From: a virus
Taxonomy: Duplodnaviria; Caudoviricetes
IMG/VR virus record: IMGVR_UViG_3300048893_000063
Coordinates: 1-41,497 of that record
Reading direction: 5' to 3' (one strand)
Length of the DNA: 41,497 nt
A program made the position numbers and the translations under genes. Below are positions 1 to 41,497 of the stretch, one piece after another (positions within the stretch are counted from its first letter, which is position 1; each line of letters begins with the position of its first letter). The notes beneath the pieces were generated by a model, which was given only the letters and a program-made list of their open reading frames with translations, did no database searches and was not told where the DNA came from.

Positions 1-1
1 G

Positions 2-118
2 ATCGCGCGCGAAGTGAAGGCGCGGCTGACTCGGCCGGATGGCTGGCAGGAAGTCGTGCCGGGTGACGCTTACGTCAGCGTAAAAATTCCGCTGCGCCTG
101 GTGACGGTGAAGAGCTGA
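2..118 (+). CDS. 3' end of hypothetical protein (partial)
   Basis: Open frame IAREVKARLTRPDGW...VTVKS* with GC3-rich codons, ending 4 nt before terS. Confidence 0.5.
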   Translation: MAREVKARLTRPDGWQEVVPGDAYVSVKIPLRLVTVKS

Positions 119-122
119 GACG

Positions 123-713
123 ATGAAACGCGGGCGCAAAGTAAAACCGGACGCGCTGAAGATCGCGCAGGGCAATCCTGGTCGGCGGCCGATCGCGCCG
201 GCGCCGGCGCCGGCGGTCGATGCCGCGGCGAAGGCCGCCGGCCTGGTCGCGCCGGCCGAGCTGACCGACGTCAAGGCGATCGCGATCTGGGCGCGCACGA
301 CCTGGCGCCTGGCTGGTCTTAACTTCATCCAGCCGACCGACGCCGATGCCTTCGCGCGCTACTGCAAATATTTGTCGCTGTGGTATCAGCTCGCCGAGCA
401 GATCGACGTCGACAACCTGGTGATCACGACGAAGTCGGACGCGGTCGAGATGGATCGCCTCGATCGGCGCTTCCAGGCGATGCTGCTGCTCGACAAAAGA
501 CTCGAGGCCCTTGAAGACCGCTTCGGACTCAATCCGCAGGCGCGGCACCAGCTGCTGCGCGACAAGATGGGCCAGCGAAACGCCGGCACCGGCCAGCTGC
601 CGGGCATCGCCGATGCGCCGAAGACCGAAACAAAGGACAAGCCAGCGCCGACGCCGGCGCCGCCTTCGAGCACCAGCTCGATCGGCGCGCTGCGGCGCAC
701 AGACTTGAATTAA
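123..713 (+). CDS. terS: Terminase small subunit (P27-like)
   Basis: MKRGRK..P.ALK..QGNPG.R start and 'FGLNPQAR' motif typical of P27-family TerS; directly upstream of TerL. Confidence 0.9.
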   Translation: MKRGRKVKPDALKIAQGNPGRRPIAPAPAPAVDAAAKAAGLVAPAELTDVKAIAIWARTTWRLAGLNFIQPTDADAFARYCKYLSLWYQLAEQIDVDNLVITTKSDAVEMDRLDRRFQAMLLLDKRLEALEDRFGLNPQARHQLLRDKMGQRNAGTGQLPGIADAPKTETKDKPAPTPAPPSSTSSIGALRRTDLN

Positions 714-717
714 ATTT

Positions 718-2514
718 ATGTCTCGTCGGACGTCGGCCGTGCGCGCCGACGTCGTCGCGCCGCCGATCGCCGCGGTGTCTGCGGCGGCGTTGCAGCTCGC
801 GGCGCCAGAAAATCTAACGCCGATGCCGGCATGGGCAGCTGCCCTGGCCGGCGATCCGATTCACGGCTGGGTCGCGCGCGAATGGAGGCGCGCAGCAGCA
901 ACGCCCGGCGCCTGGTACGACGAGCGCTCGGCCGACGTCGTCGTCGATTTTTTCAGGACGAAGCTGCGGCACACGAAAGGGCGCTGGGCCGGCAAGCCGT
1001 TCGTGCTGCTCGGCTGGGAGGAAGCGATCGTCCGAATGACGTTCGGATGGCATCGCGCCGATCGCACCAGGCTCTTCCGTCGCGTCATCGTCTGGGTCGC
1101 GCGCAAAAACGGCAAGACCGAATTGGCCGCCGGCATCATGCTGGCGATGCTGCTGCTCGATGGCGAATGGGGCGGCGAAGTCTATTCGATCGCGAAAGAC
1201 AAAAAGCAGGCCTCGATCGTCTTCAAGGCCGCGCGCACGATGGTCAACTTCAGCGACGAGCTGAAGAAACAACCGCCAGAAGGTGACGGCCTCGACGTCT
1301 TCTCGACGTCGATCTTCTGCTCGGCGCTCGAAGCGCGCATCGAGCCGCTGTCGGGCGAAGCGGAAGGCAAGCACGGCCTTAACTGTTCGGGCCTGGTCGG
1401 CGACGAAGCGCACGAATGGGACAACGGCGACCTTTACACCTTCGTGCATCAGTCGGAAGGCACGCGCGAGCAGCCGCTCGAATTCATCATTTCGACCGCG
1501 GGCCAGGCGCGGAGGGGCTACGGCTGGGAGCTGTGGGAAGAGTGCCGGCGGATCATCGAGGGCATCTTCAGCGACGCCGAGACGCTCGTCGTCGACTATG
1601 CGGTGCCGGAGAAGATCAACGGCGTCGAGCCGGACTGGCGGCTGCCGGCAACCTGGCGTTGGGCCAATCCTTCGATGGAGGCGCTCGGCCTCGACAAGTA
1701 TCTGGCCCCGGAATGCGAGCGCGCCAAGCAGACACCGGATCGCGAAAACGACTTCCGGCGCTACCATCTGAATCAGTGGACCGGCCAGGCGAAGCGCTGG
1801 CTGCCGATGATCGCCTGGCGCAAGTGCTCTTCCGGCGAGGACGCCTGGAAAAAATTTCCGAAGCTGTGCCGCGGTCGCAAGTGCTTCTCGGCGATCGACC
1901 TGGCTGCGGTCGAGGACATATCGGCGCGCGTCGATCTGTTTCCGCCGGATGACAAGTTCAAGCGCTGGATCGCGATCCCGACCTTCTGGGTGCCGCAGGC
2001 AACCGTCGAGCTGCGATCGAAGCGTCGCGTGCCTTACGAGAATTGGGCGAAGTGGGGCGCGCTGATCGCGACGCCCGGCAACACGATGGACTTCGGCTTC
2101 ATCAAGCAGAACACCATCGAAGCGGCGACGCGATACCTGATGCAGCGGCTGGCGATCGACCGGCTCTTCAACGCGCATCAGATCATGCAGGATTTTCTCG
2201 ACGAAGGTCTGCCCGTTGTCGGTTACGGGCAAGGCTTCCTATCGATGACGCTGCCGTCGAAGGAAATTCTGTCTCTGGTGCTCGACGGTGATCTCGATCA
2301 CGGCGGGCATCCGGTGCTGGCGTGGATGGCGGACAATGTCGCGATCCGAAAGGACGCGGCGGGCTGCATCAAACCGGACAAGGAAACGTCGTCAGACAAG
2401 ATCGACGGCATGGTCGCGCTGATCATGGCGAAGGGCGTCGGCTCGCAGGCTGTGGCGCCGGCGCCCGACATTGACGCCTTCCTCGCTAACCCGGTCATCA
2501 TAAGGGCAAGCTAA
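718..2514 (+). CDS. terL: Terminase large subunit
   Basis: Walker A ARKNGKT, Walker B LVGDEAH, IISTAG motif, nuclease IDLA and KIDGMVA motifs. Confidence 0.97.
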   Translation: MSRRTSAVRADVVAPPIAAVSAAALQLAAPENLTPMPAWAAALAGDPIHGWVAREWRRAAATPGAWYDERSADVVVDFFRTKLRHTKGRWAGKPFVLLGWEEAIVRMTFGWHRADRTRLFRRVIVWVARKNGKTELAAGIMLAMLLLDGEWGGEVYSIAKDKKQASIVFKAARTMVNFSDELKKQPPEGDGLDVFSTSIFCSALEARIEPLSGEAEGKHGLNCSGLVGDEAHEWDNGDLYTFVHQSEGTREQPLEFIISTAGQARRGYGWELWEECRRIIEGIFSDAETLVVDYAVPEKINGVEPDWRLPATWRWANPSMEALGLDKYLAPECERAKQTPDRENDFRRYHLNQWTGQAKRWLPMIAWRKCSSGEDAWKKFPKLCRGRKCFSAIDLAAVEDISARVDLFPPDDKFKRWIAIPTFWVPQATVELRSKRRVPYENWAKWGALIATPGNTMDFGFIKQNTIEAATRYLMQRLAIDRLFNAHQIMQDFLDEGLPVVGYGQGFLSMTLPSKEILSLVLDGDLDHGGHPVLAWMADNVAIRKDAAGCIKPDKETSSDKIDGMVALIMAKGVGSQAVAPAPDIDAFLANPVIIRAS

Positions 2515-3785
2515 TGAATCTGCTGCTCGGCTGGCTCGGCCGCAAAATCGGCCTTACGGATGGCGCCTTCTGGGGCGCATATTTCGGCGGCGAAACCTGG
2601 ACCGGGAAGCCCGTCACGCCGCAAGGCGCGATGAAGCTGTCGGCATGGTTCGCCGGAGTGCGCCTGACGGCGCAGACGATCGCGTCGCTGCCCGGCTCGA
2701 TGTATGAGCGCAACAGCAGCGGCGATAAGGTGCCGGTGACGCAGCACGACATGCACTGGATGCTGCACGACTCGCCGAATGCCGATCAGACCGCGATGGA
2801 ATTCTGGGAAGGCCAGGGCGCCGGCCTGGCGATTGTCGGCAACGCCTATGCCGAGAAGGTTTTCAACGGCGCCGGCGACGTCATCGCGCTGAATACGATG
2901 CCATTCGAGACGACCAGGCCGCAGCGCCAGGCTGACGGATCGCTGCGTTATCCGTTCATGGACCGCGGCAAGGCCGGCTGGCTGCCGGAAGAGAAGGTCT
3001 TTCACACGCGCGGCTTCGGCACCGGCGGCGATCTCGGCCTTTCGCCAGTCGCCGCTGCAGGGTCAGCATTAAGCGGCGCGCTGGCGACCGAAGAGGCCTC
3101 GGCGAAAATGTTCGGCAAGGGCATGCGCGCCGCCGGCTTCATGCTGTCGCCGACGACGCTGACGACGCCGCAGCGCGACCAGCTGCACAAGAACGTCATC
3201 GATCCGATCACCGGGCCGGATGGCGAAGGCGCGGTCGGCGTGCTCGAAGCCGGCTTCAAGTGGCAGCCGGCGAACATTCCGCCGAAGGACGCCGAAATGA
3301 TCCTGTCGCGGCGTTTCAACGTCGACGACGTCTGTCGCTGGCTCGGCATTCCGCCGATCCTGGTCGGACACGCCGGCGAAGGTCAGACCATGTGGGGCAC
3401 CGGCGTCGAGCAGATCATGCTCGCCTGGCTGACGCTCGGCCTGCGGCCGTACCTGGTGCGCATCGAGCAGTCGATCCGCAAGCGGCTGATCGCGCCGGCC
3501 GATCAGCGCCGGCTGTTTTGGGAATTCAACATCGAGGGCCTGCTGCGCGGCGACAGCGCGGCGCGCGGCGAGTTTTACAGCAAGCTGTTCCAGGTCGGCG
3601 CCATCAATCCCAATCTGATCGCGTCGAAGGAAAACCTGCCGAAGCCAAACGGCGGCGAGCAATACTTCGTCAATTCCACCTATGTGCCGATCGAGGAAGC
3701 CGGGCAGCTGGTGCGATCGCTGCCGACGCCGGCGGCCGATCCCGGCAAGCCGTCGAAGCCTGCGAGACCGCCTGGAGGACTCTAG
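2514..3785 (+). CDS. HK97-family portal protein
   Basis: SPNADQTAMEFWE, GNAYA, VFHTRGF..G.SPV, FNIEGLLRGD motifs; follows TerL. Confidence 0.96.
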   Translation: MNLLLGWLGRKIGLTDGAFWGAYFGGETWTGKPVTPQGAMKLSAWFAGVRLTAQTIASLPGSMYERNSSGDKVPVTQHDMHWMLHDSPNADQTAMEFWEGQGAGLAIVGNAYAEKVFNGAGDVIALNTMPFETTRPQRQADGSLRYPFMDRGKAGWLPEEKVFHTRGFGTGGDLGLSPVAAAGSALSGALATEEASAKMFGKGMRAAGFMLSPTTLTTPQRDQLHKNVIDPITGPDGEGAVGVLEAGFKWQPANIPPKDAEMILSRRFNVDDVCRWLGIPPILVGHAGEGQTMWGTGVEQIMLAWLTLGLRPYLVRIEQSIRKRLIAPADQRRLFWEFNIEGLLRGDSAARGEFYSKLFQVGAINPNLIASKENLPKPNGGEQYFVNSTYVPIEEAGQLVRSLPTPAADPGKPSKPARPPGGL

Positions 3786-3787
3786 CG

Positions 3788-4924
3788 ATGAAATATCTTC
3801 ACGTGATCCAAGCTTGCGCGGCCGAGCCGTGGGCCATGCATTCGGCGAAGCTGCGCGCCGTCGTCGACGTGCTCGCCTTCCAGGCCTACGGCGGCAAGCT
3901 CGACGACACCGAGATCGAGGCGCGCGTCAGCGATCGTCGCGCCAACGATGTGACGCGCGCGCCTGGCGCCGTCGCGATCCTGCCGATCTATGGAATTCTT
4001 TCGCAGCGTCAGAACATGATGCAGGCGACCAGCGGCGGCACGTCGGTCGAGATCGCGCAGCAGGCCTTCCGCACCTTGATGGCCGACGACCAGGTGAAGG
4101 CCACCGTGATGAATTTCGACTCGCCGGGCGGCATGTCGAATGGCATCGAGGAATTTTCGCAGGAAATTTTCAACGCGCGCGGCATCAAGCCGATCGTCGC
4201 ACAGGTCGACTCGACCGCGGCGAGCGCGGCGCTGTGGCTCGCGAGCGCCTGCGACGAGATCGTCTGCACGCCTGGCGGATCGGTCGGATCGGTCGGCGTC
4301 TTCGCGGTTCACGAGGAAATGTCGAAGGCGCTGGAGTCCGAAGGCATCACGCGCACGCTGATCAGCTCGGGCGGCATCAAGGGGACGATCAACGACTTCA
4401 TGCCGCTGTCCGAAGAGGCAAAGGCCGAGATCGCGAGCCGCGTCGCCTACGTCGACGGCCTCTTCGTCAAGGCGCTGGCGCGCAATCGCGGCGTGGCGCA
4501 GTCGGCCGTGCCGGATCAGTTCGGCCGCGGCGAAATGTTCTCGCCGAAAGCCGCGCTCGACCGCGGCCTGATCGACCGCATCGCGCCGCTGTCGGAAACG
4601 CTCGCGCGCTTCGGCGCCGCGGCGCCGATGCTGCAGCGTCGCGGCGCCGTCACGTCGCTGCGCGCCGCAGCTGCGGCCGGCGACTTCAGCGATATTCCAC
4701 CTTCGACTGTCGAGGACGCGATGCGCGATGCATTCGGTCTGTCGAAGTCGCAAGCCGCGGCCAGCGCCGGCCACGTCTTGAAAGCGCTTCGCCGGGGCGA
4801 TCCCGACGAAGGCCGGAGCGAATCCGGTGACCAGCCGGCGCAACAGACTGCACCAACGCCTGCGGCAAGCGACCTGATCGCCCGGATCAGCGCTTCAGCA
4901 GCAGGATTTTCAAAACAAGGATGA
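3788..4924 (+). CDS. Prohead protease, S49 (SppA/ClpP-like) family
   Basis: DSPGG, AASAALWLASACDEI, VGSVGV motifs; ATG 3788 just after portal stop (the longer ORF from 3260 is overlap). Confidence 0.92.
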   Translation: MKYLHVIQACAAEPWAMHSAKLRAVVDVLAFQAYGGKLDDTEIEARVSDRRANDVTRAPGAVAILPIYGILSQRQNMMQATSGGTSVEIAQQAFRTLMADDQVKATVMNFDSPGGMSNGIEEFSQEIFNARGIKPIVAQVDSTAASAALWLASACDEIVCTPGGSVGSVGVFAVHEEMSKALESEGITRTLISSGGIKGTINDFMPLSEEAKAEIASRVAYVDGLFVKALARNRGVAQSAVPDQFGRGEMFSPKAALDRGLIDRIAPLSETLARFGAAAPMLQRRGAVTSLRAAAAAGDFSDIPPSTVEDAMRDAFGLSKSQAAASAGHVLKALRRGDPDEGRSESGDQPAQQTAPTPAASDLIARISASAAGFSKQG

Positions 4925-4931
4925 AACGAGC

Positions 4932-6281
4932 ATGAATCGTTTTCTGAAGATTGGCACCGGCCTCTGCCTGGTGCTCGCATTGGTCGCGATCGTCGCGATC
5001 ATTGCGCAGACGTCGCCCGGCGAGCTGCTCACCGCCGGCAGTGTGCTTGCCAATGCACCGGCGCCGCTCGCTGCCGACTGGCAACGCGAGCTGCAGGCGG
5101 TTAATGCCGCCTTCGAGACTCGCGACAAGGAATTGCGCGCGCTCGTCGAGAAGGGCAATTCCGAAGTTGCGGCAACCGGCAAGATTGCCGGCGAGACGCA
5201 GGCCGCGCTGCAGGCGCTCGTCGCCGATGGCACGAAACTGCAGGCGCGGCTGCTCGACGTCGAGCAGAAGCTTGGCCGGCGCAACGCCGGCGGCGGCGCG
5301 CAGGCCGTCGACTTCGATGCGCTCTTCGCCGAGCACAAAGGCCTTCAGCAACTGAAGGCGGGCCAGAGCCGTTCGGCGCGCATCGAGCTGACTCGCCATC
5401 AGCTGATGCACGGCGACATGCACGCTTCGATAACGTCGCTGCCGTCTTCCGCCGGTGACCTGATCGTCCCCGATCGGCGGCCTGGCATCCTGACGCCGGC
5501 CGAGCGCGGCTTCACCGTGCGCAACCTGGTGATGCCGGGCCGCACCGCATCGAACGCGATCGAGTTCGTGCAGGAAACCGGCTTCACCAACAACGCCGAC
5601 ACGGTGTCGGAAGGGGTGCTGAAGCCGGAGTCGCAGCTCACGTTCTCGATGGAGACTCGCGCGGTGCGCACCATCGCGCACTGGGTCAAAGCGTCGAAAC
5701 AGATTCTCGACGACGTGCCGCAGCTGCTCTCGTATGTGTCGGGCCGCCTGCGTTACGGCCTGGCTTACAAGGAAGAGCTGCAGCTCCTGCTCGGCGCCGG
5801 CACCGGCACCGATCTCGACGGTCTGAAGACCAACGCGACGGCCTATGACACTGCGCTGACCAAGGCCGGCGACACGAAGATCGACGTGATCCGCCACGCG
5901 ATCACGCAAGTGCGCGTCGCCGAGTACGCGGCGACCGGCGTCGTCATCAATCCTTACGATTGGGACGACATCGAAACCGAGAAGGATGACAACGGCCGTT
6001 ATATCTGGGCCAACGTCAACCTGAGCGGCGAGCAGCGTCTCTGGCGCCTGCCCGTGATCGACACGATGGCGATGCCGCGGGGTGAATTCCTCGTCGGTGC
6101 GTTCACGCCGGCGGCGCAGATTTTCGATCGCGAAGATGCCAGCGTCGTCGTGTCCAGCGAAGATCAGGACAACCTGGTCAAGAACATGGTCACGATCCTG
6201 GTCGAAGAGCGTCTCGTGCAGGCGATCTACCGGCCGGAAGCGATGGTCGAAGGCGATTATTCGCAGGCCAGCGGCGGCTGA
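4932..6281 (+). CDS. Major capsid protein, HK97 fold, with hydrophobic N-terminal extension
   Basis: V.EG.LKPES, TIAHWVKASKQILDD, LWRLPVI, KNMVTILVEERL motifs; coiled-coil delta-like N-terminal region. Confidence 0.96.
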   Translation: MNRFLKIGTGLCLVLALVAIVAIIAQTSPGELLTAGSVLANAPAPLAADWQRELQAVNAAFETRDKELRALVEKGNSEVAATGKIAGETQAALQALVADGTKLQARLLDVEQKLGRRNAGGGAQAVDFDALFAEHKGLQQLKAGQSRSARIELTRHQLMHGDMHASITSLPSSAGDLIVPDRRPGILTPAERGFTVRNLVMPGRTASNAIEFVQETGFTNNADTVSEGVLKPESQLTFSMETRAVRTIAHWVKASKQILDDVPQLLSYVSGRLRYGLAYKEELQLLLGAGTGTDLDGLKTNATAYDTALTKAGDTKIDVIRHAITQVRVAEYAATGVVINPYDWDDIETEKDDNGRYIWANVNLSGEQRLWRLPVIDTMAMPRGEFLVGAFTPAAQIFDREDASVVVSSEDQDNLVKNMVTILVEERLVQAIYRPEAMVEGDYSQASGG

Positions 6282-6310
6282 TAACCCCTACCGCAGACCA
6301 ATCGTCAGGG

Positions 6311-6338
6311 CGGCTCGGCAGCAATGCCGGGCCGTTTT
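6311..6338 (+). terminator. Intrinsic terminator after capsid gene
   Basis: CGGCTCGGCA-GCAA-TGCCGGGCCG hairpin followed by TTTT. Confidence 0.75.
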
Positions 6339-6389
6339 GCTTTGTAAGGGTAAGGGTGTGCTGTGCGTTCAACCTGGAGAAATTTTCCC

Positions 6390-6737
6390 ATGATGAAGAT
6401 GAAGGCGCTAAAAACTTTTCTCGGCCGTCCCGGCGAGGGCGAAGGCATCGACAACACGGTGCGCAAGGGCAAAGAGTTTTCCGTCGCCACGGAGCAGCGC
6501 GCGGTCGAGCTGGAGAAGATCGGCTGCGCGCAGCGGCTGAAGGGGCAGGGGCGGCCGGCGCGGCCGGCGCCGGCGAAGGCGAACACGGCCGCGGGCGCAG
6601 GCCCTTTGCATTCAGCTGGTGGCAAGACTGGCGAGGCTGCGTCGCCATCGTCGTCGCTGCCGGGCCTTCAGCCGCCGGTGCCCGTGAAGCGCTCGCCAAA
6701 GCGTCGCGGCGTAAGGGCCGGCGCCGCCCGCGACTGA
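6390..6737 (+). CDS. Small post-capsid (head accessory-like) protein; zero-frame product of a putative frameshift gene
   Basis: GGAGA RBS; MKMKALKTF...G.EF.V....A.EL...G.A pattern common in genes after capsid genes; low-complexity Ser/Pro/Arg tail. Confidence 0.75.
   Translation: MMKMKALKTFLGRPGEGEGIDNTVRKGKEFSVATEQRAVELEKIGCAQRLKGQGRPARPAPAKANTAAGAGPLHSAGGKTGEAASPSSSLPGLQPPVPVKRSPKRRGVRAGAARD
6602..6608 (+). other. Putative -1 frameshift slippery heptamer C_CCT_TTG
   Basis: X_XXY_YYZ in phase with ORF 6390; the -1 frame opens directly into the GT-like domain (PFAFSWWQDW...). Confidence 0.7.
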
Positions 6738-7240
6738 TCGTCGTCAACGAAAGCTGGCGCCTGGCGCCGTTCGCAGATGTCCTTTACGGCTGCGACGGCG
6801 CCTGGTGGCGCAAGCGCGGCGGCGTGCCGGAATTCGCCGGCACGAAGCTGACGCAGGATGCGAAAGCGGCCTGCGACTTTCCCGATCTGCACAAGGTCGA
6901 CGTGCGCAAGGGTGCCGATCGCATCCTGACCGACCATGCCGGAGCGATCGGCGACGGCGGCAACTCCGGCTTTCAGGCGATCAACGTCGCGGCGCAATTC
7001 GGGCCGCGGCGCCTGGTGCTGCTCGGCTTCGACATGCGCATCGATCGCGGCGCGCACTGGCACGGCCGCCATCCGCCGGGCTTGAACAATCCGACCGATC
7101 GCAACCTGGTGCGCTGGCGCCTGGTGATCGACCGATCGGCTGCGGAGCTTGCCGCGCTCGGCATCGAGGTCGTGAACGCCAGCCCCGTGTCGCTGCTGAA
7201 CGCCTTTCCCGTCATGTCGATCGAGGACGCGCTAAAATGA
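6602..7240 (+). CDS. Maf/DUF115 (MptE-like) glycosyltransferase-like domain, probably expressed as a frameshift fusion (6390..7240, ~283 aa)
   Basis: IVVAAGPS, IVVNES, YGCD, NSGFQAINVAAQFG..RLVLLGFD, EVVNASP motifs; no in-frame ATG/GTG/TTG near the domain start. Confidence 0.75.
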   Translation, partial: PFAFSWWQDWRGCVAIVVAAGPSAAGAREALAKASRRKGRRRPRLIVVNESWRLAPFADVLYGCDGAWWRKRGGVPEFAGTKLTQDAKAACDFPDLHKVDVRKGADRILTDHAGAIGDGGNSGFQAINVAAQFGPRRLVLLGFDMRIDRGAHWHGRHPPGLNNPTDRNLVRWRLVIDRSAAELAALGIEVVNASPVSLLNAFPVMSIEDALK

Positions 7241-7440
7241 CACACGATCTAAGCGACAAGCAGCTGCGCACCCTGCGCGATCGCTGCGAGCCAGGCTTAA
7301 AGCAGGGCGCGCTGCATGCGCCGCGCGATCCGGTGCAGTGTTTCGCCTATGTGATGCTTTCGTGCTTCGCCATGTCGGTCGACGTCGAGATCGCGCGGCG
7401 GGCCGAGCGCAGCGCTGCCGAGCAGGCGCGCAACAAATGA
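7237..7440 (+). CDS. Hypothetical protein
   Basis: ATGA overlaps with neighbours at both ends; 67 aa. Confidence 0.6.
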   Translation: MTHDLSDKQLRTLRDRCEPGLKQGALHAPRDPVQCFAYVMLSCFAMSVDVEIARRAERSAAEQARNK

Positions 7441-8069
7441 CCGGCACCCTGGCAAAAATCCTGGCGCCGACGTCATGGCCTTTGAGTCAGGCCGATGCGC
7501 GCGCCTTCGTCGTGATCGACGACGAGGACGCCGATCACCTGCGCGTGCTCGACATGGCGATCCGCGCAGCAACGCAGTATTGCGAGACGCGCAGCGGCCT
7601 GACGGCGCAGCGCACGACCTACCAGCTGCGGCTCGACCATTGGCCGCATTGCGATCCGCGGCGGTTCGATCACGGCGACACCAGCGCCGACATTCTGCTG
7701 ACTGCGGCGCCGGTGCGCGACGTGCTGTCGGTGACCTATGTCGATCCTGACGGCATCGAGCAGACCGTCAGCGACGCCGACTGGACCTGGGAGCGCACGC
7801 CGGAAGGCGCAACGGTGTCGCTGGCCGCCGGCTTCAGTCGGCCGACGCTGCGATCGAACCGCAAGGGCGTCGTGCGCGTGCTGTTCGACGCCGGCTTCGA
7901 CACGCCAGGCGAAAGCGGCAGCGGCGACGATCCGGAGCTGCAGCTGCCGGAGCAATTCATCATGGCGGTCGCGCAGCTCGTCGGCCACTTTTACGAAAAG
8001 CGCGACGCCGGCGGCGACGATATGAAGGCGGCCGATTGTCTGATCGACCAGGTGAAGGTTTATCGCTGA
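7437..8069 (+). CDS. Head-tail connector (gp6/phiE125 gp8-like)
   Basis: PLS..DARAF...D, AATQYCE...G, SVTYVDPDG..QT, F.AGF, LPE....AV.QLVGHFYE.R. Confidence 0.9.
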   Translation: MTGTLAKILAPTSWPLSQADARAFVVIDDEDADHLRVLDMAIRAATQYCETRSGLTAQRTTYQLRLDHWPHCDPRRFDHGDTSADILLTAAPVRDVLSVTYVDPDGIEQTVSDADWTWERTPEGATVSLAAGFSRPTLRSNRKGVVRVLFDAGFDTPGESGSGDDPELQLPEQFIMAVAQLVGHFYEKRDAGGDDMKAADCLIDQVKVYR

Positions 8070-9259
8070 TGAAATATCCGCATGTGATCACCGAGGCGCG
8101 CACCTTGGCGCTGCTGCACGACGGCCACTCGATCGCGCGCTTCGGCGACGGCGAGCTGCGGCTGGCGATCGGCAAGGAATGCACCAGCCAGCGTCGCGTG
8201 CCGGGCCTGGCCGAAGAGCTGCGCGCGATGCTTCAGGCGCCGCGGAATTGCCTGATCGGAATTCCCAACTTTGCGCAGACGCCGAAGGCCGAAAACTGGA
8301 CGCGCTACGCCGGCGAGCAGTTCACGCGGCTCTATGGCGCGAAGGAATATGCTTCGAGTTTCATCACCAGGCCGGACTCGGCGCCGTGGATCGATACGCC
8401 GGAATACTGGGCCGAGGTGCGCCGGCTCTGGGCCGGCCGCGACGTCATCCTGGTGCGAGGCGACGAGAAGTCGATCACGCCGGCGATGCTCGATGGCTCG
8501 GCCGCCAGCGTGCGGATCGTCGACGGGCCGCGGCAACACGCCTATGCGGACATTGACGCGATCGAGAAGGCGATCCTGAAGGCCGCGGGCGACGTCGCGC
8601 AGCAGTTGCACAGTGCGCCGCTGGTGATCCTGTGCCTCGGCGCGACCGCGACGGCGCTCGCCTATCGCCTGGCGCAGAAGCCAGGCCTGCAGGCCGTTGA
8701 TCTGGGTCATATCGGCATGTTCATGCGCCACGCCGGCGCCTATCGCTATCTGGCCGGCGATCTGGTGTCGGCCGACTATCGGGAGCAGCTCGAAATTCTG
8801 CACAGCTCGGCGCGGAAGTGGGGAACGGACGGCGCCAAGCATGCAGAAAAGGTGCTGCAGCTCGTCGACGAACTGGGCGCGAAAACGATCCTCGACTATG
8901 GCTGCGGCAAGGGCCGGCTGGCGGAGGCGATCGCGCCGGTGCGGGTGCAGGGCTACGATCCCGGCATTCCAGAGCGCGCCGGCATGCCGAAGCCGTGCGA
9001 TCTCGTCGTCTGCACCGACGTGCTGGAGCACGTCGAGCCGGATCGATTGCCGGCGGTGCTCGATCATATCGGCCGCCTGGCCGGCAAGGCCGCTTATCTG
9101 GTGATCTCGACGCGCGAAGCGCTGGCGATGCTGCCTGACGGCCGCAATGCGCACCTGATCGTTCGGCCGGGGTGCTGGTGGGTCAACGTCTGCCGCGCGA
9201 TGGGCGAGGTCGAGGCCGAGATCGACGGCAAAGAGGTTCGGCTGTGCATCCGCAAGTAA
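8069..9259 (+). CDS. GT-D fold (DUF1792-like) glycosyltransferase fused to class I SAM methyltransferase
   Basis: N-term SIARFGDGE, LIGIP, SSFITRP, LCLGATAT, AVDLGHI; C-term ILDYGCGKG, CTDVLEHV, DGRNAHL. Confidence 0.85.
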   Translation: MKYPHVITEARTLALLHDGHSIARFGDGELRLAIGKECTSQRRVPGLAEELRAMLQAPRNCLIGIPNFAQTPKAENWTRYAGEQFTRLYGAKEYASSFITRPDSAPWIDTPEYWAEVRRLWAGRDVILVRGDEKSITPAMLDGSAASVRIVDGPRQHAYADIDAIEKAILKAAGDVAQQLHSAPLVILCLGATATALAYRLAQKPGLQAVDLGHIGMFMRHAGAYRYLAGDLVSADYREQLEILHSSARKWGTDGAKHAEKVLQLVDELGAKTILDYGCGKGRLAEAIAPVRVQGYDPGIPERAGMPKPCDLVVCTDVLEHVEPDRLPAVLDHIGRLAGKAAYLVISTREALAMLPDGRNAHLIVRPGCWWVNVCRAMGEVEAEIDGKEVRLCIRK

Positions 9260-9900
9260 CAACGCCGCCGATCGTCGTCACCGACGAGGCGCTGCCGTAC
9301 CTGGTCGCGCAGAAGGGGCGGCTGCAGCCGCTGGCGCACGATCGCGACGCCTGGCTGATGGGTTACCGCCAGGCGATCGATCGCGACTATCGTTTGATTG
9401 CACCATATCTTCCGCCGAAGCCTGACGGCCACGCGATCAAAATCCTCGACATTGGGTCGGGCCTCGGCGGCATCGACGTAATGCTATCGCGGCACTACGG
9501 CGGCGCGGCGCAGGTCATCCTGATGGATGGCGCCGACGATCCGCCGGTGATGGAGCTGCATCGCAAGACGTTCAACGACATGCGCGTCGCCGAGCGCTTC
9601 CATCGCGCCAACGGTGCGGCGCCGATCGGCTGGATCGATGCCAACGGCGACCGGCTGCCGGCTGTCGGCGCTGGCGCCTGGCCGTTTGACCTGGTGCTGT
9701 CGCTGGGCAGCTGGTGCTTCCATTACGAGCCGGCGATCTATCTCGACCAGGTCAAAGAGGCGATCGTCGCCGGCGCCGTGCTGATCCTCGACGTGCGCAA
9801 GCAGCGGCCGAGCTGGGCTGCGCAGCTGATCTCGACCTTTCGTCTGCTCGCAATCGTTCACGTCAGCGACAAGATCGACCGCATGGTGCTGCGCGCATGA
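9244..9900 (+). CDS. Class I SAM-dependent methyltransferase
   Basis: ILDIGSGLGG, FDLVLSLGSWCFHY; GTG start with GAGG RBS. Confidence 0.8.
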   Translation: MHPQVTTPPIVVTDEALPYLVAQKGRLQPLAHDRDAWLMGYRQAIDRDYRLIAPYLPPKPDGHAIKILDIGSGLGGIDVMLSRHYGGAAQVILMDGADDPPVMELHRKTFNDMRVAERFHRANGAAPIGWIDANGDRLPAVGAGAWPFDLVLSLGSWCFHYEPAIYLDQVKEAIVAGAVLILDVRKQRPSWAAQLISTFRLLAIVHVSDKIDRMVLRA

Positions 9901-10499
9901 TCGAGAATGTCTGCGTCATCGGCGGCGGCTGGTCGGTGCGGGGTGTCGACCTGGCGGCGCTGCCCGGCATCCTGATCGGCGTCAATGATTCCGCCATTCA
10001 CGCGCGCGTCGACATTGCGGTCAGCATGGATCGGCTGTGGGCCGAGCATCGCTTCATCGAGCTGCGCGAGCGCCGTCGCCTAACCTACCTGCGCCGCTCG
10101 GCCGTGCAAAATCTCGACACGCGCTGGCCGTGGCTGCACGTCTTCGACAACGATCACGAAAGCGTCGAGCTGAGCGAAGACCTATCGCGGCTCAATGGCA
10201 CGAATTCCGGCGTCTGCGCGATCAACCTGGCGTTTCAGCTGCGGCCGAGGCGCCTGGTGCTGCTCGGCTTCGACATGAACCGCAGCCAGCACGGCGCCGC
10301 GCATTGGTATCCGCCCTATCCCTGGTCGACCGAAGCCGGCTCGACCAGCATCGGAAAATATAACGCATGGGCGGCGCAGTTCGATCGCATCGCGGCGCAA
10401 TGCAAGGCCGCAGGCATCGACGTCGTGAACGCCAGCCCGTCGAGCGCGATCAAGTCTTTCCGCAAGACGTCTGAATTCCACAAGGGGGCTGCAGCGTGA
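9897..10499 (+). CDS. Second Maf/DUF115-like glycosyltransferase-like protein
   Basis: VIGGGWS, IGVND, NSGVCAINLAF...RLVLLGFDM, DVVNASP; paralogue of 6602..7240. Confidence 0.75.
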   Translation: MIENVCVIGGGWSVRGVDLAALPGILIGVNDSAIHARVDIAVSMDRLWAEHRFIELRERRRLTYLRRSAVQNLDTRWPWLHVFDNDHESVELSEDLSRLNGTNSGVCAINLAFQLRPRRLVLLGFDMNRSQHGAAHWYPPYPWSTEAGSTSIGKYNAWAAQFDRIAAQCKAAGIDVVNASPSSAIKSFRKTSEFHKGAAA

Positions 10500-11218
10500 G
10501 ACAAGTCACGATCGTGCTCGCGTACTATCTCAACGCCGGCATGCTGCAGCGGCAATACGAAGAGCTGCGTGCGCTGCCGGAGCCGCTGCGCGAGCAGCTC
10601 GCGCTGATCGTCGTCGACGACGGCTCGCCGGTGCCGGCGATCGGCGCCGAGATCGGCATGCCGCTCAAGATATTCCGCATGCGCAAGGATGTGCGCTGGA
10701 ATCAGGACGCCTGCCGGAATATCGGCGTGCATCACGCGGAGACGCGCTGGGTGCTGCTGACCGATATGGATCACCTGGCACCGCTCGCGACGCTGCAGTC
10801 GCTGGTCTATGGCAGCTTCGACCAGGCCGCTGTTTATAAATTCGCGCGCGTCTCGGCGCCTGATCTGGCGCCGTACAAGCCGCATCCGAATTCCTGGTTT
10901 ATGACTCGGAAAATGTTCGACCGGATCGGCGGCTATGACGAGCGCTTCGCCGGCTATTACGGCACCGACGCCGACTTCCGCGATCGCGTCAAGAAAATCG
11001 CCAGGATCGAGCAGCTCGACGACGTCTTGATCCGTGTGCCGCGCGAAGTGATCCCTGACGCTTCGACGACAACCTATGGCCGGAAGGAAAAGCAGGACGC
11101 GGTCGGCATCAAGCGCGTGATGCACGAGCGCGATCGCGTGAGGGGCTGGAAGCCGCTGCGCCTGACGTTTCCTTACGATTGCGTCTGGGAGCAGCCGGTC
11201 AAGGGCGGCGCGTTCTGA
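10496..11218 (+). CDS. GT-A glycosyltransferase (GT2/GT7-like)
   Basis: IVVDDGS, CRNIG, LLTDMD (DxD), IGGYDERFAGYYGTD.DF. Confidence 0.9.
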   Translation: MRQVTIVLAYYLNAGMLQRQYEELRALPEPLREQLALIVVDDGSPVPAIGAEIGMPLKIFRMRKDVRWNQDACRNIGVHHAETRWVLLTDMDHLAPLATLQSLVYGSFDQAAVYKFARVSAPDLAPYKPHPNSWFMTRKMFDRIGGYDERFAGYYGTDADFRDRVKKIARIEQLDDVLIRVPREVIPDASTTTYGRKEKQDAVGIKRVMHERDRVRGWKPLRLTFPYDCVWEQPVKGGAF

Positions 11219-11928
11219 TGCTGGCCGTCGTCTGCTGGAAGTGGAAGCCGAAGCCCGGCTATCGATCGACGTTCGGCGCCGACCAGGTCAACGTGCTGCG
11301 CTCGATGGTCGAGCGGCACTATGCCAGGCCGCACCAGCTCGTTTGCATCACCGACGACGCCGCCGGCATCGATCCGCGGGTGCGCGTCGTGCCGCTCTGG
11401 AGGGATCACGCGACGCTGCCGTCGCCGCACGGCGGCAACAATCCGAGCTGCTATCGCCGGCTGCGCGCCTTCTCGGCCGAGGCCGCCGAGCTGATCGGGC
11501 CGCGCTTCGTGTCGGTCGATCTCGATGCAGTCATCGTGCGCGACATGCGGCCTGTCTGGGACCGCGACGCAGACTTCGTGATCTGGGGCGATACCAATCC
11601 GACGACGCCCTACAACGGCTCGATGTGGATGCTGCGCGCCGGCACCAGGCGCAAGGTCTGGGAAACTTTCGATCCGAAGCGCTCGCCGCGGATCGGTCTG
11701 TCGAAGCGCTACTTCGGCAGCGACCAGGCCTGGATCGCCGCCTGCCTCGGCCCAAATGAGCGGCGCTGGACGCGCGCCGATGGCGTTTACAGCTATCGAA
11801 ACGAGATCGCGCCGAAGGGCGGCGATCTGCCGGCCGATGCGCGCATCGTGTTCTTTCACGGCCGCCATGATCCCTGGCACAGCGACATTCAGGCGAAGCA
11901 CGCCTGGGTGCGCGAGCATTGGAAGTAG
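11218..11928 (+). CDS. GT-A glycosyltransferase (phage GT8-like)
   Basis: VVCWKW, LVCITDD, VDLD (DxD), YNGSM, SDQAWI, IVFFHG..DPW. Confidence 0.82.
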   Translation: MLAVVCWKWKPKPGYRSTFGADQVNVLRSMVERHYARPHQLVCITDDAAGIDPRVRVVPLWRDHATLPSPHGGNNPSCYRRLRAFSAEAAELIGPRFVSVDLDAVIVRDMRPVWDRDADFVIWGDTNPTTPYNGSMWMLRAGTRRKVWETFDPKRSPRIGLSKRYFGSDQAWIAACLGPNERRWTRADGVYSYRNEIAPKGGDLPADARIVFFHGRHDPWHSDIQAKHAWVREHWK

Positions 11929-11931
11929 AAA

Positions 11932-12300
11932 ATGCCGGCACCATTCAAGGGCAAGGCGATCGCCAAGCGCCGCGCGCTGCGTCACCGGCTCGCCTTCGAG
12001 GCGCGGCCGTTCTCGTCGGACGGTCACGGCAACACCGAAGGCGAATTCGAGACGGTCTTCATCATTCACGCGGCGATCGAGGCGCGGCTCGGCGGCGAGC
12101 AGGTGCTGGCGCAGCGGCTCGTCGGCGTGCAGCCGGTGACGATTGGCATCCGACAGTCGCGGGCAACGAAGATGATCACGACCGATTGGCGCGCGCGGCA
12201 CCTGGTCACCGGCGTGATCTACAATATCCGATCCATCGCCGACGCCGATGATGATCGCCGCTACTTCGATCTGCTCTGCGACAGCGGGGTCGCGACATGA
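11932..12300 (+). CDS. Head closure / head-tail joining protein
   Basis: LRHRL.F, DG.GN, I.IR, ITTDWR, YNIRSI pattern; position. Confidence 0.85.
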   Translation: MPAPFKGKAIAKRRALRHRLAFEARPFSSDGHGNTEGEFETVFIIHAAIEARLGGEQVLAQRLVGVQPVTIGIRQSRATKMITTDWRARHLVTGVIYNIRSIADADDDRRYFDLLCDSGVAT

Positions 12301-12719
12301 CGGTGCCGGCCGATCCAGCCCTGCCGCTGCAGGATGCGCTGATCAAGATGCTGCGCAACGATTCCGCCATCAAGGCGCTAGTCGACGCGCGCGTCTTCGA
12401 CGAGCCGCCGGCGCCGGCCGCGGCCGTGTTTCCTTATGTGACGTTGGGCGACGATCAGATCATCGGCGACGATGCCGAAGACTGCGGCGACGGGTCGGAA
12501 GTTTTCGCGCATATCCATGTCTGGACGCGCACGCCGGGCTTCGTGAAAACAAAGGAAATTTCGGCGGCGATCCGCAACGTGCTGAAGACCTATCCGGTGC
12601 TGGAGGGCTTCGAGGTCACGGTCGTCGAATTCGAGCAGGTGCAATATCTGCGCGATCCTGACGGCAAGACGCGGCACGGCGTTCTGGAGTTCAAGTTTCT
12701 GATTTCACACACCAGCTAG
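12297..12719 (+). CDS. Tail terminator (DUF3168-like)
   Basis: LQ.A....L, RVFDEPP, FPYVTLG, HVWTR..G, RDPDG.TRHG. Confidence 0.9.
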   Translation: MTVPADPALPLQDALIKMLRNDSAIKALVDARVFDEPPAPAAAVFPYVTLGDDQIIGDDAEDCGDGSEVFAHIHVWTRTPGFVKTKEISAAIRNVLKTYPVLEGFEVTVVEFEQVQYLRDPDGKTRHGVLEFKFLISHTS

Positions 12720-12732
12720 GAAAGGCTTTCAA

Positions 12733-13179
12733 ATGACGGCAATCGTGAAGCTGCGCGGCACGCAGCTGCTGATCAAGGTCGGCGACGGCAACTCGCCGGA
12801 AACGTTCGCGCATCCGTGCCTGATCAATACCAAGCGCGGCCTAAAGTTCACGTCGAGTTCTAACAAGGTGATCACGCCGGATTGCGACAATCCCGACGAT
12901 CCGGCCTGGAATGAGGTCATTAAAGACGCGCTGTCTGCGGCGATCGACGGCGCAGGCAAGCTCGATAACAAGGTGGCGACAATCCAGTTTTACGACGAAT
13001 TTTTTCGCAGTGCCGATGCGAGAAATGTTCGCGTCTGCCTTGGCACTAAGGGCTATTGGGAAGGCCCATTCCAGCTGACCGGCTGGGAGATTACCGGCGA
13101 GCGCGGCAACAACGCCGAGTCCAGTCTATCGCTGGAGTCGGACGGTGAGCTTGGGCCGTTTACGCCTGGTATCGGCTGA
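12733..13179 (+). CDS. Tail tube (major tail) protein
   Basis: LLIKVGDG.SPETF, PDCDNPD.P.W, W.G.F.LT, LESDG motifs (GTA/TP901-like). Confidence 0.9.
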   Translation: MTAIVKLRGTQLLIKVGDGNSPETFAHPCLINTKRGLKFTSSSNKVITPDCDNPDDPAWNEVIKDALSAAIDGAGKLDNKVATIQFYDEFFRSADARNVRVCLGTKGYWEGPFQLTGWEITGERGNNAESSLSLESDGELGPFTPGIG

Positions 13180-13202
13180 GTGGCCGACGATTTGCAATCG
13201 TC

Positions 13203-13622
13203 GTGAGCAACGATCGCCACAACGCCGACGAAGTCGCCGCCTGGCTGAAGGGGGCGACGCCGAAGGCGGTGCGCCACGCTTTGGGGGCCGAGATCGTGCG
13301 CCAGGCCAATCGCCTGGCGCACGCGCAGCGGGCGAAGCTCGCCGCGCTGGAGCAGCCGCCAGCGGAAAGCGGCGGCGGCCTGGCGTCAGTTCGCGTCGAG
13401 CCTGGCACTGATGGCATGACGCAGGTCGTGGCCGCCGGCGGGCCGCTGACGACGCGCGACGGCTATGACCACCTGCTCGGCTTCGAGTTCGGCACGATGC
13501 ATCAGCCGTCGCGATCGTTCTTCTGGTCGACGGTCAGGGCGCTGTCGCGGTCGATCTGGGCCGAGCTGGAGAAGGCCGCCGGCGGGGCGATCAAGAGAGA
13601 ATCTTTCCGAAACGGGGAATAA
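13203..13622 (+). CDS. HK97 gp10-like tail component
   Basis: YD...FEFGT..QP.RSFFW motif. Confidence 0.75.
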   Translation: MSNDRHNADEVAAWLKGATPKAVRHALGAEIVRQANRLAHAQRAKLAALEQPPAESGGGLASVRVEPGTDGMTQVVAAGGPLTTRDGYDHLLGFEFGTMHQPSRSFFWSTVRALSRSIWAELEKAAGGAIKRESFRNGE

Positions 13623-13628
13623 TCAAAA

Positions 13629-14060
13629 ATGGCTGCAGTGGGAACGGTGCGCATCGTGTGGGGCAACGGCGAGGACGACTTCTGCATCGCCAGGCCCGGC
13701 GAGATTTTTGCGCTGGAAGACAAAACCGGCGCCGGCCTCGGCGAGATCAGGATGCGGCTGCAGGACGGAAGCTGGCGCCTGACGATGGTGCGCGAGACGA
13801 TCCGCCTGGCGCTGATCGGCGCCGGCATGGATGCCGACAAGGCGATGAAGGCCGTCGAGCTGCACGTCGACAACAACGTGAAGGGATACGCGCCGAGCAT
13901 CCTGATCGCGCACGCGATCGTCGCCGCGGCGCTGGTCGGCGTGCCGGATGATCCGGTGGGAAAAACGCCGGCGCCGGGGGCCGCGAAACAGGACCAAGTC
14001 TCTTCCACGACGACGGTCGCCTCCGACGCTCTGCGGTCTATGGAATCGGGGCAGGCTTAG
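13629..14060 (+). CDS. Tail assembly chaperone (gpG; GTA gp10-like)
   Basis: VRETIRLALIGAGM motif; lies between tail tube and tape measure. Confidence 0.88.
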   Translation: MAAVGTVRIVWGNGEDDFCIARPGEIFALEDKTGAGLGEIRMRLQDGSWRLTMVRETIRLALIGAGMDADKAMKAVELHVDNNVKGYAPSILIAHAIVAAALVGVPDDPVGKTPAPGAAKQDQVSSTTTVASDALRSMESGQA

Positions 14061-14212
14061 GCTGGACGCCGCGGCAGACCGATCAGGTGCCGATCTGGGA
14101 GCTGGCGGCCTGCATCGACGGCTTCAACCGCGCCAACGGCGGCGAGGACGCGATCGCGCCGCCGACCGATCAGGAATTCGAGGACGCGAAGCGTCTGCAC
14201 GGCGATCTCTGA
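13958..14212 (+). CDS. -1 frameshift extension of tail chaperone (gpGT, ~194 aa fusion)
   Basis: G_GGA_AAA at 13958-13964; -1 frame reads ...AVYGIGAGLGWTPRQTDQVPIWELAACIDGFNRANG...DL*. Confidence 0.85.
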   Translation, partial: GKNAGAGGRETGPSLFHDDGRLRRSAVYGIGAGLGWTPRQTDQVPIWELAACIDGFNRANGGEDAIAPPTDQEFEDAKRLHGDL

Positions 14213-14225
14213 AGGATCACAAATC

Positions 14226-16160
14226 ATGCCGCCTGCCCTGAGATTTCCAGTCACGGCCGACTTGTCGGAACTTGACAAGAACATGAACGAGGCCGGGCAG
14301 ATCGTGCATGAAAAGGCAGATCAGATCGAAGGCGAGTTCAACAATATCAACAAAGCCGCGGCCGGCCTGGCGCTCGGCTTTACGGCTGTCGGCGGCGCGA
14401 TCGCTGCGTCGCTTTTGAGCGCGACGACGTCGCTGGCGAAGCTCGGCGATCGCGCCGACGATCTGCGGCTGCCCGTCAATCTGATCCAGGCGCTAAGCGT
14501 CGTATCGGATGAGGCGCGCGTGCCGGCGGCGCTATTGACGACGGCGATGGACAAATTTGCCGAGGCCTCGAAAAAGGGCGGCGACGAAGCGAAGACCTTC
14601 GAGAAGGCGCTCGGCAACGTCGGCGACAATTTCCTGCAGGCCTTCAAGTCGGCCGACTCGCAAGAAGCGCGCCTGAAGATCGTCAGCGACGCGCTGCGAT
14701 CGACAACCGACGAAGTCAAACGCGCGCAGCTGTCGCTGCAGGCCTTCGGCTCTGATAACGAGCGCCTGATCGGCGTGCTCGGCAACGGCGCGTCGTCATT
14801 CGAGCGCTATCGCCAGCGCGCGGCCGAGCTGGGCCTTAACATCAACGAAAGCATGGTGAAGGCCGCGCAGGAGGCGAAGAGCCAGCTGCTGCTGCTGTCG
14901 CGCGTGCTGTCCGATCAATTCACTGGAGCTGTCACCGGCCTGATCCCGCTGCTTTTGAAAATGCTGCCGGCTCTGCAGGCGATCGCGCTGGCCGCGAAGG
15001 CGGTCGGCGCAATCTTTGCCGACGACGATCGGAAGTCTGTCGGCCAGCTTCAGACCGAGCTGGGCGGCCTGGTCGACGAGTGGGTGAAGCTCAAAGAAGC
15101 ACGCGCCGCACTGGAAAGCCCTGACCAATCGCGCGCCGACGTATTGCGCGACAAGCTGCGCGGATGGCTCGGCCTGACCGTCACCAACGAAGAGGAAATG
15201 AATTCGCTGGACGAGGCGATCAAGCGCGTCGAGTCGCGCGCCGACACGGTGCGCAAGCTGATCGCATCGAAGGGCGCGGAGCCGGCGGCGACGTCAGACA
15301 AACCGGCCTTTGCGCCTCGGCCATCATTGAAGGATGAAAGCCGCGACCGCTTCGCCGCTGCCGCTGACTCGGTTGAGAAGCGCACGGCCGCGCTCAATGC
15401 CGAGACGGCGGCGATCGATCTCGGAACCGCTGCGCGCGAGAAGGCGAAGATCGCGGCGCAGCTGCAGACCGTGGCCATGCAGGTCAACAAGGAAGCCGGC
15501 CTCGGCGACAAGGTCGTGACCGAAGAGCAGACCAGGGTGATCGACGAATTCGCGGCGGCGTTCGGTCGTGCATCCGAGGCGATGGAGAATGCACGATCGC
15601 CGCTGGCAACGTTCGGCCGAGACTCGGCCAATCTCGGCAAGCAGCTCAATACGTTTGCCGCGACGTCACTCGACAGCATGACGAATGCACTCGCCGACGT
15701 TGTGACACATACCAAGACCGCGGCCGAAGCCTTCTCGGCGATGGCGAGGTCGATCCTGAATGATCTCGCGAAGATCGCGATCCGCCAGTCGATCACCGGG
15801 CCGATCGCGAAAGCCTTCGGCGGCCTCGATCTGTTCAACGTCGGCGGCGGCGTTGGCAACAATGCGTCAGGCACCGACAACTGGCGCGGCGGGCCGACAT
15901 GGGTCGGCGAAAACGGGCCGGAGATTTTGAACGTGCCGCGGGGGTCGCAGATCATTCCCAACAACATCGCCAGCAAGGCCGGCAGCGGCGGCATGGTGTT
16001 TCAATTCACCAGTGCGCCGGTGTTTCAGGCCGGCATCGGGCCGGCCGACATGGCGCTGATCAGGGCGCAGCAGCAATCCTTTGACAGCAGGCTGCGCAAC
16101 GATGTGCCTGGCATCGTGCGCGCGGCGCTGCGCAACGACCGCGACGTGCTGAACCGATGA
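14226..16160 (+). CDS. Tape measure protein
   Basis: 644 aa Ala-rich helical protein; C-term ASGT..W.GG..WVGENGPE...PRGSQIIPN. Confidence 0.92.
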   Translation: MPPALRFPVTADLSELDKNMNEAGQIVHEKADQIEGEFNNINKAAAGLALGFTAVGGAIAASLLSATTSLAKLGDRADDLRLPVNLIQALSVVSDEARVPAALLTTAMDKFAEASKKGGDEAKTFEKALGNVGDNFLQAFKSADSQEARLKIVSDALRSTTDEVKRAQLSLQAFGSDNERLIGVLGNGASSFERYRQRAAELGLNINESMVKAAQEAKSQLLLLSRVLSDQFTGAVTGLIPLLLKMLPALQAIALAAKAVGAIFADDDRKSVGQLQTELGGLVDEWVKLKEARAALESPDQSRADVLRDKLRGWLGLTVTNEEEMNSLDEAIKRVESRADTVRKLIASKGAEPAATSDKPAFAPRPSLKDESRDRFAAAADSVEKRTAALNAETAAIDLGTAAREKAKIAAQLQTVAMQVNKEAGLGDKVVTEEQTRVIDEFAAAFGRASEAMENARSPLATFGRDSANLGKQLNTFAATSLDSMTNALADVVTHTKTAAEAFSAMARSILNDLAKIAIRQSITGPIAKAFGGLDLFNVGGGVGNNASGTDNWRGGPTWVGENGPEILNVPRGSQIIPNNIASKAGSGGMVFQFTSAPVFQAGIGPADMALIRAQQQSFDSRLRNDVPGIVRAALRNDRDVLNR

Positions 16161-16921
16161 GCACCTTCATCAATACGATCTGGGAGCTGCCGCGATCGAT
16201 GCGTGCGGCGGTCCAGAGTCAGTTTTATCTGTCGTCGGACTGCATCGACAGCCGCTCGCCTTGGACGCAGGAAGGCACGCCTTTCGAGCCGTTCGTGCAG
16301 GTTCACATTGCCGACATTACGCCGCCGACCGCGCTCGGCGCTTCGCGCACGACGGCCGACGAGGTCAGCTGGCGCGACTGGCAAGGGTTTATGACGCGGA
16401 TGCGCGGCACGTCGGGTCTGCTGCGGATCGTCGACTATTTTCGGATGCGGCCGATCTATGATCTGCGCAACAAGCCGTCGCGATCGGCCTGGTCGGATGC
16501 GTCCCTATGGTCGGACGGCGCCGAATGGGCGGGCGGCCAGCTGCCGCCGTTCGTGACCTTCGCCGAGGCGGCGCGCGTCGATGCCGACAGCATCGTGCTG
16601 AACTTCGGCGCCGACTTCGCCAACAAGGAATTGCTGATCAATCCGTCCGATCTGATGGAGGGTCGGCCCAACGGCGTGCCGACGCCTTACGGCAATCTTT
16701 ATGAGGCCGTGCATCAGGCGCGCACCAATTCGACCGGCAAGGCGCGAATCTATCTGCAGCCTGGTCTGCGTCAGGGCTTTGCCGCCGGCGACATGATGGT
16801 GCTGCGCTACGCGACCGGCGTCTTCCGCCTGGCCGACAAGACGCAGGGCATCGTTACGCGCACGACCGGCAACATCGGCACACTGGGCTTCAAGCTGATC
16901 GAGCAGACGCGCCATGAATGA
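16157..16921 (+). CDS. Distal tail/baseplate protein
   Basis: Follows tape measure with ATGA overlap; SPWT and I..QP.LR motifs. Confidence 0.65.
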   Translation: MSTFINTIWELPRSMRAAVQSQFYLSSDCIDSRSPWTQEGTPFEPFVQVHIADITPPTALGASRTTADEVSWRDWQGFMTRMRGTSGLLRIVDYFRMRPIYDLRNKPSRSAWSDASLWSDGAEWAGGQLPPFVTFAEAARVDADSIVLNFGADFANKELLINPSDLMEGRPNGVPTPYGNLYEAVHQARTNSTGKARIYLQPGLRQGFAAGDMMVLRYATGVFRLADKTQGIVTRTTGNIGTLGFKLIEQTRHE

Positions 16922-17480
16922 GGAAATATCGCCAGCGTTGGCGCGCGCGCTGTCGCGCGGCGATGCGCCGTTCGGTCTGTTCTATTGCGACCATCCGAGC
17001 GGCGCGGTGCGGCTATGGTCGCGCACCGGAATATTGCGCTTCGCCGGCTTCGATTGGACCGGCGCCGGCATCCTCGGCAAGATGGTCGGCGCCACGCGCT
17101 CGACCGATCTCAGAATCAACGAGGTGACCTTCGAGCTGCGCGGCGTGCCGCCGACAACGGCCGAGCTGCTGTCGGGCCGCGTGCGCAATCGCGTCGCCAG
17201 GGTATGGCGCGGCGCCATCAATCGCCGCGGCGTCGTCACCGTCGACTATGACGAACCGATCATCGACGCTGTGCTCGATTATCAGAAGCTGGTGGTCGAT
17301 CCTGCCGGCGGCACGGCCGCGATCCAGCTGATCGGGCAGCAGGGCTTCTATCTGCTCGACCGCGCGCAAGACGTCGCATTCTCGGATCAGCAGCAGCGCT
17401 CCGAGCACGACGATGACTGCGGCATGGCGTTGATCCACACCTTTGTTAATCGCGAATCCAACTGGCGGCGCGCGGCGTGA
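16914..17480 (+). CDS. Minor tail (hub-like) protein
   Basis: RLWS..G......W.G.G.LG, L.L.GVP, S...Q....DD motifs; position. Confidence 0.7.
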   Translation: MNEEISPALARALSRGDAPFGLFYCDHPSGAVRLWSRTGILRFAGFDWTGAGILGKMVGATRSTDLRINEVTFELRGVPPTTAELLSGRVRNRVARVWRGAINRRGVVTVDYDEPIIDAVLDYQKLVVDPAGGTAAIQLIGQQGFYLLDRAQDVAFSDQQQRSEHDDDCGMALIHTFVNRESNWRRAA

Positions 17481-17908
17481 CCAGGCGCGAGCGCAACGCC
17501 AGGCGGCGCCTGGCCTATCATCTGGAGAAGGCGCGCAAGGCCTGCGTCGGCCGGCCGATGGTCTGGGGCAAGGATGACTGCGCGTTGTGGCATGCCGACA
17601 TTCAGCTGGCCGCGATGGGCGTCGACGTCGCGGCGCCGTATCGCGGGCGGTACAAGACGCGCCGCGGCGCGCACCGCGTGCTCGGTGCGCTCGGCCTGCC
17701 GATGGCGCTGCAGCGCCTGACGCGAAAGCATCGCTGCAACCGTGTCGATCCCAAGCGCGCGCGGATCGGCGACGTCGGCGTGATCGAGGTCGGCAAGGCC
17801 TTCGCCTGCGTTCGCTTGCTGCACAAGGGCGAATGGATCGGCCGCAATGAATTCGGATGGTCGATGGTGCCGACCGATCGGGTGAGGGCAGCATGGTCGG
17901 CCGTCTAG
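17477..17908 (+). CDS. NlpC/P60-like tail assembly protein (DUF6950-like)
   Basis: WGKDDC, RGRYKT..GA, A.IGD. Confidence 0.8.
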   Translation: MTRRERNARRRLAYHLEKARKACVGRPMVWGKDDCALWHADIQLAAMGVDVAAPYRGRYKTRRGAHRVLGALGLPMALQRLTRKHRCNRVDPKRARIGDVGVIEVGKAFACVRLLHKGEWIGRNEFGWSMVPTDRVRAAWSAV

Positions 17909-19584
17909 CGACGAATTACACACACGACTACGGCCTCGACCGCGACGGCGCGCGGCGCGAGCCGATTTCGCTGACGATCGGCATTGCGGCGATCTCCGCG
18001 GCCGAGGCCGTCAGCGGCATCGCGATCGGCTTCGAGGCGGCGTCGCTTGTCGGATCGGTCGCGATCGGCGGCGCAATCCTCGGCTTGAATTACGCGCTTG
18101 CGAAAACGCTGCCAGATCAGGGATTGCCGAGCGCCGGCGCCAGCGCCGATGGGCCGGCGAATATCAATTCGCCGGAATCGCGCGGCAGCATTCGCCAGGC
18201 CGCGGCGCCGCAGCGGCGCATCTATGGTCGGATGAAGGTCGGCGGCGTCTGGAATTTTTACGATGACGCGACGCCGCCATATCAATACCTGCAGCTCTGC
18301 CTGGCGCGCGGCCGGATCAGCGCGGTGCGATCGGTCACGATCAACGGCCAGCGCATCATTTTCGACAACAACACGCCATTCGACAGCATTCTCGATCCGA
18401 TCAGGATCAGCGGGCAAAACTATCACGGCAACCTGGTCTGCTGCTTTCGTCAGGGCCTCGACGATCAGGCGATCGATCCGCTGCTGAATACATACTTTCC
18501 GCCGAGCGGCGCGACGCCGGCCGAGATCGTCTTCGATGCCGCCGGCCAGAACGTCGTCAATCTGCCGACGACGTTTCGCCAGCGCGGTATCGCGACGGCG
18601 AGCTTCCGCGCCACCTACGCGGCGACGCAGGATGATCAGGATGCGTTGTGGGGGCATGTCGCCTATATCGATCCGCTGGTCGAGGTCGACGGACACCCGC
18701 TGTTCGAGCCTCGCGATCCGCTCTGCAATATCAACGACGAGTCCACCTATAAATTCACGTACAACGGCCGCGACTGCGGTCGCAATCCTTCGCTGATCCA
18801 GGCCGACTGGCTGATCAAGCCCTATGGCGGCCGGCTGCGCACCGACCAGATCAGGCTCGACGAGCTGGCCGCGGCGGCAGACTTCGATGATGAGATCGTT
18901 CACGACCGCGACGGCAATCCGCGGGTGCGGCACCAGGCTGACGGCGTCGTGCTGCTGAATGACAATCCGCGCCAGGTGACCGAAGCCCTGCTGACGGCCA
19001 ACCGTTCCTGGATCGTCAACTCGCGCGGCCGTGTCGGCTGGGTGCCGGCAAAGCCTTACGATCCGATCATCACGCTGACCGAGGCCGATCTGCGCGGCGG
19101 CTTCGACTATCAGGACAGCGCGGCCAAGCGCGACGAATTCAACCGCATCCGCACGCGCTTCACGCCGCCGGAAAAGGACTACACCGAGGACGACGGGCCG
19201 GTGCTCGATCGCGCCGATCTGCGCGCCGACGAAGACGACGGCGAGCTGCTCGACACGACGGTGCGCACGCCATTCACGACCGACCAGCGCGCCGTGCAAT
19301 GGTTGTCCGGTCAGTTCCTCGAAGAGTCGCGCAAGGGTCGCGCGCTGGAGCTGCCGGCGCTGGCGCTGTCACCGCGTCTGTTGAAATGCAAGATCGGCAC
19401 CGTGGTGCGGGTGCAGATGCGCCGGCGCTATACCGAGATCAACGGCATCTATCAAATCCGAAAAGACGGCTACTCGGCCGACTTCTCGACCTTGAGCTGG
19501 TCGCTGCGCGAATACGATAAGGCGATCTCGTCCGACGATCGCTCGGGCGATCAGCAAGACTTCCAAGTCGCGCAAGCGGCCTAG
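17893..19584 (+). CDS. Tail tip / central baseplate protein
   Basis: Q...PQRRIYG...VGG, NP.L..ADWL...GG, AA...DE, N.I..RF, Y.I motifs. Confidence 0.85.
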   Translation: MVGRLATNYTHDYGLDRDGARREPISLTIGIAAISAAEAVSGIAIGFEAASLVGSVAIGGAILGLNYALAKTLPDQGLPSAGASADGPANINSPESRGSIRQAAAPQRRIYGRMKVGGVWNFYDDATPPYQYLQLCLARGRISAVRSVTINGQRIIFDNNTPFDSILDPIRISGQNYHGNLVCCFRQGLDDQAIDPLLNTYFPPSGATPAEIVFDAAGQNVVNLPTTFRQRGIATASFRATYAATQDDQDALWGHVAYIDPLVEVDGHPLFEPRDPLCNINDESTYKFTYNGRDCGRNPSLIQADWLIKPYGGRLRTDQIRLDELAAAADFDDEIVHDRDGNPRVRHQADGVVLLNDNPRQVTEALLTANRSWIVNSRGRVGWVPAKPYDPIITLTEADLRGGFDYQDSAAKRDEFNRIRTRFTPPEKDYTEDDGPVLDRADLRADEDDGELLDTTVRTPFTTDQRAVQWLSGQFLEESRKGRALELPALALSPRLLKCKIGTVVRVQMRRRYTEINGIYQIRKDGYSADFSTLSWSLREYDKAISSDDRSGDQQDFQVAQAA

Positions 19585-19602
19585 CATTCCGGGGAAACGA
19601 AG

Positions 19603-20901
19603 ATGGGCAGCGCTATTGTCGCCGCGATCGCGGATGAAGACCTGACGACGCTCGCAGGCGCGATCGTCAACGAGCTGATCCCTGTGATCGCCGACGACGT
19701 CGATCCGATCACGTTCGATCCGCGCGACGGTAACGGCAACGTCTTCAAGGCCGTCGTGTGGCAGGAGCAAATCTGGTTCCGCAACGAAGACAACACCGAC
19801 GACCATGACGAGATCACCGTCATCACGCTGGCCGATGGCGTCAATTATCTGACCAACGAATTTAACTTCCCGAATTCCGTTCTGTCGCGCAGCCTGACGA
19901 CGCCGCCGACCATCACCGACAGTCCGCCAGCGCAGTTCGGCGACTGCTACCTGGTGCCGGATGGCGCAACCGACGAATGGGCTGGCCACGAAGACGAGCG
20001 TGCGATCCTGACGGCGCGCGGCTGGCAGTTCCGGCCTGGGGCGCACGGCGAGATCGTGCTGGTCGAGGACGAAGGCGACACCGGCGAATTCGTTCACTTC
20101 AGCGCGGCCGACGTTTGGGAAGACGGCTTGCCCGGCAACCTGACCGATCTGTCGGTGCGGCCTTCGGCGCTGCTGATCCGGTTCTGGGAATTCGAGAATC
20201 AAACTACGACGGCGCCGCCGGCGAGCGGGCCGGCGGCCGAGCAATATGTCATCGGCGCTTCGGCAACCGGCGCATGGGCCGGCAACGATAAAAAGATCGC
20301 CTGGCGGCCGTCGACCGACGCCGCATTCGTCATCACGACGCCGAAGGTCGGCGAGCGCGGCTTCGACAAGAATCTCGGCAGCTGGGTCGAATGGAGCGGC
20401 TCGATCTGGAAGTCGGCCTCTGGCGTGGTGATCGACGGCGCCGAGGTCGTCACCGATGCGCTCGGCGGCGACGTCGACGCCGGCACGACCAGCGACTATC
20501 CGACGTCTTTGACGGTCGGGCCTGGTGTCGGCAGTCACGGAATGAGCGATCTGGCGGTGCTCGACTATGCGTCGAAAAAAGCCGAGGCGGTGCTGGAGGT
20601 CCACTATAGCGCGATCGGTTCCTTCGTCGGCGGCGCCGGCGAGACGCTCTTCATGGCTGTCGGTTTGTTCCGGGCAACGGCCGGCGTCTATGAGACGCAG
20701 GCCGTCGACTGGCGATATATCATGATCAAGTTTCAGGACGGCTCGACCGGGGGTAGCCTGATGCCCGTCGACGTGTTCCTGCGAACCGTCACGCCGAGCA
20801 CCGCGACCTTCACCTACAAGATCAGAATTCTGCGCACCGATGCTGGCCGCAAATGCACCGGCATCGCGCGCCGGCGTTTGACCATCAAGGAGCGCGCCTA
20901 A
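19603..20901 (+). CDS. Tail protein with two DUF2793-like repeats
   Basis: TPP...GD.YLV..GAT..WAG...A....GW.F pattern occurs twice. Confidence 0.78.
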   Translation: MGSAIVAAIADEDLTTLAGAIVNELIPVIADDVDPITFDPRDGNGNVFKAVVWQEQIWFRNEDNTDDHDEITVITLADGVNYLTNEFNFPNSVLSRSLTTPPTITDSPPAQFGDCYLVPDGATDEWAGHEDERAILTARGWQFRPGAHGEIVLVEDEGDTGEFVHFSAADVWEDGLPGNLTDLSVRPSALLIRFWEFENQTTTAPPASGPAAEQYVIGASATGAWAGNDKKIAWRPSTDAAFVITTPKVGERGFDKNLGSWVEWSGSIWKSASGVVIDGAEVVTDALGGDVDAGTTSDYPTSLTVGPGVGSHGMSDLAVLDYASKKAEAVLEVHYSAIGSFVGGAGETLFMAVGLFRATAGVYETQAVDWRYIMIKFQDGSTGGSLMPVDVFLRTVTPSTATFTYKIRILRTDAGRKCTGIARRRLTIKERA

Positions 20902-20902
20902 C

Positions 20903-21493
20903 ATGGCAACAAATCCGCATCCGGTTGTCGCGCCCTACACCGCGCGCAGCGCCGCCGACCTGATCGCCTTCGTCAAGCTGCGCGATCGGCTGTCGGTCGC
21001 CGACAATGCGGAAATTCGGAACACCGACTTCTCTGATCAGTTCGGCGGGCTCTATGTGCGCGCGACGCGCAAGCGCTACGATCTCGACACCGAAAGCACG
21101 TCTGAAGATGACGATGACAGCTTCATCGTCGACGGCAGCGGCGCTGTCTTCGTCAAGGTGAACGAAGGCACCGAAACGGTCGCGCGGCTCTACACCGATG
21201 CCGACGTCGTCGCGGGCGCGATCACGATCGAGGACTCGACCGACCGCGCGCTGATCAATGTGACGAGCGCGGTTACGATCAACATTCCGGCCGCGGCGTC
21301 GCGCGGCGTTCGCGATCTGCTGATCAAGGACGTCGGCGGCCAGGCCGGCGCGCACAACCTGCTGCCGGCGTTTGACGGCGTCGAGCAGTGCGACGGCATG
21401 GCGGGCGCGGCCTTCACGATCGGCACCAATTACGGCTGGCTGCAGATCGCGCCGAAGACCGGCGGCTATTACACGATGGGCTCACAGCTCTAA
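20903..21493 (+). CDS. Putative tail/fibre-associated protein
   Basis: TINIP.A..., IKD..G.A...N, I.TNYG motif seen in fibre tips; position. Confidence 0.6.
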   Translation: MATNPHPVVAPYTARSAADLIAFVKLRDRLSVADNAEIRNTDFSDQFGGLYVRATRKRYDLDTESTSEDDDDSFIVDGSGAVFVKVNEGTETVARLYTDADVVAGAITIEDSTDRALINVTSAVTINIPAAASRGVRDLLIKDVGGQAGAHNLLPAFDGVEQCDGMAGAAFTIGTNYGWLQIAPKTGGYYTMGSQL

Positions 21494-21508
21494 CCAGGCA
21501 GGCTCGAC

Positions 21509-23617
21509 ATGATGAAACGCATCGCTTCCGCGCTCGCGGTCGCCGCGCTGTTGCTGGCCGTCGCGCCGGCGCAATCGCAGCAGTTCAATAGCGGCTATCT
21601 GCAGGCCAACGCCGGCGCCAGCCCGGCGCCGGCACGCGCAACGGCGCCGTCGACCTGGTTCGATCGCTGGGCCGGCTCGACGCCCGGCTTCGTGCTCTAT
21701 CGCGGCGCCAGCGCCTGGCTCGCAGCGGCGCCTGGTGCTACCAGCGGCGTGCAACCCTATGACGCCGAGCTGGCGGCGATCGCGGGCCTGACGTCGGCCA
21801 ATAACAAGTGCTTCTATTGGACCGGCAGCGGCACCGCGGCCAACTTCGACTGCAGCTCGTTCGGTCGCGGCGTCTCGAATGCGGCCGACGCTGCTGCGCT
21901 CCGCGTGCTCGGCGGCCTGGTGATCGGCAGCGACGTGCAGGCCTATGACGCCGATCTGGCGGCGATCGCCGGCCTGACGTCGGCCAATAACAAGTGCTTC
22001 TATTGGACCGGCAGCGCGACGGCCGCGAATTACGATTGCAGCTCGTTTGGCCGCAGCGTCGCCAATGCGGCCGACGCCGCGGCGCTGCGCGTGCTCGCCG
22101 GCGCCGTCATCGGCACCAACGTGCAGGCCTGGGATGCCGACCTTGATGCGCTGGCCGCCTTCACAAGCACCGGCTTCGCGGCGCGCACGGCCAGCAACGC
22201 ATGGGCGCAGCGCACGTTGCAGGCGCCGGCCGCGGGCTTCACCATCACCAATCCGGCCGGCGTCGCGGGCGATCCGACCTTCGTGCTGGCGAATGACCTG
22301 GCGGCGCTGGAGGCGTTGAGCAGCACCGGCATCGCCAGGCGCACCGGCACCGACGCCTGGTCGGTCGGCACGCTGGTCAGCAATGCCGAGCTGGCGACGA
22401 TGGTCGACCAGCGGATCAAGGGCAACGTTTCGGGCGGCACCGCGGCGCCGAGCGATCTGACGTCGGCGCAGGTGACGGCGTTCCTGACCGCGTGCGTCGG
22501 AGACAGCGGATCGGGCGGCACGAAGGGCGCGGTGCCGGCGGCTGGCGCCGGCGACGCCGCGGCCGGCAAGTTCCTGAAGGCCGACTGCACCTTCGACGTG
22601 CCGTCTGCAAGCGGCGGCGGCGGCATGACCGACACCGAGCGGCAGAATTCGCTGCTCACGCTGGTCTATCAATCGAAGCTGTTCGTCGGTTATCGCCGCG
22701 TGGTGAAGCTGTTCGCCGATGGCTACAAGGCGAGCGACGGCGTCAATTCAGGATCGTCGACGGGTTACACGGTGACGACGGGCAGCGGCTACGTCTCGCC
22801 GGCAACCGTTGCGACCGCTTATGGCACCGTGGCGCCGAATGCCGGCGGCACGGGCGACCGATCGGCCTCCATCACGGTCTCGGCCAGTTCTGGGCTGATC
22901 GCCTCCGGCTCGGCCGTCAATCTTGTCGACGGCAGCCTGACCGAAAACACGTCAGACTCGATCACCTTGACGGGGAGCCGCAGCGTTGGATCGCTGCCGG
23001 ATTTCATCCGTTTCGACTTTGGTGTCGGCGCCTCGAAGGTGATCAACGAGGCGAAATGGTATCGCACCGATACCGCCAACTATGGCACTTGGAAGTGGCA
23101 AGGATCGAACGACGCTTCGAGCTGGACCGACATAGGATCGAGCTTCACGCTTGGCGGGGCAACGACGCAGACCGACACGGCCATGTCGGCGAACACGACC
23201 GGATGGCGTTACTATCAAATCCTCGGCGTGTCGGGCACCACAGCGGCAGCCAACTGGCACCGCGAAGTCGAATTCAAGATCGCGGACTCGCCGATCGGCA
23301 CGCAGAATATGACGCTAATCACGACGTCGCAGACGACGTCGTCGAGTGTCGGCAACGGCCGCGTGCTGATCGAGTACGATCCGAATGGATCGTCGCCGAC
23401 CTTGAACACCGACATCACGGTCGACGTCACCTGCGACGGCGGCTCGCATTGGGCGGCGGCGACGTTGTCGAGCGTCACCGTGAACAGCCAGGGCGGGCGC
23501 AGCGTCGCCGAGACGGCCGACACCGCTTGCACCAGCGGCACGTCATCGGCGGCCAGGCTGAAGACGCTGAACAACAAGAACGTGCTGTTCCACGGCTTGA
23601 CGCTGACGGTGCATTAG
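21509..23617 (+). CDS. Tail fibre-like protein with N-terminal signal peptide, internal repeats and discoidin-like domain
   Basis: VQAYDADLAAIAGL fibre repeats; W..QGSND..SWT...RYY discoidin (F5/8C) motif; MKR+hydrophobic core+AQS. Confidence 0.8.
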   Translation: MMKRIASALAVAALLLAVAPAQSQQFNSGYLQANAGASPAPARATAPSTWFDRWAGSTPGFVLYRGASAWLAAAPGATSGVQPYDAELAAIAGLTSANNKCFYWTGSGTAANFDCSSFGRGVSNAADAAALRVLGGLVIGSDVQAYDADLAAIAGLTSANNKCFYWTGSATAANYDCSSFGRSVANAADAAALRVLAGAVIGTNVQAWDADLDALAAFTSTGFAARTASNAWAQRTLQAPAAGFTITNPAGVAGDPTFVLANDLAALEALSSTGIARRTGTDAWSVGTLVSNAELATMVDQRIKGNVSGGTAAPSDLTSAQVTAFLTACVGDSGSGGTKGAVPAAGAGDAAAGKFLKADCTFDVPSASGGGGMTDTERQNSLLTLVYQSKLFVGYRRVVKLFADGYKASDGVNSGSSTGYTVTTGSGYVSPATVATAYGTVAPNAGGTGDRSASITVSASSGLIASGSAVNLVDGSLTENTSDSITLTGSRSVGSLPDFIRFDFGVGASKVINEAKWYRTDTANYGTWKWQGSNDASSWTDIGSSFTLGGATTQTDTAMSANTTGWRYYQILGVSGTTAAANWHREVEFKIADSPIGTQNMTLITTSQTTSSSVGNGRVLIEYDPNGSSPTLNTDITVDVTCDGGSHWAAATLSSVTVNSQGGRSVAETADTACTSGTSSAARLKTLNNKNVLFHGLTLTVH
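21749..22156 (+). repeat. 186-bp (62-aa) tandem repeat, ~2.2 copies
   Basis: Units start at 21749, 21935 and 22121; first two share GGCCTGACGTCGGCCAATAACAAGTGCTTCTATTGGACCGGCAGCG. Confidence 0.9.
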
Positions 23618-24468
23618 CGCCGGAATTGATAGTTAAACTGCGACGGGTAGGTGCCGGCCTCGATCATGTCGCTGTGCCGCTTGGCGACTTGGCAAAGACC
23701 GGCGCGCGCCAGCGCCGACTGGACTTCGATGCAGCACTCGGCGCGCGCGTCGTCGAGTTCGATCGACACGGATTGCAGCCTGCGATCCGCCAGCGTCTTG
23801 ACGGCGCCGCGCACGATCCGGTTCTCGATGCCGTCGACGTCGATCTTGATGTGTGTGGGGAACGGCGGATCGAAGCGATCGATGAAGTCGTCGATCGAAA
23901 GGCCGATCATGCCTTGCTTGAATGAGGGAACGAATTGGTTGCCGCGTTCGTCCTGTTCGATGCCGAAGCTCGACAGCGCGCCGCCGAAGCCCGTCGTTTG
24001 CATATTGAGGCTGTCGGCGATCGATGCGTCTGAGAAGGCCATACAATAGGCGCGGCACGACGTCGAGCCGTTGAGCTGGATATTCCGATTCAGCAAATAG
24101 TAATTCGCAGCGGACGGCTCGAAAGCCAAAACCTGCACCGCTGAATTCATCGCGGCGTAAACGGAATAAAGCCCGACGTTCGCGCCAATGTCCCAGAGCA
24201 CCGCGCCGCTCTGGAAGGTATCGATCCACTCGATCGTTTCCGGTTCCTTGGTCAGCAGCGTGCGCGCGCGCCAGAGCGCGACGTCGCCGATGCAATAGAA
24301 CGACACCGGGCCGCGCGCCGTTGCGATCGTCTCGATCGTCTCCAGCAACGGTTCGGTGCCAAGCGCTGTCGCTTCGGACAGCAACCGTCGGCCGGTTTCC
24401 CCCGTCGCGCCGACAAGAGCGCGAAGGGCATCAACGGCGCTTCGTCTAACTGCATCCTTGATCGTCAT
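23614..24468 (-). CDS. FkbM-family methyltransferase (antisense moron)
   Basis: KEPETIEWI, WDIGANVGLYS, AFEP, HIKIDVDG.E. Confidence 0.92.
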   Translation of the reverse strand: MTIKDAVRRSAVDALRALVGATGETGRRLLSEATALGTEPLLETIETIATARGPVSFYCIGDVALWRARTLLTKEPETIEWIDTFQSGAVLWDIGANVGLYSVYAAMNSAVQVLAFEPSAANYYLLNRNIQLNGSTSCRAYCMAFSDASIADSLNMQTTGFGGALSSFGIEQDERGNQFVPSFKQGMIGLSIDDFIDRFDPPFPTHIKIDVDGIENRIVRGAVKTLADRRLQSVSIELDDARAECCIEVQSALARAGLCQVAKRHSDMIEAGTYPSQFNYQFRR

Positions 24469-24497
24469 GGGCCGATGCTACGGCGGCACAACCGAGA

Positions 24498-25730
24498 ATG
24501 GAAGCCATGCTTAAACACCCTGTATTTATAGCGGTTCTGACGCTCTGGCTGGCGCTGCTCGCGCCGGCGCCTGGTGTCACGGCCGAGATCGGGCCGGTGA
24601 TGACGGCGCCGACGTCGGCCGGCTGTACGGCGAGCGCGCGCGGCGGCGACGCCTCGACCTGGGGCGGCGGCGGCCAGGCCTGGCGTCTGTTCGATCGTAT
24701 CGTCTCCGGGCAAAACGGCTGGTATGACAGCCACTCGATCACGTCGAGCGTGCCGGATTGGGCGCAGCTGACATGCGCGGCGCCGCTTGCGGTCGCGTCC
24801 TATGCCATCCGCAGCCGCTGTGACTCGTCGGGCGATGAGGCGACGGCCTTCGTGCTCGCCGGATCGAACGACGGCGGCGCGACGCTTACGTCGCTTGATG
24901 CGCGCAGCGGCGTCAGCTGGTCGTCGGCGTGCCAGGAGCAGACCTTCACGATCGCGTCGCCCGGCAGCTTCACGACCTACCGGCTGACGGTGACGGCCGC
25001 CAATGCCGACCAGCCGGTGATCACCGAGCTGCGACTGTTTTCGGACGCGGGCGATCCGCCGGCCGCGGCGATCGCAGGCGGCGTGATCGCCAAGGTGGTG
25101 CTGACCAGGCCAGGCTCGCTCGATCTGCTCGCCGGCACGGCGCCGGCGTCGATCCCTGCGCGCGACAACGCCGCCGAGTTTTGGGGTGACCTGGTGTCGC
25201 GGCATGTCTCGGCGCAGGGCATGCTGGCGCTGATCGGCGGCAGCGTCGCGGTGATCGGCGACAGCCACACGCAAGGCTTCGACGTTTCGCAGATCAGTCC
25301 CTTTGCGTTCAATTACGGCATCGGCGGCGATTCGGTCGCCGACGTGCTCAACCGGATCGGCAGCTATTCGTCGCTGCACAACGCCGGCGCGATCGTGCTC
25401 TATGGCCTCGGCGGCAACGATGCCAATCAAGGTTATACGGCCGCACAGATCGAGGCGCGGCTGACGATGCTCTGGGCCTGGGTCAGCGGGCCGCTGGTGG
25501 TGATCAAGATTCCGCCGGCGAAGCCCGACGAGACGGCCAAGCAGGCGACGATCGAGGCCGTCAATGCCTGGACCGATACTTTCCTGGCGGGTCGTGCCAG
25601 CACGATCGTCGTCGACAATAATGCGTGGATCATCGCCAACGGCGGACTCGACGCGAGCGGGCACCTGACGCCGGAAGCGAAGCTGCGCAATGCGGCGAGC
25701 GCCGCGGCTGCGGTCGCGACGTTTCATTGA
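24498..25730 (+). CDS. Secreted discoidin-domain + SGNH/GDSL esterase
   Basis: Signal peptide; F.L.GSNDG...YRL.VT discoidin motif; IGDSHT, GIGGD, GGNDA, D..H blocks. Confidence 0.8.
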
Positions 25731-26134
25731 TGCGTTCGGCAATGCGAGCGCTCGTCGCGGCGCTGATCCTGTTCGCGCCGCCGGCCGCGGCCGAGCAAGG
25801 CATCGCCTCGATCTATGGCACCAGGCGCGACGGCCACGCCGGCAAATGCGTGGCGGTGCAGAAGCCGCCGGTGATGCGCCGCGGCCTTCGTCGACCTGGC
25901 GGCTGCGCGCTGCTCGATCCGCGCGCGCTGACGGCCGCGCATCGCACGCTGCCGTTCGGCACGATCGTCACGGTCACCAATCGAAGGAACGGCCGCCAGG
26001 CCGCGGTCACGATCAACGATCGCGGTCCATTCCGACGCGGCCGGATCATCGACCTGACGCCGGCCGCGGCCGGCGAGCTGGGCTTCGACGACGACGGCGA
26101 CGGCCTGGCGCCGGTCACGATTTCACAACCCTGA
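25730..26134 (+). CDS. RlpA-like (DPBB) lytic transglycosylase with signal peptide
   Basis: [25 protein letters not shown]...V.INDRGPF..GRIIDL. Confidence 0.92.
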
Positions 26135-26150
26135 CGATGGAGCTGACGAC

Positions 26151-26927
26151 ATGACGATCGCCGCCCTGGTAATTGGCGGGCCGCTGAAGCGCGGGCCGCT
26201 CAAACTTCAATCCGTGTTCACGCTGCAGCTCGCGCTGGTGAAGATCGGCGACCTGGTCGGCAGCTCGCCGGATGGCGAATTCGGGCCGAAGACCGAAGAG
26301 GCCGTCGAGCTGGCGCAGGTTGCGGCGAAGCTGCCGAAGACCGGCGTCGTCGACGACGCGACTGCGCGCGCGATCGACATGCGGGTCGCGCTGGCGCCGC
26401 CGGCGCCTGGCGTGTCGATGCCTGGCGATCCGGAATGGATGAAGATCGCAACGGCGTTGCTCGGCATCTATGAGCTGCCTGGCGACGCCGACAACGAAAC
26501 GATCCTGGCATGGGCGCGCGCGCTCGGCGGCATGATCGCGCGGGAGTACAAGCACGACTCGATCGCCTGGTGCATGCTGTTCGTTCAATATTGTCTATTC
26601 AAGGCCGGCCAGCCGCATCTTGATTCACTCTGGGCGCTCGACTCGGCGACCTATGGCGTGAAGCTCCAGGGGCCTGCTCGCGGCGCGATCGGCTGCAAGC
26701 ATCGCGCCGGCGGCGGCGGTCATACCTTCCTGATCGCCGGCCGCTCGGCCAGCGGCATGCTGGTGATCCGCGGCGGCAATCAATCCGACATGGTCTGCGA
26801 CGCCGAGATCGCGCCGGCCGAGCTGGTGTCGTCGAATTGGCCGAAGGGCCAGCCGCTGCCGGCGGCGATCGGCTTCTCGCATCTGCCGATCGTGAAGGAT
26901 GCACCGCGCAGCAAGCGCGAAGCCTGA
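26151..26927 (+). CDS. Endolysin: peptidoglycan-binding domain + TIGR02594/CHAP-like peptidase
   Basis: LQ..L...DG.FGPKT..AV..Q...L..TG.VD; P.WM..A...LG..E..G..N, AWC..FV, GGHT, GGNQSD. Confidence 0.88.
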   Translation: MTIAALVIGGPLKRGPLKLQSVFTLQLALVKIGDLVGSSPDGEFGPKTEEAVELAQVAAKLPKTGVVDDATARAIDMRVALAPPAPGVSMPGDPEWMKIATALLGIYELPGDADNETILAWARALGGMIAREYKHDSIAWCMLFVQYCLFKAGQPHLDSLWALDSATYGVKLQGPARGAIGCKHRAGGGGHTFLIAGRSASGMLVIRGGNQSDMVCDAEIAPAELVSSNWPKGQPLPAAIGFSHLPIVKDAPRSKREA

Positions 26928-26967
26928 TCCATTCCCGAATTTTCAAACCGCAACGGAGAAGACTGCA

Positions 26968-27264
26968 ATGGCTGAGAGTGAACCGACGACGCCAAACCTG
27001 CCGACCGGCGACGGCTCGTCGTCGCAGATCGTCAATCCGCCGAGCCGATGGCGCGCGTTCTGGGATGATCTCGGCATCCTGAAGGCGCTCGCGATCGTCG
27101 TCGTCGTCTCGTATATCGGCATCGTCGCGGCCGGCGGCACGGCCGACGAGACACACAAAAACATGGCCCTGATGGTCATGGCATTTTTCTTTGGGTCGAG
27201 CCTCGGCTCGCGTAACAAGGACGCGACGCCGCCGGCGCCGCTGCCTCCCGCGGCGGGGGGCTAG
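26968..27264 (+). CDS. Holin-like membrane protein
   Basis: Two hydrophobic segments, FFFGSS.GS..KD motif, GGAG RBS, after endolysin. Confidence 0.7.
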   Translation: MAESEPTTPNLPTGDGSSSQIVNPPSRWRAFWDDLGILKALAIVVVVSYIGIVAAGGTADETHKNMALMVMAFFFGSSLGSRNKDATPPAPLPPAAGG

Positions 27265-27268
27265 TCCG

Positions 27269-28033
27269 ATGCTGGGACCGCACGCCTGGCTTGGCTGCCG
27301 CCGTGACACCAGGGACGGCCGAGATCGCGAATTCCAGCCGCGGGCGGTGCATCTGCCTTCCGCGGTCGATCTGCGCAGCCACTGCGCGCCTGTGATGGAT
27401 CAGGGGGAGCTGGGCAGCTGCACAACCCACGCTATCACCGGCGCGCTGCGCTATCTGCGGATCAAGGCCGGCAAGCGCGACGTGCCCCTGGCCAGGCTGC
27501 AGCTCTACTTCGACGAGCGGAAGACGGAAGGCACGATCGGCGAGGACGCCGGCGCCGAGATCAGGAACGGCATCAAGTGTGCCGCCCGATACGGCGTCGC
27601 GCCGGAGCAACTCTGGCCGTATGACCCAGCGCGGTTCAAGCACTGTCCGCCGGCGTCAGTCTATGCGGCGGCGCAGGATTGGCAGGCGCTGAGTTATGAG
27701 CGCGTGCCGGTGTCGACGGCCGCCATCAAGGCGGCGATCGCGCAGGGATTGCCCGTCGTGATTGGCGTTTCGCTCTATGACAGCTTCGACGGCAGGCTGG
27801 TCGAGCAGAGCGGCATGGTTCCGATGCCCGATCTGAAGCGCGAGCAGATGACCGGCGGCCATTGCATGCTCGTCGTCGGCTATGGCCAGCACGAAGGCAC
27901 CTTCACGGTGCGCAACAGCTGGGCCGACGACTGGGGCGATCGCGGCGACTGCTACATGCCTGAAGCCTATCTCGGCTCGACGAAGTTCGGGTCGGATTAT
28001 TGGGTGATCAAGTCGGAAGAGTTGCCCGACTGA
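27269..28033 (+). CDS. Papain-like C1 cysteine peptidase
   Basis: LPSAVDLR, DQGELGSCT (Gln/Cys), GGHC..VGY, RNSW..WGD.G. Confidence 0.93.
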   Translation: MLGPHAWLGCRRDTRDGRDREFQPRAVHLPSAVDLRSHCAPVMDQGELGSCTTHAITGALRYLRIKAGKRDVPLARLQLYFDERKTEGTIGEDAGAEIRNGIKCAARYGVAPEQLWPYDPARFKHCPPASVYAAAQDWQALSYERVPVSTAAIKAAIAQGLPVVIGVSLYDSFDGRLVEQSGMVPMPDLKREQMTGGHCMLVVGYGQHEGTFTVRNSWADDWGDRGDCYMPEAYLGSTKFGSDYWVIKSEELPD

Positions 28034-28090
28034 TCGGCCAAGCACTGCGGCCGTCAATCCTGGCGGCGTTTTCAAAATGGAGGAAGGGTG

Positions 28091-28510
28091 ATGCTTCAAA
28101 GATTGCTGTTCGCGTCTGTCGTCGCCGGCGCGCTCGCGCTCGGCGGCTGCGGCAAAACGATCACGCTGGCGGTGCCGGATGCGCCTGGCATTCCGGTGTC
28201 GCCGCTGGTGCCGGCCGATAATCCGTTTGTGCCGGCGCCGGCGCCGGCGCCGGTGCAGGTCACCGACCAGGTCAAGGACGTGATCGCGCAGGTGCAGAAT
28301 GATCTGAAGGTCGGCTGCGGCTGGGTCGTGAAGACGCAGTCGCTTCTGAATATCGTGTCCAGCTTCGGCGTGCCTTACGCCGGCATGGCCTCGGAGATCG
28401 GCGGCCTGGTGTGCGATGCCTTGACGAAGTCGAGCGCGCGTCGTGGCGGCGGCCGGCCGAGCGTCGTCGTCAAGGGCAAGCGCATCACGATCGACGCGAA
28501 GCGCGCCTGA
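28091..28510 (+). CDS. Lipoprotein (possible spanin-like lysis accessory)
   Basis: Lipobox LGG-C after hydrophobic core; Pro-rich linker; two further Cys. Confidence 0.7.
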   Translation: MLQRLLFASVVAGALALGGCGKTITLAVPDAPGIPVSPLVPADNPFVPAPAPAPVQVTDQVKDVIAQVQNDLKVGCGWVVKTQSLLNIVSSFGVPYAGMASEIGGLVCDALTKSSARRGGGRPSVVVKGKRITIDAKRA

Positions 28511-28573
28511 TCATGGCAGGGCGCCGGCGGGCTGAAGACCAGCGCGCCGGCGCCGACCAGGCGAGGATGCGGC

Positions 28574-29059
28574 ATGGCTGGTGACGACGAAATACCGCGC
28601 GACGAGCTGCCGAGGACGCCGCCGGCGCCGCTCGGTGTGCAGGCCGAGGCGCGGCTCGCCGGGCCGATCGAGAATTTTCAGATCATGGAAGTGTTGCTCG
28701 ATCTGCAGGGACAAGTGTCCCGCGTCGAGGGGGCACAGATCGTACTGTCCGGTCAGAACGCCGATCTGCGGCGTGACATGCGCGACGCTTCAGACAGCCG
28801 CAGTGAGCTGCACAAGCGCGTGAATTCGATGGCGCTGGAAGTCGCCGCAGCTCACGGCGAAGCGCGCTCGGCGGCCGAGAAGGCGCAGCAGGCGGTTACC
28901 AAGCTGGAGCTGGTCACGCCCGACGTCGCCGACTTCGTGCGCCTGCGTCGCGCCGGCCTCTGGGTCATGGGCGGCCTCGGCACCTTGATCGTGATCGCGA
29001 TCGGCACGATGGCGAAAGAAACCTGGAATTTTGTCGCCGGCCATCTGCACTGGCGTTAG
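28574..29059 (+). CDS. Coiled-coil protein with C-terminal transmembrane helix (lysis-associated)
   Basis: Heptad-like middle, GLWVMGGLGTLIVIAIG tail; GAGGA RBS. Confidence 0.7.
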   Translation: MAGDDEIPRDELPRTPPAPLGVQAEARLAGPIENFQIMEVLLDLQGQVSRVEGAQIVLSGQNADLRRDMRDASDSRSELHKRVNSMALEVAAAHGEARSAAEKAQQAVTKLELVTPDVADFVRLRRAGLWVMGGLGTLIVIAIGTMAKETWNFVAGHLHWR

Positions 29060-29090
29060 CGGTCCCTGGGGCTGCGGGCTCGTCTACCAG

Positions 29091-29119
29091 GCCGCCGGTT
29101 ATATCGCCGGCGGCTTTTT
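29091..29119 (+). terminator. Late operon intrinsic terminator
   Basis: GCCGCCGG-N8-CCGGCGGC-TTTTT. Confidence 0.85.
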
Positions 29120-29154
29120 CGTCGGTGCGACCAGGAACGCAACGTGATCGGCCT

Positions 29155-29390
29155 GGTGCTGATTTGGTGCGTATTGTTCCGACATTCGGCTGCATCGTTC
29201 TGCATCCGTTTGCGCGGCGCGATCGCGGCGGGATTGCTAAAACGCTCGATTTTATCAGGTTTTTCTGGTGCTGCCGGCAAGGATTGAACTTGCGACCTCT
29301 CCATTACCAATGGGGCCGGCAGCCAGCCCTAGCGCTCTGATCCGCCAGCCGTTTCCGGCTTCGCCGATCCGCCCGGTGCTGATTTGGTGC
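29155..29390. repeat. 16-bp direct repeat flanking att core (putative integrase arm sites)
   Basis: GGTGCTGATTTGGTGC at 29155-29170 and 29375-29390. Confidence 0.75.
29266..29313 (-). other. attP core: 3' half of tRNA-Thr(GGT)
   Basis: Reverse complement CCA-TTGGTAA-TGGAGAGGTC-GCAAG-TTCAATC-CTTGC-CGGCAGC-ACCA: anticodon loop, T arm, acceptor 3' strand and CCA; no D arm or 5' half. Confidence 0.92.
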
Positions 29391-29589
29391 CAGGCTCGCG
29401 CAGCCTGCGCAGCTCGACGAGCAGCAGCTGCTGTGCCGTCAGATCGGTGACGTGCCGTAGCTCGCGCAGCTGGCCGGTGACGTGCTGCAGCTCGTCGTCA
29501 GCCGGCGCCGGCCATAGATGGTCGCAGATCGCCGCGGCAATCACGATGATGCTCGGCGTCGCCAGCGGAAGCCATTCCAAGATCGTCAT
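29329..29589 (-). CDS. Small membrane-anchored hypothetical protein
   Basis: MTILEWLPLATPSIIVIAAAIC N-terminal hydrophobic segment; ATGA overlap with upstream gene. Confidence 0.55.
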   Translation of the reverse strand: MTILEWLPLATPSIIVIAAAICDHLWPAPADDELQHVTGQLRELRHVTDLTAQQLLLVELRRLREPGTKSAPGGSAKPETAGGSER

Positions 29590-30089
29590 GGCGCGCGCCT
29601 CGATCGGCCGATCGCAGCGCAGGCCTGGCACGCCTGCCATTCCTCAAATGATCGATGCACCAGGCCGCAGTCGCCGCGCACCGTCGCGACGATCGAGATC
29701 GTGCCCGGCTTGGCCGCCAGCGCGTCGATCGCCTCGGTGTTGCACAGCAGGCATTGCCAGCGGCCGGCGTCGAGCACCAGCGGGGCGCCGTGCTTGGCGC
29801 AGCTGCGCTCGGCCGCGACGCCTAGCACGCCGCCGGATGCAAACGCCGGCGCCGCATCGCCGCCGAGCAGCTGCTGCATCGGCCGTTTGATCGCCTCGCT
29901 GATCAGCACGCCGGTGATCGTCTTCTCGACGTCTTCCTTCAGCCTGGCGAGCAGCGCATCGATCTGCGGCTTCACCAGCGCGACCTGATCGGGGTCGCGC
30001 TCGTCGACGTGCGCGATCAGCCGCTCGAATTCGGCAAAGGCATTGAGACGCAGTCGCATCAGTCGCGCGTGCAGCTTCGTCGTCGGCAT
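29586..30089 (-). CDS. Hypothetical protein with C/H clusters (possible Zn binding)
   Basis: AGGA RBS; CAKH...CLLC and CGLVH...CQAC. Confidence 0.6.
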   Translation of the reverse strand: MPTTKLHARLMRLRLNAFAEFERLIAHVDERDPDQVALVKPQIDALLARLKEDVEKTITGVLISEAIKRPMQQLLGGDAAPAFASGGVLGVAAERSCAKHGAPLVLDAGRWQCLLCNTEAIDALAAKPGTISIVATVRGDCGLVHRSFEEWQACQACAAIGRSRRAP

Positions 30090-30234
30090 GTTTGTGATCC
30101 TGTTTGTCATCAAGGTTTGCCAAAAGACTAGCAGAGTATTCAATCACGCTTTTACTGCGATCGACGAGCTGCGCAGGATCTGATCGGCGCCGCTCAATAC
30201 TGAAAACAACTGTATTCGCGGAAGGAGCACAAGA

Positions 30235-31266
30235 TCAGGCGCGCGCCTTCCGTTTGGCCTTGGCGATCGGCACCGGCGCCGACCAGGCGGCCAGGCTCGC
30301 CGCGATCGACGGCGCCAGGTGCGCGGTGTTTAGGTGCGCATAGCGCAGCACCATGCGCTCGCTCTTCCAGCCGCCGAGCGCCATCAACGCCGCCAGGTCG
30401 CGATTGGCCGCGTAGTGCCAGCTGGCCCATGTGTGCCGGCAGTCGTGCGGCCGGAAGTTTTTGATGTTGGCTCTGCGGCATGCTCCCATGAAGGCGGTTT
30501 TGATCTGGCCTCCACCTGGCGCCGTCTTGATCGCATAGGGCGATCCGTCGTCGGTCCTGAAAACCATGCCTTTGCGATGGCGCAGCTTCCGCAGCTCGGC
30601 GACGACGCGGCCGTGCAGCGGCACGCCGCGGCTCGATCCGTTCTTGGTGTCGACGAAAGCAACATGGCCGCGCACCAGGTCGACGTGCTGCCAATCCAAA
30701 TACAGCGCCTCCGAGACGCGGGCGCCGGTGCCGAGCAGGAAGACGATCAGCGGGTGCAGGTGCGGCGCGCAGTTGGCGATCAGCCGCTCGGCCTCGGCGA
30801 AGGTGATCCAGCGCACGCGGCCAAGCGGCAGCTTCGGCCGCTCGATCAGCTTGCGATCACACCATCCCTTTTTTGCGCCGTGATGCAGCACCGCGATGAT
30901 CGGCGCATAGCCTTGGCGCACGCGCGTCGCCGGCGCCGCATCGGGGTACAGCTCGCGCACGACCTGGTCGACGAGCTGCTGATCGATGCGGCCGAGCGGC
31001 ACGTCGCCGAGCTTCTCGCCGGGTCGCTTCAGGAAGCGCGCGTCGCCGCCGTTCTCTATGAAGCTGACGGCCGCCTGCGCGAAGGTCGCGGTCGATGCTC
31101 TTCCAAAGATACTACTTTGGATGATCTGCCATTCGCGCTGGGCGACGATCGCTTCGGCGGCGGCGCGGTTGTCAGTGCCTGTAGTTTCGCGGACCAGGAC
31201 GCCGCGGACGGTGCCGGTGATGTACCAGTGCGGCCGGCCTTTTCGTCTTTTGAGCTTGAGGGGCAT
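30235..31266 (-). CDS. int: Tyrosine recombinase (integrase)
   Basis: TGARVSEAL, TKNG..R, HDCRHTWAS, LGGW....RY (R-K-H-R-W-Y). Confidence 0.96.
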   Translation of the reverse strand: MPLKLKRRKGRPHWYITGTVRGVLVRETTGTDNRAAAEAIVAQREWQIIQSSIFGRASTATFAQAAVSFIENGGDARFLKRPGEKLGDVPLGRIDQQLVDQVVRELYPDAAPATRVRQGYAPIIAVLHHGAKKGWCDRKLIERPKLPLGRVRWITFAEAERLIANCAPHLHPLIVFLLGTGARVSEALYLDWQHVDLVRGHVAFVDTKNGSSRGVPLHGRVVAELRKLRHRKGMVFRTDDGSPYAIKTAPGGGQIKTAFMGACRRANIKNFRPHDCRHTWASWHYAANRDLAALMALGGWKSERMVLRYAHLNTAHLAPSIAASLAAWSAPVPIAKAKRKARA

Positions 31267-31439
31267 GGCAGGGCCTGATGGATGGCGCGCAGATCGTCTT
31301 CGGTGAAGAGCTTAGTCGTGCCGTGCAGCCGGTAGAAGGGGGCGTCTTTGATCGTCTCAATGAATTTCCGCCGGCTCGATCGGAACCGCTTGGCGGCTTC
31401 GTCGAGCGTATAGAGCACCAGCGGCGGCGACTTCGTCAT
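31056..31439 (-). CDS. xis: Excisionase-like HTH protein overlapping int 5' end
   Basis: YTLDEAAKRF..S, LFTEDDL winged-HTH pattern; upstream of int. Confidence 0.75.
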   Translation of the reverse strand: MTKSPPLVLYTLDEAAKRFRSSRRKFIETIKDAPFYRLHGTTKLFTEDDLRAIHQALPCPSSSKDEKAGRTGTSPAPSAASWSAKLQALTTAPPPKRSSPSANGRSSKVVSLEEHRPRPSRRRPSAS

Positions 31440-31927
31440 CGGCGCAGGGCCTCGGCCGCGGCCTTGATCGCCAGCGCCGGCGTCGCGTGGATGAAGCCGG
31501 CCGGCACCGCGATCATCAGATTGTCGGACAGCTCGAAGTTTTCGATCAGCATGCCATCGGCGTCGCGCCACTGCGGGCTGCCCATCCGATCGATCAAGGT
31601 GAAGCCGTTGTCCGACCAGGCGAACACCTGTTTGCCAAGCGCGTGCGCGAAGCCGCATTTCCATGCGGTGCCGCAATCCATGTGCGGGCCGCGGAACGGT
31701 GTCAGGTCGGCGACGACGGCGTCGCAGCTGCGGATCATTTCGACATTGCCGGCGAAGATGCGCTCGGCCTTGCGCTGCAGCGTGTCGCCGGCGATCGCGT
31801 TGTCGAGCGGCCAGAGCGCATCGAGCGACTGCATGCTGCAGAGCAGTTTGAGCTGATGTCCGATCGCCTCGGCGTTTTGGGCGAAGACCTTCGGGCCGGC
31901 GAGATAGACGCGCTTCCTGCGGATCAT
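31436..31927 (-). CDS. Nucleoside 2-deoxyribosyltransferase-like protein (catalytic Glu replaced by Lys)
   Basis: VYLAGP, N...I..CD.VVA.L.PFRG..D.GTAW.CG.A.ALGK, NLM. Confidence 0.85.
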   Translation of the reverse strand: MIRRKRVYLAGPKVFAQNAEAIGHQLKLLCSMQSLDALWPLDNAIAGDTLQRKAERIFAGNVEMIRSCDAVVADLTPFRGPHMDCGTAWKCGFAHALGKQVFAWSDNGFTLIDRMGSPQWRDADGMLIENFELSDNLMIAVPAGFIHATPALAIKAAAEALRR

Positions 31928-32646
31928 GATTTTCCCCTGGTGCTGGTGATGGCGCTCGGCGCCGCGGTTCGCTCGATCGGACGATCGAAGCGCGCTTCAT
32001 CCCCGGCCGCGGCGCCGGCGTTCCAGATGCCGGCATCCGACGAGCGGCCGGCGCGATCGCGGTGCTGGTGCAGCGCGATGCCGCGCTCGGCCAGGTGTCG
32101 CTCGATCAGCGCATTTCGCGCCAGCACCAGGCCACGGCCGGCCGCCGGCTTGGCGCGCTCGGCGAGCTGATAGAGACGCGAGCAGAGCCTGGTCGTGCAG
32201 CCGACGACGAAGGCCTCGGTGTCGCGCCGGCGGATGCGCGGCATTTCCGGTGTGCGGGTCGCTTCGAGAAAATCAGTCAGCGATCGCTTGACGAAGTCGG
32301 CCAGCGTGTCGAGCAGCCAGTGCGCGAAGATCACTTCGCTCTGCAGGCCGCAGAAGGTCAGCTGCTCGCGATGGTGCCGGGTCGACCAGGCGCGGCACTG
32401 GCAGAAGGCGCCGACCGCCATCACCAGGCTTTCGCGGATGCGATCGCGATCGTCGGCCTGGCGCTGCTCGGTGATCACCGGATCGTCGCCGAGCTGCAGA
32501 TCGACGTCGTCGACGTCGTGCTCGTCTTTCATCCGCTGCAGCATGTCGAGCGCTGCCATTGCCTCGGCCGCGGTGCAGCCGTTGGCGACGGTCCTCGCCA
32601 TCAGTGCGCGCATCTTTGCGAGCAGCTTGTCGCGTGCCGTCGTCAT
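31924..32646 (-). CDS. DUF2786/DUF7168-like protein
   Basis: K.L.K.RAL...NGCT..EA..A, F.G...E, F..G...RL, G..AG. Confidence 0.75.
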   Translation of the reverse strand: MTTARDKLLAKMRALMARTVANGCTAAEAMAALDMLQRMKDEHDVDDVDLQLGDDPVITEQRQADDRDRIRESLVMAVGAFCQCRAWSTRHHREQLTFCGLQSEVIFAHWLLDTLADFVKRSLTDFLEATRTPEMPRIRRRDTEAFVVGCTTRLCSRLYQLAERAKPAAGRGLVLARNALIERHLAERGIALHQHRDRAGRSSDAGIWNAGAAAGDEARFDRPIERTAAPSAITSTRGKS

Positions 32647-32870
32647 GGCTGCGGCCTCGGCCTGGTGCGCTCGCGCAGCGCGATCAGCTCGTCGATCAGC
32701 TCGCCGCTGATCCGCAGCTTGTAGCGATGGCCTCGGTCGGTGATGCCGCAGAGCTGATAGGGCAACGCCGGCGGGGCGCCGGCGCCGTGCGCGACGTACA
32801 CTTGGTCGAGCTGCAGCTCTTCGATCGAGCGCGGGCCGTGATGATCGAGCTGGGCGCGGTGAAGTTTCAT
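32643..32870 (-). CDS. Hypothetical protein
   Basis: ATGA-coupled in leftward operon; GGGG RBS. Confidence 0.65.
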   Translation of the reverse strand: MKLHRAQLDHHGPRSIEELQLDQVYVAHGAGAPPALPYQLCGITDRGHRYKLRISGELIDELIALRERTRPRPQP

Positions 32871-33055
32871 GCGCTTTCCCCTTTGATGCCTTCGACCTGG
32901 TAGTCGTCGGTCGAGTACCGGCGCAGATCGGCTTCGAGCGCATCCGCTTCGTCAGCCGACAGCGGCGTCGCCTTCGCCTTGTTCGGAGTCCAGAGCACGT
33001 CGCCGGCGACGCGCATCGCGTAATAGGGGCCGGGCTTTGAAACTACGAAAGGCAT
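32867..33055 (-). CDS. Hypothetical protein
   Basis: MPFVVSKPGPYY...; overlaps both neighbours. Confidence 0.55.
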   Translation of the reverse strand: MPFVVSKPGPYYAMRVAGDVLWTPNKAKATPLSADEADALEADLRRYSTDDYQVEGIKGESA

Positions 33056-33405
33056 GCCGACACCTTGGCGGCCTGATAGCCGCGCTCGATGAAGCCGGGC
33101 CAGGCTGCGCGCCAGGCCTTCGACCAGGTGCCGGCCTTCGTGATCGGCGCGACGCGATAGCGCACGGTCCACTCGTCGCGGCGCTGCAGATAGTCGGCCG
33201 ACAGCGACAGCACGATCGCCTTCACGGCGACGTCGCGCTCGAAAGACACCATGACGACGTCGCCGCGCTGGTACGGCGAGGCCTTGCGCGCGCCGCCGGC
33301 CTGGCTGTCGTCATAGTCGGGCCAGGCGCGCTCGGCGACAGCCGGCACGCCGGCGTCGCTGGCGACCAGCTGCAGCTCGACGTCGTTGCGGATGCGCCGG
33401 GTCAT
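33043..33405 (-). CDS. Hypothetical protein
   Basis: ATGA coupling, phage-like codon usage. Confidence 0.65.
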   Translation of the reverse strand: MTRRIRNDVELQLVASDAGVPAVAERAWPDYDDSQAGGARKASPYQRGDVVMVSFERDVAVKAIVLSLSADYLQRRDEWTVRYRVAPITKAGTWSKAWRAAWPGFIERGYQAAKVSACLS

Positions 33406-33506
33406 GGCAGAGCCGCGGCTGCGTGGTGCGCGGCGAGCTGCGCGACCAGGATCAGGCCGAGCATCAGGCCGGCCGTGATCGCGATCCAATCCGACCAGGT
33501 GATCAT
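33402..33506 (-). CDS. 34-aa membrane peptide
   Basis: MITWSDWIAITAGLMLGLILVAQL...; ATGA overlaps at both ends. Confidence 0.55.
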   Translation of the reverse strand: MITWSDWIAITAGLMLGLILVAQLAAHHAAAALP

Positions 33507-33808
33507 GGCGATCCATCCGCTGCGTTTTCGAGGATGACGTCGACCCATTGGCCGCCGATCTGCGTCAGCCGATAGTCGCCGCGCGCGATCGGCGACAGCA
33601 GGCCTCTGCTGACTAGCATGCATGTGTCTTCGAGCGTGGCGCCGCGGAAGCCATTAGGCGCCGCGATGCGCAGCTCGGCGATCCAGGCGCGCGCCATATC
33701 GCCGCCACGCGCTTGCAGCAGGCGCATCACCTGGCCGAGCGTCAGCGCATCGATCGCCGCGGCCGTCGCCGGCGTGATGAAGAGGCGCGGATCAGGGCGC
33801 GGCGTCAT
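33503..33808 (-). CDS. Hypothetical protein (winged-helix-like C-terminus)
   Basis: LVSRGLL......YRLT..G motif; coupled to neighbours. Confidence 0.6.
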   Translation of the reverse strand: MTPRPDPRLFITPATAAAIDALTLGQVMRLLQARGGDMARAWIAELRIAAPNGFRGATLEDTCMLVSRGLLSPIARGDYRLTQIGGQWVDVILENAADGSP

Positions 33809-34146
33809 AGCGCGACCGCCTTTTGCCGCAGCTGCGCGACCGTGATCGCGATCTCGTCGTCGGTGATCTGCCAGCGATCGCCAGGCCAGCCCGCCACGGT
33901 CGCCGACTTGAAGGCCTGATAGACGCCGAGCGCGACGTCGTCGTCGCCGAGGGCATCGGCGCAGAGCGCGAGCGCGAGCTGCGATGGGCCGCTGCCGCCG
34001 TATCCCCACGCGAAGCCAGTCGGCGAATGGTTGCGAAGGTCGAGGCGCGGATCGAGCGCGCGCGTGCCGGCGCCATCGGTCACGGTGACGACGTCGTCGC
34101 TAAGCGGATCGCCGGCGACGCTGTAATGCCCTGAATAGGTTTTCAC
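33805..34146 (-). CDS. DUF6166-like protein
   Basis: RNHSPTGFAWGYGGSGPSQLALAL; GTG start with AAGGAG RBS. Confidence 0.8.
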   Translation of the reverse strand: MKTYSGHYSVAGDPLSDDVVTVTDGAGTRALDPRLDLRNHSPTGFAWGYGGSGPSQLALALCADALGDDDVALGVYQAFKSATVAGWPGDRWQITDDEIAITVAQLRQKAVAL

Positions 34147-34415
34147 GCGGACTCCTTTTGCTGAGACTCGATCGGATGCCAGCCGATCACCTGGACGGTC
34201 AGCACGGTGCCGAGGGTGAAGTGGTGCCAGGTGCTGTCGCTGGCATCGAAGAGGCACGGAAATGGCAGGACGTACTTCGCGCCGTCGTTGAAGACGAGCA
34301 GAGCGGTGAGCTGCTGATCGGCTGGCGGCTGATCGCTGATCCAGGGCGTCTCGTCGACCGACAGCATGCGAAACGGTGCGCGCTGTTTGTGCGATCGGGT
34401 GCTGCTGCTGATCAT
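34143..34415 (-). CDS. Hypothetical protein (DUF551-like)
   Basis: WIS..PP, V.GW.P; first gene of leftward operon. Confidence 0.6.
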   Translation of the reverse strand: MISSSTRSHKQRAPFRMLSVDETPWISDQPPADQQLTALLVFNDGAKYVLPFPCLFDASDSTWHHFTLGTVLTVQVIGWHPIESQQKESA

Positions 34416-34457
34416 CGTCTAGGGCCTCTCCCGGTGCCGCGAAGCGGGGAAGGCGAA

Positions 34458-34508
34458 AACATACAGCAACGCTGAATGATCAGCAAACCGCGTTTAGAAA
34501 TGCTGTAT
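34458..34508 (-). promoter_or_regulatory. PL-like promoter with two operators
   Basis: TTGCTG-N17-TATGTT (34486..34458); operators ATACAG-CAACG-CTGAAT (34461-34477) and GTTTAG-AAATG-CTGTAT (34492-34508). Confidence 0.7.
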
Positions 34509-34625
34509 TTTGTGGGTTTTTTAACTCTCTTTCGACGCAACCGATCGCACCACAACTGAGTCGTGTAACAGTCACAGGGCTGTCAGAATGAGGGCGTCTA
34601 TGAACTAGGGAGCCGAGAAAAACCA

Positions 34626-34838
34626 ATGGACGGCAAAAAGGAAAAGGACGAGCTAGAGCTGCGACGTGAAGCGATCCAGATCGCCGCGCAGCTTCCACAT
34701 GATCCGCGCGATGCCAAGCGGGTGCTGGCTTTGGCGCGCTTTGTCGTTACCGATTTTTTCGAGAAGGCGCAGGTCGGCGGTAGCGACGTCGCTACGCTTG
34801 TTCCTTCTCCAGCTCCTGAAGGTCAGTCGCAAGTTTGA
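34626..34838 (+). CDS. Small hypothetical protein convergent with repressor
   Basis: RREAIQIAAQLP.D..DA..VL.LA amphipathic helices; 70 aa. Confidence 0.6.
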   Translation: MDGKKEKDELELRREAIQIAAQLPHDPRDAKRVLALARFVVTDFFEKAQVGGSDVATLVPSPAPEGQSQV

Positions 34839-35082
34839 ACGACAGGCCTCCGCGCTCGCCGCGGTAGATGTAATCGAGCGAGCAGCCCGTCGACGCGCAC
34901 AGCTTCAGCGCCTGGTCGATGGCGATGCGCTCGCGCGCGCGCTCGTAGTTATTCCACTGCGATGCTGAGAGGCCGACCAGGCGGGAAAATGCCGCCTGTT
35001 TCAAGCGCGTCGATTCGCGCAAAAGCCGCAGCCGTGCTGCGATCGCTGGCAGGCTGGTCGGGCTGATCGGACGCTGCGCCAT
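34792..35082 (-). CDS. CI-like XRE HTH repressor (no S24 domain)
   Basis: RLRLLRE...KQAAFS..VG.S.SQWNNYE, SLDYIY.G; divergent from Cro. Confidence 0.88.
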   Translation of the reverse strand: MAQRPISPTSLPAIAARLRLLRESTRLKQAAFSRLVGLSASQWNNYERARERIAIDQALKLCASTGCSLDYIYRGERGGLSFKLATDLQELEKEQA

Positions 35083-35136
35083 TGCGGGAAATGGTCCCGC
35101 AATTCCGATCGATGCGCCATTGAGCCTTTCCATAGA

Positions 35137-35166
35137 TTGGAAATATACAGCATTTCTGTATAAATT
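35137..35166 (+). promoter_or_regulatory. PR-like promoter with perfect palindromic operator
   Basis: TTGGAA-N16-TATAAA (or N18-TAAATT); TATACAG-CATTT-CTGTATA at 35144-35162. Confidence 0.75.
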
Positions 35167-35177
35167 CCCATCCCCAG

Positions 35178-35420
35178 ATGATTCGCATCCTTCAAACAGT
35201 CGACCAGGTGATCGACGCCTGCGGCGGCACGTTCAAATGCGCCGAGCTGACCGGGCGCACGCCGGCGGCCGTTTCCAACTGGCGGGCCGAAAAGGAAATG
35301 GCGCCGAAGACGATCCTGATCATCCGCAAGCACCTGGCCGAGCAGCAGCTCGCGGCGCCGTCGAAGCTGTGGGGCATTCCCGATCCTGACGACAAGCCGG
35401 CCAAGCGGGTGCGGCGGTGA
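35178..35420 (+). CDS. Cro-like regulator
   Basis: VIDA.GG....A.LTG....AVSNWR...P. Confidence 0.85.
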   Translation: MIRILQTVDQVIDACGGTFKCAELTGRTPAAVSNWRAEKEMAPKTILIIRKHLAEQQLAAPSKLWGIPDPDDKPAKRVRR

Positions 35421-35728
35421 TGCGCCGCCGATCGCCGAAGCCGCTGCGCTGTCGCGAGCTGATCGACGCGCGGCCGATCGAGCCGCTGCGCGCGCGCATC
35501 GTGATCGAGGCGCCGGCGCTTATGAGCGCGGCGCTGCCCCGCGCTGCTGCGTTCGCGCTCGCGCTGTTCGCACTGGCGTGCGCCAGCGGGGCGCTGCGCC
35601 ACGCGATCGCGCAGATCGATTTCAACTTCACGTCGTCTCTGCATCCGACGCAAAGCCGGCCTGGCGTGTCAGCCGCGAATCCACACCAGGCCGGAAACAT
35701 CACCTTCGCGCGGGAGCCTGACGAATGA
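35420..35728 (+). CDS. Hypothetical protein
   Basis: Fills gap with coupled stop/start at both ends; hydrophobic centre. Confidence 0.4.
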   Translation: MRRRSPKPLRCRELIDARPIEPLRARIVIEAPALMSAALPRAAAFALALFALACASGALRHAIAQIDFNFTSSLHPTQSRPGVSAANPHQAGNITFAREPDE

Positions 35729-36375
35729 GTGCCGACACGATCCTGACGCTCGCCAGCGGGCGGGGCATCGATCTGCTGGAGCCGACAGCGGCCGACGTCG
35801 ACTTCGAGGCCTACGCCGAGCAGCTCGCGAAAGAGCCGCGTTACAACGGCGCGACGCCCGGCGTGATCCTGTCGGTCGCGCAGCACGCCTGCATGTGCGC
35901 CGACGCGGCGCTCGACGAGACGGGCGATCACACTCTCGCCGCCTATCTCCTGCTGCACGATCACCATGAAGCCGTGATGAAGGATGACACGACGCCGAAA
36001 AAGCGCGCGATCGCCGCGATCGCTGAGCAGCGCTTCGGCGTGCTGGCGGTGAACATCATGGAGGTTTTCGCTGTGCTGACCTGTCGGCACGACGCGGTGA
36101 TCCATGAAGCCGCGGGCCTGCCGTGGCCTGTGCCGTCGAGACTGCAGTCGCTGGTGAAGCGCTACGATCTGCGCGCGTTCGTGACCGAATGGCATGATCT
36201 GATGCCATGCGCCGAGCATCCAAACTGGAAACCCTATGAAGGGGTGCCGCAGCTCGGCTGCAGCGTGCCGCTGACGATCTGGGATTGGCGTCGAGCCAAG
36301 TCGGAATTGCTGCGGCGCTGTGACGAGCTGCTGCCGGCGCTGGTGCGGAAGGCGCGCAATGGGCGCGCGCCATGA
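35725..36375 (+). CDS. HD-domain phosphohydrolase (YfbR-like)
   Basis: LA...RYNG, SVAQH, LLHD.HEA...D..TP.K. Confidence 0.88.
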   Translation: MSADTILTLASGRGIDLLEPTAADVDFEAYAEQLAKEPRYNGATPGVILSVAQHACMCADAALDETGDHTLAAYLLLHDHHEAVMKDDTTPKKRAIAAIAEQRFGVLAVNIMEVFAVLTCRHDAVIHEAAGLPWPVPSRLQSLVKRYDLRAFVTEWHDLMPCAEHPNWKPYEGVPQLGCSVPLTIWDWRRAKSELLRRCDELLPALVRKARNGRAP

Positions 36376-36551
36376 CGATCGCCATCGCAGCGACGATCGT
36401 CGCGACGCTGATCGTCATCGTGCTGGCGCCGGCGCTCGGCGTGCTCGCCTATAGCGTCGCGGCCTTCAGCATCGCTTGCGCACTGTCGGCCGTGCTCGCC
36501 GGGCTTGGCGTCTTCGACAAGGCGCTGACGTCGATCGGGTGGCGCCGATGA
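36372..36551 (+). CDS. 59-aa membrane protein (not in ORF track)
   Basis: MTIAIAATIVATLIVIVLAPALGVLAYSVAAF...GWRR*; ATGA overlaps at both ends. Confidence 0.6.
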   Translation: MTIAIAATIVATLIVIVLAPALGVLAYSVAAFSIACALSAVLAGLGVFDKALTSIGWRR

Positions 36552-37747
36552 CGCAGCTCGTCAAATACAGCGCGGCCGTCTCGGCGCTCGCCGCCTGCGT
36601 GCGCGTCGATGAAGCGAAGGGCATCCGCGACCAGGCCGAGGCGATGAGGGTTTATGCGCGCCAGGCCAACAATCGCGACATGGAGATCACCGCGGCCGAG
36701 ATCAGGCTGCGCGCGGAATTCCGGCTCGGCGAGCTGATCATGGCGCAGAAGGCGACGGTCGGCTTGAACGCCGGCAGCCGCGGCGCCGGCCGGCCGGCGA
36801 AGGCGAAAGGCGCTTCCGCAAAGGCAGCGCCTAAAGACACCAGGCCGAAGCTCGCCGACGTCGGCGTCAGCCATAAGCTGTCGATGCGATCGCAGCGCCT
36901 GGCGTCCCAGACACCGACGCAATTCGCGAAGCGGCTGCTGGCCTGGCGCCAGCAGGCCGAGGCCTCGGCCGAGCGCGTGTCGGTCGACCTGATGCGCGAC
37001 CAGGACAAGAAGGCGGCGCGCGATCGGCGCGAGCGCGTGATGGGCGGCCTGCAGCTCGCGCAGCCGCGGCGAAAATTCGGCGTGATTTATGTCGATGTGC
37101 CGCGGAAGTTCAAGCGGCACAGCGACGTCACCGGCATGGATCGCGCGCCGGAAAATCATTACCGCACCATGACCTTCGAGCAGCTGCTCGATCTGCCGGT
37201 GCAGAAGATGACGCACGACGATGCGGTGATCTTCTACTGGTCGACCGCGGCGTCGCTGCTCGATGATCTGGAAATTCTCGCCGACTGGGGCTTCGCGGCG
37301 TTTCGGCCGCGCGACGTCGACGGCAAGATATTGCGCAACGCCGATGCCAAGCGCACCGCGCACCAGGCGCCGCATATCAACACCAGGCCGCGGAAGTATT
37401 GCACGCATCAGGTCTGGGACAAGGTGCGGATCGGCACCGGCTACTGGGTGCGCGATCGCCACGAAGTTCTGCTGATCGCCACCAAGGGCAAGCCGCCGGC
37501 GCCGGCGCCGGGAACGCAAGACGACTCGATCTTCGCTGAAAAGAAAACCAAGCATTCAGCGAAGCCCGATCGCACGCGCGAGCTGATCGAGCGGCTCTAT
37601 CCGACGATGCCGAAGTGCGAGCTGTTCGCGCGCACGGCGCGCAAGGGCTGGCAGCTCTGGGGCGACCAGGCGCCCGGCGCCAGGTTCAAGCGGAAGATCA
37701 AACCGAAACGGAAGGCAGCGAAGCATGGCCGCAAAAAAAAGCGCTGA
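36548..37747 (+). CDS. MT-A70-family adenine methyltransferase-like protein with N-terminal helical domain
   Basis: HY.TM, WDK...GTGYW.R..HE.LLIAT.G, HSAKP, ELFAR...GW..WG.Q; DPPW motif reads DVPR. Confidence 0.85.
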
Positions 37748-37988
37748 TCAGACCAAATTCGCGAAGGATGCGCTGAAGGCCTTCGTCGAGCGGATCGAGC
37801 ACTGCGAGGAAGAGAAAAAAACCATCAGCGACGACATTAAGGACATTTACGGCGAAGCCGATGGCGCCGGCTTCAACACCAAGGCGCTGCGCAAGGTGAT
37901 CCGCATCCGCAAGGAAGACCCAGACGAGCGCAAGACGCAGCAGGCGACGCTCGACGCTTACATGCGCGCGCTGGGCCTCGACGAATGA
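37725..37988 (+). CDS. gapR: GapR/DUF2312 nucleoid-associated protein homologue
   Basis: LK.FVERIE..EEEKK.I.DDIK.IY.EA...GF..K.LR.VIR.RK.D..ER......LD.Y..ALG. Confidence 0.9.
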
Positions 37989-38200
37989 AGGGCTTCCTGC
38001 GCGACCTGATGCCGATGCGGTGCCTGGAGCGCTGCGACACCTATGCCGCGTGTTTCCTGCTCGGCTGCCGCCACACGCGGCCGAGCAACATCACGACCAA
38101 CGCGCTGCCGCCATCCGAGGCCGAGCTGCAGGCGCGCGAGCTGCTCGATCGAAACGTCTCGCGCCAGGTTCGCCGGCGCCTTGCACGGAAGGGCGAATGA
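37985..38200 (+). CDS. Hypothetical protein
   Basis: ATGA-coupled, 71 aa, Cys cluster. Confidence 0.5.
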
Positions 38201-38641
38201 TTGGGAGGGCCGCGGCCGATATGGTGGAAGCCAGGGCAGAAGCAAAAGCAGCCGACGTGCGAGCTGGACGTCATGGAGCGCGTCTTCGTCTGCCCGAATG
38301 GCTGCTGGTGGTGGCTTGGCGGCACCAGCAAGCCGGATGGCCGAGGCTACGGCAGAATTCTGCGGATCGACCGTCGCTGCATGATGGCGGCGCATCGCTT
38401 CATTTACGAGCTGCTGATCGGGCCGGTGCCGCCTGGCATGCAGCTCGACCATACCTGCGTCAATTCGTTGTGTGTGTCGCCGCATCACCTGGAGCCGGTC
38501 ACCGGCGAGGAAAACCTGCGCCGCAAGTCGGCGCGCGCCGGCGCTGCGGAATGGTTTGAAGTGTACCAGGCAAACCGTGATGACGAGCTGCGGCGCGGGC
38601 CGCGCTCGATGGAAGACGATCTCGTCGATGCGTTCGAGTGA
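38201..38641 (+). CDS. HNH endonuclease
   Basis: CW.W.G, GYG, AHR..YE...GP.P.G..LDH.C.N..CV.P.HL..VT..EN; start uncertain. Confidence 0.88.
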   Translation: MGGPRPIWWKPGQKQKQPTCELDVMERVFVCPNGCWWWLGGTSKPDGRGYGRILRIDRRCMMAAHRFIYELLIGPVPPGMQLDHTCVNSLCVSPHHLEPVTGEENLRRKSARAGAAEWFEVYQANRDDELRRGPRSMEDDLVDAFE

Positions 38642-38669
38642 GTGATGCAAACCCACTGGAGTGCAGCAA

Positions 38670-39803
38670 ATGAAGATCACGGTCGAGCGCGACGCATTGC
38701 ATGAAGCGCTGGCGCCAGGCTTTCGCGTGGCGCGCGGCAAGACGACGATCCCGATCCTTAACAATGTGCTGCTGACGGCCGCGGCCGATCGGCTGACGGT
38801 CGCCGGCAACGACACGTCGGTGTGTGCCGAGGCGAGCTGCGCGGCCGAGATCGCGACGCCTGGCACGACGACGGTCGACGGCGAGGCGCTGCAGAAGCTG
38901 ACCAGCAAGATGCCGGACGGCTGCCAGGTATCGATGGAGCTTGACGAAGACTGTAGCCTGATCGTGCGCTTCGGCCGATCGCGCTACAAGCTGACGACGC
39001 TGCCGGCGGCCGACTTTCCGGCGATGATGATGGTCGGCGAAGCGACCGAATTCGAGCTGACCAAGGACCAGGTCGAGGCGCTGTTCGCGCGCACCGTTCC
39101 ATTCGTCGGCAGTGATCCGGGCCGATATTTTCTTTCCGGCGTGCATCTGCGCGTCAAGGGCGGCCATCTGATCGGCGAGGCCGCGGACGGCTCGCATCTA
39201 ATGCAGCGCGCCGCAAAGGTGAAGATCACCGGCAAGGGCCTGAACGGCGCCGGCGTGATCGTGCCGGCGACGTCGGTCGCTGCGATCCTCGAAGTCGCGA
39301 AGGAAGGCGGCACCTTCCGCTGCGCAGACAACCTGATCAGCGTCGCGGCCAACGGGGCAGCGTTCACGTCGAAGCTGATCGAGGCCACCTATCCCGATCT
39401 GCAGCGCGCCATTCCCGATGACATGAACGGGCATTTTACCTGTGACCGCGAAGAGCTGCTCGCGGCGATCGAGCGGCTGATGGTGATCGGCGACGATAGA
39501 TCGGCGTTGCGTTTCAGCTGGGGCGGCGAAGCCAGCTTCAGCTGGGGCAGCGATATGCCGGCGGCCGGTCATATCACCGTGTCGCTGAATAGCGACAGCG
39601 AAGGTGCCGAGGCGGTCGCAGCGGAGATCGTGAAGCTCGACGCCGGCGAGGTAGGCCTGGCGCCCGGCTTTGTGCGCCGGCTGCTGCAGGAAATCCCCGG
39701 CGAGATGGTGCGCGTCTATTTCATCGACGCCGGCTCGGCGGTGCGGTTGTCACAGCCGCTGCTGCCTGACCTGGTCGGCGTCGTGATGCCGAGGAAGATA
39801 TGA
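38670..39803 (+). CDS. dnaN: DNA polymerase III beta sliding clamp
   Basis: TIPILNNVLL, L...PA.DFP, R..L.GV, DG..L, SKLIE..YPD.....IP, VVMP. Confidence 0.93.
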   Translation: MKITVERDALHEALAPGFRVARGKTTIPILNNVLLTAAADRLTVAGNDTSVCAEASCAAEIATPGTTTVDGEALQKLTSKMPDGCQVSMELDEDCSLIVRFGRSRYKLTTLPAADFPAMMMVGEATEFELTKDQVEALFARTVPFVGSDPGRYFLSGVHLRVKGGHLIGEAADGSHLMQRAAKVKITGKGLNGAGVIVPATSVAAILEVAKEGGTFRCADNLISVAANGAAFTSKLIEATYPDLQRAIPDDMNGHFTCDREELLAAIERLMVIGDDRSALRFSWGGEASFSWGSDMPAAGHITVSLNSDSEGAEAVAAEIVKLDAGEVGLAPGFVRRLLQEIPGEMVRVYFIDAGSAVRLSQPLLPDLVGVVMPRKI

Positions 39804-40081
39804 GCGCCGGCGCGCAGCTCGACCTGGTCGCGCTCGAAGCCGCGCGCAAGGTCGAGGCGATCATCGCGGACGATCACGTCGGTGGCCAGGCGCAGCGGCA
39901 GGCCAAAATTCAGATCGCGATCGCTGCGGCGATGCACGTCGCGCGTGAGACGACGATCGAAGAATGCGCGGTCGCCGCCGAGGCCTTCGATCGCACCGGC
40001 CGCGAATGGGTGCGCGAAAGCCTCTGGCAGAAAATGATGAAGCGCGCCGGCGCCAACGTGCGCGCACTGGCGGGCAGCTGA
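39800..40081 (+). CDS. Hypothetical protein
   Basis: ATGA overlap, GAGGA RBS, IEECA..AE motif. Confidence 0.65.
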   Translation: MSAGAQLDLVALEAARKVEAIIADDHVGGQAQRQAKIQIAIAAAMHVARETTIEECAVAAEAFDRTGREWVRESLWQKMMKRAGANVRALAGS

Positions 40082-40109
40082 TGAGCATTCAACGCGGAGG
40101 GCAAGCCAG

Positions 40110-40430
40110 ATGAGCACACGGAAGGAACCGGCAATCCGGCCGTTCACGCGCGAGCTGCGCAAGGCCGGATTTATCTTTGAGTTTCGGGACCGATCAGGCG
40201 GGGCCGAGGTCACGGAATTTTCGAAGCGGCAGGGCGATCGGAAGCTGCGGGTGCAGCTTTGGAAAGACGGCGCGCATCGTGTGTCGCACTCCACCATCAC
40301 CAAGCTAGACGGCGGCCTCGAAGGCGAAAACGGCACGACGATCCCGACCGATTTTCGCACCGTCCCTGAAATGCTGCTGGCGATCGAGCTTGAGTGGGTG
40401 CGGCCGTCAACGCCGGTGCCGAGCCGATGA
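40110..40430 (+). CDS. Hypothetical protein
   Basis: GGAGG RBS, 106 aa. Confidence 0.65.
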   Translation: MSTRKEPAIRPFTRELRKAGFIFEFRDRSGGAEVTEFSKRQGDRKLRVQLWKDGAHRVSHSTITKLDGGLEGENGTTIPTDFRTVPEMLLAIELEWVRPSTPVPSR

Positions 40431-40825
40431 TAGCGCTTCGACGGGACAGAACGTCATTCCTAGAAAGCGATCTTCCGCGCCATCAGCCGCAACACCCTTG
40501 CGGCTTTGCAGGTGGCCTTTGGGATAGTTCGCTCTGGACCGGGCTTGGACATTGGGAAGGCTGGCGCTTTGATCCGCCGCTGTCCTGGGTGTTGTGGCGG
40601 CGCTGGTCATGGGGATTGCGAAGCTGGATCGCAAAGCAAAAATTCCGCTGCCACGCGTGCGGCCAGCAATGCCCGATCGCGCCGATCGGTAGCGGCTTCT
40701 GGCGGTCGACGGCGATCTGCTCTGAGTGCTGCCCGGATCACGATTACGAATATTTCCGCGATCTCGGCATGTGGGCGTGCGTTCACTGCAACGCGGACGC
40801 GCCCGATGACTTTTATTGCGACTGA
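40427..40825 (+). CDS. Trp/Cys-rich hypothetical protein (Zn-finger-like)
   Basis: CHAC, CSECCPDH, CVHC. Confidence 0.6.
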   Translation: MIALRRDRTSFLESDLPRHQPQHPCGFAGGLWDSSLWTGLGHWEGWRFDPPLSWVLWRRWSWGLRSWIAKQKFRCHACGQQCPIAPIGSGFWRSTAICSECCPDHDYEYFRDLGMWACVHCNADAPDDFYCD

Positions 40826-40858
40826 GCTGATCGGCGTTCAACGGGGAAGCACCGGCAG

Positions 40859-41143
40859 ATGATCGCAGGCGACGAGCTGCTGCAGATCGACGGTGTGACA
40901 TTCACGCCCGACGCTTACTTGCACGAAGCCGCGACGCGTGACGGCGTGCTGGTCGGCGAGCTGAAGCCTGACGAGCCGCCCGACAATCGCTGCCGCTGCG
41001 AGCGCTGCATCAGGCTGCGCCGGCCGGCCGAGGAATGGTGGCAGGTGCGAAAAATCAATCGCTTCGGTGACTGGGGCAGCTGGAAGCCGGCGCGCAGCGC
41101 GGCCGAGGCGCGCGCGTTTATCTGCAGCAAGGTCTGGGAATGA
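40859..41143 (+). CDS. Hypothetical protein
   Basis: GGGGA RBS; ATGA overlap with next gene. Confidence 0.6.
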   Translation: MIAGDELLQIDGVTFTPDAYLHEAATRDGVLVGELKPDEPPDNRCRCERCIRLRRPAEEWWQVRKINRFGDWGSWKPARSAAEARAFICSKVWE

Positions 41144-41497
41144 GCTTTCAAGCAACAGAATGGGCGCGCAGCCTGCCGCTGACGTCGCAATCGGCGAAGT
41201 TCACGCTGATGGTGATCGGCAGCTATGCCGATACTGACGGCATTTGCTTTCCGCGCCTGGCGCTGCTCGCGACCGACACGGTGCAGAGCGTCGCCAGCGT
41301 GCGCCGGCGCATCCGCGACTTCGAGCAGCTCGGCATCCTGCAGCGCCTGCCGCGCTGGGCCAGCCCTGACGGCCGCATGGTGGTGACGCAGATCGCCGAC
41401 ATGCCGCGGCCGATCGGATACCGGCAGACCAGCGACGAGCTGCGGCTCAATCTCGACCTGACGCCGGCCGACGTCGCGCAGCTCGTCGCCGAGCACG
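41140..41497 (+). CDS. Replication initiator, N-terminal HTH (partial)
   Basis: MSFQATEWARS....AKFTLMVIGSYAD.DG.CFP....LA......SVRR.I..FE..G; runs off window. Confidence 0.8.
   Translation, partial: MSFQATEWARSLPLTSQSAKFTLMVIGSYADTDGICFPRLALLATDTVQSVASVRRRIRDFEQLGILQRLPRWASPDGRMVVTQIADMPRPIGYRQTSDELRLNLDLTPADVAQLVAEH

Follow-up and report, generated by a model that had tools for sequence, protein, structure and literature searches.

A transferase cassette among the head genes of a tailed phage, with a predicted frameshift fusion, as a candidate pathway for virion glycosylation

The window analysed here is a stretch of 41,497 nucleotides from a tailed phage. The genes from the major capsid protein to the head-closure protein form a single co-oriented, tightly coupled block (Table 1). 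An earlier note on this DNA had described five glycosyltransferase-like and two SAM methyltransferase domains in this interval, and all seven are present on the + strand. They flank the connector gene on both sides, as had been claimed. The overlapping stops and starts described by the same note hold for the block, the starts of Maf-like 1 and methyltransferase 2 being exceptions.

Table 1. Features between the major capsid and head-closure genes (positions in the window).
Feature	Position	Strand	Evidence
HK97-type major capsid protein, 449 aa	4932..6281	+	PF05065 E 7e-53, C-terminal survey
Small post-capsid protein, 115 aa in frame 0	6390..6737	+	phrog_2616
Predicted -1 slippery heptamer C_CCT_TTG	6602..6608	+	Sequence, comparison of overlap loci
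Maf/CstII-fold transferase domain 1 (Maf-like 1), 212 aa	6602..7240	+	No nearby start codon; natural in-frame fusions
67-codon ORF, ATGA-coupled on both sides	7237..7440	+	Sequence
Head-tail connector, gp6-like	7437..8069	+	phrog_442 E 3e-15
GT-D (DUF1792) and SAM methyltransferase 1 fusion, 396 aa	8069..9259	+	PF08759, PF13489; 5v4a, 4phr
SAM methyltransferase 2	9256..9900	+	GTA at homologous start position; alternative GTG 9172
Maf/CstII-like transferase 2 (Maf-like 2), 200 aa, own ATG	9897..10499	+	phrog_4603 E 1e-23
GT2/GT7-like GT-A glycosyltransferase, 240 aa	10496..11218	+	PF10111, GT2 structure profiles
GT8-like (glycogenin/Gat1-like) glycosyltransferase, 236 aa	11218..11928	+	Same PHROG family as P1 PmgQ
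Head-closure protein, downstream boundary	11932..12300	+	PF05521 E 1e-17

The enzymes had also been described as free of transmembrane helices and signal peptides, which stands as far as hydropathy is concerned. In a crude scan over 19 residues, the maximum is 1.67 or less in every enzyme domain, compared with 2.84 at the capsid N-terminus. The 67-codon reading frame has no match in Pfam, PHROG or the compared loci.

The GT-D domain matches its Pfam family with E 3e-22 (79.9 bits against a gathering score of 27) and the profile of PDB 5v4a with E 8e-17. The methyltransferase fused to it matches PF13489 with E 7e-12. Methyltransferase 2 has a weak Pfam match (E 0.0075) and a conserved LDIGxGxGG motif, and its ESM feature neighbours are methyltransferases (0.94-0.98). 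Its homologues have ATG or GTG near the start in 21 of 22 rows; here the position is GTA and the closest canonical start lies upstream, so this phage may express the enzyme poorly. The GT2-like domain matches PF10111 with E 8e-11, and GT2 structures are matched by profile. The GT8-like domain matches phrog_1962 (E 1.5e-13) and, by profile, Gat1 (6mw5, E 2.7e-4) and glycogenin. Its GT-A DxD motif, D101-x-D103, is invariant across 59 sequences. It has no Pfam match and does not reach the PF01501 cut-off, and the name is therefore kept at "GT8-like".

Both Maf-like domains belong to phrog_4603 and are homologous to each other (HHalign 99.9%). Domain 1, folded alone, gives a model with a pLDDT of 96 and a variant GT-A fold, matched in Foldseek by CstII and Maf (E 1e-4 and 2.6e-4). 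A profile search gives CstII at E 0.03 and returns sialyltransferases. Neither Maf-like domain has a Pfam match at E 0.01, the PF01973 and GT42 models included. Of the relation to Maf proposed in the earlier note, the CstII/Maf fold is borne out; the nonulosonic-acid donor is not established, and the fold is also found in the MptE diphosphokinase.

The start of Maf-like 1 is unusual. Its only in-frame start codon is GTG 6356, 82 codons upstream of the domain, and in the -1 frame it shares 136 nt with the small post-capsid gene. Inside that gene, in the correct -1 register, lies a heptamer of the form X_XXY_YYZ. Such an overlap occurs at 32 loci: start codons are absent from all of them, and an in-frame heptamer is present at 27, the canonical heptamer being missing in the other five. 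Where there is no overlap (58 loci), a start codon is present at 52 and a heptamer at 6 (Fisher p 2e-12, uncorrected for kinship). The background rate of heptamers is 8 in 263 windows. The heptamer type varies among loci (CCCTTTN, GGGAAAN, CCCAAAA, AAAAAAN), and heptamers in the same register include C_CCA_AAG in phage D3 and T_TTT_TTG in Psp6. Within the best 120 homologues, six are in-frame fusions. Conservation of a 3' stimulatory hairpin finds no support: z is -1.4 here and falls under -2 at 3 of 10 loci, and the consensus structure of the 3' region has -2.1 kcal/mol and no covariation.

Most ribosomes very probably make the 115-residue protein, while a minority slip by -1 at C_CCT_TTG to give a 283-residue fusion at a small fixed ratio. 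The frame-0 product is predicted to be a gpFI-C-like domain with a basic tail, and the slip would join the small domain to Maf-like 1. Literature searches found no description of this Maf-like frameshift fusion. The frameshift was overlooked in the earlier note and is the most specific mechanistic clue at the locus.

The small protein consists of an N-terminal domain of about 50 residues, then a linker, then the tail, and has DUF7302/DUF7210 neighbours. The AlphaFold model has a pLDDT of 83. The best TM-score of the domain is to 2lsm, the C-terminal domain of lambda gpFI (Foldseek TMq 0.61, prob 0.96, weak E 0.40), a fold shared by GINS B and L9/NTL9, and HHalign against residues 104-130 of 132 of lambda FI gives a probability of 8%. 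In the last 20 residues, the frame-0 tails of 32 loci contain on average 25% K+R and 6% D+E. Ser runs also occur in these tails, constrained by the overlapping coding.

Like lambda gpFI, the small domain probably attaches to the prohead. Because of this binding, the frame-0 protein would act as a packaging helper and the fusion would carry the enzyme onto the capsid lattice. With the first transferase likely joined to a predicted capsid-binding domain, the phage therefore likely sugar-coats its own particle.

The favoured model, which appears reasonably likely, is that the cassette enzymes decorate the virion, with a prohead-tethered priming transferase and further enzymes that elongate and methylate. 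Maf-like 1 would place the first sugar on Ser/Thr residues of some protein in the virion, with the capsid C-terminus as the likeliest site. The donor would be a host nucleotide sugar, and a CMP-sugar if the enzyme is like CstII and Maf. The GT-D, GT2-like, GT8-like and Maf-like 2 enzymes would extend or branch the glycan, and both methyltransferases would cap it, to give a short methylated glycan on the virion during assembly. Such a glycan would be accessory and variable, altering surface properties and not needed for assembly.

The placement of these genes in relatives was surveyed by tblastn with the proteins of this phage, searching for virion genes near each homologue. A co-oriented virion gene was found at 71 of 80 Maf-1 loci, 18 of 22 GT-D loci and 8 of 35 GT8-like loci, and an opposite-strand one at none of the loci surveyed in this way. 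Of the loci that gave no tblastn virion match, 14 were sampled; by PHROG, 11 of these have co-oriented head, neck or packaging genes with other capsid types. At one locus (L130), no virion gene was identified near the cassette. The six domains downstream of Maf-like 1, among them GT-D, GT2, GT8-like and both methyltransferases, occur together downstream of a capsid gene at 15 other phage loci. Most close capsid relatives lack these genes: any of the glycosyltransferases is present at 3 of 59 non-redundant capsid-seeded loci, and at 2 of the 46 with at least 2.5 kb downstream.

The synteny survey that the earlier note had proposed thus finds recurrent placement beside head, neck or packaging genes, also in unrelated capsid lineages. 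Virion glycosylation, as first suggested, is the best reading and is strengthened by this synteny; two relatives with the cassette opposite to late genes weigh against it. In L087, five cassette genes adjoin the integrase, opposite to the tail and lysis genes, and Maf-1 is in the neck region, 25 kb from the other five. In L103, the cassette is convergent with the terminase.

These two loci favour another explanation, in which the enzymes modify a surface glycan or glycoprotein of the host (LPS core, exopolysaccharide, pilin or flagellin) from the cytoplasmic side, as a moron in the late operon. Its purpose would be superinfection exclusion or receptor masking. The Maf, GT9 and GT8 families act on bacterial flagellin and LPS core, and a temperate life style fits as well. 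This explanation is nevertheless unlikely. Maf-1 would rely on the post-capsid gene for its translation, the location among head genes recurs in unrelated phages, and a membrane anchor was not found by hydropathy. No + strand sigma-70-like promoter was found in 4900-12800 by a crude scan. In P1, an operator for the C1 repressor immediately precedes pmgN-O-P, which suggests lytic expression.

If the virion is decorated, the major capsid protein is a candidate acceptor. The acceptor site in some mycobacteriophages is Ser/Thr at the capsid C-terminus, and the capsid here ends in SQASGG. At least two Ser/Thr in the last six residues are found on 18 of 20 capsids with a full cassette, 12 of 33 with a partial cassette and 5 of 44 without one, a correlation confounded by phylogeny (one independent pair on well-supported branches, five on all branches; sign test p 1). 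No serine-rich repeat substrate was found among the structural proteins checked.

The non-independence of this test leaves room for a different acceptor, such as the gpFI-like small protein or a neck or tail protein, or for an enzyme carried in the particle. The Ser runs of the frame-0 tails would suit this, as would the "structural protein" label of the PAJU2 homologue ORF010 (annotation only) and Caulobacter phage Colossus, where a related cluster is downstream of tail genes. It is improbable, however, given the Ser/Thr-rich ends of full-cassette capsids and a frameshift partner that is encoded after the capsid and has similarity to a head-binding domain.

There is just as small a chance that phage DNA is glycosylated and methylated at or before packaging, the gpFI-like tether putting the first enzyme at the point of DNA entry. 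Here gpFI as a DNA-packaging chaperone, the basic frame-0 tails, and a cassette directly upstream of the terminase in six sampled loci would find an explanation. However, neither a DNA polymerase nor a gene for modified-base synthesis is present among the window ORFs scanned, the best-matching structures belong to transferases that act on proteins or glycans, and the companion genes are of sugar O-methyl- and O-acyl-type families. These companions in relatives, which also favour virion glycosylation, are glycan-tailoring enzymes and include GT9, GT8, Methyltransf_24, FkbM and hexapeptide acyltransferase. Elsewhere in the window, a conventional DNA methyltransferase and a nucleotidase are found.

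Least probable is that the Maf-like domains are MptE-like nucleotide-dependent kinases or transferases making a soluble sugar or nucleotide metabolite, for instance in anti-defence, on an unmodified virion: HPPK/MptE 8sd5 is a Foldseek match (E 1.3e-3), PF01973 MptE-like is a precomputed label on many homologues and a protein phosphatase is paired with these genes in P1, but MptE ranks below CstII and Maf, is not returned by the profile search, and a capsid-adjacent tether would serve little purpose for a diffusible product.

For the virion-decoration model, a wider form can be stated. There is about an even chance that in many proteobacterial phages, including D3, a -1 frameshift or fusion grafts a Maf-fold glycosyltransferase onto a gpFI-like head-binding domain and so primes a methylated, hypervariable capsid glycan, the P1 pmgOPQ genes being free-standing. 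In this wider form, the glycan precursors would be those of host surface glycans.

The phage itself is temperate and comes from soil. An alphaproteobacterial host is plausible, judging from sequence comparisons: of the best 120 integrase homologues only one carries a taxonomic name, a Bradyrhizobiaceae MAG (62%), and the neck and tail synteny matches a Bradyrhizobium prophage.

If the wider form is true, virion glycosylation would be widespread in Gram-negative phages instead of being peculiar to mycobacteriophages. If the decoration model holds, it would extend to Gram-negative phages with other enzyme families. Genes of model phages that have long lacked an assignment (D3 orf7, P1 pmgO/P/Q) would gain a function, and frameshifting a new use, the delivery of an enzyme to the prohead in a fixed proportion. 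Annotation is also corrected, since these transferases are routinely given wrong starts. The reading is testable because homologues exist in the cultured phages D3 and P1. Its implications reach into the ecology of phages, the pharmacology of phage therapy and glycoengineering based on small soluble transferases.

In the sections consulted of the published accounts, the tailed phages with documented glycosylation of particle proteins are a few mycobacteriophages, in which the modification protects virions against antibodies; in Che8, Corndog and Myrna, capsid and tail tube are glycosylated (PMC12363180, PMC13445384, PMC11256854). Both there, by the same sections, and here the glycosyltransferases are accessory, phage-encoded and soluble, with capsid or tail as their proposed targets. 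The present system differs in its Maf/CstII-fold and GT-D enzymes, the first a predicted frameshift fusion, and in a likely proteobacterial host. The cassette is inside the head-neck block, while the genes of the F1 phage Maravista are placed near the 3' genome end in those sections. The GT2-like, GT8-like and GT-D/methyltransferase proteins have no tblastn match in mycobacteriophage records at E 1e-3.

The Maf-like domain has a common fold with Maf 5mu5 (TMq 0.60) and CstII 1ro7 of GT42 (TMq 0.49), with the aligned motifs GPS, VN, xSG and GxD in common at 12-14% identity. It is a stand-alone domain of about 200 residues and lacks the additional domains present in the 632-residue Maf chain. 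The GT-D domain has the RFGDGE motif of streptococcal DUF1792/GT-D (5v4a, 4phr), and is here fused to a methyltransferase in a phage context.

For lambda gpFI, binding to the gpE lattice has been proposed (PMC4856287). Its gene and the small gene here both directly follow the major capsid gene, and the small domain has the 2lsm fold by a weak match. The head-binding domain is C-terminal in gpFI and the matching domain is N-terminal here, with a basic tail behind it, and, unlike in lambda, it is common to an enzyme through the predicted frameshift. Among tailed phages, programmed -1 frameshifts include lambda gpG/gpGT and the capsid extensions of T3, T7 and A2, in the part of the review (PMC5009743) that was available. 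Like these, the present case has X_XXY_YYZ, a predicted minor product with a different C-terminus and a virion operon; it differs from the cases in that part in that its predicted transframe part is an enzyme. The word "glycosyltransferase" is absent from the first 300,000 of 449,034 characters of the review.

Homologous cassettes are found in Pseudomonas phage D3 (orf6.5/orf7/orf12/orf13), PAJU2 (ORF010-012), coliphage P1 (pmgO/pmgP/pmgQ; hdmB-D in P7) and "Tetraselmis viridis virus" S20 (TVGG_00050-41), annotated merely as hypothetical, "sialyltransferase" or morphogenetic. In P1, pmgO, pmgP and pmgQ are non-essential (PMC10695390). In S20, almost the complete cassette occupies the same location, again with this heptamer. 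The -1 overlap seen here is also present in D3, while in P1 and PAJU2 each copy starts from a codon of its own.

The window is a complete 41.5-kb virus record. Its plus strand carries terminase, portal, S49 protease, HK97-type capsid, neck, tail-tube, tape-measure and tail-tip genes and its minus strand carries integrase and repressor-like genes, which together indicate a temperate siphophage. The sequencing runs containing it are soil metagenomes. The host is presumably an alphaproteobacterium, judging by its integrase, for which a Bradyrhizobiaceae MAG (62%) is the single taxonomically named match among the best 120 homologues, and by the order of neck and tail genes, which agrees with that of a Bradyrhizobium prophage. 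Positions 6324-11102 are identical in contigs of the probable source run. The pieces listed from a second study's run match parts of the window exactly, none of them spanning 6602 or 9256.

The capsid precursor begins with a strongly hydrophobic, signal-anchor-like stretch (4932-5020, hydropathy 2.84), also found in its closest homologues, which may link prohead assembly to the membrane. The tail assembly chaperone gene holds a second slippery site, G_GGA_AAA at 13958-13964; the -1 frame there stays open as far as 14212, which is the classic G/GT frameshift. Genes for a GDSL esterase-like protein, a peptidoglycan-binding lysin and a papain-like (C1/C39) peptidase lie 3' of the tail-fibre genes (24498-28033).

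Between capsid and head closure lies a block of enzyme genes which, from its sequence, is a real feature.

Genes and domains of the block and its borders
Feature	Position	Strand	Remark
Capsid gene, end	6281	+	5' border of block
Small ORF	6390-6737	+	first gene after capsid
Maf-like domain 1	6602-7240	+	AlphaFold model, fold matches
67-codon ORF	7237-7440	+	between Maf-like 1 and connector; no family or locus match
Connector gene	between 67-codon ORF and GT-D	+	in block
GT-D fused to methyltransferase 1	8069-9259	+	both above Pfam cut-off
Methyltransferase 2	9256-9900	+	in block
Maf-like 2	9897-10499	+	paralogue of Maf-like 1
GT2-like gene	10496-11218	+	above Pfam cut-off
GT8-like gene	11218-11928	+	profile matches Gat1, glycogenin
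Head-closure gene	starts 11932	+	3' border of block

The earlier note had listed five glycosyltransferase (GT)-like and two methyltransferase domains here, and Pfam, profile and model matches bear this out. GT-D, methyltransferase 1 and the GT2-like protein pass the Pfam cut-offs, GT-D matches 5v4a (E 8e-17), and the GT8-like profile, in which a DxD is invariant, retrieves Gat1 and glycogenin. The GC content of the block is level with that of the remaining genome. At methyltransferase 2 (9256-9259), a GTA overlaps the upstream stop where homologues have ATG or GTG; expression of this gene may depend on GTG 9172, or be lowered.

No start codon lies near the domain of the first enzyme, Maf-like 1, whose homology sets in at C_CCT_TTG (6602-6608). 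This sequence is a canonical -1 heptamer and is in frame with the small ORF. The enzyme is very probably made by a -1 frameshift from that ORF, which would yield products of 115 and 283 amino acids.

Evidence for this mechanism comes from a survey of 90 non-redundant loci, counting the window, from which duplicates and loci with no motif, with a match starting after query residue 20 or with less than 330 nt upstream had been removed. A small-domain gene overlaps in the register needed for a -1 slip in 32 of them. In none of the 32 do the 35 codons before the conserved motif include an ATG, GTG or TTG, and an in-frame heptamer is present in 27; outside this class a start is found in 52 of 58 loci and a heptamer in 6 (Fisher p 2e-12 for the overlap class against the others, kinship ignored). 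Two of these six (L041, L131) are also without a start, and their overlapping upstream ORF escaped the profile. The heptamer type varies by group (CCCTTTN, GGGAAAN, CCCAAAA, AAAAAAN). In the cultured phage D3 the site between orf6.5 and orf7 is C_CCA_AAG; Psp6 has T_TTT_TTG, and S20 has CCCTTTG, identical to that of the window. The background in the window's own genes is 8 of 263 windows, and CCT (24, against 158 CCG) and TTT (29, against 117 TTC) are disfavoured there. Six of the best 120 homologues retrieved by the Maf-like 1 profile are in-frame fusions with the small domain.

Counting against a frameshift, 5 of the 32 overlap loci are missing a canonical heptamer. L005, L006, L007, L016 and L022 show the overlap upstream of the Maf-like 1 match without one; the corresponding position is occupied by C_CCT_A or T_TTT_A, where slippage of a non-canonical kind may occur. 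A conserved 3' stimulatory hairpin is unsupported, the RNAalifold consensus being weak; one drawn by hand did not fit the register and scored lower than its shuffled versions. Initiation at GTG 6356 was rejected because the extension is unconserved and, in most relatives, this place holds an in-frame stop or lacks a start. An assembly error as the source of the broken frame was likewise rejected, since 32 loci share this -1 overlap and their heptamers differ.

The small domain (model pLDDT 83) has no significant Foldseek match. GINS B domains and the C-terminal domain of lambda gpFI rank highest, with NTL9 lower; the best TMq, 0.61, is to the gpFI domain (2lsm; probability 0.96, E 0.40). HHalign against lambda FI is weak, yet placed on the same C-terminal part. 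Lambda FI also lies directly after the capsid gene, and the tails of the frame-0 product are basic. From fold, position and basic tail, the frame-0 product looks like a gpFI-type helper with its domain order reversed. Work by Popovic in 2012 reportedly located head binding in the C-terminal domain of gpFI. For gpFI, the accessible text of PMC4856287 proposes binding to the prohead lattice and non-specific binding to DNA. The -1 product would thus carry the Maf-like transferase to the prohead by way of its predicted head-binding domain.

The earlier note had proposed virion glycosylation, and synteny favours this reading. With the window's own proteins in tblastn, a co-oriented virion gene is near Maf-like 1 at 71 of 80 loci, GT-D at 18 of 22 and the GT8-like gene at 8 of 35. 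Among 14 sampled loci lacking a tblastn structural match (70 of 183 candidate ORFs examined), co-oriented genes for terminase, portal, capsid, adaptor or tail proteins, belonging to other families, are present in 11. Three go against the pattern: L103, where the cassette is convergent with terminase; L130, where no neighbours were identified; and L087, where five cassette genes adjoin the integrase, opposite tail and lysis genes, and Maf-like 1 is kept in the neck region with a probable start of its own. The relative with this split cassette, its five genes opposite the late genes, is represented by L087:8995-12842 and L253.

GT-D, both methyltransferases and the GT2-like and GT8-like genes jointly follow the capsid gene at 15 other loci. 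Of 59 capsid-seeded loci, no more than 3 carry any of these GTs, which marks the block as accessory. Partner genes vary among relatives (GT9, GT8, Methyltransf_24, FkbM, hexapeptide acyltransferase and radical SAM in a scan of 59 chosen ORFs), as expected for variable glycan tailoring.

The gene content probably reflects a methylated oligosaccharide that would be built on the virion, late and in the cytoplasm. The tethered Maf-like 1 would prime it, and the remaining four transferases would extend it with host nucleotide sugars as donors; the window ORFs scanned yielded no gene for sugar-nucleotide synthesis. Modification of the host surface instead is unlikely. Modification of DNA is less likely still. 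Gene position by itself is not decisive, since the transferase genes of the F1 mycobacteriophage Maravista are near the 3' genome end in the accessible part of its description.

If the virion is modified, the capsid C-terminus is a candidate acceptor; another virion protein is as improbable an acceptor as DNA. The window's capsid ends in SQASGG and that of D3 in SLTAS. At least two Ser/Thr occur in the last six capsid residues in 18 of 20 loci with the full cassette, 12 of 33 with a partial one and 5 of 44 without. This count leaves out 12 of 109 rows, namely GT-negative ones with less than 2.5 kb downstream. L175 was set aside as a duplicate of L001. The groups are largely clades, with only 1 to 5 independent pairs, so the correlation offers a lead and does not amount to evidence for co-evolution. 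A non-glycosyl chemistry is the least probable reading: the Maf-like 1 model (pLDDT 96) matches CstII (E 1e-4) and a Magnetospirillum Maf (E 2.6e-4, TMq 0.60); its match to the diphosphokinase MptE/HPPK (E 1.3e-3) is weaker.

Relatives of these enzymes occur in cultured phages. In P1 the Maf-like genes are pmgO and pmgP, and pmgQ shares a PHROG with the window's GT8-like gene; all three are non-essential by CRISPRi in the accessible text of PMC10695390. In the P1 segment pmgN-pmgQ (L143:5769-8424), a C1 operator precedes the two Maf-like genes, the gene for a protein phosphatase and the GT8-like gene, and the P7 counterparts are annotated 'head morphogenesis' (hdm). Caulobacter phage Colossus (L145:5890-10443) has Maf-like, GT-A, methyltransferase and GT9 genes, a type of cluster that lies between tail and lysis genes in cultured Caulobacter jumbo phages.

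No description of the cassette or the frameshift was found in the accessible open-access literature. The closest comparison is the virion glycosylation of mycobacteriophages. In tblastn at E 1e-3, the window's GT2-like, GT8-like and GT-D/methyltransferase proteins match no mycobacteriophage record. Without such a match, and with its glycan a prediction, the cassette is not classed as a member of that system. Nevertheless, as far as the accessible accounts of mycobacteriophage glycosylation go, the window's cassette would work in a similar way.

Follow-up and report, generated by a model that had tools for sequence, protein, structure and literature searches.

How is an enzyme domain translated when its reading frame overlaps another gene and offers no usable start of its own? 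This question arises in the window analyzed here (the whole 41,497-nucleotide stretch, a 41.5-kb soil phage genome of an HK97-type siphophage), where a small gene behind the major capsid gene runs into a transferase-like domain in the −1 frame. Based on sequence comparison, we conclude that ribosomal −1 slippage very probably makes a hidden fusion protein here and in about seventy distant relatives. This conclusion is supported by the conservation of the layout, the phase of the slip signal, the absence of starts, and the existence of natural in-frame fusions.

The features between the capsid gene and the tail chaperone gene discussed below all lie on the plus strand. The HK97-type major capsid protein gene (4932..6281; PF05065, E 7e-53) is directly 5' of the small gene. 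Between the two lies a GC-rich hairpin followed by a T-rich tract (6306..6345), which is terminator-like by eye; a terminator scanner made no call for this hairpin in the window. A Shine-Dalgarno-like GGAGA (6376..6380) precedes the ATG at 6390 by 9 nt. The small 0-frame ORF (6390..6737, 115 aa; model pLDDT 81) matches phrog_2616 (E 4e-6), with relatives that match DUF7210/DUF7302, and comprises an N-domain of ~50 folded residues, a linker, and an S/P-rich and K/R-rich tail, the tail being the part that overlaps the enzyme frame. In the frame of this ORF, CCCTTTG at 6602..6608 reads C_CCT_TTG, and from this slippery site the −1 frame continues PFAFSWWQDWRG into a Maf/CstII-fold transferase-like domain (6602..7240; phrog_4603, E 4e-41), running from PFAFSWWQDW to the TGA at 7238-7240. 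The small ORF and the enzyme frame overlap by 136 nt. If some ribosomes slip back one base at C_CCU_UUG, the predicted products are a 115-aa protein (11.9 kDa) and, besides it, a 72 + 211 = 283-aa fusion (30.6 kDa), while the gene-caller version of the enzyme is truncated to 138 aa. An earlier sequence-only reading had placed a canonical heptamer in phase at the domain boundary and had named GTG 6356 as the only upstream start, and both observations hold: this GTG is the only in-frame ATG, GTG, or TTG 5' of the enzyme domain in the window. For comparison, ten other structural genes of the window contain a single in-phase XXXYYYZ heptamer in 3675 codons, and CCT accounts for 19 of 187 Pro codons there. 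Among named relatives of the enzyme, the closest come from Alphaproteobacteria. Reading the window by eye, we also noted an integrase-like ORF at 30235-31266.

Such an overlap could also be produced by a sequencing error or by gene decay that broke an ordinary fused ORF, and four in-frame fusions do exist among the relatives (see below). Over 6324-8500, no differences are seen in the only contig that spans the site, which may itself be the source of the window; run X2, likewise free of differences, extends over 6237-6571 and ends short of the slippery site, and run X3 is a relative. This explanation is refuted by conservation, since the same frame offset is found in 72 non-redundant loci; the sequence-only reading had listed a 1-nt sequencing error among the findings that would refute it, and we give the idea a negligible probability.

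To describe this conservation, we used loci gathered by enzyme-domain searches, in which all but one query began 3' of the slippery codons. The first set contained 249 loci including the window, corresponding to 181 domains after 90% de-duplication and 136 with a profile score of at least 190. Within 25 codons, 74 of the 136 domains have no ATG, GTG, or TTG and 62 have one. An in-phase CCCT is present in 62/74 start-less domains and in 4/62 own-start domains; for in-phase CCCTTT, the corresponding counts are 36/74 and 0/62. Three loci (L116, L145, and L217) that passed the 25-codon no-start filter were dropped from the 74 for lack of a 0-frame small ORF, the CCCT of L145 being a chance Pro-Trp. 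In the 71 remaining loci, CCCT occurs 61 times in the shift phase and 3 and 5 times in the other two phases, and CCCTTT occurs 36 times in the shift phase and not at all in the others. Among upstream Pro codons of the same 71 loci, only 3 of 197 are C_CCT.

In a larger set of 362 loci (205 non-redundant enzyme domains), a small-domain match lies upstream of 77 enzyme domains, 72 of them in the −1 layout, 4 in frame, and 1 otherwise, a ratio of 72/77 that is inflated by a small-domain profile built mostly from frameshift loci; the remaining 128 domains have no such match upstream. The phase and start tests are independent of this bias. None of the 72 loci with the −1 layout has a start within 25 codons; 44 carry a canonical heptamer and 62 a CCCT, 68 have either of these in phase, and the other four (L016, L091, L148, and L241) show no clear signal. 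The enzymes of these 72 loci are 40-60% identical. On a FastTree enzyme tree, the label of the loci changes about 15 times, with at least 3 changes forced by strong branches; related loci are not independent observations. The overlap, whose conservation the sequence-only reading had named as a check, is conserved in 72 loci; the full CCCTTT that it named together with the overlap is not universal. In addition, the 0 frame remains open over the first 19 or more codons of the enzyme in 59/61 frameshift loci and in 28/62 controls, so the tail of the short product appears to be under selection.

In three loci missed by the small-domain profile, which missed at least that many, a comparable small ORF behind the capsid gene overlaps an enzyme that lies in the other (+1) frame (L030:445-510, L033:2030-2095, and L173:1350-1415). 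The junction reads TTT CGC in all three, and since the ATG of L030 is ACG in L033, a +1 slip at UUU_C is possible in this group. In a separate group, 27 of 65 own-start loci (e.g., L017, L023, L115, L121, L195, and L223), a long upstream ORF stops inside the N-terminal motif of the enzyme. This ORF, a head-tail adaptor or collagen-like gene, ends mostly in NCC_TGA, and the enzyme occupies the +1 frame; several of the ATGs in these loci derive from codons for Asp-Gly in the gene upstream. By their sequence, these loci may represent either translational coupling or a shifty stop.

The same comparison bears on whether the enzyme is simply made from an independent start, either GTG 6356 or a non-canonical codon, with the overlap reflecting gene packing only. 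GTG 6356 is in frame and has TAAGG upstream, and the cultured phages D3 and PMG1, which have the same layout with an in-phase C_CCA_AAG, carry an in-frame GTG 8 codons before the heptamer. However, 49 of 61 relatives have no ATG, GTG, or TTG at all back to the preceding stop, in 14 of the 61 a −1 frame stop lies no more than 10 codons upstream of the enzyme, and C_CCU, though rare, keeps strictly to a single phase. We therefore consider an independent start very improbable. Homologues that have their own starts are found as well, in PAJU2 and Eowyn. The pmgN/pmgO overlap of P1, a candidate for the same system, was rejected, as it uses another frame and each gene has its own ATG.

Which part of the signal matters can be read from its variation. 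Of 62 sites, 36 have UUN as the codon after C_CCU, and most others have ACN, AUN, UCN, CCG, or CGN, so that only C_CCU, not the full heptamer, is near-invariant. The canonical heptamer that the sequence-only reading took as the signal is therefore present in phase in the window, but across homologues its conserved core is C_CCU. Lineages without C_CCU often use C_CCA_AAG (L092 and L245) or A_AAA_AAG (L129 and L234), and phage S20 has the layout with C_CCT_TTG. In the consulted part of the review by Atkins et al. (PMC5009743), a Z_ZZN tetramer is given as the minimal −1 site. With a variable A-site codon and a Z_ZZN core, the sequences point to a peptidyl-tRNA-Pro that moves from CCU to CCC, i.e., a slip of a single P-site tRNA-Pro is the likely event.

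One might instead attribute the fusion to RNA polymerase slippage, in which one base is added near the site and a similar product would result. For this mechanism, the tie of the motif to one codon phase would be needless, and homopolymers at the site reach at most 3-4 nt in 60 of 61 loci. These features leave polymerase slippage with a very small probability, and slippage by the ribosome is the reading we retain.

The analysis did not establish any stimulatory element. The stem at 6618-6649 that had been proposed as a stimulator could form on paper, but the predicted minimum-energy fold is a different one (49-nt z −0.61). A longer predicted hairpin (6615..6679), beginning 6 nt 3' of the slippery site, has a z of −2.15, with 7 of 200 shuffles as good, and its role as a stimulator is unsupported. 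Downstream folding in frameshift loci is no stronger than in own-start homologues, whether compared by shuffling (p 0.07 and 0.80) or by synonymous recoding (p 0.91), and RNAalifold found no consensus structure on 61 loci. A 6-bp helix is unbroken in 17/17 loci that have CCCTTT at the window's spacing, with the Trp-Trp codons forming its 5' arm; no compensatory, two-sided changes occur in it among these 17 close loci. The data thus give no support to the stem as a conserved stimulator. Upstream (9-14 nt 5'), a Shine-Dalgarno-like signal shows a modest enrichment, averaging −6.7 kcal/mol over 61 loci against −5.3 kcal/mol for synonymous controls; the window's own is weak, at −3.3 kcal/mol.

The predicted transframe product exists as an ordinary gene in nature: the four loci mentioned above (L201, L061, L074, and L352) encode the small domain and the enzyme as in-frame fusions. 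In L201, a single ORF with both domains directly follows the capsid gene, and this locus is the sister of a frameshift locus, L104 (SH 100), with which it shares 147/197 residues of the enzyme and 28/48 of the N-domain. Altogether, the two-product reading proposed from the sequence has strong support. Stand-alone homologues of the enzyme are P1 pmgO, PAJU2 ORF010, and CcrColossus gp126, and the RefSeq annotation of D3 orf7 starts at an ATC inside the enzyme domain. PAJU2 ORF010 (L249) and a further stand-alone homologue, Eowyn LLCLJKAH_00005 (L255), carry the depositor label “structural protein”. Phage phiNP (L252, OR565852.1) has an unannotated intact enzyme homologue with its own GTG at 2920-3460, located 5' of an annotated sialyltransferase-like gene and terS.

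The enzyme domain was modeled with a pLDDT of 96, and the model has a CstII/Maf-type Rossmann-like catalytic fold. Its best fold match is Maf (5mu5; Z 15.3, rmsd 3.2, 180 aligned), followed by archaeal HPPK/MptE (8sd5, Z 12.5), SteA (Z 11.0), and CstI (2p56, Z 10.6); in a Foldseek search, CstII and Maf are at the top, with CstII heading the list. Sequence searches were less informative, with no glycosyltransferase match in Pfam and nothing in a PDB sequence search with the enzyme. The family is labeled “alpha-2,3-sialyltransferase” in PHROG, which is an annotation. Conserved motifs are an N-terminal GPS, a central NSGFQA, GFD, and HWH, which we take to correspond to the donor-binding and catalytic motifs of Maf/CstII. 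Maf and the sialyltransferases CstII and CstI (5mu5, 1ro7, and 2p56) share the fold, but here only a 200-aa catalytic core is present, at 11-15% identity. The neighboring genes favor the same reading. Downstream of the head-tail adaptor gene (7437..8069; phrog_442, E 3e-15), a glycosyltransferase/methyltransferase cassette (8069..11928) lies within the neck module. It consists of a GT-D plus methyltransferase gene, an ORF that resembles a methyltransferase, the second phrog_4603 paralogue, which starts from an ATG of its own (9897), a GT2 gene, and one more glycosyltransferase gene. Among the tail-fibre genes at 23614-25730, there are an ORF that reads by eye as an FkbM-like methyltransferase and an SGNH/GDSL-like protein with an F5/8-type domain, possibly representing more glycan-modifying functions.

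Given this fold and these neighbors, a glycosyltransferase is the best reading of the modeled domain, and the glycosyltransferase-like call made from the sequence gains support from the fold. The domain could alternatively be an MptE/thiamine-pyrophosphokinase-like diphospho- or phosphotransferase joined by the same frameshift: the only Pfam match is MptE-like (E 0.012, below the cut-off), and the MptE diphosphokinase shares the fold of the domain (HPPK 8sd5, Z 12.5). Maf nevertheless scores higher over its 180 aligned residues, CstII leads the Foldseek list, and the enzyme adjoins GT2, GT-D, and other glycosyltransferase genes, which makes a phosphotransferase improbable.

What the small domain contributes is suggested by its position and fold. 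In lambda, the gpFI gene follows the major capsid gene, and the C-terminal domain of gpFI is its capsid-binding part. Here, 58 of the 70 loci other than the window were tested, and 54 of them have a capsid gene upstream (recognized by Pfam in 47 and by PHROGs in 7 more). In L012 and L022, an HNH/endonuclease VII-like gene is directly 5' of the small gene, in the usual place of the capsid gene. Of 62 members of the small-domain family, 35 match phrog_2616, 7 match DUF7210, and 6 match DUF7302; the predicted fold is a small beta-alpha one. The first row of its Foldseek search is the gpFI C-terminal domain (2lsm), a weak match (E 0.48) whose Z of 4.6 is tied with the GINS B-domain and the L9 N-domain; a PDB sequence search gave only weak S4 and GINS matches. 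In the Atlas, the small domain further matches a part of a viral GT4 cluster with 219 members (TM 0.65 between predicted models), which we treat as a lead only. A complex prediction for the N-domain with the capsid protein scored 0.57, with 0.39 for an unrelated-partner control, and was used neither way. A second copy of the domain begins, in frame, ORFs of 345-399 aa right after the enzyme in L012 (3174-4370) and L014 (4608-5642); the L012 ORF is phrog_6804, that of L014 has no family match, and both are glycosyltransferase-like only by eye.

From gene position, the weak gpFI-like fold, and the reuse of the domain on other ORFs, the enzyme may dock on the capsid or neck and may have the “initiating” role ascribed to it by the sequence-only reading. 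Maf glycosylates flagellin at Ser/Thr. In the proposed mechanism, the shared N-domain would be a capsid-binding module like the gpFI C-terminal domain, an identification to which we give about an even chance. The abundant short form would act at the (pro)head, and the rarer long form would tether the glycosyltransferase to the phage head and attach the first sugar to a Ser/Thr residue of a head protein, in the manner of Maf on flagellin, after which the cassette at 8069-11928 would extend the glycan, so that sugars are placed on virion proteins. Capsid-targeted glycosylation of this kind, with the short head protein in excess over a capsid-tethered enzyme that starts the virion glycan, is in our judgment about as probable as its negation, and the explanation as a whole, a frameshift fusion that tethers a glycosyltransferase to the head for virion glycosylation, is favored by the slightest degree.

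The main rival to this mechanism accepts the frameshift and gives it a different purpose, mainly a low enzyme dose. The N-domain would then have its own job, as a gpFI-like packaging chaperone, and the enzyme would target the neck, the tail, phage DNA, or a host structure. It is the main rival because 128 of the 205 homologues have no small-domain match upstream and P1 pmgO, in the portion of the source consulted, is non-essential in the laboratory (PMC10695390). The enzyme family thus often works without the small domain: many homologues follow adaptor or collagen-like genes, those of P1, PAJU2, and CcrColossus stand alone, and the repeated label changes on the enzyme tree fit as well. On the other hand, the N-domain remains attached to the enzyme in the in-frame fusions, where no frameshift is involved, and the small domain is found again as the beginning of other long ORFs. 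We regard this dosing role as unlikely, though a serious contender, and tethering to the head as the preferred reading.

Placed among known systems, the locus resembles the lambda-type G/GT frameshift. As the consulted part of the recoding review describes it (PMC5009743), G/GT likewise yields a short product and a rarer −1 fusion with a common N-domain from a morphogenesis operon, at an in-phase slippery site whose signal varies between lineages. By contrast, the head module behind the capsid gene is affected here, the added part is an enzyme fold rather than a binding domain, and the site lies between the capsid and head-tail adaptor genes, not between the tail tube and tape measure genes as for a tail chaperone. 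The window also has a separate tail chaperone site of the known type, GGGAAAA at 13958..13964, which supplies the first frameshift implied when the present one was called the second. The tail assembly chaperone gene around it (13629-14241), with its −1 frame open, appears as an ordinary G/GT-type frameshift. The system thus works like the G/GT frameshift but is no member of that family. Other parallels are the C-terminal extensions of capsid and tail-tube proteins (T3/T7 gp10B, Lactobacillus A2, and Listeria A118/A500/PSA), for which the same portion of the review (PMC5009743) describes head-module recoding, shift sites that in some cases contain Pro codons, and in-frame relatives, as here; unlike these, the shift occurs in the gene after the capsid gene, and a transferase takes the place of the appended Ig-like domain.

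Lambda gpFI and homologues such as TP901-1 MCP3 (PMC13595911, PMC4493119) offer another parallel; in lambda, as here, a small gene follows the major capsid gene. In the excerpts consulted, gpFI is described as bridging capsid and terminase-DNA (PMC13595911). The fold match is weak and common to GINS-B and L9N, however, and in the present system the domain occupies the N-terminus and continues into an enzyme. For TP901-1, the proposed frameshift leads from capsid to MCP3, and in the covered part of that report it was not seen on blots (PMC4493119). For glycosylation, a second-hand account of mycobacteriophage Che8 reports a phage-encoded glycosyltransferase cluster and glycans on the major capsid protein, and the portion covered places the glycosyltransferase genes of the F1 phage described there close to its genome's 3' end and mentions no frameshift (PMC11256854); in the window, by contrast, such genes lie inside the head-neck module, and glycosylation is a prediction. 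The word “glycosyltransferase” is absent from 300,000 of the 449,034 characters of the frameshift review (PMC5009743). Across literature titles and abstract openings, we found no earlier description of this frameshift.

Tailed phages have one widely conserved frameshift, that of the tail chaperone, and scattered capsid or tail extensions. The system described here would add a further frameshift, located in the head module and appending an enzyme, whose coding sequence gene callers truncate, as seen in the window and in D3 orf7. The exchange of the minimal C_CCU signal with C_CCA_AAG, A_AAA_AAG, or in-frame fusion offers a natural series in which −1 slippage of a single tRNA in bacteria can be studied. 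Should the head be the substrate of the enzyme, a function could be assigned to DUF7210/DUF7302-like genes, and glycosylation of virions could be tested in a Pseudomonas phage that is in culture. Tentatively, and with somewhat less confidence than for the single steps, we suggest that many HK97-type Proteobacteria phages, including D3, decorate their own heads with sugars by means of a Maf-like protein O-glycosyltransferase. A conserved P-site C_CCU −1 frameshift would hook this enzyme to a gpFI-like capsid-binding domain, and the domain would serve as a reusable address tag for phage glycosyltransferases. If true, tailed phages would have a second conserved frameshift that is widespread, and virion glycosylation would have a route outside the phages of Actinobacteria.
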